The position numbers and the translations under genes were made by a program. The notes beneath the pieces are model-generated. The model had not been told where the DNA came from, made no database searches, and saw only the letters and a program-made list of their open reading frames with translations. From NCBI RefSeq assembly GCF_988243305.1, contig NZ_OZ547136.1: a stretch of DNA of 64,000 bases; one strand, written 5' to 3'. Shown piece after piece: positions 1-64,000 of this stretch (positions are counted from its first letter, which is position 1; every line of letters starts with the position of its first letter).

Positions 1-1730
1 AAAACAGTGACTCACCCTTTAAAGATGTTTTTTCTAATGCGCATGAAGTCACAGCAGAAACGAAAGAAAATCGAACAATATACACACAGGTATTTGAAAT
101 TGATAATGGCATCGAGAAAAGATGCATTAATCACTGGCATACATTATGCAATCTGCCAGCCAGCGATCATGCTGTTTATATTTGTGGTTGGCAAGATATT
201 ACCGAGACGCGTGATTTAATTCACGCTCTCGAAGTAGAGAGAAATAAAGCGATCAATGCAACTGTCGCAAAAAGTCAGTTTCTGGCAACAATGAGTCACG
301 AAATAAGAACACCAATAAGCTCCATTATGGGCTTCCTGGAACTTCTGTCGGGTTCTGGTCTTAGCAAGGAACAACGGGTGGAGGCGATTTCACTTGCCTA
401 CGCCACCGGACAATCACTCCTCGGCTTAATTGGTGAAATCCTTGATGTCGACAAAATTGAGTCGGGTAACTATCAACTTCAACCACAATGGGTCGATATC
501 CCTACTTTAGTCCAGAACACTTGTCACTCTTTCGGTGCGATTGCTGCAAGCAAATCGATCGCATTAAGTTGCAGCAGTACGTTTCCTGAACATTACCTGG
601 TTAAGATCGACCCTCAGGCGTTTAAGCAGGTCTTATCTAATTTACTGAGCAATGCTCTCAAATTTACCACCGAGGGGGCAGTAAAAATTACGACCTCCCT
701 GGTTAACATTGATGACAACCACGCTGTAATCAAAATGACGATTATGGATTCTGGAAGTGGATTATCACAGGAAGAACAACAACAACTGTTTAAACGCTAT
801 AGCCAAACAAGTGCAGGTCGTCAGCAAACAGGTTCTGGTTTAGGCTTAATGATCTGCAAAGAATTAATTAAAAACATGCAGGGCGATTTGTCATTAGAAA
901 GTCATCCAGGCATAGGAACGACATTTACGATCACAATCCCGGTAGAAATTACCCAACAAGTGGCGACTGTCGAGGCAAAAGCAGAACAACCCATGACACT
1001 CCCTGAAAAGTTGAGCATATTAATCGCGGATGATCATCCGACCAACAGGCTATTACTCAAACGCCAGCTAAACCTATTAGGATATGATGTTGATGAAGCA
1101 ACTGATGGTGTGCAAGCGCTACACAAAGTCAGTATGCAACATTATGATCTGCTTATTACTGACGTTAATATGCCGAATATGGATGGTTTTGAGTTGACTC
1201 GCAAACTCCGTGAGCAAAATTCTTCCTTACCCATCTGGGGGCTTACAGCCAACGCACAGGCTAACGAACGTGAAAAAGGGTTAAATTGCGGCATGAACTT
1301 ATGTTTGTTCAAACCGTTGACCCTGGATGTACTGAAAACACATTTAAGTCAGTTACACCAGGTTGCGCCTATTGCACCTCAGTATCGCCACCTTGATATC
1401 GAGGCCCTGAAAAATAATACGGCGAACGATCTACAACTGATGCAGGAGATTCTCATGACTTTCCAGCATGAAACGCATAAAGATCTACCCGCTGCGTTTC
1501 ATGCACTAGAAGCTGGCGACAACAGAACTTTCCATCAGTGTATTCATCGCATCCACGGTGCAGCTAACATCCTGAATTTGCAAAAGTTGATTAATCTTAG
1601 CCATCAGTTAGAAATAACACCTGTTTCAGATGACAGTAAGCCTGAAATTCTTCAGCTGCTGAACTCTGTTAAAGAACACATTGCAGAGCTGGACCAGGAG
1701 ATAGCTGTTTTCTGTCAACAAAATGACTAA
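1..1730 (+). CDS. evgS: Hybrid sensor histidine kinase EvgS, C-terminal part (5' end lies outside the window)
   Basis: Frame 0 is open from the window edge with no stop until 1728-1730. H-box motif ATMSHEIRTP near 285-315, followed by an ATPase region, a receiver domain (LIADDHPTNR...DVNMPNMDG) and a C-terminal HPt-like segment. Listed ORF 291-1730 is the Met-initiated tail of this longer frame. Confidence 0.9.
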   Translation, partial: NSDSPFKDVFSNAHEVTAETKENRTIYTQVFEIDNGIEKRCINHWHTLCNLPASDHAVYICGWQDITETRDLIHALEVERNKAINATVAKSQFLATMSHEIRTPISSIMGFLELLSGSGLSKEQRVEAISLAYATGQSLLGLIGEILDVDKIESGNYQLQPQWVDIPTLVQNTCHSFGAIAASKSIALSCSSTFPEHYLVKIDPQAFKQVLSNLLSNALKFTTEGAVKITTSLVNIDDNHAVIKMTIMDSGSGLSQEEQQQLFKRYSQTSAGRQQTGSGLGLMICKELIKNMQGDLSLESHPGIGTTFTITIPVEITQQVATVEAKAEQPMTLPEKLSILIADDHPTNRLLLKRQLNLLGYDVDEATDGVQALHKVSMQHYDLLITDVNMPNMDGFELTRKLREQNSSLPIWGLTANAQANEREKGLNCGMNLCLFKPLTLDVLKTHLSQLHQVAPIAPQYRHLDIEALKNNTANDLQLMQEILMTFQHETHKDLPAAFHALEAGDNRTFHQCIHRIHGAANILNLQKLINLSHQLEITPVSDDSKPEILQLLNSVKEHIAELDQEIAVFCQQND

Positions 1731-1736
1731 ATAGCG

Positions 1737-1763
1737 GCTCCCACAATATTCAAATGTGGGAGC
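1737..1763. terminator. Hairpin between convergent evgS and yfdE (GCTCCCACA-loop-TGTGGGAGC), likely bidirectional terminator
   Basis: Perfect 9 bp inverted repeat with 9 nt loop lying between the two convergent stop codons, flanked by A/T-rich sequence. Confidence 0.6.
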
Positions 1764-1785
1764 TATTTACCAGCACATCTTACAT

Positions 1786-2931
1786 TTATGATGAGAACTC
1801 CTGGCGAATTTGTTCCCCATGTTGGTCGAGCGTTGCCGCTCCCGGCATAACATGCGGGTCCGCGCAGCCGCTGATTTTTATCGGATTACCTGGCATCATT
1901 ATTCCCCCGGCTTCAATCAACATATTTCTCGCCTGAGTTTGTGGCAAATTAATGGCCTCAGCCACACTTAATAACGGCGCGACGGGCACACCAACTTCAT
2001 GTATTTTGGCTAACCAAACTTCAGCTGCCTGCGTTTTTAACGTTCGCTCAATATATTGTTTAAGAATAGCCTGGTTTTGTACGCGTAAAATATTGCTGCT
2101 AAATCGGGGATCATTAACCAGTTCCGTAAGCTCCAGTGCCTGGCATAACGCAGAAAAAAGCTTGTCATTACCACAACAAATAGTAATCGGCTTATCCTGA
2201 GTATCAAAAACATCAAAAGGTGCCATGTAGGGATGGCGATTTCCCAGGCGTTGTGGTGACTTCCCTGTCGCAATATATGCCATCAGACCATGCTCCAGAA
2301 AACTCAGCGTGGCATCAAACATCGCTATATCGACATGCGCCCCTCTCTGGCTCTTTTCGCGGCCATAAAGTGCACTCACTATTCCGCTGAATAAATAGAC
2401 ACCGCCACATAAATCCGCAAGAGAGGTACCCACGCGCACTGGCGGAGCATCAGGGTACCCTGTTTCCATCATTATCCCGCTCATTGCCTGAATGATGGTA
2501 TCGTAGGCTGGAGCATCTTTTAGCGGGCCGGTATGCCCAAAACCTGACGATGAAGCATATATGAGACGCGGGTTGATTTCTTGTAGCGTTTCCCATGAAA
2601 ACCCCAGTTTTTCCATTGTACCTGGGCGAAAATTCTCAGCTAATACATCAGCTTGTTTAAGCATATTTATAAATATACTTTTATCGTGATCATTCTTTAA
2701 ATCAAGAACCACACTCTCTTTGCCATGATTAATAAAACTGTAATAGAGTGACTGTCCATCCACATAGGGACCAAATGTGCGGGTATCATCACCATGACCC
2801 GGCGGCTCAACTTTAATTACCCTTGCGCCCATATTACAAAGAAGTTGAGTTCCGAAAGGTCCATTAAGGACATGTGTCATATCGATAACTAATAAGCCTT
2901 CAAACGGCCCTTTGCATTCATTATTTGTCAT
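1786..2931 (-). CDS. yfdE: Acetyl-CoA:oxalate CoA-transferase, family III CoA-transferase
   Basis: ORF 1786-2970; translation matches family III CoA-transferases (CaiB/BaiF-like). I prefer the ATG at 2931 (MTNNECKGPF...) over the upstream GTG at 2970. Confidence 0.85.
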   Translation of the reverse strand: MTNNECKGPFEGLLVIDMTHVLNGPFGTQLLCNMGARVIKVEPPGHGDDTRTFGPYVDGQSLYYSFINHGKESVVLDLKNDHDKSIFINMLKQADVLAENFRPGTMEKLGFSWETLQEINPRLIYASSSGFGHTGPLKDAPAYDTIIQAMSGIMMETGYPDAPPVRVGTSLADLCGGVYLFSGIVSALYGREKSQRGAHVDIAMFDATLSFLEHGLMAYIATGKSPQRLGNRHPYMAPFDVFDTQDKPITICCGNDKLFSALCQALELTELVNDPRFSSNILRVQNQAILKQYIERTLKTQAAEVWLAKIHEVGVPVAPLLSVAEAINLPQTQARNMLIEAGGIMMPGNPIKISGCADPHVMPGAATLDQHGEQIRQEFSS

Positions 2932-2945
2932 TTGCTTATGCCTTG

Positions 2946-2976
2946 AAAAAAGCCGAAGGTGAAAAGACACTTCGGC
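2946..2976 (-). terminator. Stem-loop plus U-tract between yfdV stop and yfdE start (intra-operon terminator or attenuator candidate)
   Basis: On the minus strand, GCCGAAG-loop-CTTCGGC is followed by TTTTTT. It sits between the yfdV stop (3005) and the yfdE start (2931). Confidence 0.5.
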
Positions 2977-3004
2977 ATTTATGTAAAATCAATAACATGA
3001 TTAA

Positions 3005-3949
3005 TTATGAAACCAGTCGACTGACATAAATCCACAAAGGAGCCGTGACGACAAAGCCCAGTACGCTCACAGCCAATGATGCTGTACCAGTGCGGGTGTA
3101 GACATTAAACCGGCTGGCAATAATGATTCCGGAGAATGCCGGCGGTAAGGCGCCTGCCAGTACCATCATCTGCAAATGTTCGCTGTTCAAATGACATGCC
3201 ATACCCACGAGAAGCAGCGCCAGTGGCATCAGAATCAGCTTCAGGAAGGTGTTATAAGCAATTTCAGCACTGAACTCGAATTTATGTGCAGCCAGAGTCA
3301 ACCCCGCAGCGAATACCGCTACCCCTGAGTTAGCCTTCGCAATCAGATTAAAGGTTGGGTCCCATGCTGCCGGAATTTTTACCCCAACCAACACCAGGAT
3401 CGTTGCCAGAACAGGTGCCCATACTACTGGCTCCTTTGCCGCAGAAATTAATGCGCTCAGATTACTATTCTTCTTACCATCTGCTCCTGAGGAAGGATTC
3501 AGCAAATACAGACCAATAGGAATAGTAATTGCGTTAACAATAATAGAAATAATTGCTACAACTAAACCTGTTGATACGGAATCACCATAAATAGGATCGA
3601 GAACTGCAAATCCCAGGAATCCGATGGTAGGTGAACCTGCAATTAATGCACATACTGCTGCTTCTGCATGAGTACGTTTAAAAAATTTGTAGCAACCAAA
3701 CCAGGAGAAAAAGAAACATCCGACAATAACCACAAGTGATACAAGGGTCAGGCGAGTGTCCGCAAAAATCATTTCCCTGTTTGCCCGGGTAATAGAAACA
3801 AATAGGGCCGCAGGAAGAGCGTAGTTTAATACCAGTTTATTAAATGCCCGGGCTTGATCTTCTGAAAAAGTTTCTCGTCTGCCGCTAAAATAACCCAACA
3901 GCATGATTACGATAATAGGCAATAAATCGCCAATAAAAAATGTTAGCAT
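3005..3949 (-). CDS. yfdV: AEC-family (auxin efflux carrier-like) membrane transporter, putative oxalate/formate-linked
   Basis: 314 aa polytopic hydrophobic ORF; sits in an operon between oxc and yfdE. Confidence 0.85.
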
Positions 3950-4017
3950 AATAGTATTTCCGATAAGGGTCCCCTCACCATCGATAATGAGTTGGCAAGA
4001 GGAGACGATGTCAGTAT

Positions 4018-5712
4018 TTAATTACCAGCGACTTGTTTTGGGTTAAGTTTGGTAATATGGCCACTTTCAGTTCCTGCTGCAGGGTCGATGACCACATTAA
4101 TAATGGTCGGTTTGCGCGACTGAATACCGGTGGTTAAAGCATGACGAAGTTCATCTGTCGTAGTGACGTTATAGCCAACGCCACGAAACGCATCCATTAA
4201 TTTGTCATACCTTGCATGGTGCAATAGATCTGTTGGTGATGGTGCACCAGCGCCACTGAGATCAACACCGTCTCCTCTGTAGATGCCGCCATTATTAAAA
4301 ATAACGATCGTCACCGGCAGGTTATATCGACAAATCGTTTCAATCTCCATCCCACTGAAACCAAAAGCACTATCACCTTCAATGGCGACAACCGGAGAAC
4401 CAGAGGTCACGCTAGCACCGATGGCATAGCCCATACCGATGCCCATGACACCCCAGGTACCACAATCCAGACGGCGACGTGGTTTATACATATCAATAAT
4501 ATTTCGTGCATTATCCAGGGTATTTGCACCTTCATTAACTAAATAAATATCCTGGTTCTCGCGCAATACATCGCGCACAGCACTTAATGCATTAAAGTAA
4601 TTTAATGGTTGAGTATCTGTACTTAATTTTTCATGCATTTTTTGTGCATTTTGCTGCTTGTGGATATTTAAAATATCGCGCCATACCAGTGGAGTCGTAA
4701 ATGTGTTTTGTTTCAGTTCTGCCAGCATACCTTGCATACTGGATGCAATATCGCCAACGACTGGCACAGCAATGGGGCGGTTGCTGTCAATTTCCTGCGG
4801 TTCAATATCCAGTTGAATAAACTGTGTATCTGCCGCCCATCCTTTTTTACCGTGTGCCAGTAACCAATTCAGTCGTGCACCAACAAGCATGACAACGTCA
4901 GCATTTGCCAGGGCAAACGAACGCGCAGTTGCCGCAGAAAGTGGATGTGTATCTTCGAGGATCCCTTTCGCCATAGACATTGGCAGGAATGGAATCTGGG
5001 CACTTTCAATAAATTCACGAAGCTGTTCATCCGCTTGTGAATACGCCGCGCCTTTGCCAAGGATAACTAATGGTCGTTCAGCTTTTGCTAAAAGCGAAAT
5101 TGCGCTAGTGACTGACTTCGGGCATGGCAATAATGCTGGCGACGGATTTTCAACTTTTACAATCGTGGTTAACGCTTCGTCTTTTTCCATCGTCGCGGCC
5201 AGGACATTTGCTGGTAAATCAAGATAAACTCCGCCAGGGCGACCCGATACTGAGACCCGGATAGCGCGTGCCAATGCAATGCCAAGATCCTGCGGCTGAT
5301 TAACGCGAAATGCTGCTTTGGCATACGGTTTTGCCGCATTCATTTGGTCCAGCTCTTCATAATCACCTTGCTGTAGGTCGACGATCGCGCGGTCGCTGGA
5401 GCCGCTAATCATGATCATCGGAAAACCATTTACCGTTGCGTTGGCCAATGCGGTCAAACCATTGAGGAATCCTGGCGCAGACACTGTCAGGCAGATCCCT
5501 GGTTTTTGGGTAAGAAAACCGCTTGCCGCAGCGGCATAGCCTGCCGACTGCTCATGACGAAAACCAATATAACGAATGCCTTCCGCCTGGGCATGGCGTG
5601 CCATATCCGTCACAGGAATACCTACAACACCATAAATAGTGTCAATATTATTCTGTTTTAATGCTTCAACGATGATATGCATACCATCTGTCATTTGAAG
5701 TTGATCTGACAT
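4018..5712 (-). CDS. oxc: Oxalyl-CoA decarboxylase (thiamine-diphosphate dependent)
   Basis: 564 aa ORF with ThDP-enzyme architecture including a [14 protein letters not shown]-type ThDP-binding motif. Confidence 0.9.
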
Positions 5713-5765
5713 GATTAATAACCTCGAAATTTTTATAAATTGGGAGCCAGAAGCCCCCGTTAATA

Positions 5766-7016
5766 TCAGATGGCGTGGTTTTGCTTCATTGCAGCAATTT
5801 CATCGTCGCTATAACCCAGCTCCTGCAATACCACAGCGGTATGTTCACCTAATAGCGGCGCAGCTTTAATATCCGGCGTAAAGGCAGAGAATTTCATTGG
5901 ACAACCAACTGTCAGATATTTTCCACGCAACGGTTGTTCCACTTCAACAACACTGCCACTTTGGCGCAAAGAGGGATCAAGTGAAATTTCTTTCATACTT
6001 AAAACCGGTGCACAAGGAATATCAAACTGAGTCAAATAGGCCACTGCTTCATGTTTATCAATAGTGACAGTGTATTTTTCGATTTCAGCAAAAATATCGA
6101 AAATATGTGGCTGTCGGGCATGGGCTGTACTGTATGCCGGATCGGTAATCCAATCTGGTTTGCCGATGGCTTTACAGGTGTTTTCCCAGTTTTGCTCCTG
6201 AATAGTGAAATAAATATAGGCATTAGGATCGGTTTCCCAGCCTTTACATTTCAGGATCCAGCCAGGCTGACCGCCACCACCCGCATTACCACCGCGGGGA
6301 ACTGCATCACCAAATGTGCCATTCGGATACTGCGGGTATTCTTCCAGATAACCCAATTTATCGAGACGCTGCTGGTCGCGTAATTTCACGCGGCAAAGGT
6401 TCAATACGGCATCCTGCATTGACATGGTGACTCGTTGCCCACGCCCCGTTTTTTCGCGATGCAGCAAAGCAGCAAGTAAACCGATCAGTAAATGCATTCC
6501 GGTGTTGCTGTCACCCAACGCTGCAGCGCTTACCAGCGGCGGACCGTCCCAAAACCCCGTAGTGGATGCCGCGCCACCCGCTGCCTGAGCAACGTTTTCA
6601 TAGGCTTTTACATTCACATAAGGCGAACACTCATCAAACCCTTTGATCGAACCAAAAATCAGACGTGGATTGATTTCTTGAATATGCTCCCAGGTGAAGC
6701 CCATGTGATCAATGGCCCCTGGATGAAAGTTCTCGACTAAGATATCAGCTTCGCGGATCAGCTTTTCCATTACCTCTTTGCCTTCCGCTGTTTTGGTATT
6801 TAATTCAATAGAACGTTTGTTACTGTTAAGCATGGTGAAGTAAAGCGCATCGATATCAGGAATATCTCGCAGCTGGTGACGCGTTACGTCACCAACGCCG
6901 GGACGTTCAATTTTAATGACGTCAGCGCCAAACCAGGCCAGCATTTGAGTACAAGATGGGCCAGATTGCACACCGGTGAAATCGAGAACTTTAATTCCTT
7001 GAAGTGGAGTTGACAT
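5766..7016 (-). CDS. frc: Formyl-CoA:oxalate CoA-transferase
   Basis: 416 aa family III CoA-transferase immediately upstream of oxc in the same orientation. Confidence 0.9.
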
Positions 7017-7267
7017 AGCAATACCTATTAGTTAATTAAATATATGTTAATTTAGCGTTTATTTAAGGCATAACGCCCTCTATAAATAATCCGCAAAATA
7101 TCGTCGTAGCTGCACTCGATATTTTTAAATTCCTGTATCAAGTGCTGAAAATCATTTCATCGCCACTTCCAATTCCTTTCTGCATGGTAAGTAGTGAGGA
7201 CGAAAAGAAGAATATGATAAATATTGGTTCGCGGTAATCAGAGAGAGCCGCGACATTTGTGATGTTA

Positions 7268-7285
7268 TTCTTACAACTGTAAGAA
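7268..7285. promoter_or_regulatory. EvgA-box-like inverted repeat TTCTTACA-AC-TGTAAGAA upstream of frc
   Basis: Perfect 8-2-8 palindrome matching the EvgA consensus (TTCPyTACA N2 TGTAPuGAA), about 250 bp upstream of the frc start. Confidence 0.6.
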
Positions 7286-7528
7286 GCGCCGGTGATTTAC
7301 AAGTAAGGGTATGATTACGCCTTTTAAAGCGTACCATAAAACATAACATAATAAATGATTTGTGATGACACGGGATTATTGCGGTTTACTTTGAGGAAGA
7401 TAAAATGCGAGTTTATAGAACCGCGAGCGCCAAATAATTTTATGACCACAACCTGTCGTATTGTGGTCATAAAAAATTGTCGGCTGGAGGGAGTTAAATC
7501 CTTTACCTCAATATACTGCCTGTCAGCG

Positions 7529-8161
7529 TTAGTTCACAAACAGTGCTTCGCTATCGACGATGATTCCATCTTCCGCACCTTTAAGCGCCAGGTTTGCCTC
7601 GTAGTATTGCTTTTTATCAAGCAGTTTCTGCGCATCAGCAAGTGCATTACGAGTCTGTTTGAGCGGCATCAGATATTGGTTTTCCATTACGCCAACACCG
7701 GCCAGGCGCAGCTCTTCCATTGCGCCCTTTTTATCCCCTTTCGCCATTTTTTCGTTGGCAATTTTTATCGCGGCTTCTTTTTCGGGTGTCGCTACATAAC
7801 TCTCAGAAATTCCGACAGATGCATTAATGACAATATATTGGTCATCATTGACATTGGTCTTTTTACCTGGCTTAGCGAACTTTGCCCATTCGGTACTGTC
7901 ATCTGACAACAAAGCTGAAGCTTCATTGGTCAGTTCTTTTGCCTTTTCCGGATCGCCATGAAACAGAGCCAAGCGCGCTACCTGCACGTCACGCATCGCA
8001 TATAAACCTTGTTCAGAGATACGCTCTGCTGCTGCCGTTTTCTGGGTTTGCTGAACTTGCTGAGTTTGCTGTTGTGCCGCTACCGGTGCATTATCAGCCG
8101 CCCATACAGTTGAAGATGCCAGAATTGCTGTGACCATCGTAGCCATAATTAAACGTTTCAT
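7529..8161 (-). CDS. yfdX: YfdX-family periplasmic protein (EvgA-induced)
   Basis: 210 aa ORF with an N-terminal signal peptide ([21 protein letters not shown]) and a Q-rich region. Confidence 0.8.
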
Positions 8162-8258
8162 ACTTACCTCATTCTTTAACAGTTTTAGAAAACGCCGCCA
8201 TCATATTGGGTGAGCATGAAATGAGAAATCAGAGAGCAACGGTCATTTTGAAAGGGTT

Positions 8259-8276
8259 ATCTTACAGTTGTAGTTA
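8259..8276. promoter_or_regulatory. EvgA-box-like site (TCTTACA-GT-TGTAGTTA) upstream of yfdX
   Basis: Imperfect 8-2-8 inverted repeat of the EvgA-box type in the yfdX-ypdI divergent intergenic region. Confidence 0.45.
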
Positions 8277-8296
8277 TTATCGCAAGAAGTATTTTA

Positions 8297-8314
8297 GTCT
8301 TACAATTGTAGGAA
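8297..8314. promoter_or_regulatory. EvgA-box-like site (GTCTTACA-AT-TGTAGGAA) upstream of yfdX
   Basis: Second near-consensus EvgA-type palindrome, about 140 bp upstream of the yfdX start. Confidence 0.5.
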
Positions 8315-8456
8315 TATGCTTCCTGTCACAGAGAACTATTCTTATATACCAAAAAGAGATGTCATTTATTATATCGATGTAAATACTGATTAATTATATG
8401 TAAATACAGCAATAACGTCGTAGGTTTTCAGTGAACCATTTTCAGGATAACTTTCT

Positions 8457-8732
8457 ATGAAAGTAAACTTAATGCTTTTTAGCTTATTTTTATTGGTCTC
8501 TATTATGGCATGCAATGTTTTTGCATTTTCTATTTCTGGTGGTGGTAGTGAGGCGAGCTATAAAGAGACGGAAAAAACGTCAGCGATGACGACAACTCAC
8601 TCTACAAAATTTCAGCCATCACAGGCGATTTTGTTAAAAATGAGAGAAGATGCGCCACCATTAAACCTCACAGAAGAAATTCCGCCCCCTTTTCCGACAA
8701 AGGCGAATTATCTTATCCATCCTGTGCGATAG
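8457..8732 (+). CDS. ypdI: Small putative lipoprotein YpdI
   Basis: 91 aa ORF; signal peptide ending in a lipobox-like ...IMAC. Confidence 0.7.
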   Translation: MKVNLMLFSLFLLVSIMACNVFAFSISGGGSEASYKETEKTSAMTTTHSTKFQPSQAILLKMREDAPPLNLTEEIPPPFPTKANYLIHPVR

Positions 8733-8808
8733 CGTCTGTCACACGGCAGGTGAACAATCATGTCTGATGCTGATGTGAACACCTGCCCAAATGAGCCATC
8801 CTGACCCA

Positions 8809-9051
8809 CTACCGCCTGCCATATCCCACCATAAAGCGAATCATCAAGCCACAAGCCGGGGCAAGAAACATAAATATCCCCGTCACCAGTTCATTACCGC
8901 CAGTTAACCACATGGTGAAGTAATAAATGAGTGCAGCGAGGATCACCATGCCGAAGAAAGAAGAGACCGCCGATACCACGTTCAGTACCTGACCGATGTA
9001 TCCGCTTACGCAGACAATACACAGGGCGAGAAACATCCATAAATAAATCAT
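8809..9051 (-). CDS. yfdY: Small inner-membrane protein YfdY
   Basis: 80 aa ORF with two predicted TM segments. Confidence 0.7.
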   Translation of the reverse strand: MIYLWMFLALCIVCVSGYIGQVLNVVSAVSSFFGMVILAALIYYFTMWLTGGNELVTGIFMFLAPACGLMIRFMVGYGRR

Positions 9052-9403
9052 AGCTCAACCTCCTGCCGCGCTAAAAAACCTGTAACTTCAGTCACTTTAA
9101 TAGTAAGACAATCCTTAACCTCTGGCAATTTTTGCTAAGCATCAATGAAAACAGCATGTTAAATGCAAGACTGTTGCGTACGGAAAAATATTTACTTTGC
9201 ACGATTAATAATCAGTAGCTGAAAGCAGTCAGCGAGTGATAAAGTACAGATACCGCATTCATGCTCCTCGTGGTTATGTCCTGACTAGTCTTTACACTCT
9301 TTACAGGAACCATTGTCGTACATGATGGCCTAATCAATTGAGTGTACCGCTGTCGACATGGAATCTTCTGCGATACAACAATTCGTATCTACAGAAGGTA
9401 ACT

Positions 9404-10324
9404 ATGTTTCCAAAATGCAAATTTTCCCGCGAGTTTCTGCATCCTCGCTACTGGCTCACGTGGTTTGGGCTTGGTGTACTCTGGCTTTGGGTACAGCTTC
9501 CTTATCCTGTTCTCTGCTTTCTCGGCACGCGTATTGGCGCAATGGCGCGACCATTCCTGAAACGGCGTGAATCTATCGCCCGTAAAAACCTGGAACTTTG
9601 TTTCCCACAGCATTCTGCGGAAGAACGCGAGAAGATGATTGCCGAAAACTTTCGTTCACTCGGCATGGCGCTGGTAGAAACCGGCATGGCGTGGTTCTGG
9701 CCCGACAGTCGCGTACGTAAATGGTTTGATGTTGAAGGGTTGGATAACCTTAAACGCGCACAAATGCAAAATCGCGGCGTAATGGTTGTCGGCGTCCATT
9801 TTATGTCGCTGGAACTGGGCGGCCGCGTGATGGGACTGTGCCAACCAATGATGGCTACCTATCGTCCACATAATAATCAGCTGATGGAATGGGTGCAGAC
9901 CCGTGGGCGCATGCGCTCTAACAAAGCGATGATCGGCAGAAATAATCTGCGCGGCATTGTCGGTGCACTGAAGAAAGGTGAAGCGGTATGGTTTGCTCCC
10001 GATCAGGATTATGGTCGTAAAGGCAGCTCCTTCGCGCCGTTCTTTGCGGTGGAAAATGTTGCCACAACCAATGGTACGTATGTCCTTTCACGTCTCTCTG
10101 GCGCAGCCATGTTAACCGTAACGATGGTAAGAAAAGCGGATTACAGCGGATATCGTTTGTACATCACCCCAGAGATGGAAGGCTACCCGGCAGATGAAAA
10201 TCAAGCCGCTGCCTATATGAACAAGATTATCGAAAAAGAGATCATGCGCGCACCGGAGCAGTACCTCTGGATCCACCGTCGCTTTAAAACGCGCCCGGTG
10301 GGAGAATCGTCGCTATACATTTAA
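9404..10324 (+). CDS. lpxP: Lipid A biosynthesis palmitoleoyl acyltransferase (cold-induced)
   Basis: ORF 9338-10324; I prefer the ATG at 9404 (MFPKCKFSREF...), preceded by AAGGT. LpxL/LpxP-family acyltransferase, 306 aa. Confidence 0.85.
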   Translation: MFPKCKFSREFLHPRYWLTWFGLGVLWLWVQLPYPVLCFLGTRIGAMARPFLKRRESIARKNLELCFPQHSAEEREKMIAENFRSLGMALVETGMAWFWPDSRVRKWFDVEGLDNLKRAQMQNRGVMVVGVHFMSLELGGRVMGLCQPMMATYRPHNNQLMEWVQTRGRMRSNKAMIGRNNLRGIVGALKKGEAVWFAPDQDYGRKGSSFAPFFAVENVATTNGTYVLSRLSGAAMLTVTMVRKADYSGYRLYITPEMEGYPADENQAAAYMNKIIEKEIMRAPEQYLWIHRRFKTRPVGESSLYI

Positions 10325-10679
10325 CAAACTGCTCTTACTCTTTCCCTCCTCAAATCAGCCATAATAACCTCATGGTTTTTATGGCTTTTTTCTTAAGGTT
10401 TTTTCCTTCGCTGAATCTCTAATTATTACCGTCAGAAATTAAACTGTCGCCGATATGAGACACCTGTAAGTTACTAAAAGTAAATAAGAAAATGCCTCTT
10501 GTCTCGTTTTAGTTTTAGGCGTACATTAGCGCCGTCTGGAGCAGTTTAGCTCAGAATTCTGGGGTGATGCCCACGGTAAAATACAGGACTTTTAAGGTCG
10601 TTTTGCCCGGTGTCAACTCACTGTATCAGGTGTAATGAAGTCATTCAGGCGTAACAGTAATTACGCGGAGAGATGTAAA

Positions 10680-10751
10680 GTGAAATATTTCTTTATGGGC
10701 ATTTCTTTTATGGTCATCGTTTGGGCCGGTACTTTTGCCCTGATGATCTAA
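10680..10751 (+). CDS. ypdK: Small hydrophobic protein (23 aa) YpdK-like
   Basis: GTG-initiated ORF V/M-KYFFMGISFMVIVWAGTFALMI with GGAGAG 7-8 nt upstream. Below the ORF-track cutoff; found by reading the lpxP-alaC intergenic region. Confidence 0.5.
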   Translation: MKYFFMGISFMVIVWAGTFALMI

Positions 10752-10815
10752 AAGCAAACTGTGCAATGAAAAACAGGAGCCATCTGGCTCCTGTTTGCAT
10801 TTCTGGCGATGGTGT

Positions 10816-12054
10816 TTATTCCGCGTTTTCGTGAATATGTTTGCTGCTGGCGGGTAGTAAACCGTCGGCACGGAACATCGCTTTAATTCCACGAATCGCC
10901 TGACGAATACGGTCGCGGTTTTCAATCAGTGCAAAGCGAACATGCGTGTCGCCGTAGTCGCCAAAGCCAATCCCCGGAGAGACACAGACCTTCGCTTCGT
11001 TCAGCAGCTTCTTGGCAAATTCCAGCGAGCCCATGGCAGCATACGGTTCCGGGATTTTCGCCCAGACATACATCGAAGCCTTCGGCATTTCGACCATCCA
11101 GCCCGCTTCATGCAGCCCTTTAACCAGTACATCACGGCGGCGTTTGTACTGTTCGGCAATATCGCGCACGCACTGTTGATCGCCCTCCAGCGCCGCAATC
11201 GCTGCCACCTGCAACGGCGTAAAGGTGCCGTAATCGTGATAGCTTTTAATACGTGCCAGCGCGCTGACCAGCGTTTTGTTGCCAACCATAAAGCCGATAC
11301 GCCAGCCCGCCATGTTGTAGCTTTTCGACAGCGTAAAGAACTCGACCGCCACATCGCGTGCACCCGGCACCTGCATGATTGACGGCGCTTTCCAGCCATC
11401 GTAGACGATATCGGCATAGGCCAGGTCATGGACCACCAGCACATCGTAGCGTTTCGCCAGCGCCACAACCTTCTCAAAGAATTCCAGTTCCACGCATTGC
11501 GCGGTTGGGTTCGACGGGAAGCCGAGGATCATCATCTTCGGTTTCGGATAACTTTCGCGAATGGCGCGTTCCAGTTCGTTGAAGAAATCGACACCTTCCA
11601 CCAGCGGCACTGAGCGTACCTGCGCCCCGGCAATCACCGCGCCGTAAATATGAATCGGGTAGCTTGGATTAGGCACCAGTACAGTGTCACCATGATCCAG
11701 CGTCGCCAGCATCAGATGCGCCAGTCCCTCTTTCGAACCAATGGTGACGATAGCTTCTGATTCCGGGTCGATCTCGACGTCGTAGCGATCCTGATACCAG
11801 TGTGAAATGGCGCGACGTAGCCGCGGAATGCCGCGTGAAGTGGAGTAACCATGCGTGTCCGGGCGCTGGGCCACCGTACATAATTTTTCGACGATGTGCG
11901 GCGGAGTCGCACCGTCCGGGTTACCCATACTGAAATCGATAATATCTTCGCCGCGCCGACGCGCAGCCATTTTCAGTTCAGCGGTAATATTAAAAACGTA
12001 GGGCGGGAGACGATCAATGCGCGTAAAGCGACGTTCAGGGCGAGTGTCAGCCAT
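10816..12054 (-). CDS. alaC: Glutamate-pyruvate aminotransferase (PLP-dependent, class I/II)
   Basis: 412 aa ORF with aminotransferase fold motifs (...[12 protein letters not shown]...). Confidence 0.9.
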
Positions 12055-12430
12055 AATTTCCTCAGATTAACGTTAGCGCCCGGACCGTCCGAGCGACGCT
12101 GCCACGATGGTGGCTGTTTTGAAAATAGCCTGATTAATTTCTGTCTGTCCAGCGTTTTAGAACATTTTTATCAATGGCTTTAAATGAGGAACGCCACTTC
12201 AAAAACAGGAAATTTATCTGCGCTAACAAGAAAATTACCACTCATTTTATTAACATTATAATTTCAATAAATTTACCAAGCAGATGTGCATTATCAAGAG
12301 ATGCATTGCTAATACACCATTTATCTTTCAATCCCCTTTTAAAATTGTGGTTTTTCCTCAAAAACGGCCTGCTGGTCATCAGCCTTCAGGTTACCTATCA
12401 TAGAGGTTTAATCCTTATTCAGAGTCACCC

Positions 12431-14128
12431 GTGCACGAAATATTCAACATGCTGCTGGCGGTCTTCGATCGGGCAGCGTTAATGCTTATCTGCCTGTTCT
12501 TTCTCATCCGTATCCGCCTGTTTCGCGAACTGTTGCACAAGTCGGCGCACTCCCCAAAAGAGCTGCTCGCTGTTACCGCCATTTTCTCGCTGTTCGCCCT
12601 GTTCAGCACCTGGTCCGGCGTTCCCGTAGAAGGCTCGCTAGTGAACGTTCGTATTATCGCGGTGATGTCAGGCGGGATTCTGTTTGGCCCGTGGGTAGGC
12701 ATCATTACCGGCGTGATTGCGGGTATTCACCGGTATTTAATTGATATCGGCGGCGTGACGGCGATCCCCTGCTTTATCACCAGCATTCTGGCGGGTTGTA
12801 TATCGGGCTGGATCAACCTGAAAATCCCCAAAGCACAGCGCTGGCGCGTCGGTATTCTCGGCGGCATGTTATGTGAAACGTTGACCATGATTCTGGTGAT
12901 TGTCTGGGCACCAACTACCGCGTTGGGGATCGATATCGTCTCTAAAATCGGCATTCCGATGATCCTCGGTAGCGTCTGTATCGGCTTTATTGTGCTGCTG
13001 GTGCAAAGCGTTGAGGGCGAAAAAGAGGCCAGCGCCGCGCGGCAGGCCAAGCTGGCGCTGGATATCGCCAACAAAACGCTGCCGCTGTTTCGCCATGTCA
13101 ATAGCGAGTCATTACGCAAAGTTTGTGAAATTATCCGCGATGATATTCACGCCGATGCGGTGGCGATTACTAATACCGATCATGTGCTGGCCTATGTCGG
13201 CGTGGGCGAACACAACTATCAGAATGGCGATGACTTCATTAGCCCGACTACCCGACAGGCGATGAATTACGGAAAAATCATCATTAAAAACAATGATGAA
13301 GCCCACCGCACACCAGAGATTCATTCCATGCTGGTGATCCCATTGTGGGAGAAAGGCGTTGTGACCGGAACGCTGAAAATTTACTACTGCCACGCGCATC
13401 AGATCACTTCCTCATTACAGGAAATGGCGGTCGGTCTGTCGCAAATCATCTCCACGCAACTGGAGGTTTCACGCGCCGAGCAGCTACGTGAAATGGCAAA
13501 TAAGGCAGAGCTTCGCGCCCTGCAAAGCAAAATTAATCCCCATTTCCTGTTTAACGCTTTGAACGCTATTTCATCGTCAATCCGTCTGAATCCGGATACC
13601 GCTCGCCAGCTGATCTTTAATCTGTCGCGTTATCTGCGCTATAACATTGAATTAAAAGACGATGAGCAAATCGATATCAAAAAAGAGCTGTATCAAATTA
13701 AAGACTATATTGCCATTGAGCAGGCCCGCTTTGGCGACAAGCTGACGGTTATCTATGATATTGATGAAGAGGTGAATTGCTGCATTCCCAGCCTGCTGAT
13801 CCAGCCGTTGGTGGAAAACGCCATTGTCCACGGTATCCAGCCTTGCAAAGGTAAAGGCGTTGTCACCATCAGCGTTGCAGAGTGCGGTAATCGGGTACGT
13901 ATTGCGGTGCGAGATACCGGGCACGGCATCGATCCAAAGGTGATTGAGCGGGTCGAAGCGAACGAAATGCCGGGCAATAAAATTGGCCTGCTGAATGTCC
14001 ATCATCGCGTGAAGTTATTGTATGGCGAGGGGCTGCATATCCGCCGCCTGGAACCGGGGACGGAAATTGCGTTTTACATTCCTAACCAACGCACCCCAGT
14101 CGCCTCACAGGCTACGTTATTGCTTTGA
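12431..14128 (+). CDS. ypdA: LytS-type sensor histidine kinase (pyruvate-responsive YpdA)
   Basis: 565 aa, GTG start; N-terminal multi-TM 5TMR-LYT domain, GAF-like region, His-kinase core. Confidence 0.85.
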
Positions 14129-14142
14129 GCCGGAGTGATATT

Positions 14143-14877
14143 GTGAAAGTCATCATTGTTGAAGACGAATTCCTGGCACAACAGGAACTGAGCTGGCTAA
14201 TTAAAGAGCACAGCCAGATGGAGATTGTCGGCACCTTTGACGACGGTCTGGACGTGTTGAAGTTTTTGCAGCATAACCGCGTCGACGCCATTTTTCTGGA
14301 TATCAATATTCCGTCGCTGGATGGCGTGTTGCTGGCGCAAAACATCAGCCAGTTCGCCCATAAACCGTTTATTGTGTTCATCACCGCGTGGAAAGAACAT
14401 GCGGTAGAAGCATTTGAACTGGAAGCGTTTGACTACATTCTCAAACCGTATCAGGAGTCACGCATTACCGGGATGCTGCAAAAACTGGAAGCGGCCTGGC
14501 AACAACAGCAGACCAGCAGTACGCCTGCCACGACGGTAACGCGTGAGAATGACACCATTAATCTGGTGAAAGATGAGCGAATCATTGTCACGCCAATTAA
14601 CGATATCTATTACGCCGAAGCGCACGAGAAAATGACCTTTGTCTATACGCGGCGTGAATCCTACGTAATGCCGATGAACATTACCGAGTTTTGCAGCAAG
14701 CTGCCGCCGTCGCATTTTTTCCGCTGCCATCGCTCATTTTGTGTCAATCTGAACAAAATCCGCGAGATCGAACCGTGGTTTAATAACACCTATATTCTGC
14801 GGCTGAAAGATCTGGATTTTGAAGTGCCAGTCAGCCGCAGCAAAGTTAAAGAATTCCGCCAGTTAATGCATCTTTAA
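14143..14877 (+). CDS. ypdB: LytTR-family response regulator
   Basis: ORF 14125-14877; I prefer the GTG at 14143 (MKVIIVEDE...). Receiver domain plus C-terminal LytTR DNA-binding domain. Confidence 0.85.
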   Translation: MKVIIVEDEFLAQQELSWLIKEHSQMEIVGTFDDGLDVLKFLQHNRVDAIFLDINIPSLDGVLLAQNISQFAHKPFIVFITAWKEHAVEAFELEAFDYILKPYQESRITGMLQKLEAAWQQQQTSSTPATTVTRENDTINLVKDERIIVTPINDIYYAEAHEKMTFVYTRRESYVMPMNITEFCSKLPPSHFFRCHRSFCVNLNKIREIEPWFNNTYILRLKDLDFEVPVSRSKVKEFRQLMHL

Positions 14878-14889
14878 TCGGGAACTTTC

Positions 14890-15747
14890 ATGAAAGCACC
14901 AGGCTTGCCCGCCGATCAACAATTTTTCGCCGATCTGTTCAGCGGCCTGGTGCTTAACCCGCAACTACTGGGGCGCGTCTGGTTTGCCAGCCAGCCTGCC
15001 TCGTTACCGGTGGGCAGTTTATGTATTGATTTTCCCCGTCTGGATATCGTGCTGCGCGGCGAATACGGCAATCTGCTGGAAGCAAAGCAGCAACGTATGG
15101 TTGAAGGAGAAATGCTGTTTATTCCAGCGCGCGCGGCTAATTTACCGATCAACAACAAACCGGTGATGCTGTTAAGCCTGGTGTTCGCACCGACCTGGCT
15201 TGGGTTATCGTTTTACGATAGCCGTACCACGTCGTTGTTGCATCCTGCTCGCCAGATCCAGCTTCCCAGCCTGCAACGCGGCGAAGGTGAAGCAATGCTT
15301 ACTGCCCTCACCCATCTTAGCCGTTCGCCGCTGGAGCAGAATATCATTCAGCCGCTGGTGTTAAGTTTGCTGCATCTTTGCCGCAACGTGGTGAATATGC
15401 CGCCGGGTAATTCGCAGCCGCGCGGCGATTTTCTTTATCACAGCATTTGTAACTGGGTTCAGGATAATTATGCCCAGCCGCTCACCCGTGAGAGCGTGGC
15501 GCTGTTTTTTAATATCACGCCCAATCATCTGTCAAAACTGTTTGCGCAGCATGGAACAATGCGTTTTATCGAATATGTGCGTTGGGTGCGAATGGCGAAG
15601 GCGAGGATGATTTTGCAGAAATATCATCTGTCGATTCATGAAGTGGCGCAGCGTTGCGGCTTTCCGGACAGCGACTATTTTTGTCGCGTCTTCCGGCGTC
15701 AGTTTGGTCTGACGCCGGGAGAGTACAGCGCCCGCTTTCAGGGCTAA
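14890..15747 (+). CDS. ypdC: AraC-family transcriptional regulator
   Basis: 285 aa with a C-terminal AraC-type HTH. Confidence 0.8.
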   Translation: MKAPGLPADQQFFADLFSGLVLNPQLLGRVWFASQPASLPVGSLCIDFPRLDIVLRGEYGNLLEAKQQRMVEGEMLFIPARAANLPINNKPVMLLSLVFAPTWLGLSFYDSRTTSLLHPARQIQLPSLQRGEGEAMLTALTHLSRSPLEQNIIQPLVLSLLHLCRNVVNMPPGNSQPRGDFLYHSICNWVQDNYAQPLTRESVALFFNITPNHLSKLFAQHGTMRFIEYVRWVRMAKARMILQKYHLSIHEVAQRCGFPDSDYFCRVFRRQFGLTPGEYSARFQG

Positions 15748-15749
15748 CT

Positions 15750-18245
15750 TCAGAAGGTTAATTCCGTTTCCAGCAGCGTCAGGATGCTTTGCGCATCTTG
15801 CGCGGCGAACAGCGACTGGCGGAAGTTTTTATTCACCAGTTTACGCGCCAGCTGCGAGAAGACTTTCACATGATTCATCCCTTCGTTAGCGCCCAGTGTC
15901 AGCATGATCACCAGTTCGACTTCGCCCATTTCTGACTGCCAGTCAACCGGTTTCACTAGCCGGGCAATGCTGATACTGGAATGACGGATCCACTGAGATT
16001 TGGTGTGCGGGATCGCTACGCCAAAACCAACGCCTGTGGTAACAATCTCTTCCCGCTGCCAGACATCCTCTTCCAGCTCGAACGGATGTTCAGTGCGCCC
16101 GTTAACGCCGAGGTTACCGCACAGGAACTGGATCGCCTGCTCTTTATTGCTAAAGGACTGATCAACAAAGATATTCTCCAGCGCCAGCAGTGGGCGAACG
16201 TCTTCTTCCGGCGTAAAGGCGGTGAGTAACGCTTCAATTTCCTGCGCGCTGCGGCATTCACATGCCTGACGCGCCAGTTCCCGACACGCCTCGCTATCCA
16301 GTTGACGAAGCTGGCTTTTCACCGCCGGAATGCGCGGGCTACTCATACTTAACTCGTCCAGGCCCAGCCCAAGCAGTAGCGGCAGATAACGGCTTTCACC
16401 GCCCAGTTCACCGCAAATGCCTACCCATTTACCCCGCTGATGCGCAGTGGTAATAATCTGCTGCAACATGCGCAGGAACGATGGCGTAATCGGGTTATAC
16501 AGCGGCGATACGCGCGGGTTATTACGATCGACCGCATACAGATACTGGGTCATATCGTTAGAACCGATACTGAAGAAATCTACCTCATCGCAAAAGTGAT
16601 CGATGATGTAGCACACCGACGGCACTTCCACCATGATACCCAGCGTAATCGTCTCTGCATGACGCAGGCCATCGCGCTTAAGCTCAACGATCGCTTTTTG
16701 GATCTCGCCCTTCACCCATAAGATCTGATCGAGGCTGTGAACCATTGGGATCATCAACTGGGCGTTGCCGAAACTGGCGGCGCGCAAAATGGCCCGCAGT
16801 TGAGTGCGGAACAGGCCAGCAAATTCCGGGTAAATTCGTACCGCACGATAGCCGAGGAACGGGTTCTCTTCCTGGGGAATATTCAGATAAGGAATGCTTT
16901 TATCGCCGCCGATGTCCATTGTGCGGAAGATAATCGGCTTGTCGCCCGCTGCCAGTAGCACCTGCTGGTAGGCTTCAAATTGCTCCTGCTCGTCCGGCGC
17001 GCTGTCGCGATCCATATAGAGCATTTCAGTACGGAACAGCCCGACGCCTTCCGCGCCGTTGGCAAACGCGCCAGGCGCTTCCAGAGCGGTGCCAATATTC
17101 GCCGCGATATCAATACGCTTGTTATCACGGGAATAAGCCAGCTGCGCGGCAGCCTGCGCCTGCTGCTGCTGACGTTTATCTGCCAGCGTCTGCGCAACCT
17201 GATAATAACCGCTCACCGCGTCATCAGGATTAATCGCCAGCACGCCGCACTGGGCGTCAAGCACCGCCGGTTGCCCGGCATAACGCGCGATCGCATCCTG
17301 CGGCAAGCCACTCAGTACCGGGATCGCCGAGGCACGGGCCAGAATCAGGGTATGCGAGGTGCGCCCGGTTTTCTCCAGAATCATGCCCGCAAGATTTTTT
17401 AAATCGAGGCTCAAAAACTGGCTTGGGGTTAAATCCTCGGCCACCAGAATAGTCGGTTTTTCCAGCACCAGATTGTTGCGCGGCTTCAGTTCCGGCCAGG
17501 TGATATGCAGCAACTGTTCGCTGATATCGCGAATGTCGCTGACCCGCTCGCGCAGATAATCGCTGGCAGAAGCAGATAGTTTGGCGCAAACCTGCTCCAT
17601 ATTGCTGATGATCGCCGCCCCCAGTCCCTGATGCTGTTCTGCCATAAGGCGACGGATATTGCCTGCAAATTCATCATCCTGAATCAGCGACAAATGGGCG
17701 CTGAGGATAGTTTTGCTTTCGCCGTCACGCTCACGCAGCTGCTGGTTCAGTTGCTCGGCAAGCGTTGCCAGGCTGTGCTCCAGCCGGGTGGAGTCTTGCG
17801 CACTGGCAGGGATTACCCGATAACTATCGAGGCTGTCGCTCTGTAACAGGGTCAGCGTACCCACGCCGACGCCGCTTGCCAGCACATTGCCGTACAGTAA
17901 ATCAGGATTCAGACGGCTTAATGAACGCGGCAGCGGATGCGCCGTCAGTTCTGCCTGTGTTGGCTGGATGCTGTCGCTGTCGATAAAGCGCACCTGGATG
18001 TACTCTTCCAGCACGCGCCGCGCCTGCTCTTCATCGCTGCCGCTAATGTTCAGGCTGCAACTGTCATTAAATAAAGTGCCGGTGCCAATCAGCGCCAGCG
18101 AACTTTTCGCATCGGCCTTTGCGTTCTGGCGATGGTTGATGAAGGTGATTTCGCTTTGCCACTGGCTGCACTGTTCTTTAAGTTCCCACGCCGGACGAGC
18201 ATGCAGACCGTTTGGCAAAGGACAGAGAAATTGAATCGTTAACAT
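15750..18245 (-). CDS. fryA: PTS multiphosphoryl transfer protein (fused HPr-like, Enzyme I-like and EIIA-Fru-like domains)
   Basis: 831 aa ORF; the central region is Enzyme I-like (PEP-utilising enzyme) with HPr-like and EIIA-like modules. Confidence 0.9.
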   Translation of the reverse strand: MLTIQFLCPLPNGLHARPAWELKEQCSQWQSEITFINHRQNAKADAKSSLALIGTGTLFNDSCSLNISGSDEEQARRVLEEYIQVRFIDSDSIQPTQAELTAHPLPRSLSRLNPDLLYGNVLASGVGVGTLTLLQSDSLDSYRVIPASAQDSTRLEHSLATLAEQLNQQLRERDGESKTILSAHLSLIQDDEFAGNIRRLMAEQHQGLGAAIISNMEQVCAKLSASASDYLRERVSDIRDISEQLLHITWPELKPRNNLVLEKPTILVAEDLTPSQFLSLDLKNLAGMILEKTGRTSHTLILARASAIPVLSGLPQDAIARYAGQPAVLDAQCGVLAINPDDAVSGYYQVAQTLADKRQQQQAQAAAQLAYSRDNKRIDIAANIGTALEAPGAFANGAEGVGLFRTEMLYMDRDSAPDEQEQFEAYQQVLLAAGDKPIIFRTMDIGGDKSIPYLNIPQEENPFLGYRAVRIYPEFAGLFRTQLRAILRAASFGNAQLMIPMVHSLDQILWVKGEIQKAIVELKRDGLRHAETITLGIMVEVPSVCYIIDHFCDEVDFFSIGSNDMTQYLYAVDRNNPRVSPLYNPITPSFLRMLQQIITTAHQRGKWVGICGELGGESRYLPLLLGLGLDELSMSSPRIPAVKSQLRQLDSEACRELARQACECRSAQEIEALLTAFTPEEDVRPLLALENIFVDQSFSNKEQAIQFLCGNLGVNGRTEHPFELEEDVWQREEIVTTGVGFGVAIPHTKSQWIRHSSISIARLVKPVDWQSEMGEVELVIMLTLGANEGMNHVKVFSQLARKLVNKNFRQSLFAAQDAQSILTLLETELTF

Positions 18246-18269
18246 AACCGCTCCGGGTTAATCAGGAGA

Positions 18270-19307
18270 TCATCTGAAATCCGTCAGTTGAACAACCGTC
18301 TCACGGGTAAGACGTTGAATAAGGGCAGATAAAAGTTGCTGCATCTGCAAAATGTCGCGGCAATCGGCAATCGATGCCGCACAATGTCCGTGGCGCGTCG
18401 CTGGCCCCATCACCACCGTGGGTACGCCGGTGTCAGTTAAATGCACCGCTCCACCGTCCGTGCCGCCGTTGCTGAACATATCTGCCTGTAACGGCACGCC
18501 AATTTCTGCCGCCACGGTTTCAATCCACGCGGTAAGTTTTGGCGGCGCAATCAGCGACTTGTCGCTTAATACCAGCATCGGGCCGTTACCAATCTGGCGA
18601 TGGTTAGCCGCGCCATAATCAAAGTTTTTCGCCCAGCAGGCGGTATCCAGCACAATCGCAACGTCCGGTGAAACCGCACGGGTAGCGGTTTGCCCGCCGC
18701 GTAATCCCACCTCTTCGCTGGAGCTGGCCACCAGCCACACCTCCGCAGGCAGTTCGGCGTCGTGCAGCTCACGTAGTAACGTCACCAGCAGATAGCAACC
18801 GAGGCGATCATCAAAGGCTTTCCCCATCACCCGCTGGTGAGGGAGAACCTGAAAAGTTGTATCAAAGGTGACGCGATCGCCTGGACGAATTCCCGCCTGC
18901 ATCACTTCGTCATACGAGCGCGCACCAATGTCCACGCGCATGGCGCTGACGTCATTCCCCTGCCGGTCGCCGTCAAGCAGGCCTGGAATTTTGCACTCTT
19001 CACGGGTAGTGATACGCACCGACTGAAGCTGGCGGGCAGCCATGCGTACATTGCCAACCGGCAACACATCGATCGCCCCTTCGCGGGAGATGCTGCGCAC
19101 CATAAATCCCACTTCATCCATATGCGCACAGATCATCACCTTCGGACCTGTCGATTCATTGAGGCGGATCAGCACCGATCCCAGGCCATCAAATCGCACT
19201 TCTTTTTGCAGGCGATCCGCTTCTTCCAGCAGGATCTGCCGTACTTCCTGTTCCGAGGAGGCGATCGCATCTGCCTCGCTCAACGCTTTTAATAGCGATA
19301 AATCCAT
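18270..19307 (-). CDS. ypdE: M42-family aminopeptidase
   Basis: 345 aa ORF of the FrvX/YpdE metallo-aminopeptidase family; its start overlaps the ypdF stop by 1 nt. Confidence 0.85.
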
Positions 19308-20392
19308 TATGCCTCTCCCGTGAGCAACACTGTTTTCGGCATGGCGTAGAGCACTTCTGCGCCTTGCGGGGTAACCAGCACAACATCTTCGATGCGCACG
19401 CCCCCTTGCCCTGGCAAATAAATCCCCGGCTCCACGGTCAGCAACATGCCTGGCTGTAGCGTCGTGGTGTCCCGCGGTGAAAAACGCGGATCTTCATGGA
19501 CTTCAATACCGATGGCATGACCGGTGTTATGACCGAAATAGTCGCCAAATCCAGCCTCGGTAATCACCCGGCGCGCGGCGTCGTCAACCTGCTGGCAGCG
19601 CACGCCGGGGCGAATCGAGGAGATTGCTGCGAGCTGTGCCTGCAAAACAATCTGATAGACGTCAAACAGCGGGTGAAATTCGGCGCTCACCCCTTCGCCA
19701 TTCACAAGCAAGGTACGCGTCATATCAGAGCAGTACCCCTGATACAGCGCACCGAAATCGAGAGTGACAAACTCGCCCGCTGCAACAATCTTGTCGCTGG
19801 CTTTGCCGTGCGGCAGCGCCCCACGCCAGCCGCTGGCGACAATGGTATCGAAAGAGGCTTTTTCTGCGCCCTGCTGGCGCATAAACCACTCCAGTTCAGC
19901 GGCTATCTCGCGCTCGCTCATCCCCGCCTGAATAAAGCGGCGAATATGCTCAGCACCGCGATCGGCAATCCCACAGGCGAGGCGGATTTTCTCCACCTCC
20001 TCTGGCGTTTTGATTTGCCGCAGCACATCCGGCGTGGCGCTAACCAGTTTCGCATTGAGTTCAGACTGCCAGCGGTGCGCGGTTTCCCAACATACCTGCT
20101 GGCCTTCAAAACCGAGCGTTTGCAACTGCTCATCGGCAATGATTTGATTGACGATAGTGGTAAGCGTGTTCGTCGCGTCAAGCAAATGCAGCTGGTAGCC
20201 TTGCGTGCGGGCTTCTACATCCGCGTAATAGCGCGAGTCCACCAGAATGTGCGCACTTTCACGGCTAATCAGCACATAGCCTGATCCGGTGGAGATCCCC
20301 AGATGCGGCTGTTTGTTCTGCCGTGAGGAGAGAAGCACCGCATCCAGTTGTTGCGCCTTAAGCCAGTCACGCAGCGAAGCGAGTAATGTCAT
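19307..20392 (-). CDS. ypdF: M24-family Xaa-Pro aminopeptidase
   Basis: 361 aa ORF with creatinase/prolidase fold motifs. Confidence 0.85.
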
Positions 20393-20406
20393 CTGGATTT
20401 TCCTTC

Positions 20407-21654
20407 TTACAGGCTATCGATTAACAATTTGCCTTTACGGAACATCATCAGACGCAGGAACACCACCATCAGCGCAGTTATGACTGCCCCCAGCGCGATC
20501 CCCGCCATGTAGACGCCGAGGTTAGTGACCAGCGGCCATGCCCAGATAGCGGACTCCGGGAACCATTGCACTGCGCCCAGCCAGACTGCAGCGGTTGAGC
20601 CGACAATCGCGCCGACCATATAGGACGGAATGGCGGTGATGGGGCTTTCCAGTGCAAACGGAATCGCACCTTCACTGATCCCCATAAAGGCCAGGAACAT
20701 GGCGGTTTTACCCTGCGGATAAAGCTGAGCGTTGAACAGGCGTTTGCCGGTTAAACGGCGGTCGATAATGGTCGCCAGACCCAGACCAATCGGCGGAATA
20801 ACGATAGCGATAGAACGTGCGGTGACCGGTAATACGTGGTCCGTGGTAAAGCTGAAGGCAACGAAACCAGCTGCTTTGTTGATCGGGCCACCAAGGTCGA
20901 TTGCTGTCGCCGCGGCGATCCCCATCGCGTACATCAGCGCGCCCTTCTCACCTGCGGCAGTCAGCACGGTACGGATACCGCCGTTGATCCAGCCGCCAAA
21001 GGGGGTGATGACGTAGTACATCGCCAGCATGACAAAAATGGCGGAAAGAATCGGTAGCAAAAAAGTGGTTTTGAACGCTAACAGGAAATCCGGTAACTGG
21101 ATTTTCTGGTTCATCCATTTCACAAGGTAACCAGCAACGATAGAAATAATCAGGGCACCAATGAAGGTGGACGGCACCGGCGAAGAGGTCGCCCATTGCA
21201 TAGTGCTGGGATCGAAGTTCAGCAGTTGCGTCGGCTGGGTAGACATCAAGCCGCCGATAAAACCAGCCGGGAACGCCAGTTTGCCACCGATAGAGTTCGC
21301 CACAAATGCAGCAAACATCGGAATGGCGAAACCAAACAACACGCCGCCGAAGGATTGCGACAGCCAGGCAAATTTCAGTAAGGAAAGGTCGAAACCGGAG
21401 AATTTCCCGCTATTAAGAGCATCCATGATGCCGATATCAGCAGGAATTTTAAGCCAGCTATAAGCAATCAGCTGGCTGAAAGCGAGGATCACACCGCCCA
21501 TAATTAAGGTCGGCACCATGCGTGAAATCCCTGACATCACATGCTGCGGGAGTTCACCCCAGAAGCTGCTTTTAGAGGCCTGCGGATTCTTAACTGCCGC
21601 TGCCGCACCGGATGCGCCAGGCACAACGGTTGCACTGCGTTTTTTAATGGCCAT
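20407..21654 (-). CDS. fryC: PTS fructose-like EIIC component
   Basis: 415 aa polytopic membrane ORF of the EIIC-Fru family. Confidence 0.85.
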
Positions 21655-21675
21655 AACAATTATCCCTGTCGAATA

Positions 21676-22002
21676 TTACTGTTGTTCAGAGGCAATCATC
21701 TCTTCGATTTCTTTGATGATGCCCGCAGCGTTTTTAATTGCGTCCTGCAAAGTGATTTCATAAACGTCGCGTGATTCGAAACGTTCGTTATCTTCCGGGG
21801 TAACCGCCACGGAGTGGATGATGATGGTCGCTTCGGCGATATCCTGCGCGGTCAGACGATTCTGGATACCGTCCGCACCCTGGGTTTCAATTTTCACTTC
21901 ATAACCGGCTTCTACCGCCGCTTCTTCCAGCGCCTGAGCGGCCATAAAGGTGTGAGCCAGGCCCATTGGGCAGGCACATAAGGCAATCAGTTTCTTACTC
22001 AT
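21676..22002 (-). CDS. fryB: PTS fructose-like EIIB component
   Basis: ORF 21676-22053; I prefer the ATG at 22002 (MSKKLIALCACPMGLAHT...), which carries the EIIB active-site Cys motif. Confidence 0.8.
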   Translation of the reverse strand: MSKKLIALCACPMGLAHTFMAAQALEEAAVEAGYEVKIETQGADGIQNRLTAQDIAEATIIIHSVAVTPEDNERFESRDVYEITLQDAIKNAAGIIKEIEEMIASEQQ

Positions 22003-22221
22003 CGTTAATTCCTCGTTCAGTGATAGTTGACGAGTGAAATTATGAACGTGCAAAACAAATCGCCGTTACCAGACAAATAATGCATTTACTGGAGAATTAA
22101 TCCCGCTGTACGGAAGTGTGACGCAGGTCGGCCTTGTGAGGAGGACGCAAAGAAAAATTGAATTAACTGTATGATTTAAAAGATTATCGGGAGAGTTACC
22201 TCCCGATATAACAGGAAGGAT

Positions 22222-23187
22222 TTACAGAATGTGACCTAAGGTCTGGCGTAAATGTGCACCGGAACCGAGAAGACCCGGATTGTCATGGACGATGAGATAC
22301 ACCGGAATATCATGGACATATTCTTTAAAGCGCCCTTTATCTTCAAATGCGGCACGGAAACCGGAGGCTTTGAAGAACTCAAGGAAGCGCGGCACGATAC
22401 CGCCCGCAATAAACACGCCGCCAAATGTCCCGAGATTGAGCGCCAGATTGCCGCCAAAACGGCCCATAATGACGCAAAACAGCGACAATGCGCGGCGGCA
22501 ATCGGTGCAGCTGTCAGCCAGCGCGCGTTCGGTAATATCTTTTGGCTTGAGATTTTCTGGCAGGCGGTTGTCGGCTTTCACAATTGCGCGATACAAATTC
22601 ACCAGCCCAGGGCCAGAAAGCACACGTTCCGCCGAAACATGACCAATTTCCGCACGCAATATTTCGAGGATAATGGCCTCTTCTTCACTGTTCGGCGCAA
22701 AATCAACGTGACCGCCTTCGCCTGGCAAGCTTACCCAACGCTTATCTACATGGACCAGATGCGCAACCCCAAGCCCCGTTCCGGCACCGTAAACCGCAAT
22801 AGGCTTACCTTCGACCGGTTCTGCGCCACCAAACTGAATCAGATGCTCTTTTTTCAGCATCGGGATCGCCATCGATACAGCGGTAAAATCGTTAATAATT
22901 TCCAGATGGCTAAAACCGAGATTCTTTTTCATTTCGGCAATTGAGAACGCCCAGGTATGGTTGGTCATTGCCACCCAGTCACCGGTAATTGGGCAAGCGA
23001 TGGCAATACAGCCGTCTTTCACCTCGACCTTATGTTCTTCAAGATAAACGCGAATGACCGCTTCGAGGCTGGGGTAATCAAGCCCTGAATAGGTCTTAGC
23101 CTGCGAGATTTCACCACTGGCAATATCACACAGAGCAAGACGTGCGTTGGTGCCGCCCACATCACCGACTAATGCATACTTTGTCAT
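22222..23187 (-). CDS. glk: Glucokinase
   Basis: 321 aa ORF with the ROK-like/glucokinase N-terminal ATP motif ([14 protein letters not shown]). Confidence 0.95.
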
Positions 23188-23390
23188 TCTTCAACTGCTC
23201 CGCTAAAGTCAAAATAATTCTTTCTCACACTGTAAATACCTGGGGGCATAACAACAACGCCGGAAAGGCAGGCTCCCTGTAAATATCGATCTGGGTCACA
23301 CAATTACTTTATCGTTTCAGCACCAATTGCAGCGATGCCTTTTTGCAAGCTGGGCAAACTAAGTATCTGACCCCGCATAAGGAATAGAAT

Positions 23391-24647
23391 ATGCTCCATC
23401 CGCGAGCCAGAACCATGTTGTTATTATCGCTCCCCGCCGTGGCAATTGGGATTGCGTCCAGTCTTATTCTGATTGTGGTGATGAAAATCGCCTCGGCATT
23501 ACAGAATTTGCTCTGGCAACGACTGCCGGGAACTTTGGGGATAGCCCAGGATTCACCTTTCTGGATCATCGCCATATTAACGCTAACAGGTATTGCGGTG
23601 GGGTTGGTTATCCGTTTCAGCCAGGGGCATGCCGGACCAGACCCCGCCTGTGAACCGCTGATCGGCGCACCGGTTCCGCCCTCTGCGCTACCAGGGCTTA
23701 TCGTAGCATTAATTCTTGGTCTTGCTGGTGGCGTCAGCCTGGGGCCAGAACATCCGATCATGACCGTCAATATCGCCCTTGCGGTTGCCATTGGCGCTCG
23801 TCTGTTACCGCGCGTCAACCGAATGGAGTGGACTATTTTAGCCTCTGCCGGAACCATCGGCGCGCTGTTTGGCACACCTGTTGCGGCGGCGTTGATATTT
23901 TCGCAAACCTTAAATGGCAGTAGTGAAGTTCCGCTATGGGATCGTCTTTTTGCGCCGTTAATGGCGGCAGCAGCTGGTGCACTTACTACCGGATTATTTT
24001 TCCATCCCCATTTTTCACTGCCCATTGCGCATTACGGACAAATGGAAATGACCGATATTCTCAGCGGTGCAATTGTCGCGGCGATTGCCATCGCAGCAGG
24101 GATGGTCGCCGTATGGTGCTTACCACGGTTGCACGCGATGATGCATCAAATGAAAAATCCGGTGCTCGTGCTGGGTATTGGCGGATTTATTCTCGGTATT
24201 CTGGGGGTTATTGGTGGACCAGTTTCGCTGTTTAAAGGGCTGGATGAGATGCAGCAGATGGTGGCAAATCAGGCTTTCAGCACCAGCGATTACTTTTTGC
24301 TGGCGGTGATTAAACTTGCCGCCCTGGTCGTTGCTGCCGCCAGTGGCTTTCGCGGTGGGCGAATCTTCCCGGCAGTGTTTGTCGGGGTGGCATTAGGGTT
24401 GATGCTGCATGAGCACGTTCCCGCCGTTCCAGCGGCAATAACCGTTTCCTGCGCTATTCTCGGCATCGTGCTGGTGGTAACACGCGATGGCTGGTTAAGT
24501 CTTTTTATGGCGGCAGTCGTTGTACCCAATACCACATTGCTACCGCTGCTCTGTATCGTCATGCTTCCGGCATGGCTGTTATTAGCAGGTAAGCCGATGA
24601 TGATGGTCAATCGTCCGAAGCAACAGCCACCCCACGATAACGTTTAG
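23391..24647 (+). CDS. yfeO: Putative ion channel / ClC-like membrane protein YfeO
   Basis: 418 aa polytopic membrane ORF. Confidence 0.8.
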
Positions 24648-24761
24648 CAAAAAATGCTCTCCTTTATGATTTAAGAGTTATGGCGATGATACGGGGCTTT
24701 ACCTCCCCGTAATATTGCGTTAACAGGCCGCTGACGGCTTCGATCGTGAAGGAGAATAACA

Positions 24762-25088
24762 ATGTTCAGGTCACTGTTTCTGGCGGCCGCCCTGATGGCA
24801 TTTACCCCGCTTGCGGCAAACGCAGGTGAAATCACCCTACTGCCATCAATCAAATTACAAATTGGCGATCGCGATCATTACGGCAATTACTGGGACGGTG
24901 GTCACTGGCGCGACCGTGACTACTGGCATCGCAATTATGAATGGCGTAAGAACCGCTGGTGGCGTCATGATAATGGCTACCACCGTGGCTGGGATAAGCG
25001 TAAAGCGTATGAGCGTGGCTATCGTGAAGGCTGGCGCGATCGTGACGATCATCGCGGAAAAGGCCGCGGACATGGACACCGCCATTAA
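24762..25088 (+). CDS. ypeC: Secreted low-complexity protein YpeC (Arg/Asp/Trp/His-rich)
   Basis: 108 aa ORF with a signal peptide, then repeated RDxxW/HR motifs and a C-terminal GHGHRH. Confidence 0.7.
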
Positions 25089-25112
25089 ACACATTCGCCA
25101 ATGGAGCACAAT

Positions 25113-25225
<113 letters not shown>

Positions 25226-25228
25226 CAA

Positions 25229-26476
<1,248 letters not shown>

Positions 26477-26479
26477 CTA

Positions 26480-26501
26480 AAACATAGCCTTTGCTATGTT
26501 T
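26480..26501. promoter_or_regulatory. MntR operator palindrome AAACATAGC-CTTT-GCTATGTTT in the mntH leader
   Basis: Perfect 9-4-9 inverted repeat about 13 bp upstream of the mntH start codon. Confidence 0.75.
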
Positions 26502-26516
26502 CATGCTATGCCAAAC

Positions 26517-26535
26517 GAGAATGATTATCAAATTC
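26517..26535. promoter_or_regulatory. Fur-box-like site GAGAATGATTATCAAATTC upstream of mntH
   Basis: Close match to the 19 bp Fur consensus GATAATGATAATCATTATC, adjacent to the MntR palindrome. Confidence 0.65.
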
Positions 26536-26802
26536 ATTTAAATGGGTTGTGGTGATTTCTCTGATAGACCAGGATTATGACTACGAAAAGATTGATGACT
26601 TGAATGTTATGGTTATGTTTAATGTTAGCACATTTACATAACTTTCAGCTTCCATACACAACATAGCAGAAATGTATGACAGCTCACTATTTTTGAAGCT
26701 TGTCACAGGACGTCATTATAGTGTGTGTCAGATCTCGTTTTCCTTAACCATGTTACATAGAATGTGCACGGAAATTTAACCTGCCTCATATTTGGAGCAA
26801 AT

Positions 26803-28005
26803 ATGGACCGCGTCCTTCATTTTGTACTGGCACTTGCCGTTGTTGCGATTCTCGCACTGCTGGTAAGCAGCGACCGCAAAAAAATTCGTATCCGTTATGT
26901 TATTCAACTGCTTGTTATCGAAGTGTTACTGGCGTGGTTCTTCCTGAACTCCGACGTTGGTCTAGGCTTCGTGAAAGGCTTCTCCGAAATGTTCGAAAAA
27001 CTGCTCGGATTTGCCAACGAAGGGACTAACTTCGTCTTTGGTAGCATGAATGATCAAGGCCTGGCATTCTTCTTCCTGAAAGTGCTGTGCCCAATCGTCT
27101 TTATCTCTGCATTGATCGGTATTCTCCAGCACATTCGCGTGTTGCCGGTGATTATCCGCGCAATTGGTTTCCTGCTCTCCAAAGTCAACGGCATGGGCAA
27201 ACTGGAATCCTTTAACGCCGTCAGCTCCCTGATTCTGGGTCAGTCTGAAAACTTTATTGCCTATAAAGATATCCTTGGCAAAATCTCCCGTAACCGTATG
27301 TACACCATGGCAGCAACGGCGATGTCCACCGTGTCGATGTCCATCGTTGGTGCATACATGACCATGCTGGAACCGAAATACGTCGTTGCAGCGCTGGTAC
27401 TGAACATGTTCAGCACCTTTATCGTGCTGTCGCTGATCAACCCTTACCGTGTTGATGCCAGCGAAGAGAACATTCAGATGTCCAACCTACACGAAGGTCA
27501 GAGCTTCTTCGAAATGCTGGGTGAATACATTCTGGCAGGTTTCAAAGTTGCCATTATCGTTGCCGCAATGCTGATCGGCTTTATCGCCCTGATCGCCGCG
27601 CTGAACGCACTGTTTGCTACCGTGACTGGCTGGTTTGGCTACAGCATCTCCTTCCAGGGCATCCTGGGCTACATCTTCTATCCGATTGCATGGGTGATGG
27701 GTGTTCCTTCCAGTGAAGCACTGCAAGTGGGCAGTATCATGGCGACCAAACTGGTTTCCAACGAGTTCGTTGCGATGATGGATCTGCAGAAAATTGCTTC
27801 CACGCTCTCTCCGCGTGCTGAAGGCATCATCTCTGTGTTCCTGGTTTCCTTCGCTAACTTCTCTTCTATCGGGATTATCGCCGGTGCGGTTAAAGGCCTG
27901 AATGAAGAGCAAGGTAACGTGGTTTCTCGCTTCGGTCTGAAGCTGGTTTACGGCTCTACCCTGGTGAGTGTGCTGTCTGCGTCAATCGCAGCACTGGTGC
28001 TGTAA
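26803..28005 (+). CDS. nupC: Nucleoside:H+ symporter (CNT family)
   Basis: ORF 26764-28005; I prefer the ATG at 26803 ([10 protein letters not shown]...), preceded by GGAG. 400 aa. Confidence 0.9.
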
Positions 28006-28014
28006 GACCATACA

Positions 28015-28046
28015 TAAAAAAGCCGGGGATCATTCCCCGGCTTTTT
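28015..28046. terminator. Bidirectional rho-independent terminator between nupC and pdeA (AAAAAAGCCGGGGAtcaTTCCCCGGCTTTTTT)
   Basis: GC-rich hairpin flanked by an A-tract and a T-tract between the convergent stops. Confidence 0.85.
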
Positions 28047-28054
28047 TACGCCTG

Positions 28055-30244
28055 TTAATCAGCTAATGGCTGCGGGCGACCAATCAAATACCCTTGCAGA
28101 TATTGCACCCCGAGCTTATGCAATAGCGCCTGCTGCTGTTGCGTCTCGACAAACTCCGCGACCACACTCAATGACTTCGCTTTCGCCAGATCGGTAATTG
28201 ATCTCACAATCATCGCATCCAGCGTATTCGTGACGATATCTTTCACAAAGACGCCATCAATTTTGATGATATCAGCCTGCAAACGCTTTAACCGTTCGTA
28301 GTTGGCATAACCGGTGCCAAAGTCATCAATCGCAATCCGGAAACCAAACTTATGCAGTTGCTCGATGTTGTACATGCTGCTTTCTGCGTTAGAAAACGCC
28401 TGCTCCTCGGTGATCTCAAGAATGACCGCCTGCGGGGAGATGTTATAACGCTTAAACAGACGAATAATCCGCCCGGCAATATTCTTTTGCAGCAGCGTGA
28501 GCGGCATTAAATTGACTGAAAAGCGCGGGCCTTTTTTGTCGCAAGGATGTGTTGCCAGCCACTTCAACAGGGATTCCAGCACTTGCAAATCAAAACGCGC
28601 GCTAAGGTTAAACTGAGCAATAAGGGGCAGAAACTTATCCGGGGTCATAATGCCACCGTCATATTTCAGTCGCGCGAGGATCTCATCATAACCTTCACCC
28701 TCTTTGTTGCGAATTGGCTGGGCGTAGAGCAGCAAATCACCCTGATCTAACGCCGTGCGAATGGTATTCAGCAATAGCACCTGTTTAGTGGTCTGCCCGG
28801 AAACCATCTCCTCTCTGCTATCCAGCGCCAGCACATGGTGATGTGCGCAGGATTGCTCCGCCAGCCAGCTTAACTGCCCCAACAAGGGTTGCAGGGTTTC
28901 CTGATTTCCATCAAAACGCCCCCAGGCAGCACCATAGCCCATATCCAGCCCAGTATTGTTCCAGTGAATTTGCCGACTATTCAGGATGTTAACCATATGC
29001 TGGAGTCGCCCTTCCGTTTCCGGTCCACTCAGCACTAACAGCAGTTCACTACCCGGCAATTGATACAACTTTTCGTTTTCCTGCATCAACGGCAGCAGCG
29101 TACGGTAAATTGAGCGGATACAGTGAACGCGCATCATTAAGCCGTAATGACGACTCATAAACTCAAGATTATCAATGCGCAGGCAGCAAAAACTCTTGCC
29201 CGCCTCTTGCTCCGGCGCTTGCTCCAACGCACGAAAGTTGGGTAGGAGCGTTAACGGATCGGTCAGCGCCTGCAAATGCCAGCGGCGATTAAGCCATTCA
29301 CTGCGATGATAAATGCGCACCATATAGAGCAGGCAAACGCTAAAGGAAATCAGCACCGCGAGAATAAATGCCAGCGAATATTCGGTTAGTACCCCTTGCA
29401 AAAAGTTCTGGTTGTAATTCAGCAGGCAAAGCGTTGAAACAGCCCAGGTGAGATTTAAAAACGGATAGCGAAGCTTACCGACACCGAGGGTAAAGATGAT
29501 AAAGAAAACAGGTACCAGGTAACCGGCAATAAAGTCATTCTCATACGGTGTGCACATCAGAAGTAGCAGCACGCTAAGAGCTGCCAGCCAGCTTAAGGTA
29601 AATGCGCGTTTCTCTTTGCTCAACGACGGAGCGATATCCCTGCGCCACAATATCTGCGCAAAGTGGGGACTTACAATCATGCGAGTGAGATAGTAGAAAA
29701 GCATGTTGTAAATCAGCACAGCGGTGAAAAGGCTTAGTAAATCAACGACTGTGAAAATGGCATCCGCATCGCCGAAAAAGGTGGATATCTTTAGCGGGAA
29801 ATCAAAAAAGCTCCCCACAAGATACATGCTGCATTTGATGCCGATCGGCGTCACCAAACCAAGCCAGAAAAGACGTTGCCAGACATATCGGCTGGTCAAT
29901 CCATAACGCCAACGCGTCCCCAGCTGCCAGCGTAATATTGCGCAGGCACACAACACAACAAACGTCTGGCTGCCGAGCATGACCGCGGTCTGTAAAAAAG
30001 AGAGATGAAAGTTCCACAGATTGGTGCAAAACATCCCGCATAAAACGGGAACGACACCGCGCCAGCCAAAGATAAACAAGATTGACAGCATTACGCACAG
30101 TGGCATCCACGCCAGAAAGATATAACTGGAATGGATAATGGCAAGTGGCGAAATAAAACGGGATAGCTGAATAAGTACCACGGTGAGCGTAAACGCTAGT
30201 GTGAATATCTTGATATTTTTTATCAGGTTATGCTCCACAAACAT
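28055..30244 (-). CDS. pdeA: c-di-GMP phosphodiesterase with MASE1 membrane domain, degenerate GGDEF and EAL domain
   Basis: ORF 28055-30304; the likely start is the ATG at 30244 (MFVEHNLIKN...). The EAL domain is in the C-terminal region. Confidence 0.85.
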   Translation of the reverse strand: MFVEHNLIKNIKIFTLAFTLTVVLIQLSRFISPLAIIHSSYIFLAWMPLCVMLSILFIFGWRGVVPVLCGMFCTNLWNFHLSFLQTAVMLGSQTFVVLCACAILRWQLGTRWRYGLTSRYVWQRLFWLGLVTPIGIKCSMYLVGSFFDFPLKISTFFGDADAIFTVVDLLSLFTAVLIYNMLFYYLTRMIVSPHFAQILWRRDIAPSLSKEKRAFTLSWLAALSVLLLLMCTPYENDFIAGYLVPVFFIIFTLGVGKLRYPFLNLTWAVSTLCLLNYNQNFLQGVLTEYSLAFILAVLISFSVCLLYMVRIYHRSEWLNRRWHLQALTDPLTLLPNFRALEQAPEQEAGKSFCCLRIDNLEFMSRHYGLMMRVHCIRSIYRTLLPLMQENEKLYQLPGSELLLVLSGPETEGRLQHMVNILNSRQIHWNNTGLDMGYGAAWGRFDGNQETLQPLLGQLSWLAEQSCAHHHVLALDSREEMVSGQTTKQVLLLNTIRTALDQGDLLLYAQPIRNKEGEGYDEILARLKYDGGIMTPDKFLPLIAQFNLSARFDLQVLESLLKWLATHPCDKKGPRFSVNLMPLTLLQKNIAGRIIRLFKRYNISPQAVILEITEEQAFSNAESSMYNIEQLHKFGFRIAIDDFGTGYANYERLKRLQADIIKIDGVFVKDIVTNTLDAMIVRSITDLAKAKSLSVVAEFVETQQQQALLHKLGVQYLQGYLIGRPQPLAD

Positions 30245-30416
30245 GAGTACACTACTCTCACTGATCGGGGTTTTCAGGCACACAAATAATAAGTTTATTC
30301 GCATCGCGAAGCAAACAGGGGCCAGCCTGTTGCCGATTTTTCATCCAATGATGCTTTCACCAGGCGGCGCTAACCCGGACGTAGACTGTATTACAAAAGC
30401 GGCAAAAAGCAGAGAC

Positions 30417-30442
30417 AAAAAACCCCCGCTTTGCAGCGAGGG
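30417..30442 (-). terminator. Terminator of the tRNA-Ala operon
   Basis: On the minus strand, CCCTCGCtgcaaaGCGGGGG is followed by TTTTTT, downstream of alaX. Confidence 0.6.
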
Positions 30443-30451
30443 TTGGAAATT

Positions 30452-30527
<76 letters not shown>

Positions 30528-30566
30528 ACGATGCGTTTACGTACCAAATTTGCTGGGTGCAAAATT

Positions 30567-30642
<76 letters not shown>

Positions 30643-30674
30643 GTCACGTAAAGCTTGTCGAGTTGACGGGCGGC

Positions 30675-30703
30675 ATCATATGAATTCCGCCCGAATGTGT
30701 CAA
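30675..30703 (-). promoter_or_regulatory. Sigma70 promoter of the alaW-alaX operon (TTGACA, 17 bp spacer, TATGAT, then GC-rich discriminator)
   Basis: Minus-strand reading gives TTGACA (30703-30698) and TATGAT (30680-30675) followed by GCCGCCCG, a stringent-type discriminator. Confidence 0.65.
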
Positions 30704-30877
30704 CGGCAAATTGCAACGTGTAGTTTCAATCGCTGAAAAATCAGGCAAATGAACAATTTTGGAAAACCGCTCGCATTCAGTAGTTATTCATGTCACGGTT
30801 TCCTGTAAAGTGGTGTTATAAAATGAACTACTAATAGACCCACATACATTCAGGGAATTGTTATGTTCAAGGAGAGG

Positions 30878-31222
30878 ATGACGCCAGATGAACTTGCCAG
30901 ACTGACCGGCTATAGCCGCCAGACCATTAATAAATGGGTACGCAAGGAAGGCTGGACAACGTCACCAAAACCAGGCGTCCAGGGTGGCAAAGCCCGACTG
31001 GTTCACGTCAATGAACAGGTTCGTGAATATATTCGCAATGCTGAACGTCCAGAAGGTCAGGGAGAAGCGCCTGCCCTGTCTGGTGATGCGCCGCTTGAAG
31101 TGTTGCTGGTGACACTGGCGAAAGAGATGACGCCAGTTGAACAAAAACAGTTTACATCCTTGCTTCTGCGGGAAGGGATTATCGGATTATTACAACGCTT
31201 AGGGATTCGCGATAGCAAATAA
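30878..31222 (+). CDS. yfeC: Small putative HTH DNA-binding protein YfeC (YfeC/YfeD family)
   Basis: ORF 30863-31222; alternative ATG at 30878 (MTPDELARL...). Paralogous to the adjacent yfeD. Confidence 0.75.
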   Translation: MTPDELARLTGYSRQTINKWVRKEGWTTSPKPGVQGGKARLVHVNEQVREYIRNAERPEGQGEAPALSGDAPLEVLLVTLAKEMTPVEQKQFTSLLLREGIIGLLQRLGIRDSK

Positions 31223-31223
31223 T

Positions 31224-31616
31224 ATGAAAAGATTACGCAATAAAATGACCACCGAAGAACTGGCTGAATGCCTCGGTGTGGCTAAACAAACTGTTAACCG
31301 TTGGATCAGAGAAAAAGGCTGGAAAACGGAAAAATTTCCTGGCGTGAAAGGCGGTCGTGCCAGACTTATTCTGGTCGATACGCAAGTTTGCGAGTTTATT
31401 CAGAACACGCCAGCCTTCCATAACACGCCGATGCTTCTGGAAGCCGAAGAACCCCTTGCCGAATACGCACCGGGGATTCGCACTCCTGCTTATCGGCAAA
31501 TCATCAGCGCAATAGACAACATGACTCACAGTGAGCAGGAAAAAGTTGCGCAATTTTTGTCACGCGAAGGAATTCGTAATTTCCTTGCTCGTCTCGACAT
31601 AGATGAATCAGAATAA
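31224..31616 (+). CDS. yfeD: Small putative HTH DNA-binding protein YfeD (paralog of YfeC)
   Basis: 130 aa ORF sharing the T-EELA...G-QT-N-W-R-GW-T...PGV-GG-ARL pattern with yfeC. Confidence 0.8.
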   Translation: MKRLRNKMTTEELAECLGVAKQTVNRWIREKGWKTEKFPGVKGGRARLILVDTQVCEFIQNTPAFHNTPMLLEAEEPLAEYAPGIRTPAYRQIISAIDNMTHSEQEKVAQFLSREGIRNFLARLDIDESE

Positions 31617-32325
31617 ATAAATATCCTCCGGCATAGCCGGAGGTTTTTCAAATGCGCCTATAAGGCTCTCTTACCAGCCGCGCCCTAACAGGCGCACACG
31701 ATCTGACATTTGCATCCAACTTCGTTACTTACGGCCCGTAAACGGGCTGCCCGGATAGGGAATCGATAACTGCTCTCCCATTTTATCCTCTTCAAGCTGG
31801 TGCTTTATGTAATCCTGTATCTTCGCCGTGTTCTTACCCACCGTATCGACGTAATACCCTCTGCACCAGAACTCCCTGTTCCTGTATTTGAATTTCAAAT
31901 CACCAAACTGCTCGTAAAGCATCAGACTGCTTTTCCCTTTCAGATATCCCATAAAGCCTGATACGCTCATTTTGGGCGGGATCTCCACAAGCATATGGAT
32001 ATGATCTGCACAGCATTCAGCTTCCAGAATCCGTACACTTTTCCACTCACACAGCTTTCTCAAAATACAGCCTATTGCTCTACGCTTCTCTCTGTAGAAC
32101 ACCTGTCTTCGGTATTTTGGCGCAAATACTATGTGATATTTACAGTTCCATCGGGTGTGCGCTAAGCTCTTTTCGTTCCCCATTGGGACCCCCTTTTGAT
32201 TTCTTGTTTGACACTTGCAGTTGCCAGACCGCAAGGTGTTTTAACAAATCAAAAGGGGTTTTAATAACTGGCTCAAAGCTGAAAGCTTTCCGGAACCCCC
32301 AGCCTAGCTGGGGGTTTTCTGTGCA
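31617..32325 (-). mobile_element. IS200 (IS200/IS605 family), complete copy of about 709 bp; boundaries approximate
   Basis: Contains an IS200 tnpA, a subterminal hairpin CCTCCGGCATAGCCGGAGG (31625-31643) at the transposase-distal end, and at the transposase-proximal end a GC hairpin (32296-32314) plus a long stem-loop that sequesters the tnpA RBS. No terminal inverted repeats, as expected for IS200. Confidence 0.75.
31725..32183 (-). CDS. tnpA: IS200 transposase TnpA (HUH/Y1 single-strand transposase)
   Basis: 152 aa from MGNEKSLAHTRWNCKYHIVFAPKYRR..., with the HUH motif (ADHIHML) and a catalytic Tyr region. The ORF-track start at 32234 is an in-frame upstream extension. Confidence 0.9.
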   Translation of the reverse strand: MGNEKSLAHTRWNCKYHIVFAPKYRRQVFYREKRRAIGCILRKLCEWKSVRILEAECCADHIHMLVEIPPKMSVSGFMGYLKGKSSLMLYEQFGDLKFKYRNREFWCRGYYVDTVGKNTAKIQDYIKHQLEEDKMGEQLSIPYPGSPFTGRK

Positions 32326-32329
32326 CAAT

Positions 32330-32363
32330 AAAAAACGGCAGGGGTATCTCTCCTGCCGTTTAT
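32330..32363 (-). terminator. gltX rho-independent terminator
   Basis: Minus-strand RNA reads AAACGGCAGGagagataccCCTGCCGTTTTTT, 15 nt downstream of the gltX stop. Confidence 0.85.
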
Positions 32364-32377
32364 CTTTTATGCGCTAA

Positions 32378-33793
32378 TTACTGCTGATTTTCGCGTTCAG
32401 CAATAAAAGCCAGCGCTTTGTTGATACGCTCGATACTGCGGGTCTTACCGATTGCGTGAACGGTAACATCCAGCGCCGGAGACTGCCCCGCACCGGTTAC
32501 GGCGACACGCAGCGGCATACCAACTTTACCCATCCCCACTTCCAGCTCATCCGCCGTCGCCTGAATAGCGTGATGAACGTTTTCAGCGGTCCAGTCAGTA
32601 ATCGCGGCCAGTTTGTCACGAACCACTTCCAGCGGCTGACGCGCTACCGGACGCAGATGTTTTTTCGCGGCGTCGGCATCGAACTCAGCAAAATCTTCGT
32701 AGAAATAGCGGCAGCTCTGTGCCATCTCTTTCAGCGTCTTGCAGCGTTCACCCAGTAGTTTCACCAGATCAGCCAGCTGCGGGCCGTTACGGGTATCGAT
32801 ATTTTCCTGCTCAATGTGCCACTGTAAGTGAGTAGCAACATACTCCGGCGGCAGCGCGTTAATGTAGTGATGGTTCAGCCACAGCAGCTTGTCGGTGTTG
32901 AACGCACTGGCAGATTTGCTGACGGCATTCAGAGTGAAGTATTTGATCATCTCTTCACGAGTGAAGATTTCCTGATCGCCGTGGGACCAGCCCAGACGCA
33001 CCAGATAGTTCAGCAGTGCTTCTGGCAAATAACCGTCATCACGATACTGCATTACGCTGACCGCCCCGTGACGTTTGGACAGTTTTTTGCCGTCATCGCC
33101 GTTGATCATAGAAACGTGCGCGTAAACCGGTACCGGCGCTTTCAGTGCTTTAAGAATGTTGATCTGGCGTGGCGTGTTGTTGATATGGTCTTCGCCACGG
33201 ATAACGTGGGTGATTTCCATATCCCAGTCGTCAACCACCACACAGAAGTTATAGGTTGGAGAACCATCGGTACGACGGATAATCAGATCATCCAGCTCCT
33301 GGTTGCTGAATTCGATCGGACCACGGATCTGATCGTCAAAAACAACAGAACCTTCCTGCGGGTTAGCAAAACGTACAACACACGGTTCATCATCAGCATG
33401 ATGCTCATGGCTGTGGCGGCAGCGACCGTCATAACGCGGCTTCTCACCTTTCGCCATTTGCTCTTCGCGCAGCGCTTCCAGGCGCTCTTTAGAGCAATAG
33501 CATTTATAAGCAGTGCCCTCTTCCAGCATCTGATCGATCACCGCGTTGTAGCGATCAAAACGTTTGGTCTGGTAGTACGGACCTTCATCCCACTCCAGGC
33601 TCAGCCAGTTCATGCCATCCATAATGGCTTCGATAGCTTCCGGCGTGGAACGCTCAAGATCGGTGTCTTCAATACGCAGCACGAACTCACCGCCGTGGTT
33701 ACGTGCAAAAAGCCAGGAGTAAAGAGCAGTACGCGCGCCGCCAACGTGCAGATAGCCTGTTGGGCTTGGCGCGAAGCGAGTTTTGATTTTCAT
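32378..33793 (-). CDS. gltX: Glutamyl-tRNA synthetase
   Basis: 471 aa class I aaRS with a HIGH-type motif ([14 protein letters not shown]) and a KMSKS-type motif (KLSKR). Confidence 0.95.
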
Positions 33794-34006
33794 GAAATGG
33801 CCTTACGTTTAGAAAGATGCCGACAACCGGCAAATCCTGGAAAAATTGAGTGGGCGATATTCTATCACTCCCGCCTGATTCCTCAATGTAGTTCGGGTTG
33901 CAACCTTACGCATTATTGTTTTCGTTGACAAATTGCGCAACACGGTCTGTTTTGCGATCATCTTGCTTAAATTTACGACGAACGAACAATTTCTTTAGAA
34001 AATGCG

Positions 34007-34034
34007 TTGACTCATTTTGAACTCTCCCTATAAT
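34007..34034 (+). promoter_or_regulatory. Sigma70 promoter of the valU-valX-valY-lysV tRNA operon (TTGACT, 16 bp spacer, TATAAT)
   Basis: -35 at 34007-34012 and -10 at 34029-34034, about 17 bp upstream of the first tRNA. Confidence 0.75.
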
Positions 34035-34051
34035 GCGACTCCACACAGCGG

Positions 34052-34127
34052 GGGTGATTAGCTCAGCTGGGAGAGCACCTCCCTTACAAGGAGGGGGTCG
34101 GCGGTTCGATCCCGTCATCACCCACCA
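34052..34127 (+). tRNA. valU: tRNA-Val (anticodon UAC)
   Basis: GGGTGATTAGCTCAGCTGGGAGAGCACCTCCCTTACAAGGAGGGGGTCGGCGGTTCGATCCCGTCATCACCCACCA (76 nt). Confidence 0.95.
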
Positions 34128-34171
34128 ACTACTTTATGTAGTCTCCGCCGTGTAGCAAGAAATTGAGAAGT

Positions 34172-34247
34172 GGGTGATTAGCTCAGCTGGGAGAGCACCT
34201 CCCTTACAAGGAGGGGGTCGGCGGTTCGATCCCGTCATCACCCACCA
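34172..34247 (+). tRNA. valX: tRNA-Val (anticodon UAC)
   Basis: Identical 76 nt sequence, second copy. Confidence 0.95.
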
Positions 34248-34293
34248 CTTTCTCGCCAGCTAAATTTCTTGTAAAAATGTGAAGTACCGAAGT

Positions 34294-34369
34294 GGGTGAT
34301 TAGCTCAGCTGGGAGAGCACCTCCCTTACAAGGAGGGGGTCGGCGGTTCGATCCCGTCATCACCCACCA
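34294..34369 (+). tRNA. valY: tRNA-Val (anticodon UAC)
   Basis: Identical 76 nt sequence, third copy. Confidence 0.95.
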
Positions 34370-34373
34370 CTTC

Positions 34374-34449
34374 GGGTCGTTAGCTCAGTTGGTAGAGCAG
34401 TTGACTTTTAATCAATTGGTCGCAGGTTCGAATCCTGCACGACCCACCA
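34374..34449 (+). tRNA. lysV: tRNA-Lys (anticodon UUU)
   Basis: GGGTCGTTAGCTCAGTTGGTAGAGCAGTTGACTTTTAATCAATTGGTCGCAGGTTCGAATCCTGCACGACCCACCA (76 nt). Confidence 0.95.
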
Positions 34450-34454
34450 ATGTA

Positions 34455-34480
34455 AAAAAGCGCCCTAAAGGCGCTTTTTT
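34455..34480 (+). terminator. Terminator of the val/lys tRNA operon (AAAAAAGCGCCctaaaGGCGCTTTTTT)
   Basis: Perfect hairpin with flanking A-tract and T-tract immediately after lysV. Confidence 0.85.
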
Positions 34481-34586
34481 GCTATCTGCGATACTCAAAG
34501 ATTCGAACCTGCAGCAGGTTCGAGTTGAGCGCAGCGAAACAACGGAGCCGCTCGCGGCGACGGCCCGAAGGGCGAGCGAAGCGAGT

Positions 34587-34645
34587 CATCCTGCACGACC
34601 CACCAATGCAAAAAAGCGCCCTAAAGGCGCTTTTTTGCTATCTGC
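34587..34645 (+). repeat. Direct repeat of the lysV 3' end (from the T-arm) plus its terminator; tRNA-Lys 3' remnant
   Basis: ATCCTGCACGACCCACCAATGcAAAAAAGCGCCCTAAAGGCGCTTTTTTGCTATCTGC duplicates 34431-34488 with one mismatch; preceded by GCAGGTTCGAG and an inserted GC-rich segment. Confidence 0.7.
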
Positions 34646-34715
34646 AATTTGCGAAATTGCCTGATGCGCTTCGCTTATCAGACCAACTATGTCCGGCAGT
34701 TCCCGTGCCTCTCAT

Positions 34716-35600
34716 CTACTGCGCCAACGCCGCCAGCAGTTTAACCATCGCGGGCGTCACCTGCTGTGTTTCATAAACAATATATAAATCTGCAGGGATG
34801 CGCTGTTTGAGCGGACGGAAAATGACACCTGGCCAGTTCATTTGTGCGTAGCTGTCCGCTATCAATGTGATACCAATGCCCATACTGACCATAGCGAGTA
34901 CCGTTTGCGGTTCATTAACTTCGCGAATAACAACCGGTGAAAATCCCACCTGCTGGCAAACTCGCTGCAAAAAATCCCAGTCAGTGTAAACGGGCGGCAT
35001 TGTAACGAAATACTCGTCACCTAGCGCTTCCAGCGGGACGGTGGAAAATGATGAGAGATGATGCTCTTCAGGCATCGCCACCAGAAACGCCGATTCATGC
35101 AACCGTAAGCTGGTAAAACCTGCCGGTGGTTCTGTCGCCATTCTCCAGATTCCGGCATCGAGTTCACGTCGTTCCAGCAGGGCCATTTGCATCGCGGGCA
35201 TCTTTTCGCGAAAAAGAACGTCAACGTTAGGATTTTCCCTGAGGAATCGCCGCATAACCGGGCGCATCCGTCCCCACATTGCCGTTCCCACAACCCCGAG
35301 TTCAATCCGCCCTGCTTCTCCCCGACCTATTTGTTCAACCCGAGCCAATACATTATTTGCATTCACCAGCAATCGACGCGATTCTTCCATCAAGATTTTG
35401 CCCGCATGTGTCAGTACGACGCTGCGCGAATGGCGAATAAAAAGCTGCGTGCCGAGTTGATTTTCCAGCTCTTTAATATGAATACTGAGCGGAGGCTGAG
35501 ACATATTTAAACGCGCTGCTGCGCGACCAAAATGCAACTCTTCCGCTACGGCAAGAAAATAACGGAGCAACTTAAGATCTGTTCTATATACGCGTTCCAT
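34716..35600 (-). CDS. xapR: LysR-family regulator of the xanthosine operon
   Basis: ORF 34716-35615; I prefer the ATG at 35600 (MERVYRTDLKLLRYF...). N-terminal LysR HTH. Confidence 0.85.
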   Translation of the reverse strand: MERVYRTDLKLLRYFLAVAEELHFGRAAARLNMSQPPLSIHIKELENQLGTQLFIRHSRSVVLTHAGKILMEESRRLLVNANNVLARVEQIGRGEAGRIELGVVGTAMWGRMRPVMRRFLRENPNVDVLFREKMPAMQMALLERRELDAGIWRMATEPPAGFTSLRLHESAFLVAMPEEHHLSSFSTVPLEALGDEYFVTMPPVYTDWDFLQRVCQQVGFSPVVIREVNEPQTVLAMVSMGIGITLIADSYAQMNWPGVIFRPLKQRIPADLYIVYETQQVTPAMVKLLAALAQ

Positions 35601-35851
35601 AATTAAGTGCTCCATATAATAAATACATCGTATTAAATTATCATGGCATAAAGTATTTCACCACCAGATATCCGACATACATAAACACGATGGATAATAT
35701 ACCCGGCAATACATTTGGAACAGGAATAGGTAATCGCACGATTGTAAACAAAGCACCAATGCCAAAACCAACGCCAGAAGAAAATAAAATATCTTTCACT
35801 AATTAACCTTTATCATAAAAGCAGCCCCAAGGAACAGAGCTGCGAATCCTT

Positions 35852-37108
35852 TTAATGTGTAACTGAACGATGCGTTATCTTTTCAGGGTCATGGTTATAT
35901 TTAAACCCAAAGAAAAATATCACTGCGAGGAAAAGAGCATACCCTGCAAACATCAGCCAAATGGTATGCCAGTCTTTTACGCCATCCACCGAAAAGTAAT
36001 CTACTGCCATGCCACTCAGAATCGAGCCAACCCATGCGCCGACACCATTTACCATGGTCATAAAGAGCCCCTGCGCGCTGGCACGAATGCTGGAATCAAC
36101 TTCCTGTTCGACAAATACCGAACCAGAAATATTGAAGAAATCGAATGCACAGCCATAAACAATCATCGACAGCAGCAGCAAAATAAATCCGGTTGTTGAC
36201 GGATCGCCATAGGCGAAGAAGCCAAAGCGCAGCGTCCACGCCACCATACTCATCAGCATGACGGTTTTAATACCGAAACGCTTCAAAAAGAACGGTATCG
36301 TCAGAATGAAACCGACTTCAGCCATCTGTGAAACTGACAGTAAAATGGACGGGTATTTCACCACGAAGCTATCAGCAAACTCAGGATTACGGGCGAAATC
36401 ATGCAGGAACGGGTTGCCAAAAACGTTGGTAATTTGCAGCACCGCGCCCAGCATCATGGCGAAGAGGAAAAAGATAGCCATGCGTGGATTTTTAAACAGC
36501 ACGAAGGCATCCAGACCCAGCTTGCTGGCAAGCGATGTAGTCGCTTTTTTCTCCGCAACCGGAATCTTCGGCAAAGTCAGCGCATAAGCCGACAGCAGCA
36601 ATGACGCACCGGACGCGATATACAGCTGCAGACTACTCAATTCCAGATGCAGCAGGCTTACTGCCCACATGGCGACAATGAACCCCACCGTACCAAAAAC
36701 GCGAATGGGCGGGAAAGCGGTCACCGGGTCAAGCCCTGCCTGGGCAAGACAGGAATAAGAGACGCTGTTCGATAACGCAATAGTCGGCATAAACGCCATC
36801 GCATTGACTAACATCACCCAAAACATCATATCCGGATCAGTTACGGATGCCGCATAAAAAAGTACGCCTGCACACACCAGGTGACACAGCATGTATGCAC
36901 GTTCTGCACGCAGCCATTTGTCTGCGATGATCCCCATTATACCAGGCATAATAATCGCGGCGATCCCTTTGGAACTGTAAACCATGCCAACATTAGCGCC
37001 GGTGAAATGAAGGGTATTAATCATGTAAGAACCGAGGGTAACCAGCCAGCTCCCCCAGATAAAATATTGCAAAAAGGACATTACCTTTAAGCGCAAAGCG
37101 ATGCTCAT
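35852..37108 (-). CDS. xapB: Xanthosine:H+ symporter (MFS, nucleoside:H+ symporter family)
   Basis: 418 aa ORF with 12 predicted TM segments, NupG-like. Confidence 0.9.
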   Translation of the reverse strand: MSIALRLKVMSFLQYFIWGSWLVTLGSYMINTLHFTGANVGMVYSSKGIAAIIMPGIMGIIADKWLRAERAYMLCHLVCAGVLFYAASVTDPDMMFWVMLVNAMAFMPTIALSNSVSYSCLAQAGLDPVTAFPPIRVFGTVGFIVAMWAVSLLHLELSSLQLYIASGASLLLSAYALTLPKIPVAEKKATTSLASKLGLDAFVLFKNPRMAIFFLFAMMLGAVLQITNVFGNPFLHDFARNPEFADSFVVKYPSILLSVSQMAEVGFILTIPFFLKRFGIKTVMLMSMVAWTLRFGFFAYGDPSTTGFILLLLSMIVYGCAFDFFNISGSVFVEQEVDSSIRASAQGLFMTMVNGVGAWVGSILSGMAVDYFSVDGVKDWHTIWLMFAGYALFLAVIFFFGFKYNHDPEKITHRSVTH

Positions 37109-37167
37109 AATCGTTTCCTTGTCGCATCATTTGGCCTCACCCGCGAGGCCGTTTCTTATTGTTTTTC

Positions 37168-38001
37168 TCAGGCAATTTTGCGCAGAAAGCCACAAATAAG
37201 GTTGATGAAGTTCTGCTTAGAGAGCTCCGCAGCCGCCAGCGTTTGCGCATGTGACAATTTCACATCGCTTAAACCTTCCGCCATGTTGGTAATCGCAGAG
37301 ACCGCAACGACTTTAAGTTCGCAATGGCGAGCAGAAATAACCTCAGGCACCACAGACATACCAACAACATCCCCACCAATAATTTGCATCATGCGAATTT
37401 CCGCCGCAGTCTCGAAATTCGGACCCGGATACGAGACGAACACGCCCTCCGTCAGAGGGAACCCCTCTTCTTTCGCCACTTTTTGTAACAGTGCGCGGTA
37501 TTCCGCATCGTAGGCATTCGCCAGCGAGAAGAAGCGCTCACCAAAACGTTCATCATTAAGACCCACCATCGGCGTTCCCGGCATGGTGTTGATGTGATCT
37601 TTCAATGCGACCAGACTGCCGGCCCCCACTTCAGGACGCAGTGAGCCAGCCGCATTGGTGCAGAACAGCAACTCGCAGCCCAGCAACTTAAAGGTACGGA
37701 TTGCATCCATCATGATGGTCATCCCACGACCTTCGTAGAAATGTCCGCGACCTTTCATGCACGCCACTGGCACCCCCTGAAGATAACCCAGCACCAGCTC
37801 ACCCGCATGACCGTGTACGGTACTTACCGGGAACCCAGGCAGCTTTTCGTAGGAAATTGCGACCGCGTTCTCAATCTGATCGGCCAGCGCGCCCAGCCCG
37901 GAACCTAAAATAAAGGCCACTCGTGGCGTGAAATCAGGTTTATAAGTCTTGATAATATCTACGCAATACAGTGGGTTATGAGAAAACTGAGCCTGATACA
38001 T
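37168..38001 (-). CDS. xapA: Purine nucleoside phosphorylase II (xanthosine phosphorylase)
   Basis: 277 aa ORF of the PNP/MTAP family I. Confidence 0.9.
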   Translation of the reverse strand: MYQAQFSHNPLYCVDIIKTYKPDFTPRVAFILGSGLGALADQIENAVAISYEKLPGFPVSTVHGHAGELVLGYLQGVPVACMKGRGHFYEGRGMTIMMDAIRTFKLLGCELLFCTNAAGSLRPEVGAGSLVALKDHINTMPGTPMVGLNDERFGERFFSLANAYDAEYRALLQKVAKEEGFPLTEGVFVSYPGPNFETAAEIRMMQIIGGDVVGMSVVPEVISARHCELKVVAVSAITNMAEGLSDVKLSHAQTLAAAELSKQNFINLICGFLRKIA

Positions 38002-38249
38002 ATATATCCTTTTTTTGTAGGGTGGAATCTAACGCCTTTTTATAACGAGATTGCCCTAACTCATACCAATACACTTTTTTCATGTATCCGATAGTTATTC
38101 GATATCGATATATTTATATTTTTTCACTATTAATAGGCGGAAAAAACTGTATTGGTACTCTCCTTTCCATTGCATTAACAATATGCCGCTTTTAATCAAC
38201 CTTTTTATTAAGCAATCAACTAATAACGATCGGCATAGGGAATTATGCT

Positions 38250-39014
38250 ATGAAAAAACATCTTTTTACTCTGACACTCTCTTCTGTATTGGCAATACCA
38301 GCAGTATCCCATGCAGAATTTAAAGGCGGTTTTGCTGATATAGGTATTCATTATCTTGACTGGACTAGCAGAACCACTGAGAAATCGTCGACCAAATCAC
38401 ACAAAGATGATTTTGGATATCTGGAACTGGAAGGTGGCGCTAACTTTAGTTGGGGAGAAATGTACGGGTTCTTCGACTGGGAAAACTTTTATAATGATCG
38501 TCATGATAAACCGGGTAGCGAGCAGCGTTATACATTTAAAAATACCAACCGTATTTACCTGGGTGACACCGGATTTAATCTTTACCTGCACACGTATGGT
38601 ACCTACGGGTCTGCGAATCGTGTGAATTTCCACGACGATATGTTCCTGTACGGTGTCGGCTACAATTTCACCGGCAGCGGTTGGTGGTTCAAACCGTTCT
38701 TTGCAAAACGCTATACAGACCAAACCTATTATACCGGCGATAACGGTTATGTCGCCGGTTGGGTTGCAGGTTACAGCTTTATGCTGGGCAGTGAGAAATT
38801 CACCCTCACCAACTGGAACGAGTACGAGTTTGATCGTGATGCCACCTACGCGGCAGGTAATGGCGGCAAAGAAGGTCTGAACGGTGCCGTCGCACTTTGG
38901 TGGAATGCAACTTCACACATCACCACAGGGATTCAGTATCGTTATGCGGATGACAAACTGGGCGAAGATTTTTACCAGGATGCAATAATCTACTCCATCA
39001 AATTTAATTTCTGA
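38250..39014 (+). CDS. yfeN: Putative outer-membrane beta-barrel protein YfeN (possibly a Tsx/OmpK-like nucleoside channel)
   Basis: 254 aa ORF with a signal peptide (MKKHLFTLTLSSVLAIPAVSHA), Tyr/Gly/Asn/Trp-rich composition and a C-terminal ...KFNF typical of OMP barrels. Divergent from xapA. Confidence 0.7.
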   Translation: MKKHLFTLTLSSVLAIPAVSHAEFKGGFADIGIHYLDWTSRTTEKSSTKSHKDDFGYLELEGGANFSWGEMYGFFDWENFYNDRHDKPGSEQRYTFKNTNRIYLGDTGFNLYLHTYGTYGSANRVNFHDDMFLYGVGYNFTGSGWWFKPFFAKRYTDQTYYTGDNGYVAGWVAGYSFMLGSEKFTLTNWNEYEFDRDATYAAGNGGKEGLNGAVALWWNATSHITTGIQYRYADDKLGEDFYQDAIIYSIKFNF

Positions 39015-39051
39015 TTGATTACTGCCGGGGCTCCCGGCAGTATGAATAGCT

Positions 39052-39978
39052 CTATATCTGATACAACGGATCCCCTTCCCGCCCAGCCATTAGCGCACGG
39101 CCCTGGCCTCGTACCACGTCCCATAACGCTTGTGCGGCGGTGGAAAGTGAACGGTTCTTCCTGCGCACCAGCATCAACTGGCGTTCCACCACCGGCGTAA
39201 TGCGCTTTACCACCAGCGGGCTACCTTCAGGTAACGGCAGCGCCAGTGCGGGAAGAATACTAATGCCGATGCCTGCGGCTACCATCGGGAACAGCGTCGC
39301 CGGATGACCAATCTCCTGCACAATATTCGCCTGAATACCGTTGCGCGCCAGCGCTGCGTCAATCAGCGGTCGGCTGCCTGACGCGTAATCCTGCAACACC
39401 AATTTCGCTCCCTGTAATGCCTGCCAGGGTACATAATCTTCCGCGGCCAAAGCGCTATCGCGATGGCAAAGCAAGAAGAAAGGCTCGGAAAGAATCGCTT
39501 CACATTGCAGATCGCCCACTGGGCCTGGATCGATGACGATGCCAAAATCGACATCTCCCTGGCGAATACTTTCCATCACCCACTGCTGCGGACGATCGTG
39601 CAGGATAAACTGAATATCTGGATAGCGGCGATGGCTTTCAGCAATGCATTGCGGAATAAGATGCGCGGAAATGGTCTGGCTGGCAGCGACCCGAACTTTT
39701 CCGCTCAGTTGTTGCCCCATACGCCCGGTATCGCGCAACGTGCTGTTAAGTTCATCCAGCAGTCGCTCAAGACGCAAAGCCAACTGCTGCCCTGCATCTG
39801 TAAGCACCACTTCACGCGTGGTTCTGTCCAGCAGGCGAACACCAGTATGATTTTCCAGCTCCTTCACACTGTGACTCACTGCCGACTGGCTCAGGCCGAT
39901 ACGCTCTCCTGCACGACTAAAACTTTTCTCCTGCGCTACTGTGACGAAAACCTTTAATTGTTTTAAAGAATAATTCAT
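39052..39978 (-). CDS. yfeR: LysR-family transcriptional regulator
   Basis: 308 aa ORF with an N-terminal LysR HTH ([32 protein letters not shown]). Confidence 0.8.
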
Positions 39979-40067
39979 CTGTTTTCTTTATGAATGGATG
40001 CAATAAATCAATTTTATTTCTCAAACTGGAAGAAGCACAATAGAACCATCGATCATCTGGAGTCTTT

Positions 40068-41066
40068 ATGAAACTTTTTCGTATCCTCGATCCTTTCACC
40101 TTAACCCTGATCACGGTGGTGTTGCTGGCCTCTTTCTTTCCGGCCAGAGGCGATTTCGTCCCCTTCTTTGAAAATCTGACCACCGCAGCGATTGCCCTGC
40201 TGTTTTTTATGCACGGCGCGAAGTTGTCGCGTGAGGCGATTATTGCTGGCGGTGGGCACTGGCGACTGCATTTGTGGGTAATGTGCAGCACCTTCGTGCT
40301 GTTTCCTATTCTGGGCGTGCTGTTTGCCTGGTGGAAACCGATAAATGTCGACCCGATGCTCTACTCCGGTTTTCTCTACTTGTGCATTCTCCCCGCTACC
40401 GTGCAGTCTGCAATCGCCTTCACGTCAATGGCGGGCGGTAACGTTGCGGCGGCGGTTTGTTCTGCGTCAGCATCCAGCCTGCTGGGTATTTTCCTTTCAC
40501 CATTGCTGGTTGGCCTGGTGATGAATGTTCACGGTGCAGGGGGCAGCCTTGAGCAGGTCGGTAAAATTATGCTGCAACTGCTGCTGCCGTTTGTGTTGGG
40601 GCATCTTTCCCGGCCGTGGATTGGTGACTGGGTGTCGCGCAATAAAAAATGGATTGCGAAAACTGACCAGACGTCCATTCTGTTGGTGGTTTATACAGCG
40701 TTCAGTGAAGCCGTCGTTAATGGTATCTGGCATAAAGTTGGCTGGGGATCATTGCTGTTTATCGTGGTGGTCAGCTGCGTTCTTCTGGCTATCGTGATTG
40801 TAGTTAACGTCTTTATGGCACGCCGACTGGGCTTCAATAAAGCAGATGAAATTACTATCGTCTTTTGTGGTTCGAAAAAGAGTCTGGCAAATGGCATCCC
40901 GATGGCAAACATTCTTTTCCCCACAGCGGTGATCGGTATGATGGTGCTGCCTCTGATGATTTTCCATCAGATCCAATTGATGGTCTGTGCGGTGCTGGCG
41001 CGTCGATACAAACACCAAACCGAACAGTTACAGGCGCAGCAGGAAAGCCGCGCCAATAAAGCTTAA
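40068..41066 (+). CDS. yfeH: Putative bile acid:sodium symporter (BASS) family transporter
   Basis: 332 aa polytopic ORF divergent from yfeR. Confidence 0.8.
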   Translation: MKLFRILDPFTLTLITVVLLASFFPARGDFVPFFENLTTAAIALLFFMHGAKLSREAIIAGGGHWRLHLWVMCSTFVLFPILGVLFAWWKPINVDPMLYSGFLYLCILPATVQSAIAFTSMAGGNVAAAVCSASASSLLGIFLSPLLVGLVMNVHGAGGSLEQVGKIMLQLLLPFVLGHLSRPWIGDWVSRNKKWIAKTDQTSILLVVYTAFSEAVVNGIWHKVGWGSLLFIVVVSCVLLAIVIVVNVFMARRLGFNKADEITIVFCGSKKSLANGIPMANILFPTAVIGMMVLPLMIFHQIQLMVCAVLARRYKHQTEQLQAQQESRANKA

Positions 41067-41281
41067 AGAGGACGCTTCAGGGGCTGGACCAGTTGCGTCA
41101 GCCCCTCAGTTTTAATCAGCAGCGTGATTTGCATTAGCTCACCGAGCTTCCCTGCCGGGAACTCATCTTTGCGGGCAAACCACAGAAGATACTCCTCCGG
41201 CAGGTCGATTAAGCGACGCCCTTTGTATTTGCCAAACGGCATTATCGTATTGGCTATTTCAATCAGCTGCTCTTTTTCCAT
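41063..41281 (-). CDS. ypeB: Small conserved protein YpeB (DUF3820), co-transcribed downstream of ligA
   Basis: ORF 41063-41374; I prefer the ATG at 41281 (MEKEQLIEIANTIMPFGKYKGRRLIDLPEEYLLWF...), immediately after the ligA stop. Confidence 0.7.
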   Translation of the reverse strand: MEKEQLIEIANTIMPFGKYKGRRLIDLPEEYLLWFARKDEFPAGKLGELMQITLLIKTEGLTQLVQPLKRPL

Positions 41282-41282
41282 C

Positions 41283-43307
<2,025 letters not shown>

Positions 43308-43368
43308 TCAATGCTAAAAACCCCCGACAAGCGGGGGTTCGAAGAGGAGTTAATTTGCCTTAAGTGTA

Positions 43369-44355
43369 TCAGGCGTTGGCGTCTTTGACTTCGCGGATGA
43401 TGTCCTGGTACTCGCGCAATTTCTGCGGAGTCATCATACGGCGCTGATCGTCAAGCACTACACCGCCCACTTCATCGGCAATATGCTGCGCAGATTGCAG
43501 CATCAGCTTGAAGTTCTGCAGCTCGTCACCGTAAGACGGTACCTGCATAAAGATAGTGACACCCGGAGTAGTGAAATCCTTCATTTCAGGATCAAAGGTT
43601 CCCGGTTTCACCATATTCGCCAGGCTGAATAACGCCGGGCCGCTGCCATCCGGGCTAAGATGACGATGGTAAATATTCATATCGCCAAAAATGAAGCCCG
43701 CTTGTTGAATGCTGTTAAGAAGCAGTTCACCGTTTAGCTCGCTACCGTGATGCGCCGCGACGTTCATGATAATCACCGCTTCTTTGCGCTTCGGTTTATC
43801 CATAACTGGAGCCGGTTCCGCTACAGGCTCAGGCTGTGGTGCCGCTACGGGTTCTGCAGGCTGGAAAGCCTGTTGTGCCGGTTGCGGTGCTGAATGCACT
43901 GGCTGCGGCGCTGACGCGACTTGTGGCGAAACTGGCTGCTGCAACGGCTGTTCAGGCTGCGGCTGATAGGCAGGCTGCTGCACCGGCTGCGCTGGACGCG
44001 GAGCATGTTGCGGCGGTACCTGCGCTTCAGGCGGCTGCTGGACCGGTTGACGCGGCTGCGCAGACGCATAAGGCGGTTGGTACTGGTGTTGCGGCGACGG
44101 ACGAGCAGCCTCATGCTCCTGGGCGTTAGCCGGGGCATGATTCACGCGGTGAACACGAACCTCACCAACGCCCTCATCATCTTCGACATCCTCGTCATAA
44201 GAATCGTCGTCACGTTTTGACTTCATTCGTTTTAATGGCCGATCGCGGAACATAGAAGATCGTTCTTTACGGCTGGTCCAGAAACCATGTACCAGTAAAG
44301 CGATTATGGCGATCGCGCCAACAATGATTAATATCAGACGCAAATCCTGCATCAT
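43369..44355 (-). CDS. zipA: Cell division protein ZipA (FtsZ membrane anchor)
   Basis: ORF 43369-44406; I prefer the start at [18 protein letters not shown]... N-terminal TM segment, P/Q-rich linker, C-terminal FtsZ-binding domain. Confidence 0.9.
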
Positions 44356-44584
44356 TATATTCTCTGTTGTTCTAACACCTTGCCACCACGGCAAACATTT
44401 ACTCACTAAGAGTATTTGCCGATTACCTCAAGTGCAAGTGCACTATTAACTTTCACAGCACAAAGATAGATGAAATCGTGCTTTTTGCTGTTTTTTCGAA
44501 CATATCCTAACTGTCCATTGCGCAATTACCCGGTAAAATACGCAGAATTTTCCTGGGATTGGTCAAAAGGAGCTCATCCTGATT

Positions 44585-45346
44585 ATGGTTTCATCATTCA
44601 CATCTGCCCCACGCAGCGGTTTTTACTATTTTGCGCAAGGCTGGAAGCTCGTCTCGCAACCTGGGATTCGGCGTTTCGTTATTTTACCGCTGCTGGTCAA
44701 TATTTTGTTGATGGGGGGCGCATTCTGGTGGCTCTTTACGCAACTCGATGTCTGGATCCCGACTCTCATGAGTTATGTTCCGGACTGGTTACAATGGCTG
44801 AGCTATCTGTTGTGGCCTCTGGCTGTCATCTCTGTGCTGTTAGTGTTTGGCTATTTCTTCTCAACGATTGCTAACTGGATTGCCGCTCCGTTCAATGGTT
44901 TATTGGCTGAACAACTGGAAGCACGATTGACTGGCGCTACACCGCCAGATACCGGGATTTTCGGTATCATGAAAGATGTGCCGCGAATCATGAAACGCGA
45001 ATGGCAAAAATTTGCCTGGTATCTGCCGCGCGCAATTGTATTGCTAATTCTTTACTTCATCCCTGGTATTGGGCAAACCGTCGCGCCGGTACTGTGGTTC
45101 CTGTTTAGCGCCTGGATGTTAGCCATCCAGTATTGCGATTACCCCTTCGATAACCACAAAGTGCCGTTTAAAGAGATGCGCACCGCCCTGCGCACACGCA
45201 AAATCACCAATATGCAGTTTGGTGCTTTAACCAGCCTGTTTACGATGATCCCTCTGCTTAATCTGTTCATCATGCCCGTTGCCGTTTGTGGTGCGACGGC
45301 GATGTGGGTCGATTGCTATCGCGATAAACACGCGATGTGGCGGTAA
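44585..45346 (+). CDS. cysZ: Sulfate transporter CysZ
   Basis: 253 aa membrane ORF divergent from zipA and upstream of cysK. Confidence 0.9.
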
Positions 45347-45530
45347 CAATCTACCGGTTATTTTGTAAACCGTTTGTGTGAAACAGGGGTGGCTTATGCC
45401 GCCCCTTATTCCATCTTGCATGTCATTATTTCCCTTCTGCATATAGATATGCTAAATCCTTACTTCCGCATATTCTCTGAGCGGGTATGCTACCTGTTGT
45501 ATCCCAATTTCATACAGTTAAGGACAGGCC

Positions 45531-46502
45531 ATGAGTAAGATTTTTGAAGATAACTCGCTGACTATCGGTCACACGCCGCTGGTTCGCCTGAATCGCATCG
45601 GTAACGGACGCATTCTGGCGAAGGTGGAATCTCGTAACCCCAGCTTCAGCGTTAAGTGCCGTATCGGTGCTAACATGATTTGGGATGCCGAAAAGCGCGG
45701 CGTGCTGAAACCAGGCGTTGAACTGGTTGAACCAACCAGCGGTAATACCGGGATTGCACTGGCCTATGTCGCTGCCGCTCGCGGTTACAAACTTACCCTG
45801 ACCATGCCAGAAACCATGAGTATTGAACGCCGCAAGCTGCTGAAAGCGTTAGGTGCAAACCTGGTGCTGACCGAAGGTGCTAAAGGCATGAAAGGCGCAA
45901 TCCAAAAAGCAGAAGAAATTGTCGCCAGCAATCCAGAGAAATACCTGCTGCTGCAACAATTCAGCAATCCGGCAAACCCTGAAATTCACGAAAAAACCAC
46001 CGGTCCGGAGATCTGGGAAGATACCGACGGTCAGGTTGATGTATTTATTGCTGGCGTTGGGACTGGCGGTACGCTGACTGGCGTCAGCCGCTACATTAAA
46101 GGCACCAAAGGCAAGACCGATCTTATCTCTGTCGCCGTTGAGCCAACCGATTCTCCAGTTATCGCCCAGGCGCTGGCAGGTGAAGAGATTAAACCTGGCC
46201 CGCATAAAATTCAGGGTATTGGCGCTGGTTTTATCCCGGCTAACCTCGATCTCAAGCTGGTCGATAAAGTCATTGGCATTACCAATGAAGAAGCCATTTC
46301 TACCGCCCGTCGTCTGATGGAAGAAGAAGGTATTCTTGCAGGTATCTCTTCTGGAGCAGCTGTTGCCGCGGCGTTGAAACTACAAGAAGATGAAAGCTTT
46401 ACCAACAAGAATATTGTGGTTATTCTACCGTCATCGGGTGAGCGTTATTTAAGCACCGCATTGTTTGCCGATCTCTTCACTGAGAAAGAATTGCAACAGT
46501 AA
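45531..46502 (+). CDS. cysK: Cysteine synthase A (O-acetylserine sulfhydrylase A)
   Basis: 323 aa PLP enzyme with the SVKCR PLP-lysine motif. Confidence 0.95.
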
Positions 46503-46524
46503 TGCCAGCTTGTTAAAAATGCGT

Positions 46525-46552
46525 AAAAAAGCACCTTTTCAGGTGCTTTTTT
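46525..46552 (+). terminator. cysK terminator (AAAAAAGCACCttttcAGGTGCTTTTTT)
   Basis: Perfect hairpin plus T-tract 22 nt after the cysK stop. Confidence 0.85.
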
Positions 46553-46885
46553 GTGGCCTGCTTCAAACTTTCGCCCCTCCTGGCATTGATTCAGCCTGTC
46601 GGAACTGGTATTTAACCAGACTAATTATTTTGATGCGCGAAATTAATCGTTACAGGAAAAGCCAAAGCTGAATCGATTTTATGATTTGGTTCAATTCTTC
46701 CTTTAGCGGCATAATGTTTAATGACGTACGAAACGTCAGCGGTCAACACCCGCCAGCAATGGACTGTATTGCGCTCTTCGTGCGTCGCGTCTGTTAAAAA
46801 CTGGCGCTAACAATACAGGCTAAAGTCGAACCGCCAGGCTAGACTTTAGTTCCACAACACTAAACCTATAAGTTGGGGAAATACA

Positions 46886-47143
46886 ATGTTCCAGCAAGAA
46901 GTTACCATTACCGCTCCGAACGGTCTGCACACCCGCCCTGCTGCCCAGTTTGTAAAAGAAGCTAAGGGCTTCACTTCTGAAATTACTGTGACTTCCAACG
47001 GCAAAAGCGCCAGCGCGAAAAGCCTGTTTAAACTGCAGACTCTGGGCCTGACTCAAGGTACCGTTGTGACTATCTCCGCAGAAGGCGAAGACGAGCAGAA
47101 AGCGGTTGAACATCTGGTTAAACTGATGGCGGAACTCGAGTAA
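46886..47143 (+). CDS. ptsH: PTS phosphocarrier protein HPr
   Basis: 85 aa [26 protein letters not shown]... with the active-site His15 context. Confidence 0.95.
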
Positions 47144-47187
47144 TTTCCCGGGTTCTTTTAAAAATCAGTCACAAGTAAGGTAGGGTT

Positions 47188-48915
47188 ATGATTTCAGGCA
47201 TTTTAGCATCCCCGGGTATCGCTTTCGGTAAAGCTCTGCTTCTGAAAGAAGACGAAATTGTCATTGACCGGAAAAAAATTTCTGCCGACCAGGTTGATCA
47301 GGAAGTTGAACGTTTTCTGAGCGGTCGTGCCAAGGCATCAGCCCAGCTGGAAACGATCAAAACGAAAGCTGGTGAAACGTTCGGTGAAGAAAAAGAAGCC
47401 ATCTTTGAAGGGCATATTATGCTGCTCGAAGATGAGGAGCTGGAGCAGGAAATCATAGCCCTGATTAAAGATAAGCACATGACAGCGGACGCAGCTGCTC
47501 ATGAAGTTATCGAAGGTCAGGCTTCTGCCCTGGAAGAGCTGGATGATGAATACCTGAAAGAACGTGCGGCTGACGTACGTGATATCGGTAAGCGCCTGCT
47601 GCGCAACATCCTGGGCCTGAAGATTATCGACCTGAGCGCCATTCAGGATGAAGTCATTCTGGTTGCCGCTGACCTGACGCCGTCCGAAACTGCACAGCTG
47701 AACCTGAAGAAGGTGCTGGGTTTCATCACCGACGCGGGTGGCCGTACTTCCCACACCTCTATCATGGCGCGTTCTCTGGAACTGCCTGCTATCGTGGGTA
47801 CCGGTAGCGTCACCTCTCAGGTGAAAAATGACGACTATCTGATTCTGGATGCCGTAAATAATCAGGTTTACGTCAATCCAACCAACGAAGTTATTGATAA
47901 GATGCGCGCTGTTCAGGAGCAAGTGGCTTCTGAAAAAGCAGAGCTTGCTAAACTGAAAGATCTGCCAGCTATTACGCTGGACGGTCACCAGGTAGAAGTG
48001 TGCGCTAACATTGGTACGGTTCGTGACGTTGAAGGTGCAGAGCGTAACGGCGCTGAAGGCGTTGGTCTGTATCGTACTGAGTTTCTGTTCATGGACCGCG
48101 ACGCGCTGCCCACTGAAGAAGAACAGTTTGCTGCTTACAAAGCAGTGGCTGAAGCGTGTGGCTCGCAGGCGGTTATCGTTCGTACCATGGACATCGGCGG
48201 CGACAAAGAGCTGCCATACATGAACTTCCCGAAAGAAGAGAACCCGTTCCTCGGCTGGCGCGCTATCCGTATCGCGATGGATCGTAAAGAGATCCTGCGC
48301 GATCAGCTCCGCGCTATCCTGCGTGCCTCGGCTTTCGGTAAATTGCGCATTATGTTCCCGATGATCATCTCTGTTGAAGAAGTACGTGCACTGCGCAAAG
48401 AGATCGAAATCTACAAACAGGAACTGCGCGACGAAGGTAAAGCGTTTGACGAGTCTATTGAAATCGGCGTAATGGTGGAAACACCGGCTGCCGCAACAAT
48501 TGCACGTCATTTAGCCAAAGAAGTTGATTTCTTTAGTATCGGCACCAATGATTTAACGCAGTACACTCTGGCAGTTGACCGTGGTAATGATATGATTTCA
48601 CACCTTTACCAGCCAATGTCACCGTCCGTGCTGAACTTGATCAAGCAAGTTATTGATGCTTCTCATGCTGAAGGCAAATGGACTGGCATGTGTGGTGAGC
48701 TTGCAGGCGACGAACGTGCTACACTTCTGTTGCTGGGGATGGGTCTGGACGAATTCTCTATGAGCGCCATTTCTATCCCGCGCATTAAGAAGATTATCCG
48801 TAACACGAACTTCGAAGATGCGAAGGTGTTAGCAGAGCAGGCTCTTGCTCAACCGACAACGGACGAGTTAATGACGCTGGTTAACAAGTTCATTGAAGAA
48901 AAAACAATCTGCTAA
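47188..48915 (+). CDS. ptsI: PTS Enzyme I
   Basis: 575 aa ORF; phosphohistidine domain ([21 protein letters not shown]) and PEP-binding domain. Confidence 0.95.
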
Positions 48916-48955
48916 TCCACGAGATGCGGCCCAATTTACTGCTTAGGAGAAGATC

Positions 48956-49465
48956 ATGGGTTTGTTCGATAAACTGAAATCTCTGGTTTCCGACGACAAG
49001 AAGGATACCGGAACTATTGAGATCATTGCTCCGCTCTCTGGCGAGATCGTCAATATCGAAGACGTGCCGGATGTCGTTTTTGCGGAAAAAATCGTTGGTG
49101 ATGGCATTGCTATCAAACCAACTGGAAACAAAATGGTCGCGCCTGTAGACGGCACCATTGGTAAAATCTTTGAAACCAACCACGCGTTCTCTATCGAATC
49201 TGATAGCGGCGTTGAACTGTTCGTCCACTTCGGTATCGACACCGTTGAACTGAAAGGCGAAGGCTTCAAGCGTATTGCTGAAGAAGGTCAGCGCGTGAAA
49301 GTTGGCGATACTGTCATTGAATTTGATCTGCCGCTGCTGGAAGAGAAAGCCAAGTCTACCCTGACTCCGGTTGTTATCTCCAACATGGACGAAATCAAAG
49401 AACTGATCAAACTGTCCGGTAGCGTAACCGTGGGTGAAACCCCGGTTATCCGCATCAAGAAGTAA
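48956..49465 (+). CDS. crr: PTS glucose-specific EIIA (EIIA-Glc)
   Basis: 169 aa [19 protein letters not shown]... Confidence 0.95.
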
Positions 49466-49480
49466 TTCTTGCCGCAGTGA

Positions 49481-49507
49481 AAAATGGCGCCCATCGGCGC
49501 CATTTTT
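49481..49507. terminator. Bidirectional terminator between crr and pdxK (AAAATGGCGCCcatcGGCGCCATTTTTT)
   Basis: Perfect hairpin with flanking A and T runs; overlaps the pdxK stop codon. Confidence 0.85.
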
Positions 49508-50358
49508 TATGCTTCCGCCAGCGGCGGCAAAATCAATTCATCGCTCTCATGCTGCTGGGTGTAGCGCATCACTTCCAGTACGCGTAATCCCGCGCTATGT
49601 ACCGCGTCAGTTAATTCCTTACCTTTCAACAAGCCACTGATAAGCTGAGCACAAAACAGGTCGCCAGTCCCTTTCAGGTCAGTTTTAACCCGTGAATGGG
49701 AAATGACATTCACGCTGTCGGCACTGACCACCACCACCTGCATCTCCTGATTTTCTTCATTACCGGAGGCGCTGGTAATCACCACCCATTTTAATGTGTC
49801 TGAAAGCAGACTTTTTGCGGCAGCAATGGCACTGTCGAGATCGCGGCAATTTTTACCGGTCAGGATTTCCAGCTCAAAGATATTGGGGGTAATTCCCTGC
49901 GCTAGCGGCAGTAAATATTGTCGATACGCCTCGGGAAGGTCAGGTTTGACATAAATTCCGCTATCAATATCGCCAATCACCGGATCGACCATGATCAATA
50001 GGTCAGGATGGTCTTTGCGTAGTGCAGTCAGCCACTCGGCAAGGATTTTGATTTGCGATGCCGTTCCCATATAGCCCGTGGTTACAGCTCGAAGTTGGCG
50101 CAGCGCATCACGCTCCTGAAGCGCACGCAAATAGCCGCTAAACCATTCGTCCGGAATCGCACCACCGTAGAAAGTGTCATAATGCGGTGTATTGCTCAGC
50201 AATACCGTCGGCACGGCAAAGACATTCAGGCCGTTCTGTTTGATAGCAGGCACGGCAATGCTGTTGCCTACGCTGCCGTACACTACCTGCGACTGCACGG
50301 CGACGATATCCGCCTGCAATGCCCTGCTCTTATCGTTAAACAACAACAAACTACTCAT
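49507..50358 (-). CDS. pdxK: Pyridoxal/pyridoxine/pyridoxamine kinase
   Basis: 283 aa ORF of the PfkB/ribokinase superfamily. Confidence 0.9.
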
Positions 50359-50399
50359 TTAATTTTTTCTCCTTGCCGATGATCCTCATCGTATTCCAG

Positions 50400-50831
<432 letters not shown>

Positions 50832-50833
50832 TC

Positions 50834-51745
50834 TTAAATCCCCGCCCCCTGGCTAAAGTGTTCTTCCCCAAACACGCCGGTGGAGAGGTAGCGATCGCCG
50901 CGATCGCAGATGATCGCCACAACCACCGCGCCGGGGTTAGCTTTTGCCACGCGCAGTGCTCCGGCAACCGCGCCGCCGGAGCTAACGCCACAGAATATTC
51001 CTTCCCGCACCGCCAGTTCACGCATGGTGTTTTCCGCATCGCTCTGATGAATATCCAGCACCTCATCCACCAGCGAAGCGTTGAAAATCCCCGGCAGATA
51101 TTCCGCAGGCCAGCGGCGAATGCCGGGAATGCTACTGCCCTCTTCCGGCTGCAGGCCAACAATGGTCACCGGTTTGGATTGTTCGCGCATAAAGCGTGAA
51201 ACGCCGGTGATAGTGCCGGTTGTTCCCATGCTGGAGACAAAATGGGTAATGCGCCCGCCGGTTTGCTGCCAGATTTCCGGCCCGGTGGTGGTGTAATGGG
51301 CGTAAGGGTTATCAGGATTATTGAACTGATCGAGCAGCTTTCCTTCGCCACGATTCGCCATCTCCAGCGCCAGATCGCGCGCACCTTCCATGCCCTGCTC
51401 TTTGGTGACAAGAATCAGTTCCGCACCATAAGCACGCATCGCCGCACGGCGTTCCTGGCTCATGTTGTCGGGCATCAGCAATTTCATGCGATAGCCTTTA
51501 AGCGCGGCAATCATTGCCAGCGCAATGCCGGTGTTACCACTGGTGGCTTCGATCAGCACGTCACCCGGTTTAATTTCCCCGCGCTTTTCCGCCTCGACGA
51601 TCATCGAAAGCGCCGCACGATCTTTCACCGAACCTGCCGGGTTATTGCCTTCCAGTTTTAACCACACTTCACTGCCGTTATCCGGCCCCATTCGCTGCAA
51701 CTTCACCAGAGGCGTATTGCCAATTGTTTGTTCTAATGTACTCAC
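50834..51745 (-). CDS. cysM: Cysteine synthase B (O-acetylserine sulfhydrylase B)
   Basis: ORF 50834-51823; I prefer the GTG at 51745 (V/M-STLEQTIGNTPLVKL...). 303 aa. Confidence 0.9.
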   Translation of the reverse strand: MSTLEQTIGNTPLVKLQRMGPDNGSEVWLKLEGNNPAGSVKDRAALSMIVEAEKRGEIKPGDVLIEATSGNTGIALAMIAALKGYRMKLLMPDNMSQERRAAMRAYGAELILVTKEQGMEGARDLALEMANRGEGKLLDQFNNPDNPYAHYTTTGPEIWQQTGGRITHFVSSMGTTGTITGVSRFMREQSKPVTIVGLQPEEGSSIPGIRRWPAEYLPGIFNASLVDEVLDIHQSDAENTMRELAVREGIFCGVSSGGAVAGALRVAKANPGAVVVAIICDRGDRYLSTGVFGEEHFSQGAGI

Positions 51746-51768
51746 GATCTCTATCCATACGTGGTGTT

Positions 51769-51804
51769 GCCTGATGCGACGCTTGCGCGTCTTATCAGGC
51801 CTAC
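51769..51804. repeat. REP element (GCCTGATGCGACGCTTGCGCGTCTTATCAGGCCTAC) between cysA and cysM
   Basis: Canonical REP palindrome in the cysA-cysM intercistronic gap. Confidence 0.8.
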
Positions 51805-51878
51805 AGGTTACAAACCTTGCCATTAAAAAGCCCGGATCGCGGGAAGCGCCTCCGGGCGTTTAACATTCACTCAACCTA

Positions 51879-52976
51879 TCAGGCGCTTTGTGCGAGAGCA
51901 AGTTCCTCATCGCGGGTTTCAATACGCTCGTCGCCGTTATACAGCCGCGCATGTTGCAGACCAACGAATAAACGCTCGCCACGTTGCGGGGCGTCGTCGC
52001 CGTGCATCACGACCGTCAGCGCTTCGTTGTACCACCCCAGCGGCTGCACGACTAATTGGGTGTAGTGGCCTTTCGGGCTGGCTTCCAGTACCTGTACCGG
52101 CAGCGGCGAATCGAGGCTGGTACGGCGGCTGATATCCACTTCCCACGGGCGCAGGAAGAGATCCACCGGCCCCTGATACGCAGGTGTATAGCCCAGCGGC
52201 CAGCGATGTGCGCCAACATGGAACTGCCCGCCGCGAATGGTTCCCTGCAGGCGGTTCACTTCGCCCATAAATTCGAGCACAAAGCGGGTCGCTGGTTCGC
52301 GCCATACCTGATCCGGCGCATCAGCCTGCTCGATATTGCCCTGGCTCATCACCACTACACGATCGGCTACTTCGGTCGCTTCTTCCTGGTCATGGGTCAC
52401 GAATACGCTGGTAAATTTCAGTTCTTCATGCAGTTGACGCAACCAGCGACGCAGCTCTTTACGCACCTGCGCATCCAGCGCGCCAAACGGTTCATCAAGC
52501 AGCAGAATTTGCGGTTCTACAGCAAGCGCACGCGCCAGCGCCACACGCTGTTTCTGCCCGCCGGAAAGCTGCGCCGGATAACGATCCGCCAGATGGGCAA
52601 GCTGGACCATCTCGAGCAATTTTGTCACTTTCGCTTTGATAGCTGCGGCATTCGGGCGCTCGCGACGCGGCAGCACCGTCAGGCCAAAAGCGATATTGTC
52701 GAACACCGTCATATGGCGGAACAGCGCGTAATGCTGAAACACGAAACCGACTTTACGATCGCGCGCATGCAGGCGGCTGACGTCGGTGCCGTGGAAGCGA
52801 ATATGCCCGCTGGTTTGATGCTCAAGCCCGGCGATAATCCGCAGCAGCGTGGTTTTCCCGGAACCAGACGGCCCCAGCAATGCGACCATCTGACCAGAAG
52901 GAATATCCAGTGAGATATCGTTCAGCACCTGGGTGCGACCAAACGACTTCTTAATATTGGCAATCTCAATGCTCAT
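51879..52976 (-). CDS. cysA: Sulfate/thiosulfate ABC transporter ATP-binding protein
   Basis: 365 aa ORF with Walker A (GPSGSGKTT), ABC signature (LSGGQKQR) and Walker B (LLLDEP). Confidence 0.95.
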
Positions 52977-53841
52977 GATGTTCCTCCTGCTGCGCGCGTT
53001 TTTCCTGATTCTCCAGACGCCACTGCAACATACTCTTTAAAAACAGGGTGATAATCGCCATCAGCGTCAACAACGCGGCAGCGGTAAAGGAGCCGACGGT
53101 GTTGTAGTCTTGCTCCAGCAATTCAATCTGTAGCGGCAGCGAAAGTGTTTCGCCGCGAATCGAGCCGGAAACCACCGACACCGCACCAAACTCGCCAATC
53201 GCGCGGGCGTTGGTCAGCACCACGCCATAAAGCAGCGCCCAGCGGATGTTCGGCAGCGTGACGCGGCGAAACATCTGCCAGCCAGACGCGCCAAGCAAAA
53301 TCGCCGCTTCGTCTTCCTGGCTGCCCTGGCTTAACATCACCGGCACCAGCTCACGCACCACAAACGGACACGTCACGAAGATGGTGACCAGCACCATTCC
53401 CGGCCAGGAGAACATAATTTGCAGATTATGTTCATCCAGCCAGCCACCGAGCGGGCCGTTAGAGCCGTAAAACAGCAGATACACCAGACCGGCAACCACC
53501 GGCGACACGGCAAACGGAATGTCCAGCAGCGTCAGCAGCAACTGGCGTCCGGGGAAGTTAAAGCGCGTCACCAGCCAGGCCAGCAGAATGCCGAACACCA
53601 GGTTCACCGGCACGGCAATCAGCGCAATCATCACCGTCAGCCAGATGGCGTGCAGCATGTCCGGATCGGCCAGATTCTGTAAAACTGGCATCAGCCCTTT
53701 GCTGAATGCCTGCACGAAGATGTAAATCATCGGCACCAGCAGGATGAACGCCGAAACCAGCATCCCGATGCCAATCAGAAACCATTTGCCCCAGTTAATC
53801 GGGCGCGCGTCATAACGCTTCAATTGGGTAACTTCCGCCAT
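52966..53841 (-). CDS. cysW: Sulfate/thiosulfate ABC transporter permease
   Basis: 291 aa permease ORF; its start overlaps the cysU stop by 1 nt. Confidence 0.9.
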
Positions 53842-54674
53842 TAATGACCTACCACACGCCGACCAAAGCGACTTTGCAGAGTGTTAATTGAGAACAGCAG
53901 CAGCAGGGATGCCGCGAGGATCACCGAAGCAATCGCGCTCGCCGCCGGGTAATCAAACTCCTGCAAGCGCACAAAAATCATCAGCGACGTCACTTCCGTC
54001 TTCCAGGCAATGTTCCCGGCGATAAAAATTACCGCGCCAAACTCACCGAGGCTGCGGGTAAACGACAGCGCCACGCCCGCCACCAGCGCCGGAGAAAGCT
54101 CCGGCAGCACCACTTTGCAGAAACTCTGCCAGCGCGTTGCGCCGAGCGTTTCCGCCGCTTCTTCATATTCCGGGCCTAACTCTTCCAGCACCGGCTGCAC
54201 GGTACGCACCACAAACGGAATACTGGTAAAAGCCATCGCCACCGCAATCCCCAGCCAGGTATAGGTAACTTTGATATCAAACTTCGCCAGCCATTCACCG
54301 TAAAAACCGTTCACGGAAAAGAGCGAGGCCAGCGTCAAACCGGCGACTGCCGTTGGCAGCGCAAAGGGTAAATCCATCAGCGCATCAAGCAGCGTGCGGC
54401 CCGGAAAGCGATAACGGGTTAAGATCCACGCCATCAGCAGGCCGAAAACGCCGTTAAAAATTGATGCCACAAACGCCGACAGCAGCGTCACTTTGTAGGC
54501 CGCGACCACTTGTGGGTTGGTGATCACCTCCCAGTACTGCGCCCAGCTCATCTGAGCCAGCTGCATCACCAGCGCGGAGAGCGGCAGCAGCAAAATAAGG
54601 CACACAAACAGCAGACTGGTGCCGAGGCTTAAGGTAAAGCCCGGCAGCACGCGTCTTGATGAAACTGCAAACAT
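53841..54674 (-). CDS. cysU: Sulfate/thiosulfate ABC transporter permease
   Basis: 277 aa permease ORF; its start overlaps the cysP stop by 1 nt. Confidence 0.9.
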   Translation of the reverse strand: MFAVSSRRVLPGFTLSLGTSLLFVCLILLLPLSALVMQLAQMSWAQYWEVITNPQVVAAYKVTLLSAFVASIFNGVFGLLMAWILTRYRFPGRTLLDALMDLPFALPTAVAGLTLASLFSVNGFYGEWLAKFDIKVTYTWLGIAVAMAFTSIPFVVRTVQPVLEELGPEYEEAAETLGATRWQSFCKVVLPELSPALVAGVALSFTRSLGEFGAVIFIAGNIAWKTEVTSLMIFVRLQEFDYPAASAIASVILAASLLLLFSINTLQSRFGRRVVGH

Positions 54675-55690
54675 TAATTACGCCCCGCCGCTAACAGCTT
54701 GTCTAACTCGCCGCCGCTGGTGAAGTGGGTTTTCATCACTTCCGGCCAGGAGCCAAATTTGTCTTCCACGCGGAACAGTTCGGTCTGCGGGAATTTGTCT
54801 TTCAGTTTGTCCATGACTTCCGGGTTATTTACGCGGTAGTAATAGTCGGTGATGATGGTTTGCGCCTGCGGGCTGTAGAGCCAGTTCAGGTAAGCTTTTG
54901 CTGTTTTTTCCGTACCGTTGGCCTGCACGTTTTTATCGACCCACGCCACCGGGAATTCCGCCAGAATATTGGTTTTCGGAATCACCACTTCAAAGCCTTG
55001 CGCTTCATACTGTTTGCGAATGTTGTTCACTTCCGATTCAAAGCTAATCAGTACATCGCCCAGCCCGCGCTCGGCAAAAGTGGTGGTCGCGCCACGACCG
55101 CCGGTATCGAACACTTCAACGTTTTTCAGGAACTGGGTCATAAACTGTTCGGTTTTGGCTTTGTCGCCACCGTCAGCTTTATCCGCTGCGCCCCATGCCG
55201 CCAGATAGGTATAACGCGCGTTACCCGACGTTTTCGGATTCGGGAAAATCAGCTTCACGTCGGAGCGCACGAGGTCGTTCCAGTCGTGAATATTCTTCGG
55301 GTTGCCCTTACGCACCAGGAAGCCCATGGTGGAGTAGAACGGCGAGCTATTATTCGGCAGGCGCGACTGCCAGTCGGCCGGGATCAGCTTGCCTTTATCG
55401 TGCAGGATTTGTACGTCGGTCACCTGGTTATAAGTGACAACGTCGGCTTTTAAGCCCTGTAAAATCGCCAGCGCCTGTTTTGATGACCCGGCATGTGATT
55501 GTTTTATCGTCAGTTTGTCGCCGCCGTTATCTTTTGCCCATTGTTGCTCAAACGGCGGATTCAGGGCGGCAAACAGCTCGCGGGAGACGTCATAAGAACT
55601 GTTCAGCAGTTCCGTTGCCTGTACATGGCCCGCCAGCAGCAGAGAAGCGACCAGCGCGAGTGAGTTCTTTTTCAGTAAGTTAACGGCCAT
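54674..55690 (-). CDS. cysP: Periplasmic thiosulfate-binding protein
   Basis: 338 aa ORF with a signal peptide; sulfate/thiosulfate-binding protein family. Confidence 0.9.
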
Positions 55691-55860
55691 TGCGCACCCT
55701 TATAAATTTAATGACTTTCTAATAGCCATCATATTTATAACGGACGTGAAAGGAGTAACGGTTTTATATACCGTTTGGTGATTTGGAAGTTGAAAAGGGA
55801 ATAAGAACCGGGTTCAAGACGAAATCCTCCCCACAAATGCAGGGAGGAAACAGAGGTGAA

Positions 55861-56652
55861 TCAGATGCCGACGCTAACCGTCTCCGGCAGTGTGCTGCCG
55901 CCATCAATCACATTCTGTGTACCGGTTAAATAACTTGATTCATCCGATGCGAGGAAGGCTGCCAGTTCGCCGACTTCCAGCGGATCGGCGAGGCGACGCA
56001 TCGGGATTGCTTTTGCCATTTCAGTCAGCACCGATTCTGGATCTTCCGGGTTCGACTGGCGGGCAATGCTTTCCGCCATTGGCGTGCGAACGTATCCCGG
56101 GCAGATGGCGTTAACGCGAATACCAGACTGCGCGTACTCCACCGCCAGCGATTTAGTCAGGCCAACAATCGCCGCTTTCGTTAAGGCATACGCCGTTTCA
56201 CCCGGATCGGCCACCATATCGCCAGTGACTGAAGACATCATCACAATGCGACCATCTTTGCGGGCAATCATCTCCGGCAGCACCGCCTTCGTGACGTTCC
56301 ATACGCCTTTAATATTGATATCAATATGGAAATCGCGATCTTCATCGCTCATATCGAGGAAACTGCCCAGACGACAAACGCCTGCGTTATTCACCAGAAT
56401 ATCAATGCGCCCTTCTTTTTCCTTCGCGCGCTTAATAGCTGCGGCTACCGACGCCGGGTCACGCACATCGGCGACAACCGCCGTACAGCGATGACCACGA
56501 CCACACAGTTCGTCCGCCAGCTTTTCGATCTCAGGGGAGATATCCAGCAAGATTAGGTTTGCGCCATGACGCGCAAAAGTTCTGGCAATTCCTTCGCCAA
56601 TTCCCTGCAATGCGCCCGTAATCAGTGCTGTCTTGCCCGTGAGTTTACCCAT
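55861..56652 (-). CDS. ucpA: Short-chain dehydrogenase/reductase (SDR) oxidoreductase
   Basis: ORF 55861-56718; I prefer the ATG at 56652 (MGKLTGKTALITGALQGIG...). Rossmann TGxxxGIG motif; 263 aa. Confidence 0.85.
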   Translation of the reverse strand: MGKLTGKTALITGALQGIGEGIARTFARHGANLILLDISPEIEKLADELCGRGHRCTAVVADVRDPASVAAAIKRAKEKEGRIDILVNNAGVCRLGSFLDMSDEDRDFHIDINIKGVWNVTKAVLPEMIARKDGRIVMMSSVTGDMVADPGETAYALTKAAIVGLTKSLAVEYAQSGIRVNAICPGYVRTPMAESIARQSNPEDPESVLTEMAKAIPMRRLADPLEVGELAAFLASDESSYLTGTQNVIDGGSTLPETVSVGI

Positions 56653-56780
56653 TTTAATGCTCTCCTTGTTAATACAGAGCGTTACACTCCATTCCCTCTG
56701 AAAATACAGGATAAACAAAATATTGCTGCGGATCAGCTCACTAATTCAGGAAAATCTCAATCCAGTCGCTGCTTTATGCA

Positions 56781-57638
56781 TCATTTCAGGCGTTGCGTTA
56801 GCTCACTGCTGCGCTCAATCATTTTCAATGACTCCACATCATTGAGTTGCACAAGGCCAACAAACAGTAAATCGGTAACAGAATTTTGCGCCGTGCGGGT
56901 GGACATCGACGAGCTGCGCCATTCGGTTTCGCCAGAAACGGTATCGAGAGTGTAATGCGCCAGCCGCCGCAGCGGGGAATCGGTTAATGAGGTAATGGCA
57001 ATCACCGTTGCCCCCTGCTTTCGCGCTGCCTCGGCGCACAAGACAATCTCTTTTTTACTGCCGCTGTAAGAGATAGCGATTTGTACATCGCCTTTTTTCA
57101 GCGCCTGGGAAACGGTGGCTTGTACATGCGTGTCAGCTTCACAGGCCACACGATAACCAATTTTCATCAGTTTGAATGAAAGATCGCGCCCCACCAGCGC
57201 CGACCCGCCCAGGCCCGTTATCTGGATAAATGGCGCTTTACTGATGACCTCAATGATTTTTTGCAGCCGCGCGTAGTCGAACAACGCGCAGGTTTGCTCC
57301 AGCGCCAGCTCTTTTTCGCGATTCAGTTTGCGGGCAATCACTTCCAGCGAATCATCACTGGTAATCGAACTGTGCAGGTGCAGCGCCGTGGCATTCGTTT
57401 TCTCCCGGCTGGCACTGTATTCGCCAATTAACGCCATACGCAATTCAGTAAATCCTTGCGCGCCGAGCTTCTGGGCAAATTTCACAATGCTCGACTGACT
57501 GATGCCGAGCTGTTTCGCCATCTTGCGCGAAGAGACGGATTTCAGCTCACTCACGTTGGCCCGCAGAAAGTCAGCAATTTTTTGCTCGTTCTCGGTAAAT
57601 TCACTTTCCGCATTGCGTATTTTCGTCAGGTACAACAT
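56781..57638 (-). CDS. murR: RpiR/MurR-family regulator (HTH plus SIS domain) of murQP
   Basis: ORF 56781-57893; I prefer the ATG at 57638 ([14 protein letters not shown]...). 285 aa, divergent from murQ. Confidence 0.85.
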
Positions 57639-57801
57639 CTTCCACTCTCCTGGGCTGGCAGCAAAAATTCCGCTTAAGTTCTTATGACGCTCTTCACACT
57701 CTGCGAGTGTAGACTCAATGATTCCTTTAAGTCTGTCAATTCGGGATATATGATTCCATACATCTGCAATTATTTGATCGTAAATAGTAAGGTCACCACC
57801 G

Positions 57802-58698
57802 ATGCAACTTGAAAAGATGATTACCGAAGGCTCGAACGCCGCCTCGGCTGAAATTGACCGCGTATCAACGTTGGAAATGTGCCGGATTATCAACGATGAA
57901 GATAAAACCGTACCGCTTGCCGTTGAGCGCGTACTGCCGGATATCGCCGCGGCGATCGATGTTATCCACGCCCAGGTAAGCGGCGGCGGTCGACTGATTT
58001 ATCTCGGTGCGGGAACATCCGGTCGTCTGGGGATTCTGGATGCCAGCGAATGTCCGCCCACCTACGGCGTGAAACCGGGTTTGGTGGTTGGATTAATTGC
58101 TGGCGGCGAATATGCCATTCAGCACGCGGTGGAAGGCGCTGAAGATAGCCGGGAAGGTGGTGTTAATGATTTGAAAAACATCGGCTTAACCGCGCAGGAT
58201 GTGGTGGTTGGCATTGCGGCCAGTGGTCGCACGCCGTATGTAATTGCCGGACTGGAATACGCACGCCAGCTCGGCTGCCGCACAGTGGGAATTTCCTGTA
58301 ATCCCGGGAGCGCCGTTTCAACCACCGCTGAGTTTGCCATTACGCCAGTTGTTGGGGCCGAAGTGGTCACGGGTTCTTCGCGAATGAAAGCTGGCACGGC
58401 GCAGAAACTGGTGCTCAATATGCTCTCCACCGGGCTGATGATTAAATCCGGCAAAGTGTTCGGCAACCTGATGGTCGATGTGGTCGCCACCAACGAAAAA
58501 CTGCATGTGCGCCAGGTCAATATCGTCAAAAACGCCACCGGATGTAGCGCTGAGCAAGCGGAAGCGGCATTGGTTGCCTGCGACCGCAACTGTAAAACGG
58601 CCATTGTGATGGTGCTGAAAAATCTCGATGCCGCAGAAGCTAAAAAACGCCTGGATCAACACGGCGGCTTTATTCGTCAGGTTTTAGACAAGGAATAA
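57802..58698 (+). CDS. murQ: N-acetylmuramic acid 6-phosphate etherase (SIS domain)
   Basis: 298 aa ORF. Confidence 0.9.
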
Positions 58699-58701
58699 CC
58701 C

Positions 58702-60126
<1,425 letters not shown>

Positions 60127-60130
60127 TAAT

Positions 60131-61432
60131 ATGAAACGGACAATGCTCTATCTTTCTCTGCTGGCTGTCAGCTGTAGCGTCAGCGCCGCAAAATACCCTG
60201 TTCTGACAGAAAGTTCGCCAGAGAAAGCAAGGTTCAACGTCGAACGGCTTAACCAGATGGATCGCTGGATTAGCCAGCAAGTGGACGCCGGTTATCCCGG
60301 CGTAAACCTGCTGATTATAAAAGATAATCAGATTGTGTATCGCAAAGCCTGGGGAGCGGCGAAAAAGTACGATGGCAGCGTATTGATGGAACAGCCTGTC
60401 AAAGCCACCACCGGGACGCTGTATGACCTGGCTTCCAATACCAAGATGTACGCCACTAACTTTGCTCTGCAAAAGCTAATGAGCGAAGGCAAGCTGCATC
60501 CTGACGATCGGATTGCGAAATATATTCCGGGATTTGCCGATAGTCCAAATGACACCATCAAAGGCAAAAACACGCTGCGGATTTCTGACCTGCTGCATCA
60601 CAGCGGCGGTTTCCCGGCAGATCCGCAATACCCGAATAAAGCGGTCGCGGGCGCGTTATATTCCCAGGATAAAGGCCAGACGCTGGAGATGATCAAGCGC
60701 ACGCCGCTGGAGTATCAGCCCGGCAGCAAGCATATCTACAGCGATGTCGATTATATGCTGCTTGGATTTATCGTCGAGTCGGTTACCGGTCAGCCACTTG
60801 ACCGCTATGTTGAAGAGTCGATTTATCGCCCGCTCGGCCTGACGCATACGGTGTTTAATCCGCTACTGAAAGGCTTTAAACCGCAACAAATTGCCGCCAC
60901 GGAACTCAACGGCAATACCCGCGATGGCGTGATCCATTTCCCGAATATCCGCACCTCCACTCTCTGGGGTCAGGTGCACGATGAAAAAGCCTTTTATTCG
61001 ATGGGCGGCGTTTCCGGGCACGCAGGTTTGTTTTCCAATACCGGCGATATTGCGGTGTTAATGCAAACGATGCTGAACGGCGGCGGCTATGGCGATGTGC
61101 AGCTGTTCAGTGCGGAAACGGTGAAGATGTTCACCACCAGCTCTAAGGAAGATGCCACTTTTGGCCTCGGCTGGCGCGTGAATGGTAATGCCACTATGAC
61201 GCCGACGTTTGGCACGCTGGCAAGCCCGCAAACCTACGGTCACACTGGCTGGACCGGGACGGTGACCGTTATCGATCCGGTGAATCATATGGCGATTGTG
61301 ATGTTAAGCAATAAGCCGCATTCGCCAGTAGCCGATCCGCAAAAGAATCCCAATATGTTCGAAAGCGGTCAGTTGCCGATTGCAACTTATGGTTGGGTGG
61401 TTGATCAGGTGTATGCGGCGTTAAAGCAGTAA
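60131..61432 (+). CDS. yfeW: Serine beta-lactamase-like / penicillin-binding protein family protein (PBP4B-like)
   Basis: ORF 60044-61432; I prefer the ATG at 60131 (MKRTMLYLSLLAVS...). Signal peptide and SxxK-type motif (SNTK). Confidence 0.85.
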   Translation: MKRTMLYLSLLAVSCSVSAAKYPVLTESSPEKARFNVERLNQMDRWISQQVDAGYPGVNLLIIKDNQIVYRKAWGAAKKYDGSVLMEQPVKATTGTLYDLASNTKMYATNFALQKLMSEGKLHPDDRIAKYIPGFADSPNDTIKGKNTLRISDLLHHSGGFPADPQYPNKAVAGALYSQDKGQTLEMIKRTPLEYQPGSKHIYSDVDYMLLGFIVESVTGQPLDRYVEESIYRPLGLTHTVFNPLLKGFKPQQIAATELNGNTRDGVIHFPNIRTSTLWGQVHDEKAFYSMGGVSGHAGLFSNTGDIAVLMQTMLNGGGYGDVQLFSAETVKMFTTSSKEDATFGLGWRVNGNATMTPTFGTLASPQTYGHTGWTGTVTVIDPVNHMAIVMLSNKPHSPVADPQKNPNMFESGQLPIATYGWVVDQVYAALKQ

Positions 61433-61489
61433 TAAAAAGGCCAGTCAGTTGTGATACTGGCTGGACTTTAATCATCGAATCAGAAACGA

Positions 61490-62473
<984 letters not shown>

Positions 62474-62484
62474 TCAGACGCAAA

Positions 62485-63060
62485 TTAACGCCGCCAGATA
62501 ATTTTACTGACTTTCCAGTTTTTCAGGGTATCGTCCGAAGGCATTAACCCTTCAGGACCACTCCATTCCCCGCTGAACTGGTAGCTAATATGTTGACTGC
62601 CTTCGGCTTTACATTCGACGGCACGATTATCATCACCATCAGCTTTTTGGCAATTGCCAAATGCTTTGCTGTAAAGGTCGCTAAACGGTGTACCGATTTT
62701 AACACCGGTGTCAGCAGGAATATCGCTATCCAGCACATCAATGCGGCTGATCGTACCCTGATCGCCGTTAATCACCATCGCCACGTTGTCGCCTTTCATC
62801 ACTTCAAAAAAGCGCACCACGTTGCCGTTCGCGGTTTTCATTCCGCTGCGCAGGCGATAATCGCCATCAAGCGCATCGGCAATGGCTTGTTCTTGCAGTG
62901 GTGTGGACGCCGTTAATTCACCAACGCCCTGCTCGCTCACTTTGGTGGACGACCCAAACCAGTTCCACGGGTTAGCGGCAGACCAGTTAACTGACGACAT
63001 CGTGGAACAGCCGGTCAGCATCAACGGCATAGCGCATAACATTAAACGCAGCGATTTCAT
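62485..63060 (-). CDS. yfeY: Putative outer-membrane lipoprotein YfeY
   Basis: 191 aa ORF; signal peptide with a lipobox (LTGCS). Confidence 0.75.
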   Translation of the reverse strand: MKSLRLMLCAMPLMLTGCSTMSSVNWSAANPWNWFGSSTKVSEQGVGELTASTPLQEQAIADALDGDYRLRSGMKTANGNVVRFFEVMKGDNVAMVINGDQGTISRIDVLDSDIPADTGVKIGTPFSDLYSKAFGNCQKADGDDNRAVECKAEGSQHISYQFSGEWSGPEGLMPSDDTLKNWKVSKIIWRR

Positions 63061-63120
63061 GTCACTTCCTTTGGTTATTCAATAACGTTGCTTGGAGTGC
63101 AAATTCACCAAAAAGTGCCG

Positions 63121-63570
63121 TTATTCTTTTTCTTCATTAAAACAAGCGCGTAAACGTCGATTGGTCAGCAGCCAGATTAACGCCACAATATCCGCCACTA
63201 CCAGCGCCAGCCCGATACCGCTAACGGATTCACCGTTCAGCCACAGCCACGGTTGCCAGCAAAGTAAAACCACCTGCGCCAACAGCAACAGAAAATAGAG
63301 CACATGCCAGATACGGGGAAATGAAGCCCGCCGACCACTCAGCAAAAACGCCAGCACCGCCGGAATGCCGGGAATCAACCCCAGCCAGAAATTATCGTGA
63401 TCGGGATAAAACAGATTTAGCAGCGCAGTACCCTGCTCGCGCGACGCACCAGCAATGACAAACAGCACCCAGGTTCGCGCCTGAAGCAATAGCACAAGCC
63501 AGAAGAGCAAGGGTAAACGCAGGCGACCGTGCGCATCATAATGGACAGGATGAAACTCAGTACTCTTCAT
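63121..63570 (-). CDS. yfeZ: Inner-membrane protein YfeZ
   Basis: ORF 63121-63576 (start ambiguous between 63576 and 63570); 4 predicted TM segments. Confidence 0.7.
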
Positions 63571-63982
63571 CTTCAATCAAACGCTTACCCAGACTCAGCA
63601 CGTCGGCGTGTTCATATCCCAGGCGTTCATACATTCCGAGCACCATGTCGTTATCTTCCGGCACGTTGATCTGAATTTTCGGGCAGCCGCGAGCAATCAG
63701 CTTTTTCTCCAACCGATTAAGCAACGCATTAGCAATCCCACGCCCACGAAACTCTGGATGCACGCCAAGATAATAAGCAGACCCGCGATGACCATCATAA
63801 CCGCCCATCACCGTTCCGACCACTTCACCGTTTACCTCAGCGACCAGAAACAAACTGACGTCATGGTTCATCTTACGCTCGATGTCCATTTCCGGATCGT
63901 TCCACGGACGCAGCAAGTCGCAACGCTCCCAAAGGGTGATGACCTCTTCGAAATCTTCCTGGCGAAATACGCGTATCTCCAT
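63557..63982 (-). CDS. ypeA: GNAT-family N-acetyltransferase
   Basis: 141 aa ORF with acetyl-CoA binding motif region ([10 protein letters not shown]); its 3' end overlaps the yfeZ start. Confidence 0.8.
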
Positions 63983-64000
63983 GGTATTCGTTACCTTTTT

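Follow-up and report, generated by a model that had tools for sequence, protein, structure and literature searches.

The closest described relative of the locus analyzed here is the cysPUWAM (cysPTWAM) operon of Escherichia coli K-12, whose sequence reportedly comes from the work of Sirko and colleagues in 1990 (J Bacteriol 172:3351). REP elements protect upstream RNA against 3′ exonucleases, as work on malE-malF is reported to have shown, and Liang, Rudd and Deutscher reportedly found in 2015 that REPs no more than 15 nt from a stop codon lower upstream translation. Short overlaps are the commonest same-strand gene junctions in E. coli and support termination-reinitiation; genes whose products join in heteromeric complexes are enriched 4.5-fold among them (PMC10666635). 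Both the reinitiation and the unfolding models of translational coupling have been reviewed (PMC12548453), and in other E. coli gene pairs coupling drops steeply as the distance between genes grows (Huber et al.; PMC10666635). The cysPUWAM genes are treated in the literature as a single five-gene polycistronic unit (PMC3082872).

The window, a stretch of 64,000 nucleotides from contig NZ_OZ547136.1, contains a standard Escherichia cysPUWAM operon on its minus strand, already known and encoding a sulfate/thiosulfate transporter together with CysM. Its genes are cysP (55690-54674), a periplasmic thiosulfate/sulfate-binding protein of 338 aa (NF008106, 724 bits against a cut-off of 308, residues 1-338); cysU, also called cysT (54674-53841), a permease subunit of 277 aa (NF008208 equivalog, 581 bits, cut-off 415, residues 1-277 of 277); cysW (53841-52966), a permease subunit of 291 aa (NF008620 equivalog, 619 bits, cut-off 442, residues 1-291 of 291); cysA (52976-51879), the ATP-binding subunit of 365 aa (NF008105 equivalog, 754 bits, cut-off 502); and cysM (51745-50834), cysteine synthase B of 303 aa with a GTG start (TIGR01138, 563 bits, cut-off 394, and NF008735, both equivalogs). 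All five proteins thus score above the cut-offs of their NCBIfam models over nearly the full length. The locus has the full composition of this importer: its binding protein belongs to the CysP/Sbp family, its permeases CysT(U) and CysW are paralogs of each other, its ATPase is of the CysA type, and cysM follows downstream. CysM is here the thiosulfate-specific cysteine synthase beside the CysP binding protein, the CysU/CysW permeases and the CysA ATPase.

The K-12 operon and this locus agree in their five genes, in gene order, in protein lengths and in the RefSeq junction coordinates, and we found no substantial difference between them. The RefSeq annotation of an E. coli chromosome 98.7% identical to the window shows identical genes (cysT = cysU), gene order and junction geometry. 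No complete E. coli genome in our collection exceeds 98.7% identity to the window across 6.1 kb, indicating that the locus is an ordinary allelic variant. A 329-aa ATG reading frame for cysM (50834-51823) was considered and rejected as a mechanical artefact because the frame extends across the REP and other species lack it; a start at 51745 rather than 51823 is favored by RefSeq, by NCBIfam and by the conservation of the GTG. An Rfam search of 50600-56900 returned no riboswitch or sRNA family, giving only a sub-threshold partial match to naRNA4 and a chance miRNA match.

We think it highly probable that this standard operon works as follows: the overlaps permit coupling, Shine–Dalgarno (SD) strength sets output, and the cysA-cysM spacer holds a leaky terminator or protective 3′ end to which a REP-bearing insertion was later added in Escherichia.

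Overlaps between the transporter genes

The first-pass annotation had described 1-nt overlaps at cysP/cysU and cysU/cysW and an 11-nt overlap at cysW/cysA, and all three were recovered when we re-counted the sequence and compared it with the RefSeq geometry. The cysP stop and cysU start form TAATG at 54672-54676 (minus strand), sharing the nucleotide at 54674, and the cysU stop and cysW start form TAATG at 53839-53843 (minus strand), sharing 53841. The cysW/cysA overlap is ATGAGCATTGA at 52966-52976, minus strand. The interval 52966-55690 that had been assigned to this arrangement does cover cysP to cysW; the last overlap reaches 52976, however, and the cysA-cysM spacer falls outside the interval.

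Junction spacing was counted in 77 Enterobacterales species, with 75 or 76 usable per junction. Spacing at cysU/cysW is -1 in 75 of 76 species, written as TAATG in 48 and as TGATG in 27. At cysP/cysU, where the stop is TAA or TGA, it is -1 in 63 of 75 species, 0 in ten, -4 in one and +2 in one, the ten 0-nt cases reading TAAATG in Citrobacter-type species and relatives. The 11-mer at cysW/cysA, and with it the -11 spacing, is identical in 75 of 76 species. Because the median identity of cysW third-codon positions across the 77 species is 68%, conservation of this geometry goes beyond chance.

The arrangement resembles the coupled pairs of Huber et al. (2019, 2023) in being co-directional, in its two -1 overlaps (TAATG or TGATG) and in joining genes whose products assemble into a single membrane complex. 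Both -1 junctions lie inside the co-directional class of -8 to +10 nt, which those authors treat as predictive of termination-reinitiation, whereas the -11 spacing of cysW/cysA falls just outside it. Unlike those pairs, the three junctions have unequal outputs (0.18x, 0.74x and 7.2x). Each downstream start codon and its predicted SD sequence lie within the upstream gene. Anti-SD pairing energies are moderate for cysU (-6.1 kcal/mol) and cysW (-6.2 kcal/mol). The AGGAGG of cysA at 52983-52988 (minus strand), located within the 3′ end of cysW and 6 nt before the ATG, pairs at -10.3 kcal/mol, placing it in the top 0.7% of all 20-nt windows across the operon by pairing strength; the motif CAGGAGG is kept before cysA in most species.

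From this geometry we infer translational coupling at the cysP/cysU/cysW/cysA junctions, in which a terminating ribosome would re-initiate at, or open, the next start site. Downstream translation would then depend on upstream translation without a fixed 1:1 ratio. The unfolding model, with local RNA structure masking the downstream starts, was tried and received no specific support, since base-pair probabilities leave the cysU, cysW and cysA starts no more sequestered than average (P(unpaired) 0.42-0.57 against 0.42-0.45 overall).

The overlaps might instead have arisen neutrally, through genome compaction and stop/start mutation, and be kept only by the double codon constraint, without a role in expression. 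The 0-nt junctions in the Citrobacter group, a cysW/cysA spacing of +20 in Proteus, annotated alphaproteobacterial operons with spacings of +3/+1/+13, +8/-11/+10 and +1/+3/-43, and an SD of its own for each downstream gene are all consistent with this idea. Against it, the -1 geometry was kept through a change of stop codon from TAA to TGA in 27 of 75 species at cysU/cysW and 9 of 63 at cysP/cysU, all junctions stay at or below 20 nt even in distant taxa, and the steep dependence of coupling on distance has been demonstrated experimentally for other gene pairs of E. coli. We therefore regard neutrality as unlikely.

The cysA-cysM spacer

The stop codon of cysA ends at 51879 and the GTG of cysM begins at 51745, leaving a spacer of 133 nt (51878-51746). 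The length of this spacer and the position of a REP within it (51769-51804) had been given correctly by the first-pass annotation. The spacer also holds a terminator-like hairpin, GCCCGGAGGCGCUUCCCGCGAUCCGGGC (51857-51830, minus strand), followed by UUUUU (51829-51825), a feature the earlier annotation does not mention. In the minimum-free-energy fold it lies ahead of the REP, begins 21 nt past the cysA stop, and alone has a predicted free energy of -17.7 kcal/mol. A GC-rich hairpin running directly into a U-run is the sequence form of an intrinsic terminator, making 51857-51825 a candidate terminator.

An equivalent hairpin and T-run was found in 72 of 75 species when each sequence was folded separately. 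The T-run usually lies 13-20 nt ahead of the cysM GTG, with a median gap of 14 nt. Stem sequences differ among lineages, and a subgroup alignment contains one stem pair with CG/GC covariation. RNAalifold returned no consensus structure for the full set of 63 pre-cysM spacers since the hairpins are not homologous from one lineage to the next. A consensus terminator scan left the hairpin at 51857-51830 uncalled, its loop being interrupted and the scan's loop criterion being 3-8 nt. No entry for cysA, cysM or cysW occurs in the supplements of the published RNA 3′-end mapping by Adams et al. (2021). The element is similar to internal leaky intrinsic terminators in its GC-rich stem (about -16 to -18 kcal/mol), its 5-7 U residues and its conserved position before a less-expressed distal gene. 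It differs in being a candidate only and in a U-run unusually close to the ribosome-binding region of cysM, at 13-20 nt in most species. Taken together, the recurrence and form of this element suggest that it probably terminates transcription or stabilizes RNA, and this old conserved element after cysA would most likely be a leaky intrinsic terminator, a protective 3′ end of the cysPUWA mRNA, or both.

The REP is a later addition. A segment of about 65 nt (51758-51822, minus strand, boundaries uncertain by a few nt) lies between the U-run and the ribosome-binding region of cysM and appears as a single insertion when aligned with 37 other Enterobacteriaceae; among the 80 species compared, the REP-bearing insertion is restricted to E. 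coli and E. albertii. Their spacers measure 133-134 nt, against 66-70 nt in the shortest-spacer species, which have the hairpin and T-run only. Within E. coli the insertion is fixed, with 5420 of 5426 complete genomes carrying the spacer at 95-100% identity. The insertion carries a single REP at 51769-51804 (minus strand), made of a palindrome at 51769-51800 and a GTAG/CTAC tail to 51804, with the canonical ...CAGGCCTAC orientation on the plus strand. As expected of a REP, it is an imperfect palindrome of about 35 nt of the GCCTGATGCGACGC...GCGTCTTATCAGGCCTAC type, extragenic and multicopy. A palindrome search of the window located one further copy at 25113-25144 with one mismatch, where none was expected by chance, and E. 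coli genomes have a median of 5-6 matching places. The partial naRNA4 match (a REP-derived RNA) had an E-value of 3.7e-4. The REP, which we take to be of the Z2 subtype, folds into a stable hairpin of -20.5 kcal/mol.

As with the REP stabilizers of the malE-malF type, a lone REP here forms a stable hairpin between two cistrons, and the genes upstream of it are the more highly expressed ones. Unlike those stabilizers, it is a lineage-specific insertion past an older hairpin and U-run, and the expression step is small (0.64x). It begins 74 nt past the cysA stop, well beyond 15 nt, and thus falls outside the class that reduces upstream translation. The insertion may give further 3′-end protection, with cysM translated from read-through RNA by way of its GTG and weak SD.

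Alternatively, the hairpin and U-run could be a dedicated control of the CysM-to-transporter ratio (e.g., a conditional terminator, a processing site, or a U-rich, SD-independent ribosome landing site) that was re-spaced by the Escherichia REP insertion. This idea draws on a placement shared by nearly all Enterobacterales, 13-20 nt ahead of the cysM GTG, and on stems that are non-homologous between lineages. We hold it to be doubtful, and favor a leaky terminator or protective 3′ end.

Synthesis rates across the junctions

Dataset EV6 of Mori et al. (2021) tabulates the ribosome-profiling results that Li et al. (2014) obtained for K-12, and in copies per generation the synthesis rates are 2281 for CysP, 419 for CysU, 308 for CysW, 2214 for CysA and 1411 for CysM. 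Output therefore changes 0.18x across cysP/cysU (a 5.4-fold drop) and 0.74x across cysU/cysW, and rises 7.2x across cysW/cysA. Only CysU and CysW are made in near-equimolar amounts. CysA:CysU:CysW synthesis is approximately 7:1.4:1 rather than the 2:1:1 of the complex, with CysA made at 5-7 times the level of the permeases. The mass-spectrometry abundances of Mori et al. leave CysW or CysU undetected in most samples, so they do not cover permease stoichiometry.

These rates limit what ribosome hand-over can contribute. On the profiling ratios, at most 18% of ribosomes terminating on cysP can be handed over to cysU. At most 308 of 2214 CysA initiations (no more than 14%) can come from cysW, meaning that at least 86% cannot be hand-over and that CysA must be made mainly by a route other than reinitiation. 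Synthesis follows the SD pairing energies (-6.1, -6.2, -10.3 and -3.1 kcal/mol for cysU, cysW, cysA and cysM) and not the overlaps. Most likely the strength of each downstream site sets the output of its junction: the SDs of cysU and cysW are of moderate strength, and cysA has a strong AGGAGG, which would recruit mostly fresh ribosomes.

CysM is synthesized at 64% of CysA despite its GTG start, which is conserved in about 70 of 75 species, and despite SD pairing of -3.1 kcal/mol, which is weak and no stronger than background. This level suggests that the hairpin and the REP remove little transcript, or that cysM has another source of RNA.

The first-pass annotation had read the overlaps as tight stoichiometric coupling within the transporter and had placed a REP-modulated step before cysM, which on this proposal would set a lower level for cysM. 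Part of this reading stands, since compact and conserved overlaps are typical of coupled subunit genes (PMC10666635). The conserved geometry, the enrichment of overlapping pairs for complex subunits, the similar synthesis of CysU and CysW, and a stable REP fixed in E. coli that could protect upstream RNA all fit the proposal. Equal stoichiometry, by contrast, is already contradicted by the profiling figures, which differ across junctions of the same type (CysP/CysU 2281 against 419; CysW/CysA 308 against 2214, where 1:2 was expected) and leave only CysU/CysW in proportion. A REP-modulated step, as it was stated, lacks support, because the REP is confined at this position to Escherichia, while the hairpin and U-run are nearly universal and CysM is only about 36% below CysA. 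As a whole the proposal is quite unlikely. Proportional output was part of that earlier claim and does not strictly define coupled pairs.

Finally, it is very unlikely that the hairpin fully terminates the cysPUWA transcript and that cysM is effectively a separate unit transcribed mainly from its own promoter: the good hairpin and U-run directly after cysA, a CysM rate that is high for a GTG start and weak SD, and an AT-rich stretch of about 140 nt between hairpin and cysM in Proteus are in its favor, but the 13-20 nt from T-run to cysM start in most species are too short for a promoter, so that any cysM promoter would lie upstream of the hairpin and its transcripts would read through it too, the literature treats the genes as one operon, and a promoter scan of the minus strand at 50600-56000 detected no promoter-like site and nothing relevant except the ucpA terminator, a weak test because the CysB-dependent cysP promoter escapes the same scan.

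The profiling rates show overlaps without equal protein output, which makes the finding an ordinary one. It matters little beyond offering a textbook example of conserved stop/start overlaps in an ABC-transporter operon whose protein output is not equalized, in which similar junctions span 0.18x to 7.2x and track SD strength. A modestly useful by-product is that the conserved element of the cysA-cysM spacer is the hairpin and U-run, with the REP a later, Escherichia-specific insertion; this comparison would guide 3′-end mapping or the design of deletions at cysA-cysM.

Identity and junction geometry of the cys operon

Five adjacent minus-strand genes between positions 55690 and 50834 of the window constitute the known cysPUWAM operon, which is reportedly the one sequenced by Sirko et al. 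in 1990. Its transcription is CysB-dependent and yields a single transcript. Reading of the sequence placed cysP at 55690–54674, cysU (cysT in RefSeq) at 54674–53841, cysW at 53841–52966, cysA at 52976–51879, and cysM, with a GTG start and 303 aa, at 51745–50834, all on the minus strand. The products CysP, CysT/CysU, CysW, CysA, and CysM gave near-full-length NCBIfam model matches far over the curated cut-offs, and RefSeq annotates the region as cysP-cysT-cysW-cysA-cysM between ucpA and yfeK. A 329-aa, ATG-start cysM frame in the mechanical ORF list (50834–51823, minus) was rejected because it runs through the repetitive extragenic palindrome (REP) upstream of cysM; the conserved GTG at 51745 is the real start. 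The genes are regarded as a single polycistronic operon (PMC3082872; PMC4977825).

Of 5426 complete E. coli genomes, 5423 carry the 6.1-kb region (50700–56800), none matching it at more than 98.7% identity, yet the 193-nt cysA–cysM spacer stretch is 100% identical in some strains, so the cys region appears to be an E. coli allele that is either somewhat divergent or mosaic. Directly after ucpA, and ~135 nt before cysP begins, lies a 10-bp hairpin, TCCTCCCTGC...GGGGAGGA, with a T-rich tail (55825–55848, minus), presumably the ucpA terminator, insulating the cysP promoter.

The first-pass annotation had described overlaps of 1, 1, and 11 nt followed by a 133-bp cysA–cysM gap with a REP at 51769–51804. 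A direct recount bears this out: cysP/cysU and cysU/cysW each share one base in TAATG, cysW/cysA share the 11 bases ATGAGCATTGA, and RefSeq coordinates reproduce both the overlaps and the spacer length, so all of these figures are right. To place the geometry among relatives, a CysW scan taking one genome per species provided 80 Enterobacterales loci (79–100% protein identity), in each of which the five genes were placed by tblastn and the start codon taken as the one aligned to residue 1. Spacing (negative for overlap) at cysP/cysU was −1 in 63 of 75 loci, 0 in 10, −4 in 1, and +2 in 1; at cysU/cysW it was −1 in 75 of 76 and +2 in the other, and at cysW/cysA −11 in 75 of 76 and −4 in the other. 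Switching between TAA and TGA stops leaves the geometry intact (at cysU/cysW, TAATG in 48 and TGATG in 27). At its third-codon positions, cysW has a median identity to the window of only 68% across the species compared; the ATGAGCATTGA 11-mer and the CAGGAGG upstream of it are nearly invariant. In more distant taxa, tight junctions are kept but the exact spacing pattern is not, with −1/−1/+20 in Proteus and +3/+1/+13, +8/−11/+10, and +1/+3/−43 in three annotated alphaproteobacterial operons. The overlap pattern is thus real and, as judged from sequence comparison, under constraint, yet entirely typical: no class of gene junction is commoner in bacteria. Overlaps of −4 and −1 are the commonest at E. 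coli same-strand junctions, ~24% of same-strand pairs fall within −8 to +6, and complex subunits are 4.5-fold enriched among such pairs (Huber et al. 2023).

Synthesis rates and initiation across the junctions

The same annotation had read the overlaps as tight stoichiometric coupling of the transporter, with profiling ratios as the proposed check. K-12 ribosome-profiling synthesis rates from Li et al. 2014 are tabulated in Mori et al. 2021 Dataset EV6 (MG1655, MOPS-glucose minimal medium) as the product of molecular mass and copies per generation; division by the listed masses returned exact integers, which we took as copies per generation. These were 2281 for CysP, 419 for CysU, 308 for CysW, 2214 for CysA, and 1411 for CysM, and they contradict tight stoichiometry, although the conserved overlaps remain an architecture of the coupling type. 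Output drops 5.4-fold across the 1-nt cysP/cysU overlap, is about equal (0.74) across the 1-nt cysU/cysW overlap, and rises 7.2-fold across the 11-nt cysW/cysA overlap, leaving the permeases CysU and CysW as the only near-equimolar pair. CysA is made at 5–7 times the rate of CysU and CysW, well over the quoted [CysA]2[CysU][CysW] (2:1:1) of the assembled transporter, which amounts to an excess of the ATPase subunit.

Outputs across the junctions agree with computed Shine–Dalgarno (SD) pairing energies of −5.1 (cysP), −6.1 (cysU), −6.2 (cysW), −10.3 (cysA), and −3.1 kcal/mol (cysM). The cysA SD is among the strongest 0.7% of operon windows, and cysM combines a GTG start with the weakest of the five pairings. 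Because a ribosome terminating at cysW re-initiates once at most, hand-over can account for at most 308 of 2214 CysA initiations (14%), and the remainder are necessarily fresh. Two models of translational coupling, unfolding and reinitiation, have been reviewed (PMC12548453). Structure prediction across the operon revealed no specific burial of downstream starts, so the unfolding model gains no particular support here, and reinitiation is a plausible candidate route at cysU and cysW.

The cysA–cysM spacer

Two hairpins form in the predicted fold of the 133-nt spacer, whose energy is well below that of shuffled controls (z = −3.1). The one nearer cysA, GCCCGGAGGCGCUUCCCGCGAUCCGGGC (51857–51830, minus; −17.7 kcal/mol), begins 21 nt past the stop codon of that gene, and UUUUU (51829–51825, minus) comes directly after it; this terminator-like element (51825–51857), which lies ahead of the REP, was missed in the first-pass annotation. 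The second is the REP itself (51800–51769, minus; −20.5 kcal/mol), whose palindrome spans 51769–51800 with a GTAG/CTAC tail extending to 51804. A near-identical copy, one base different, lies at 25113–25144 of the window (0 expected by chance), and Rfam reports a partial match to the REP-derived naRNA4 family. At 74 nt from the stop codon, the REP falls outside the class lying within 15 nt of one, and it is ordinary among E. coli REPs generally.

Among the species compared, spacer length runs from 66 nt up to 227 nt. In 72 of the 75 Enterobacterales species a T-rich run follows a GC-rich hairpin (median −16 kcal/mol), and in the remaining three the T-run after the hairpin is interrupted. Stem sequence is lineage-specific: GGGCGGGA...TCCCGCCC in Pantoea and Erwinia types, GCGGCC...GGCCGC in Cedecea and Buttiauxella, and REP-like GCC(C/G)GG...CC(G/C)GGC stems, some as an inverted pair, in Citrobacter, Enterobacter, and Klebsiella. 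One stem pair switches between CG (23 sequences) and GC (14) in an alignment of 39 Enterobacteriaceae spacers, in which E. coli has the common ~67-nt spacer plus a single ~65-nt insertion (~51758–51822) bearing the REP. Of the species sampled, E. coli and E. albertii alone have an E. coli-type REP at this site; in E. coli the entire spacer is fixed (5420 of 5426 genomes). Between the end of the T-run and the cysM GTG there are 14 nt at the median (usually 13–20 nt), too few to hold a promoter.

A metagenome-assembled genome labelled Pseudocitrobacter (CAJYVI010000176.1) encodes a CysW 100% identical to that of the window beside a 117-nt, paired-REP spacer of Enterobacter/Kluyvera type, a mismatch that could be recombination or a chimeric bin. 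Unusually long spacers occur in Cedecea colo (207 nt), with the GCGGCC hairpin twice and an AT-rich insert in between, and in Yersinia thracica (227 nt), where the spacer contains no more than a weak hairpin (−6.6 kcal/mol).

Expression from cysP to cysM

A REP-modulated step before cysM had also been proposed. The REP is present, but it is a lineage-specific add-on, and the widespread hairpin with its U-run is instead the conserved candidate. The step itself is small: even with a far weaker start site, CysM synthesis reaches 64% of the CysA rate. Microarray thresholds on a log scale (cysM ~9, cysP ~10.5; PMC4977825), confounded by probe effects, hint at lower cysM RNA, and our search of published data found no 3′-end mapping of this site.

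We propose that one transcript is translated from cysP on, and that a minority of ribosomes terminating at cysP/cysU and cysU/cysW would start the permease genes. Alternatively, ribosomes may be drawn to moderate SDs at cysU and cysW held open by upstream translation; either route would yield the two permeases at low and similar levels. At cysW/cysA, the strong SD within the CysW tail would draw mainly new ribosomes, raising CysA. Past cysA, a leaky terminator-like hairpin may pass most polymerases to cysM, mark a stable 3′ end of cysPUWA RNA, or both, and in Escherichia the REP would add a second stable hairpin.
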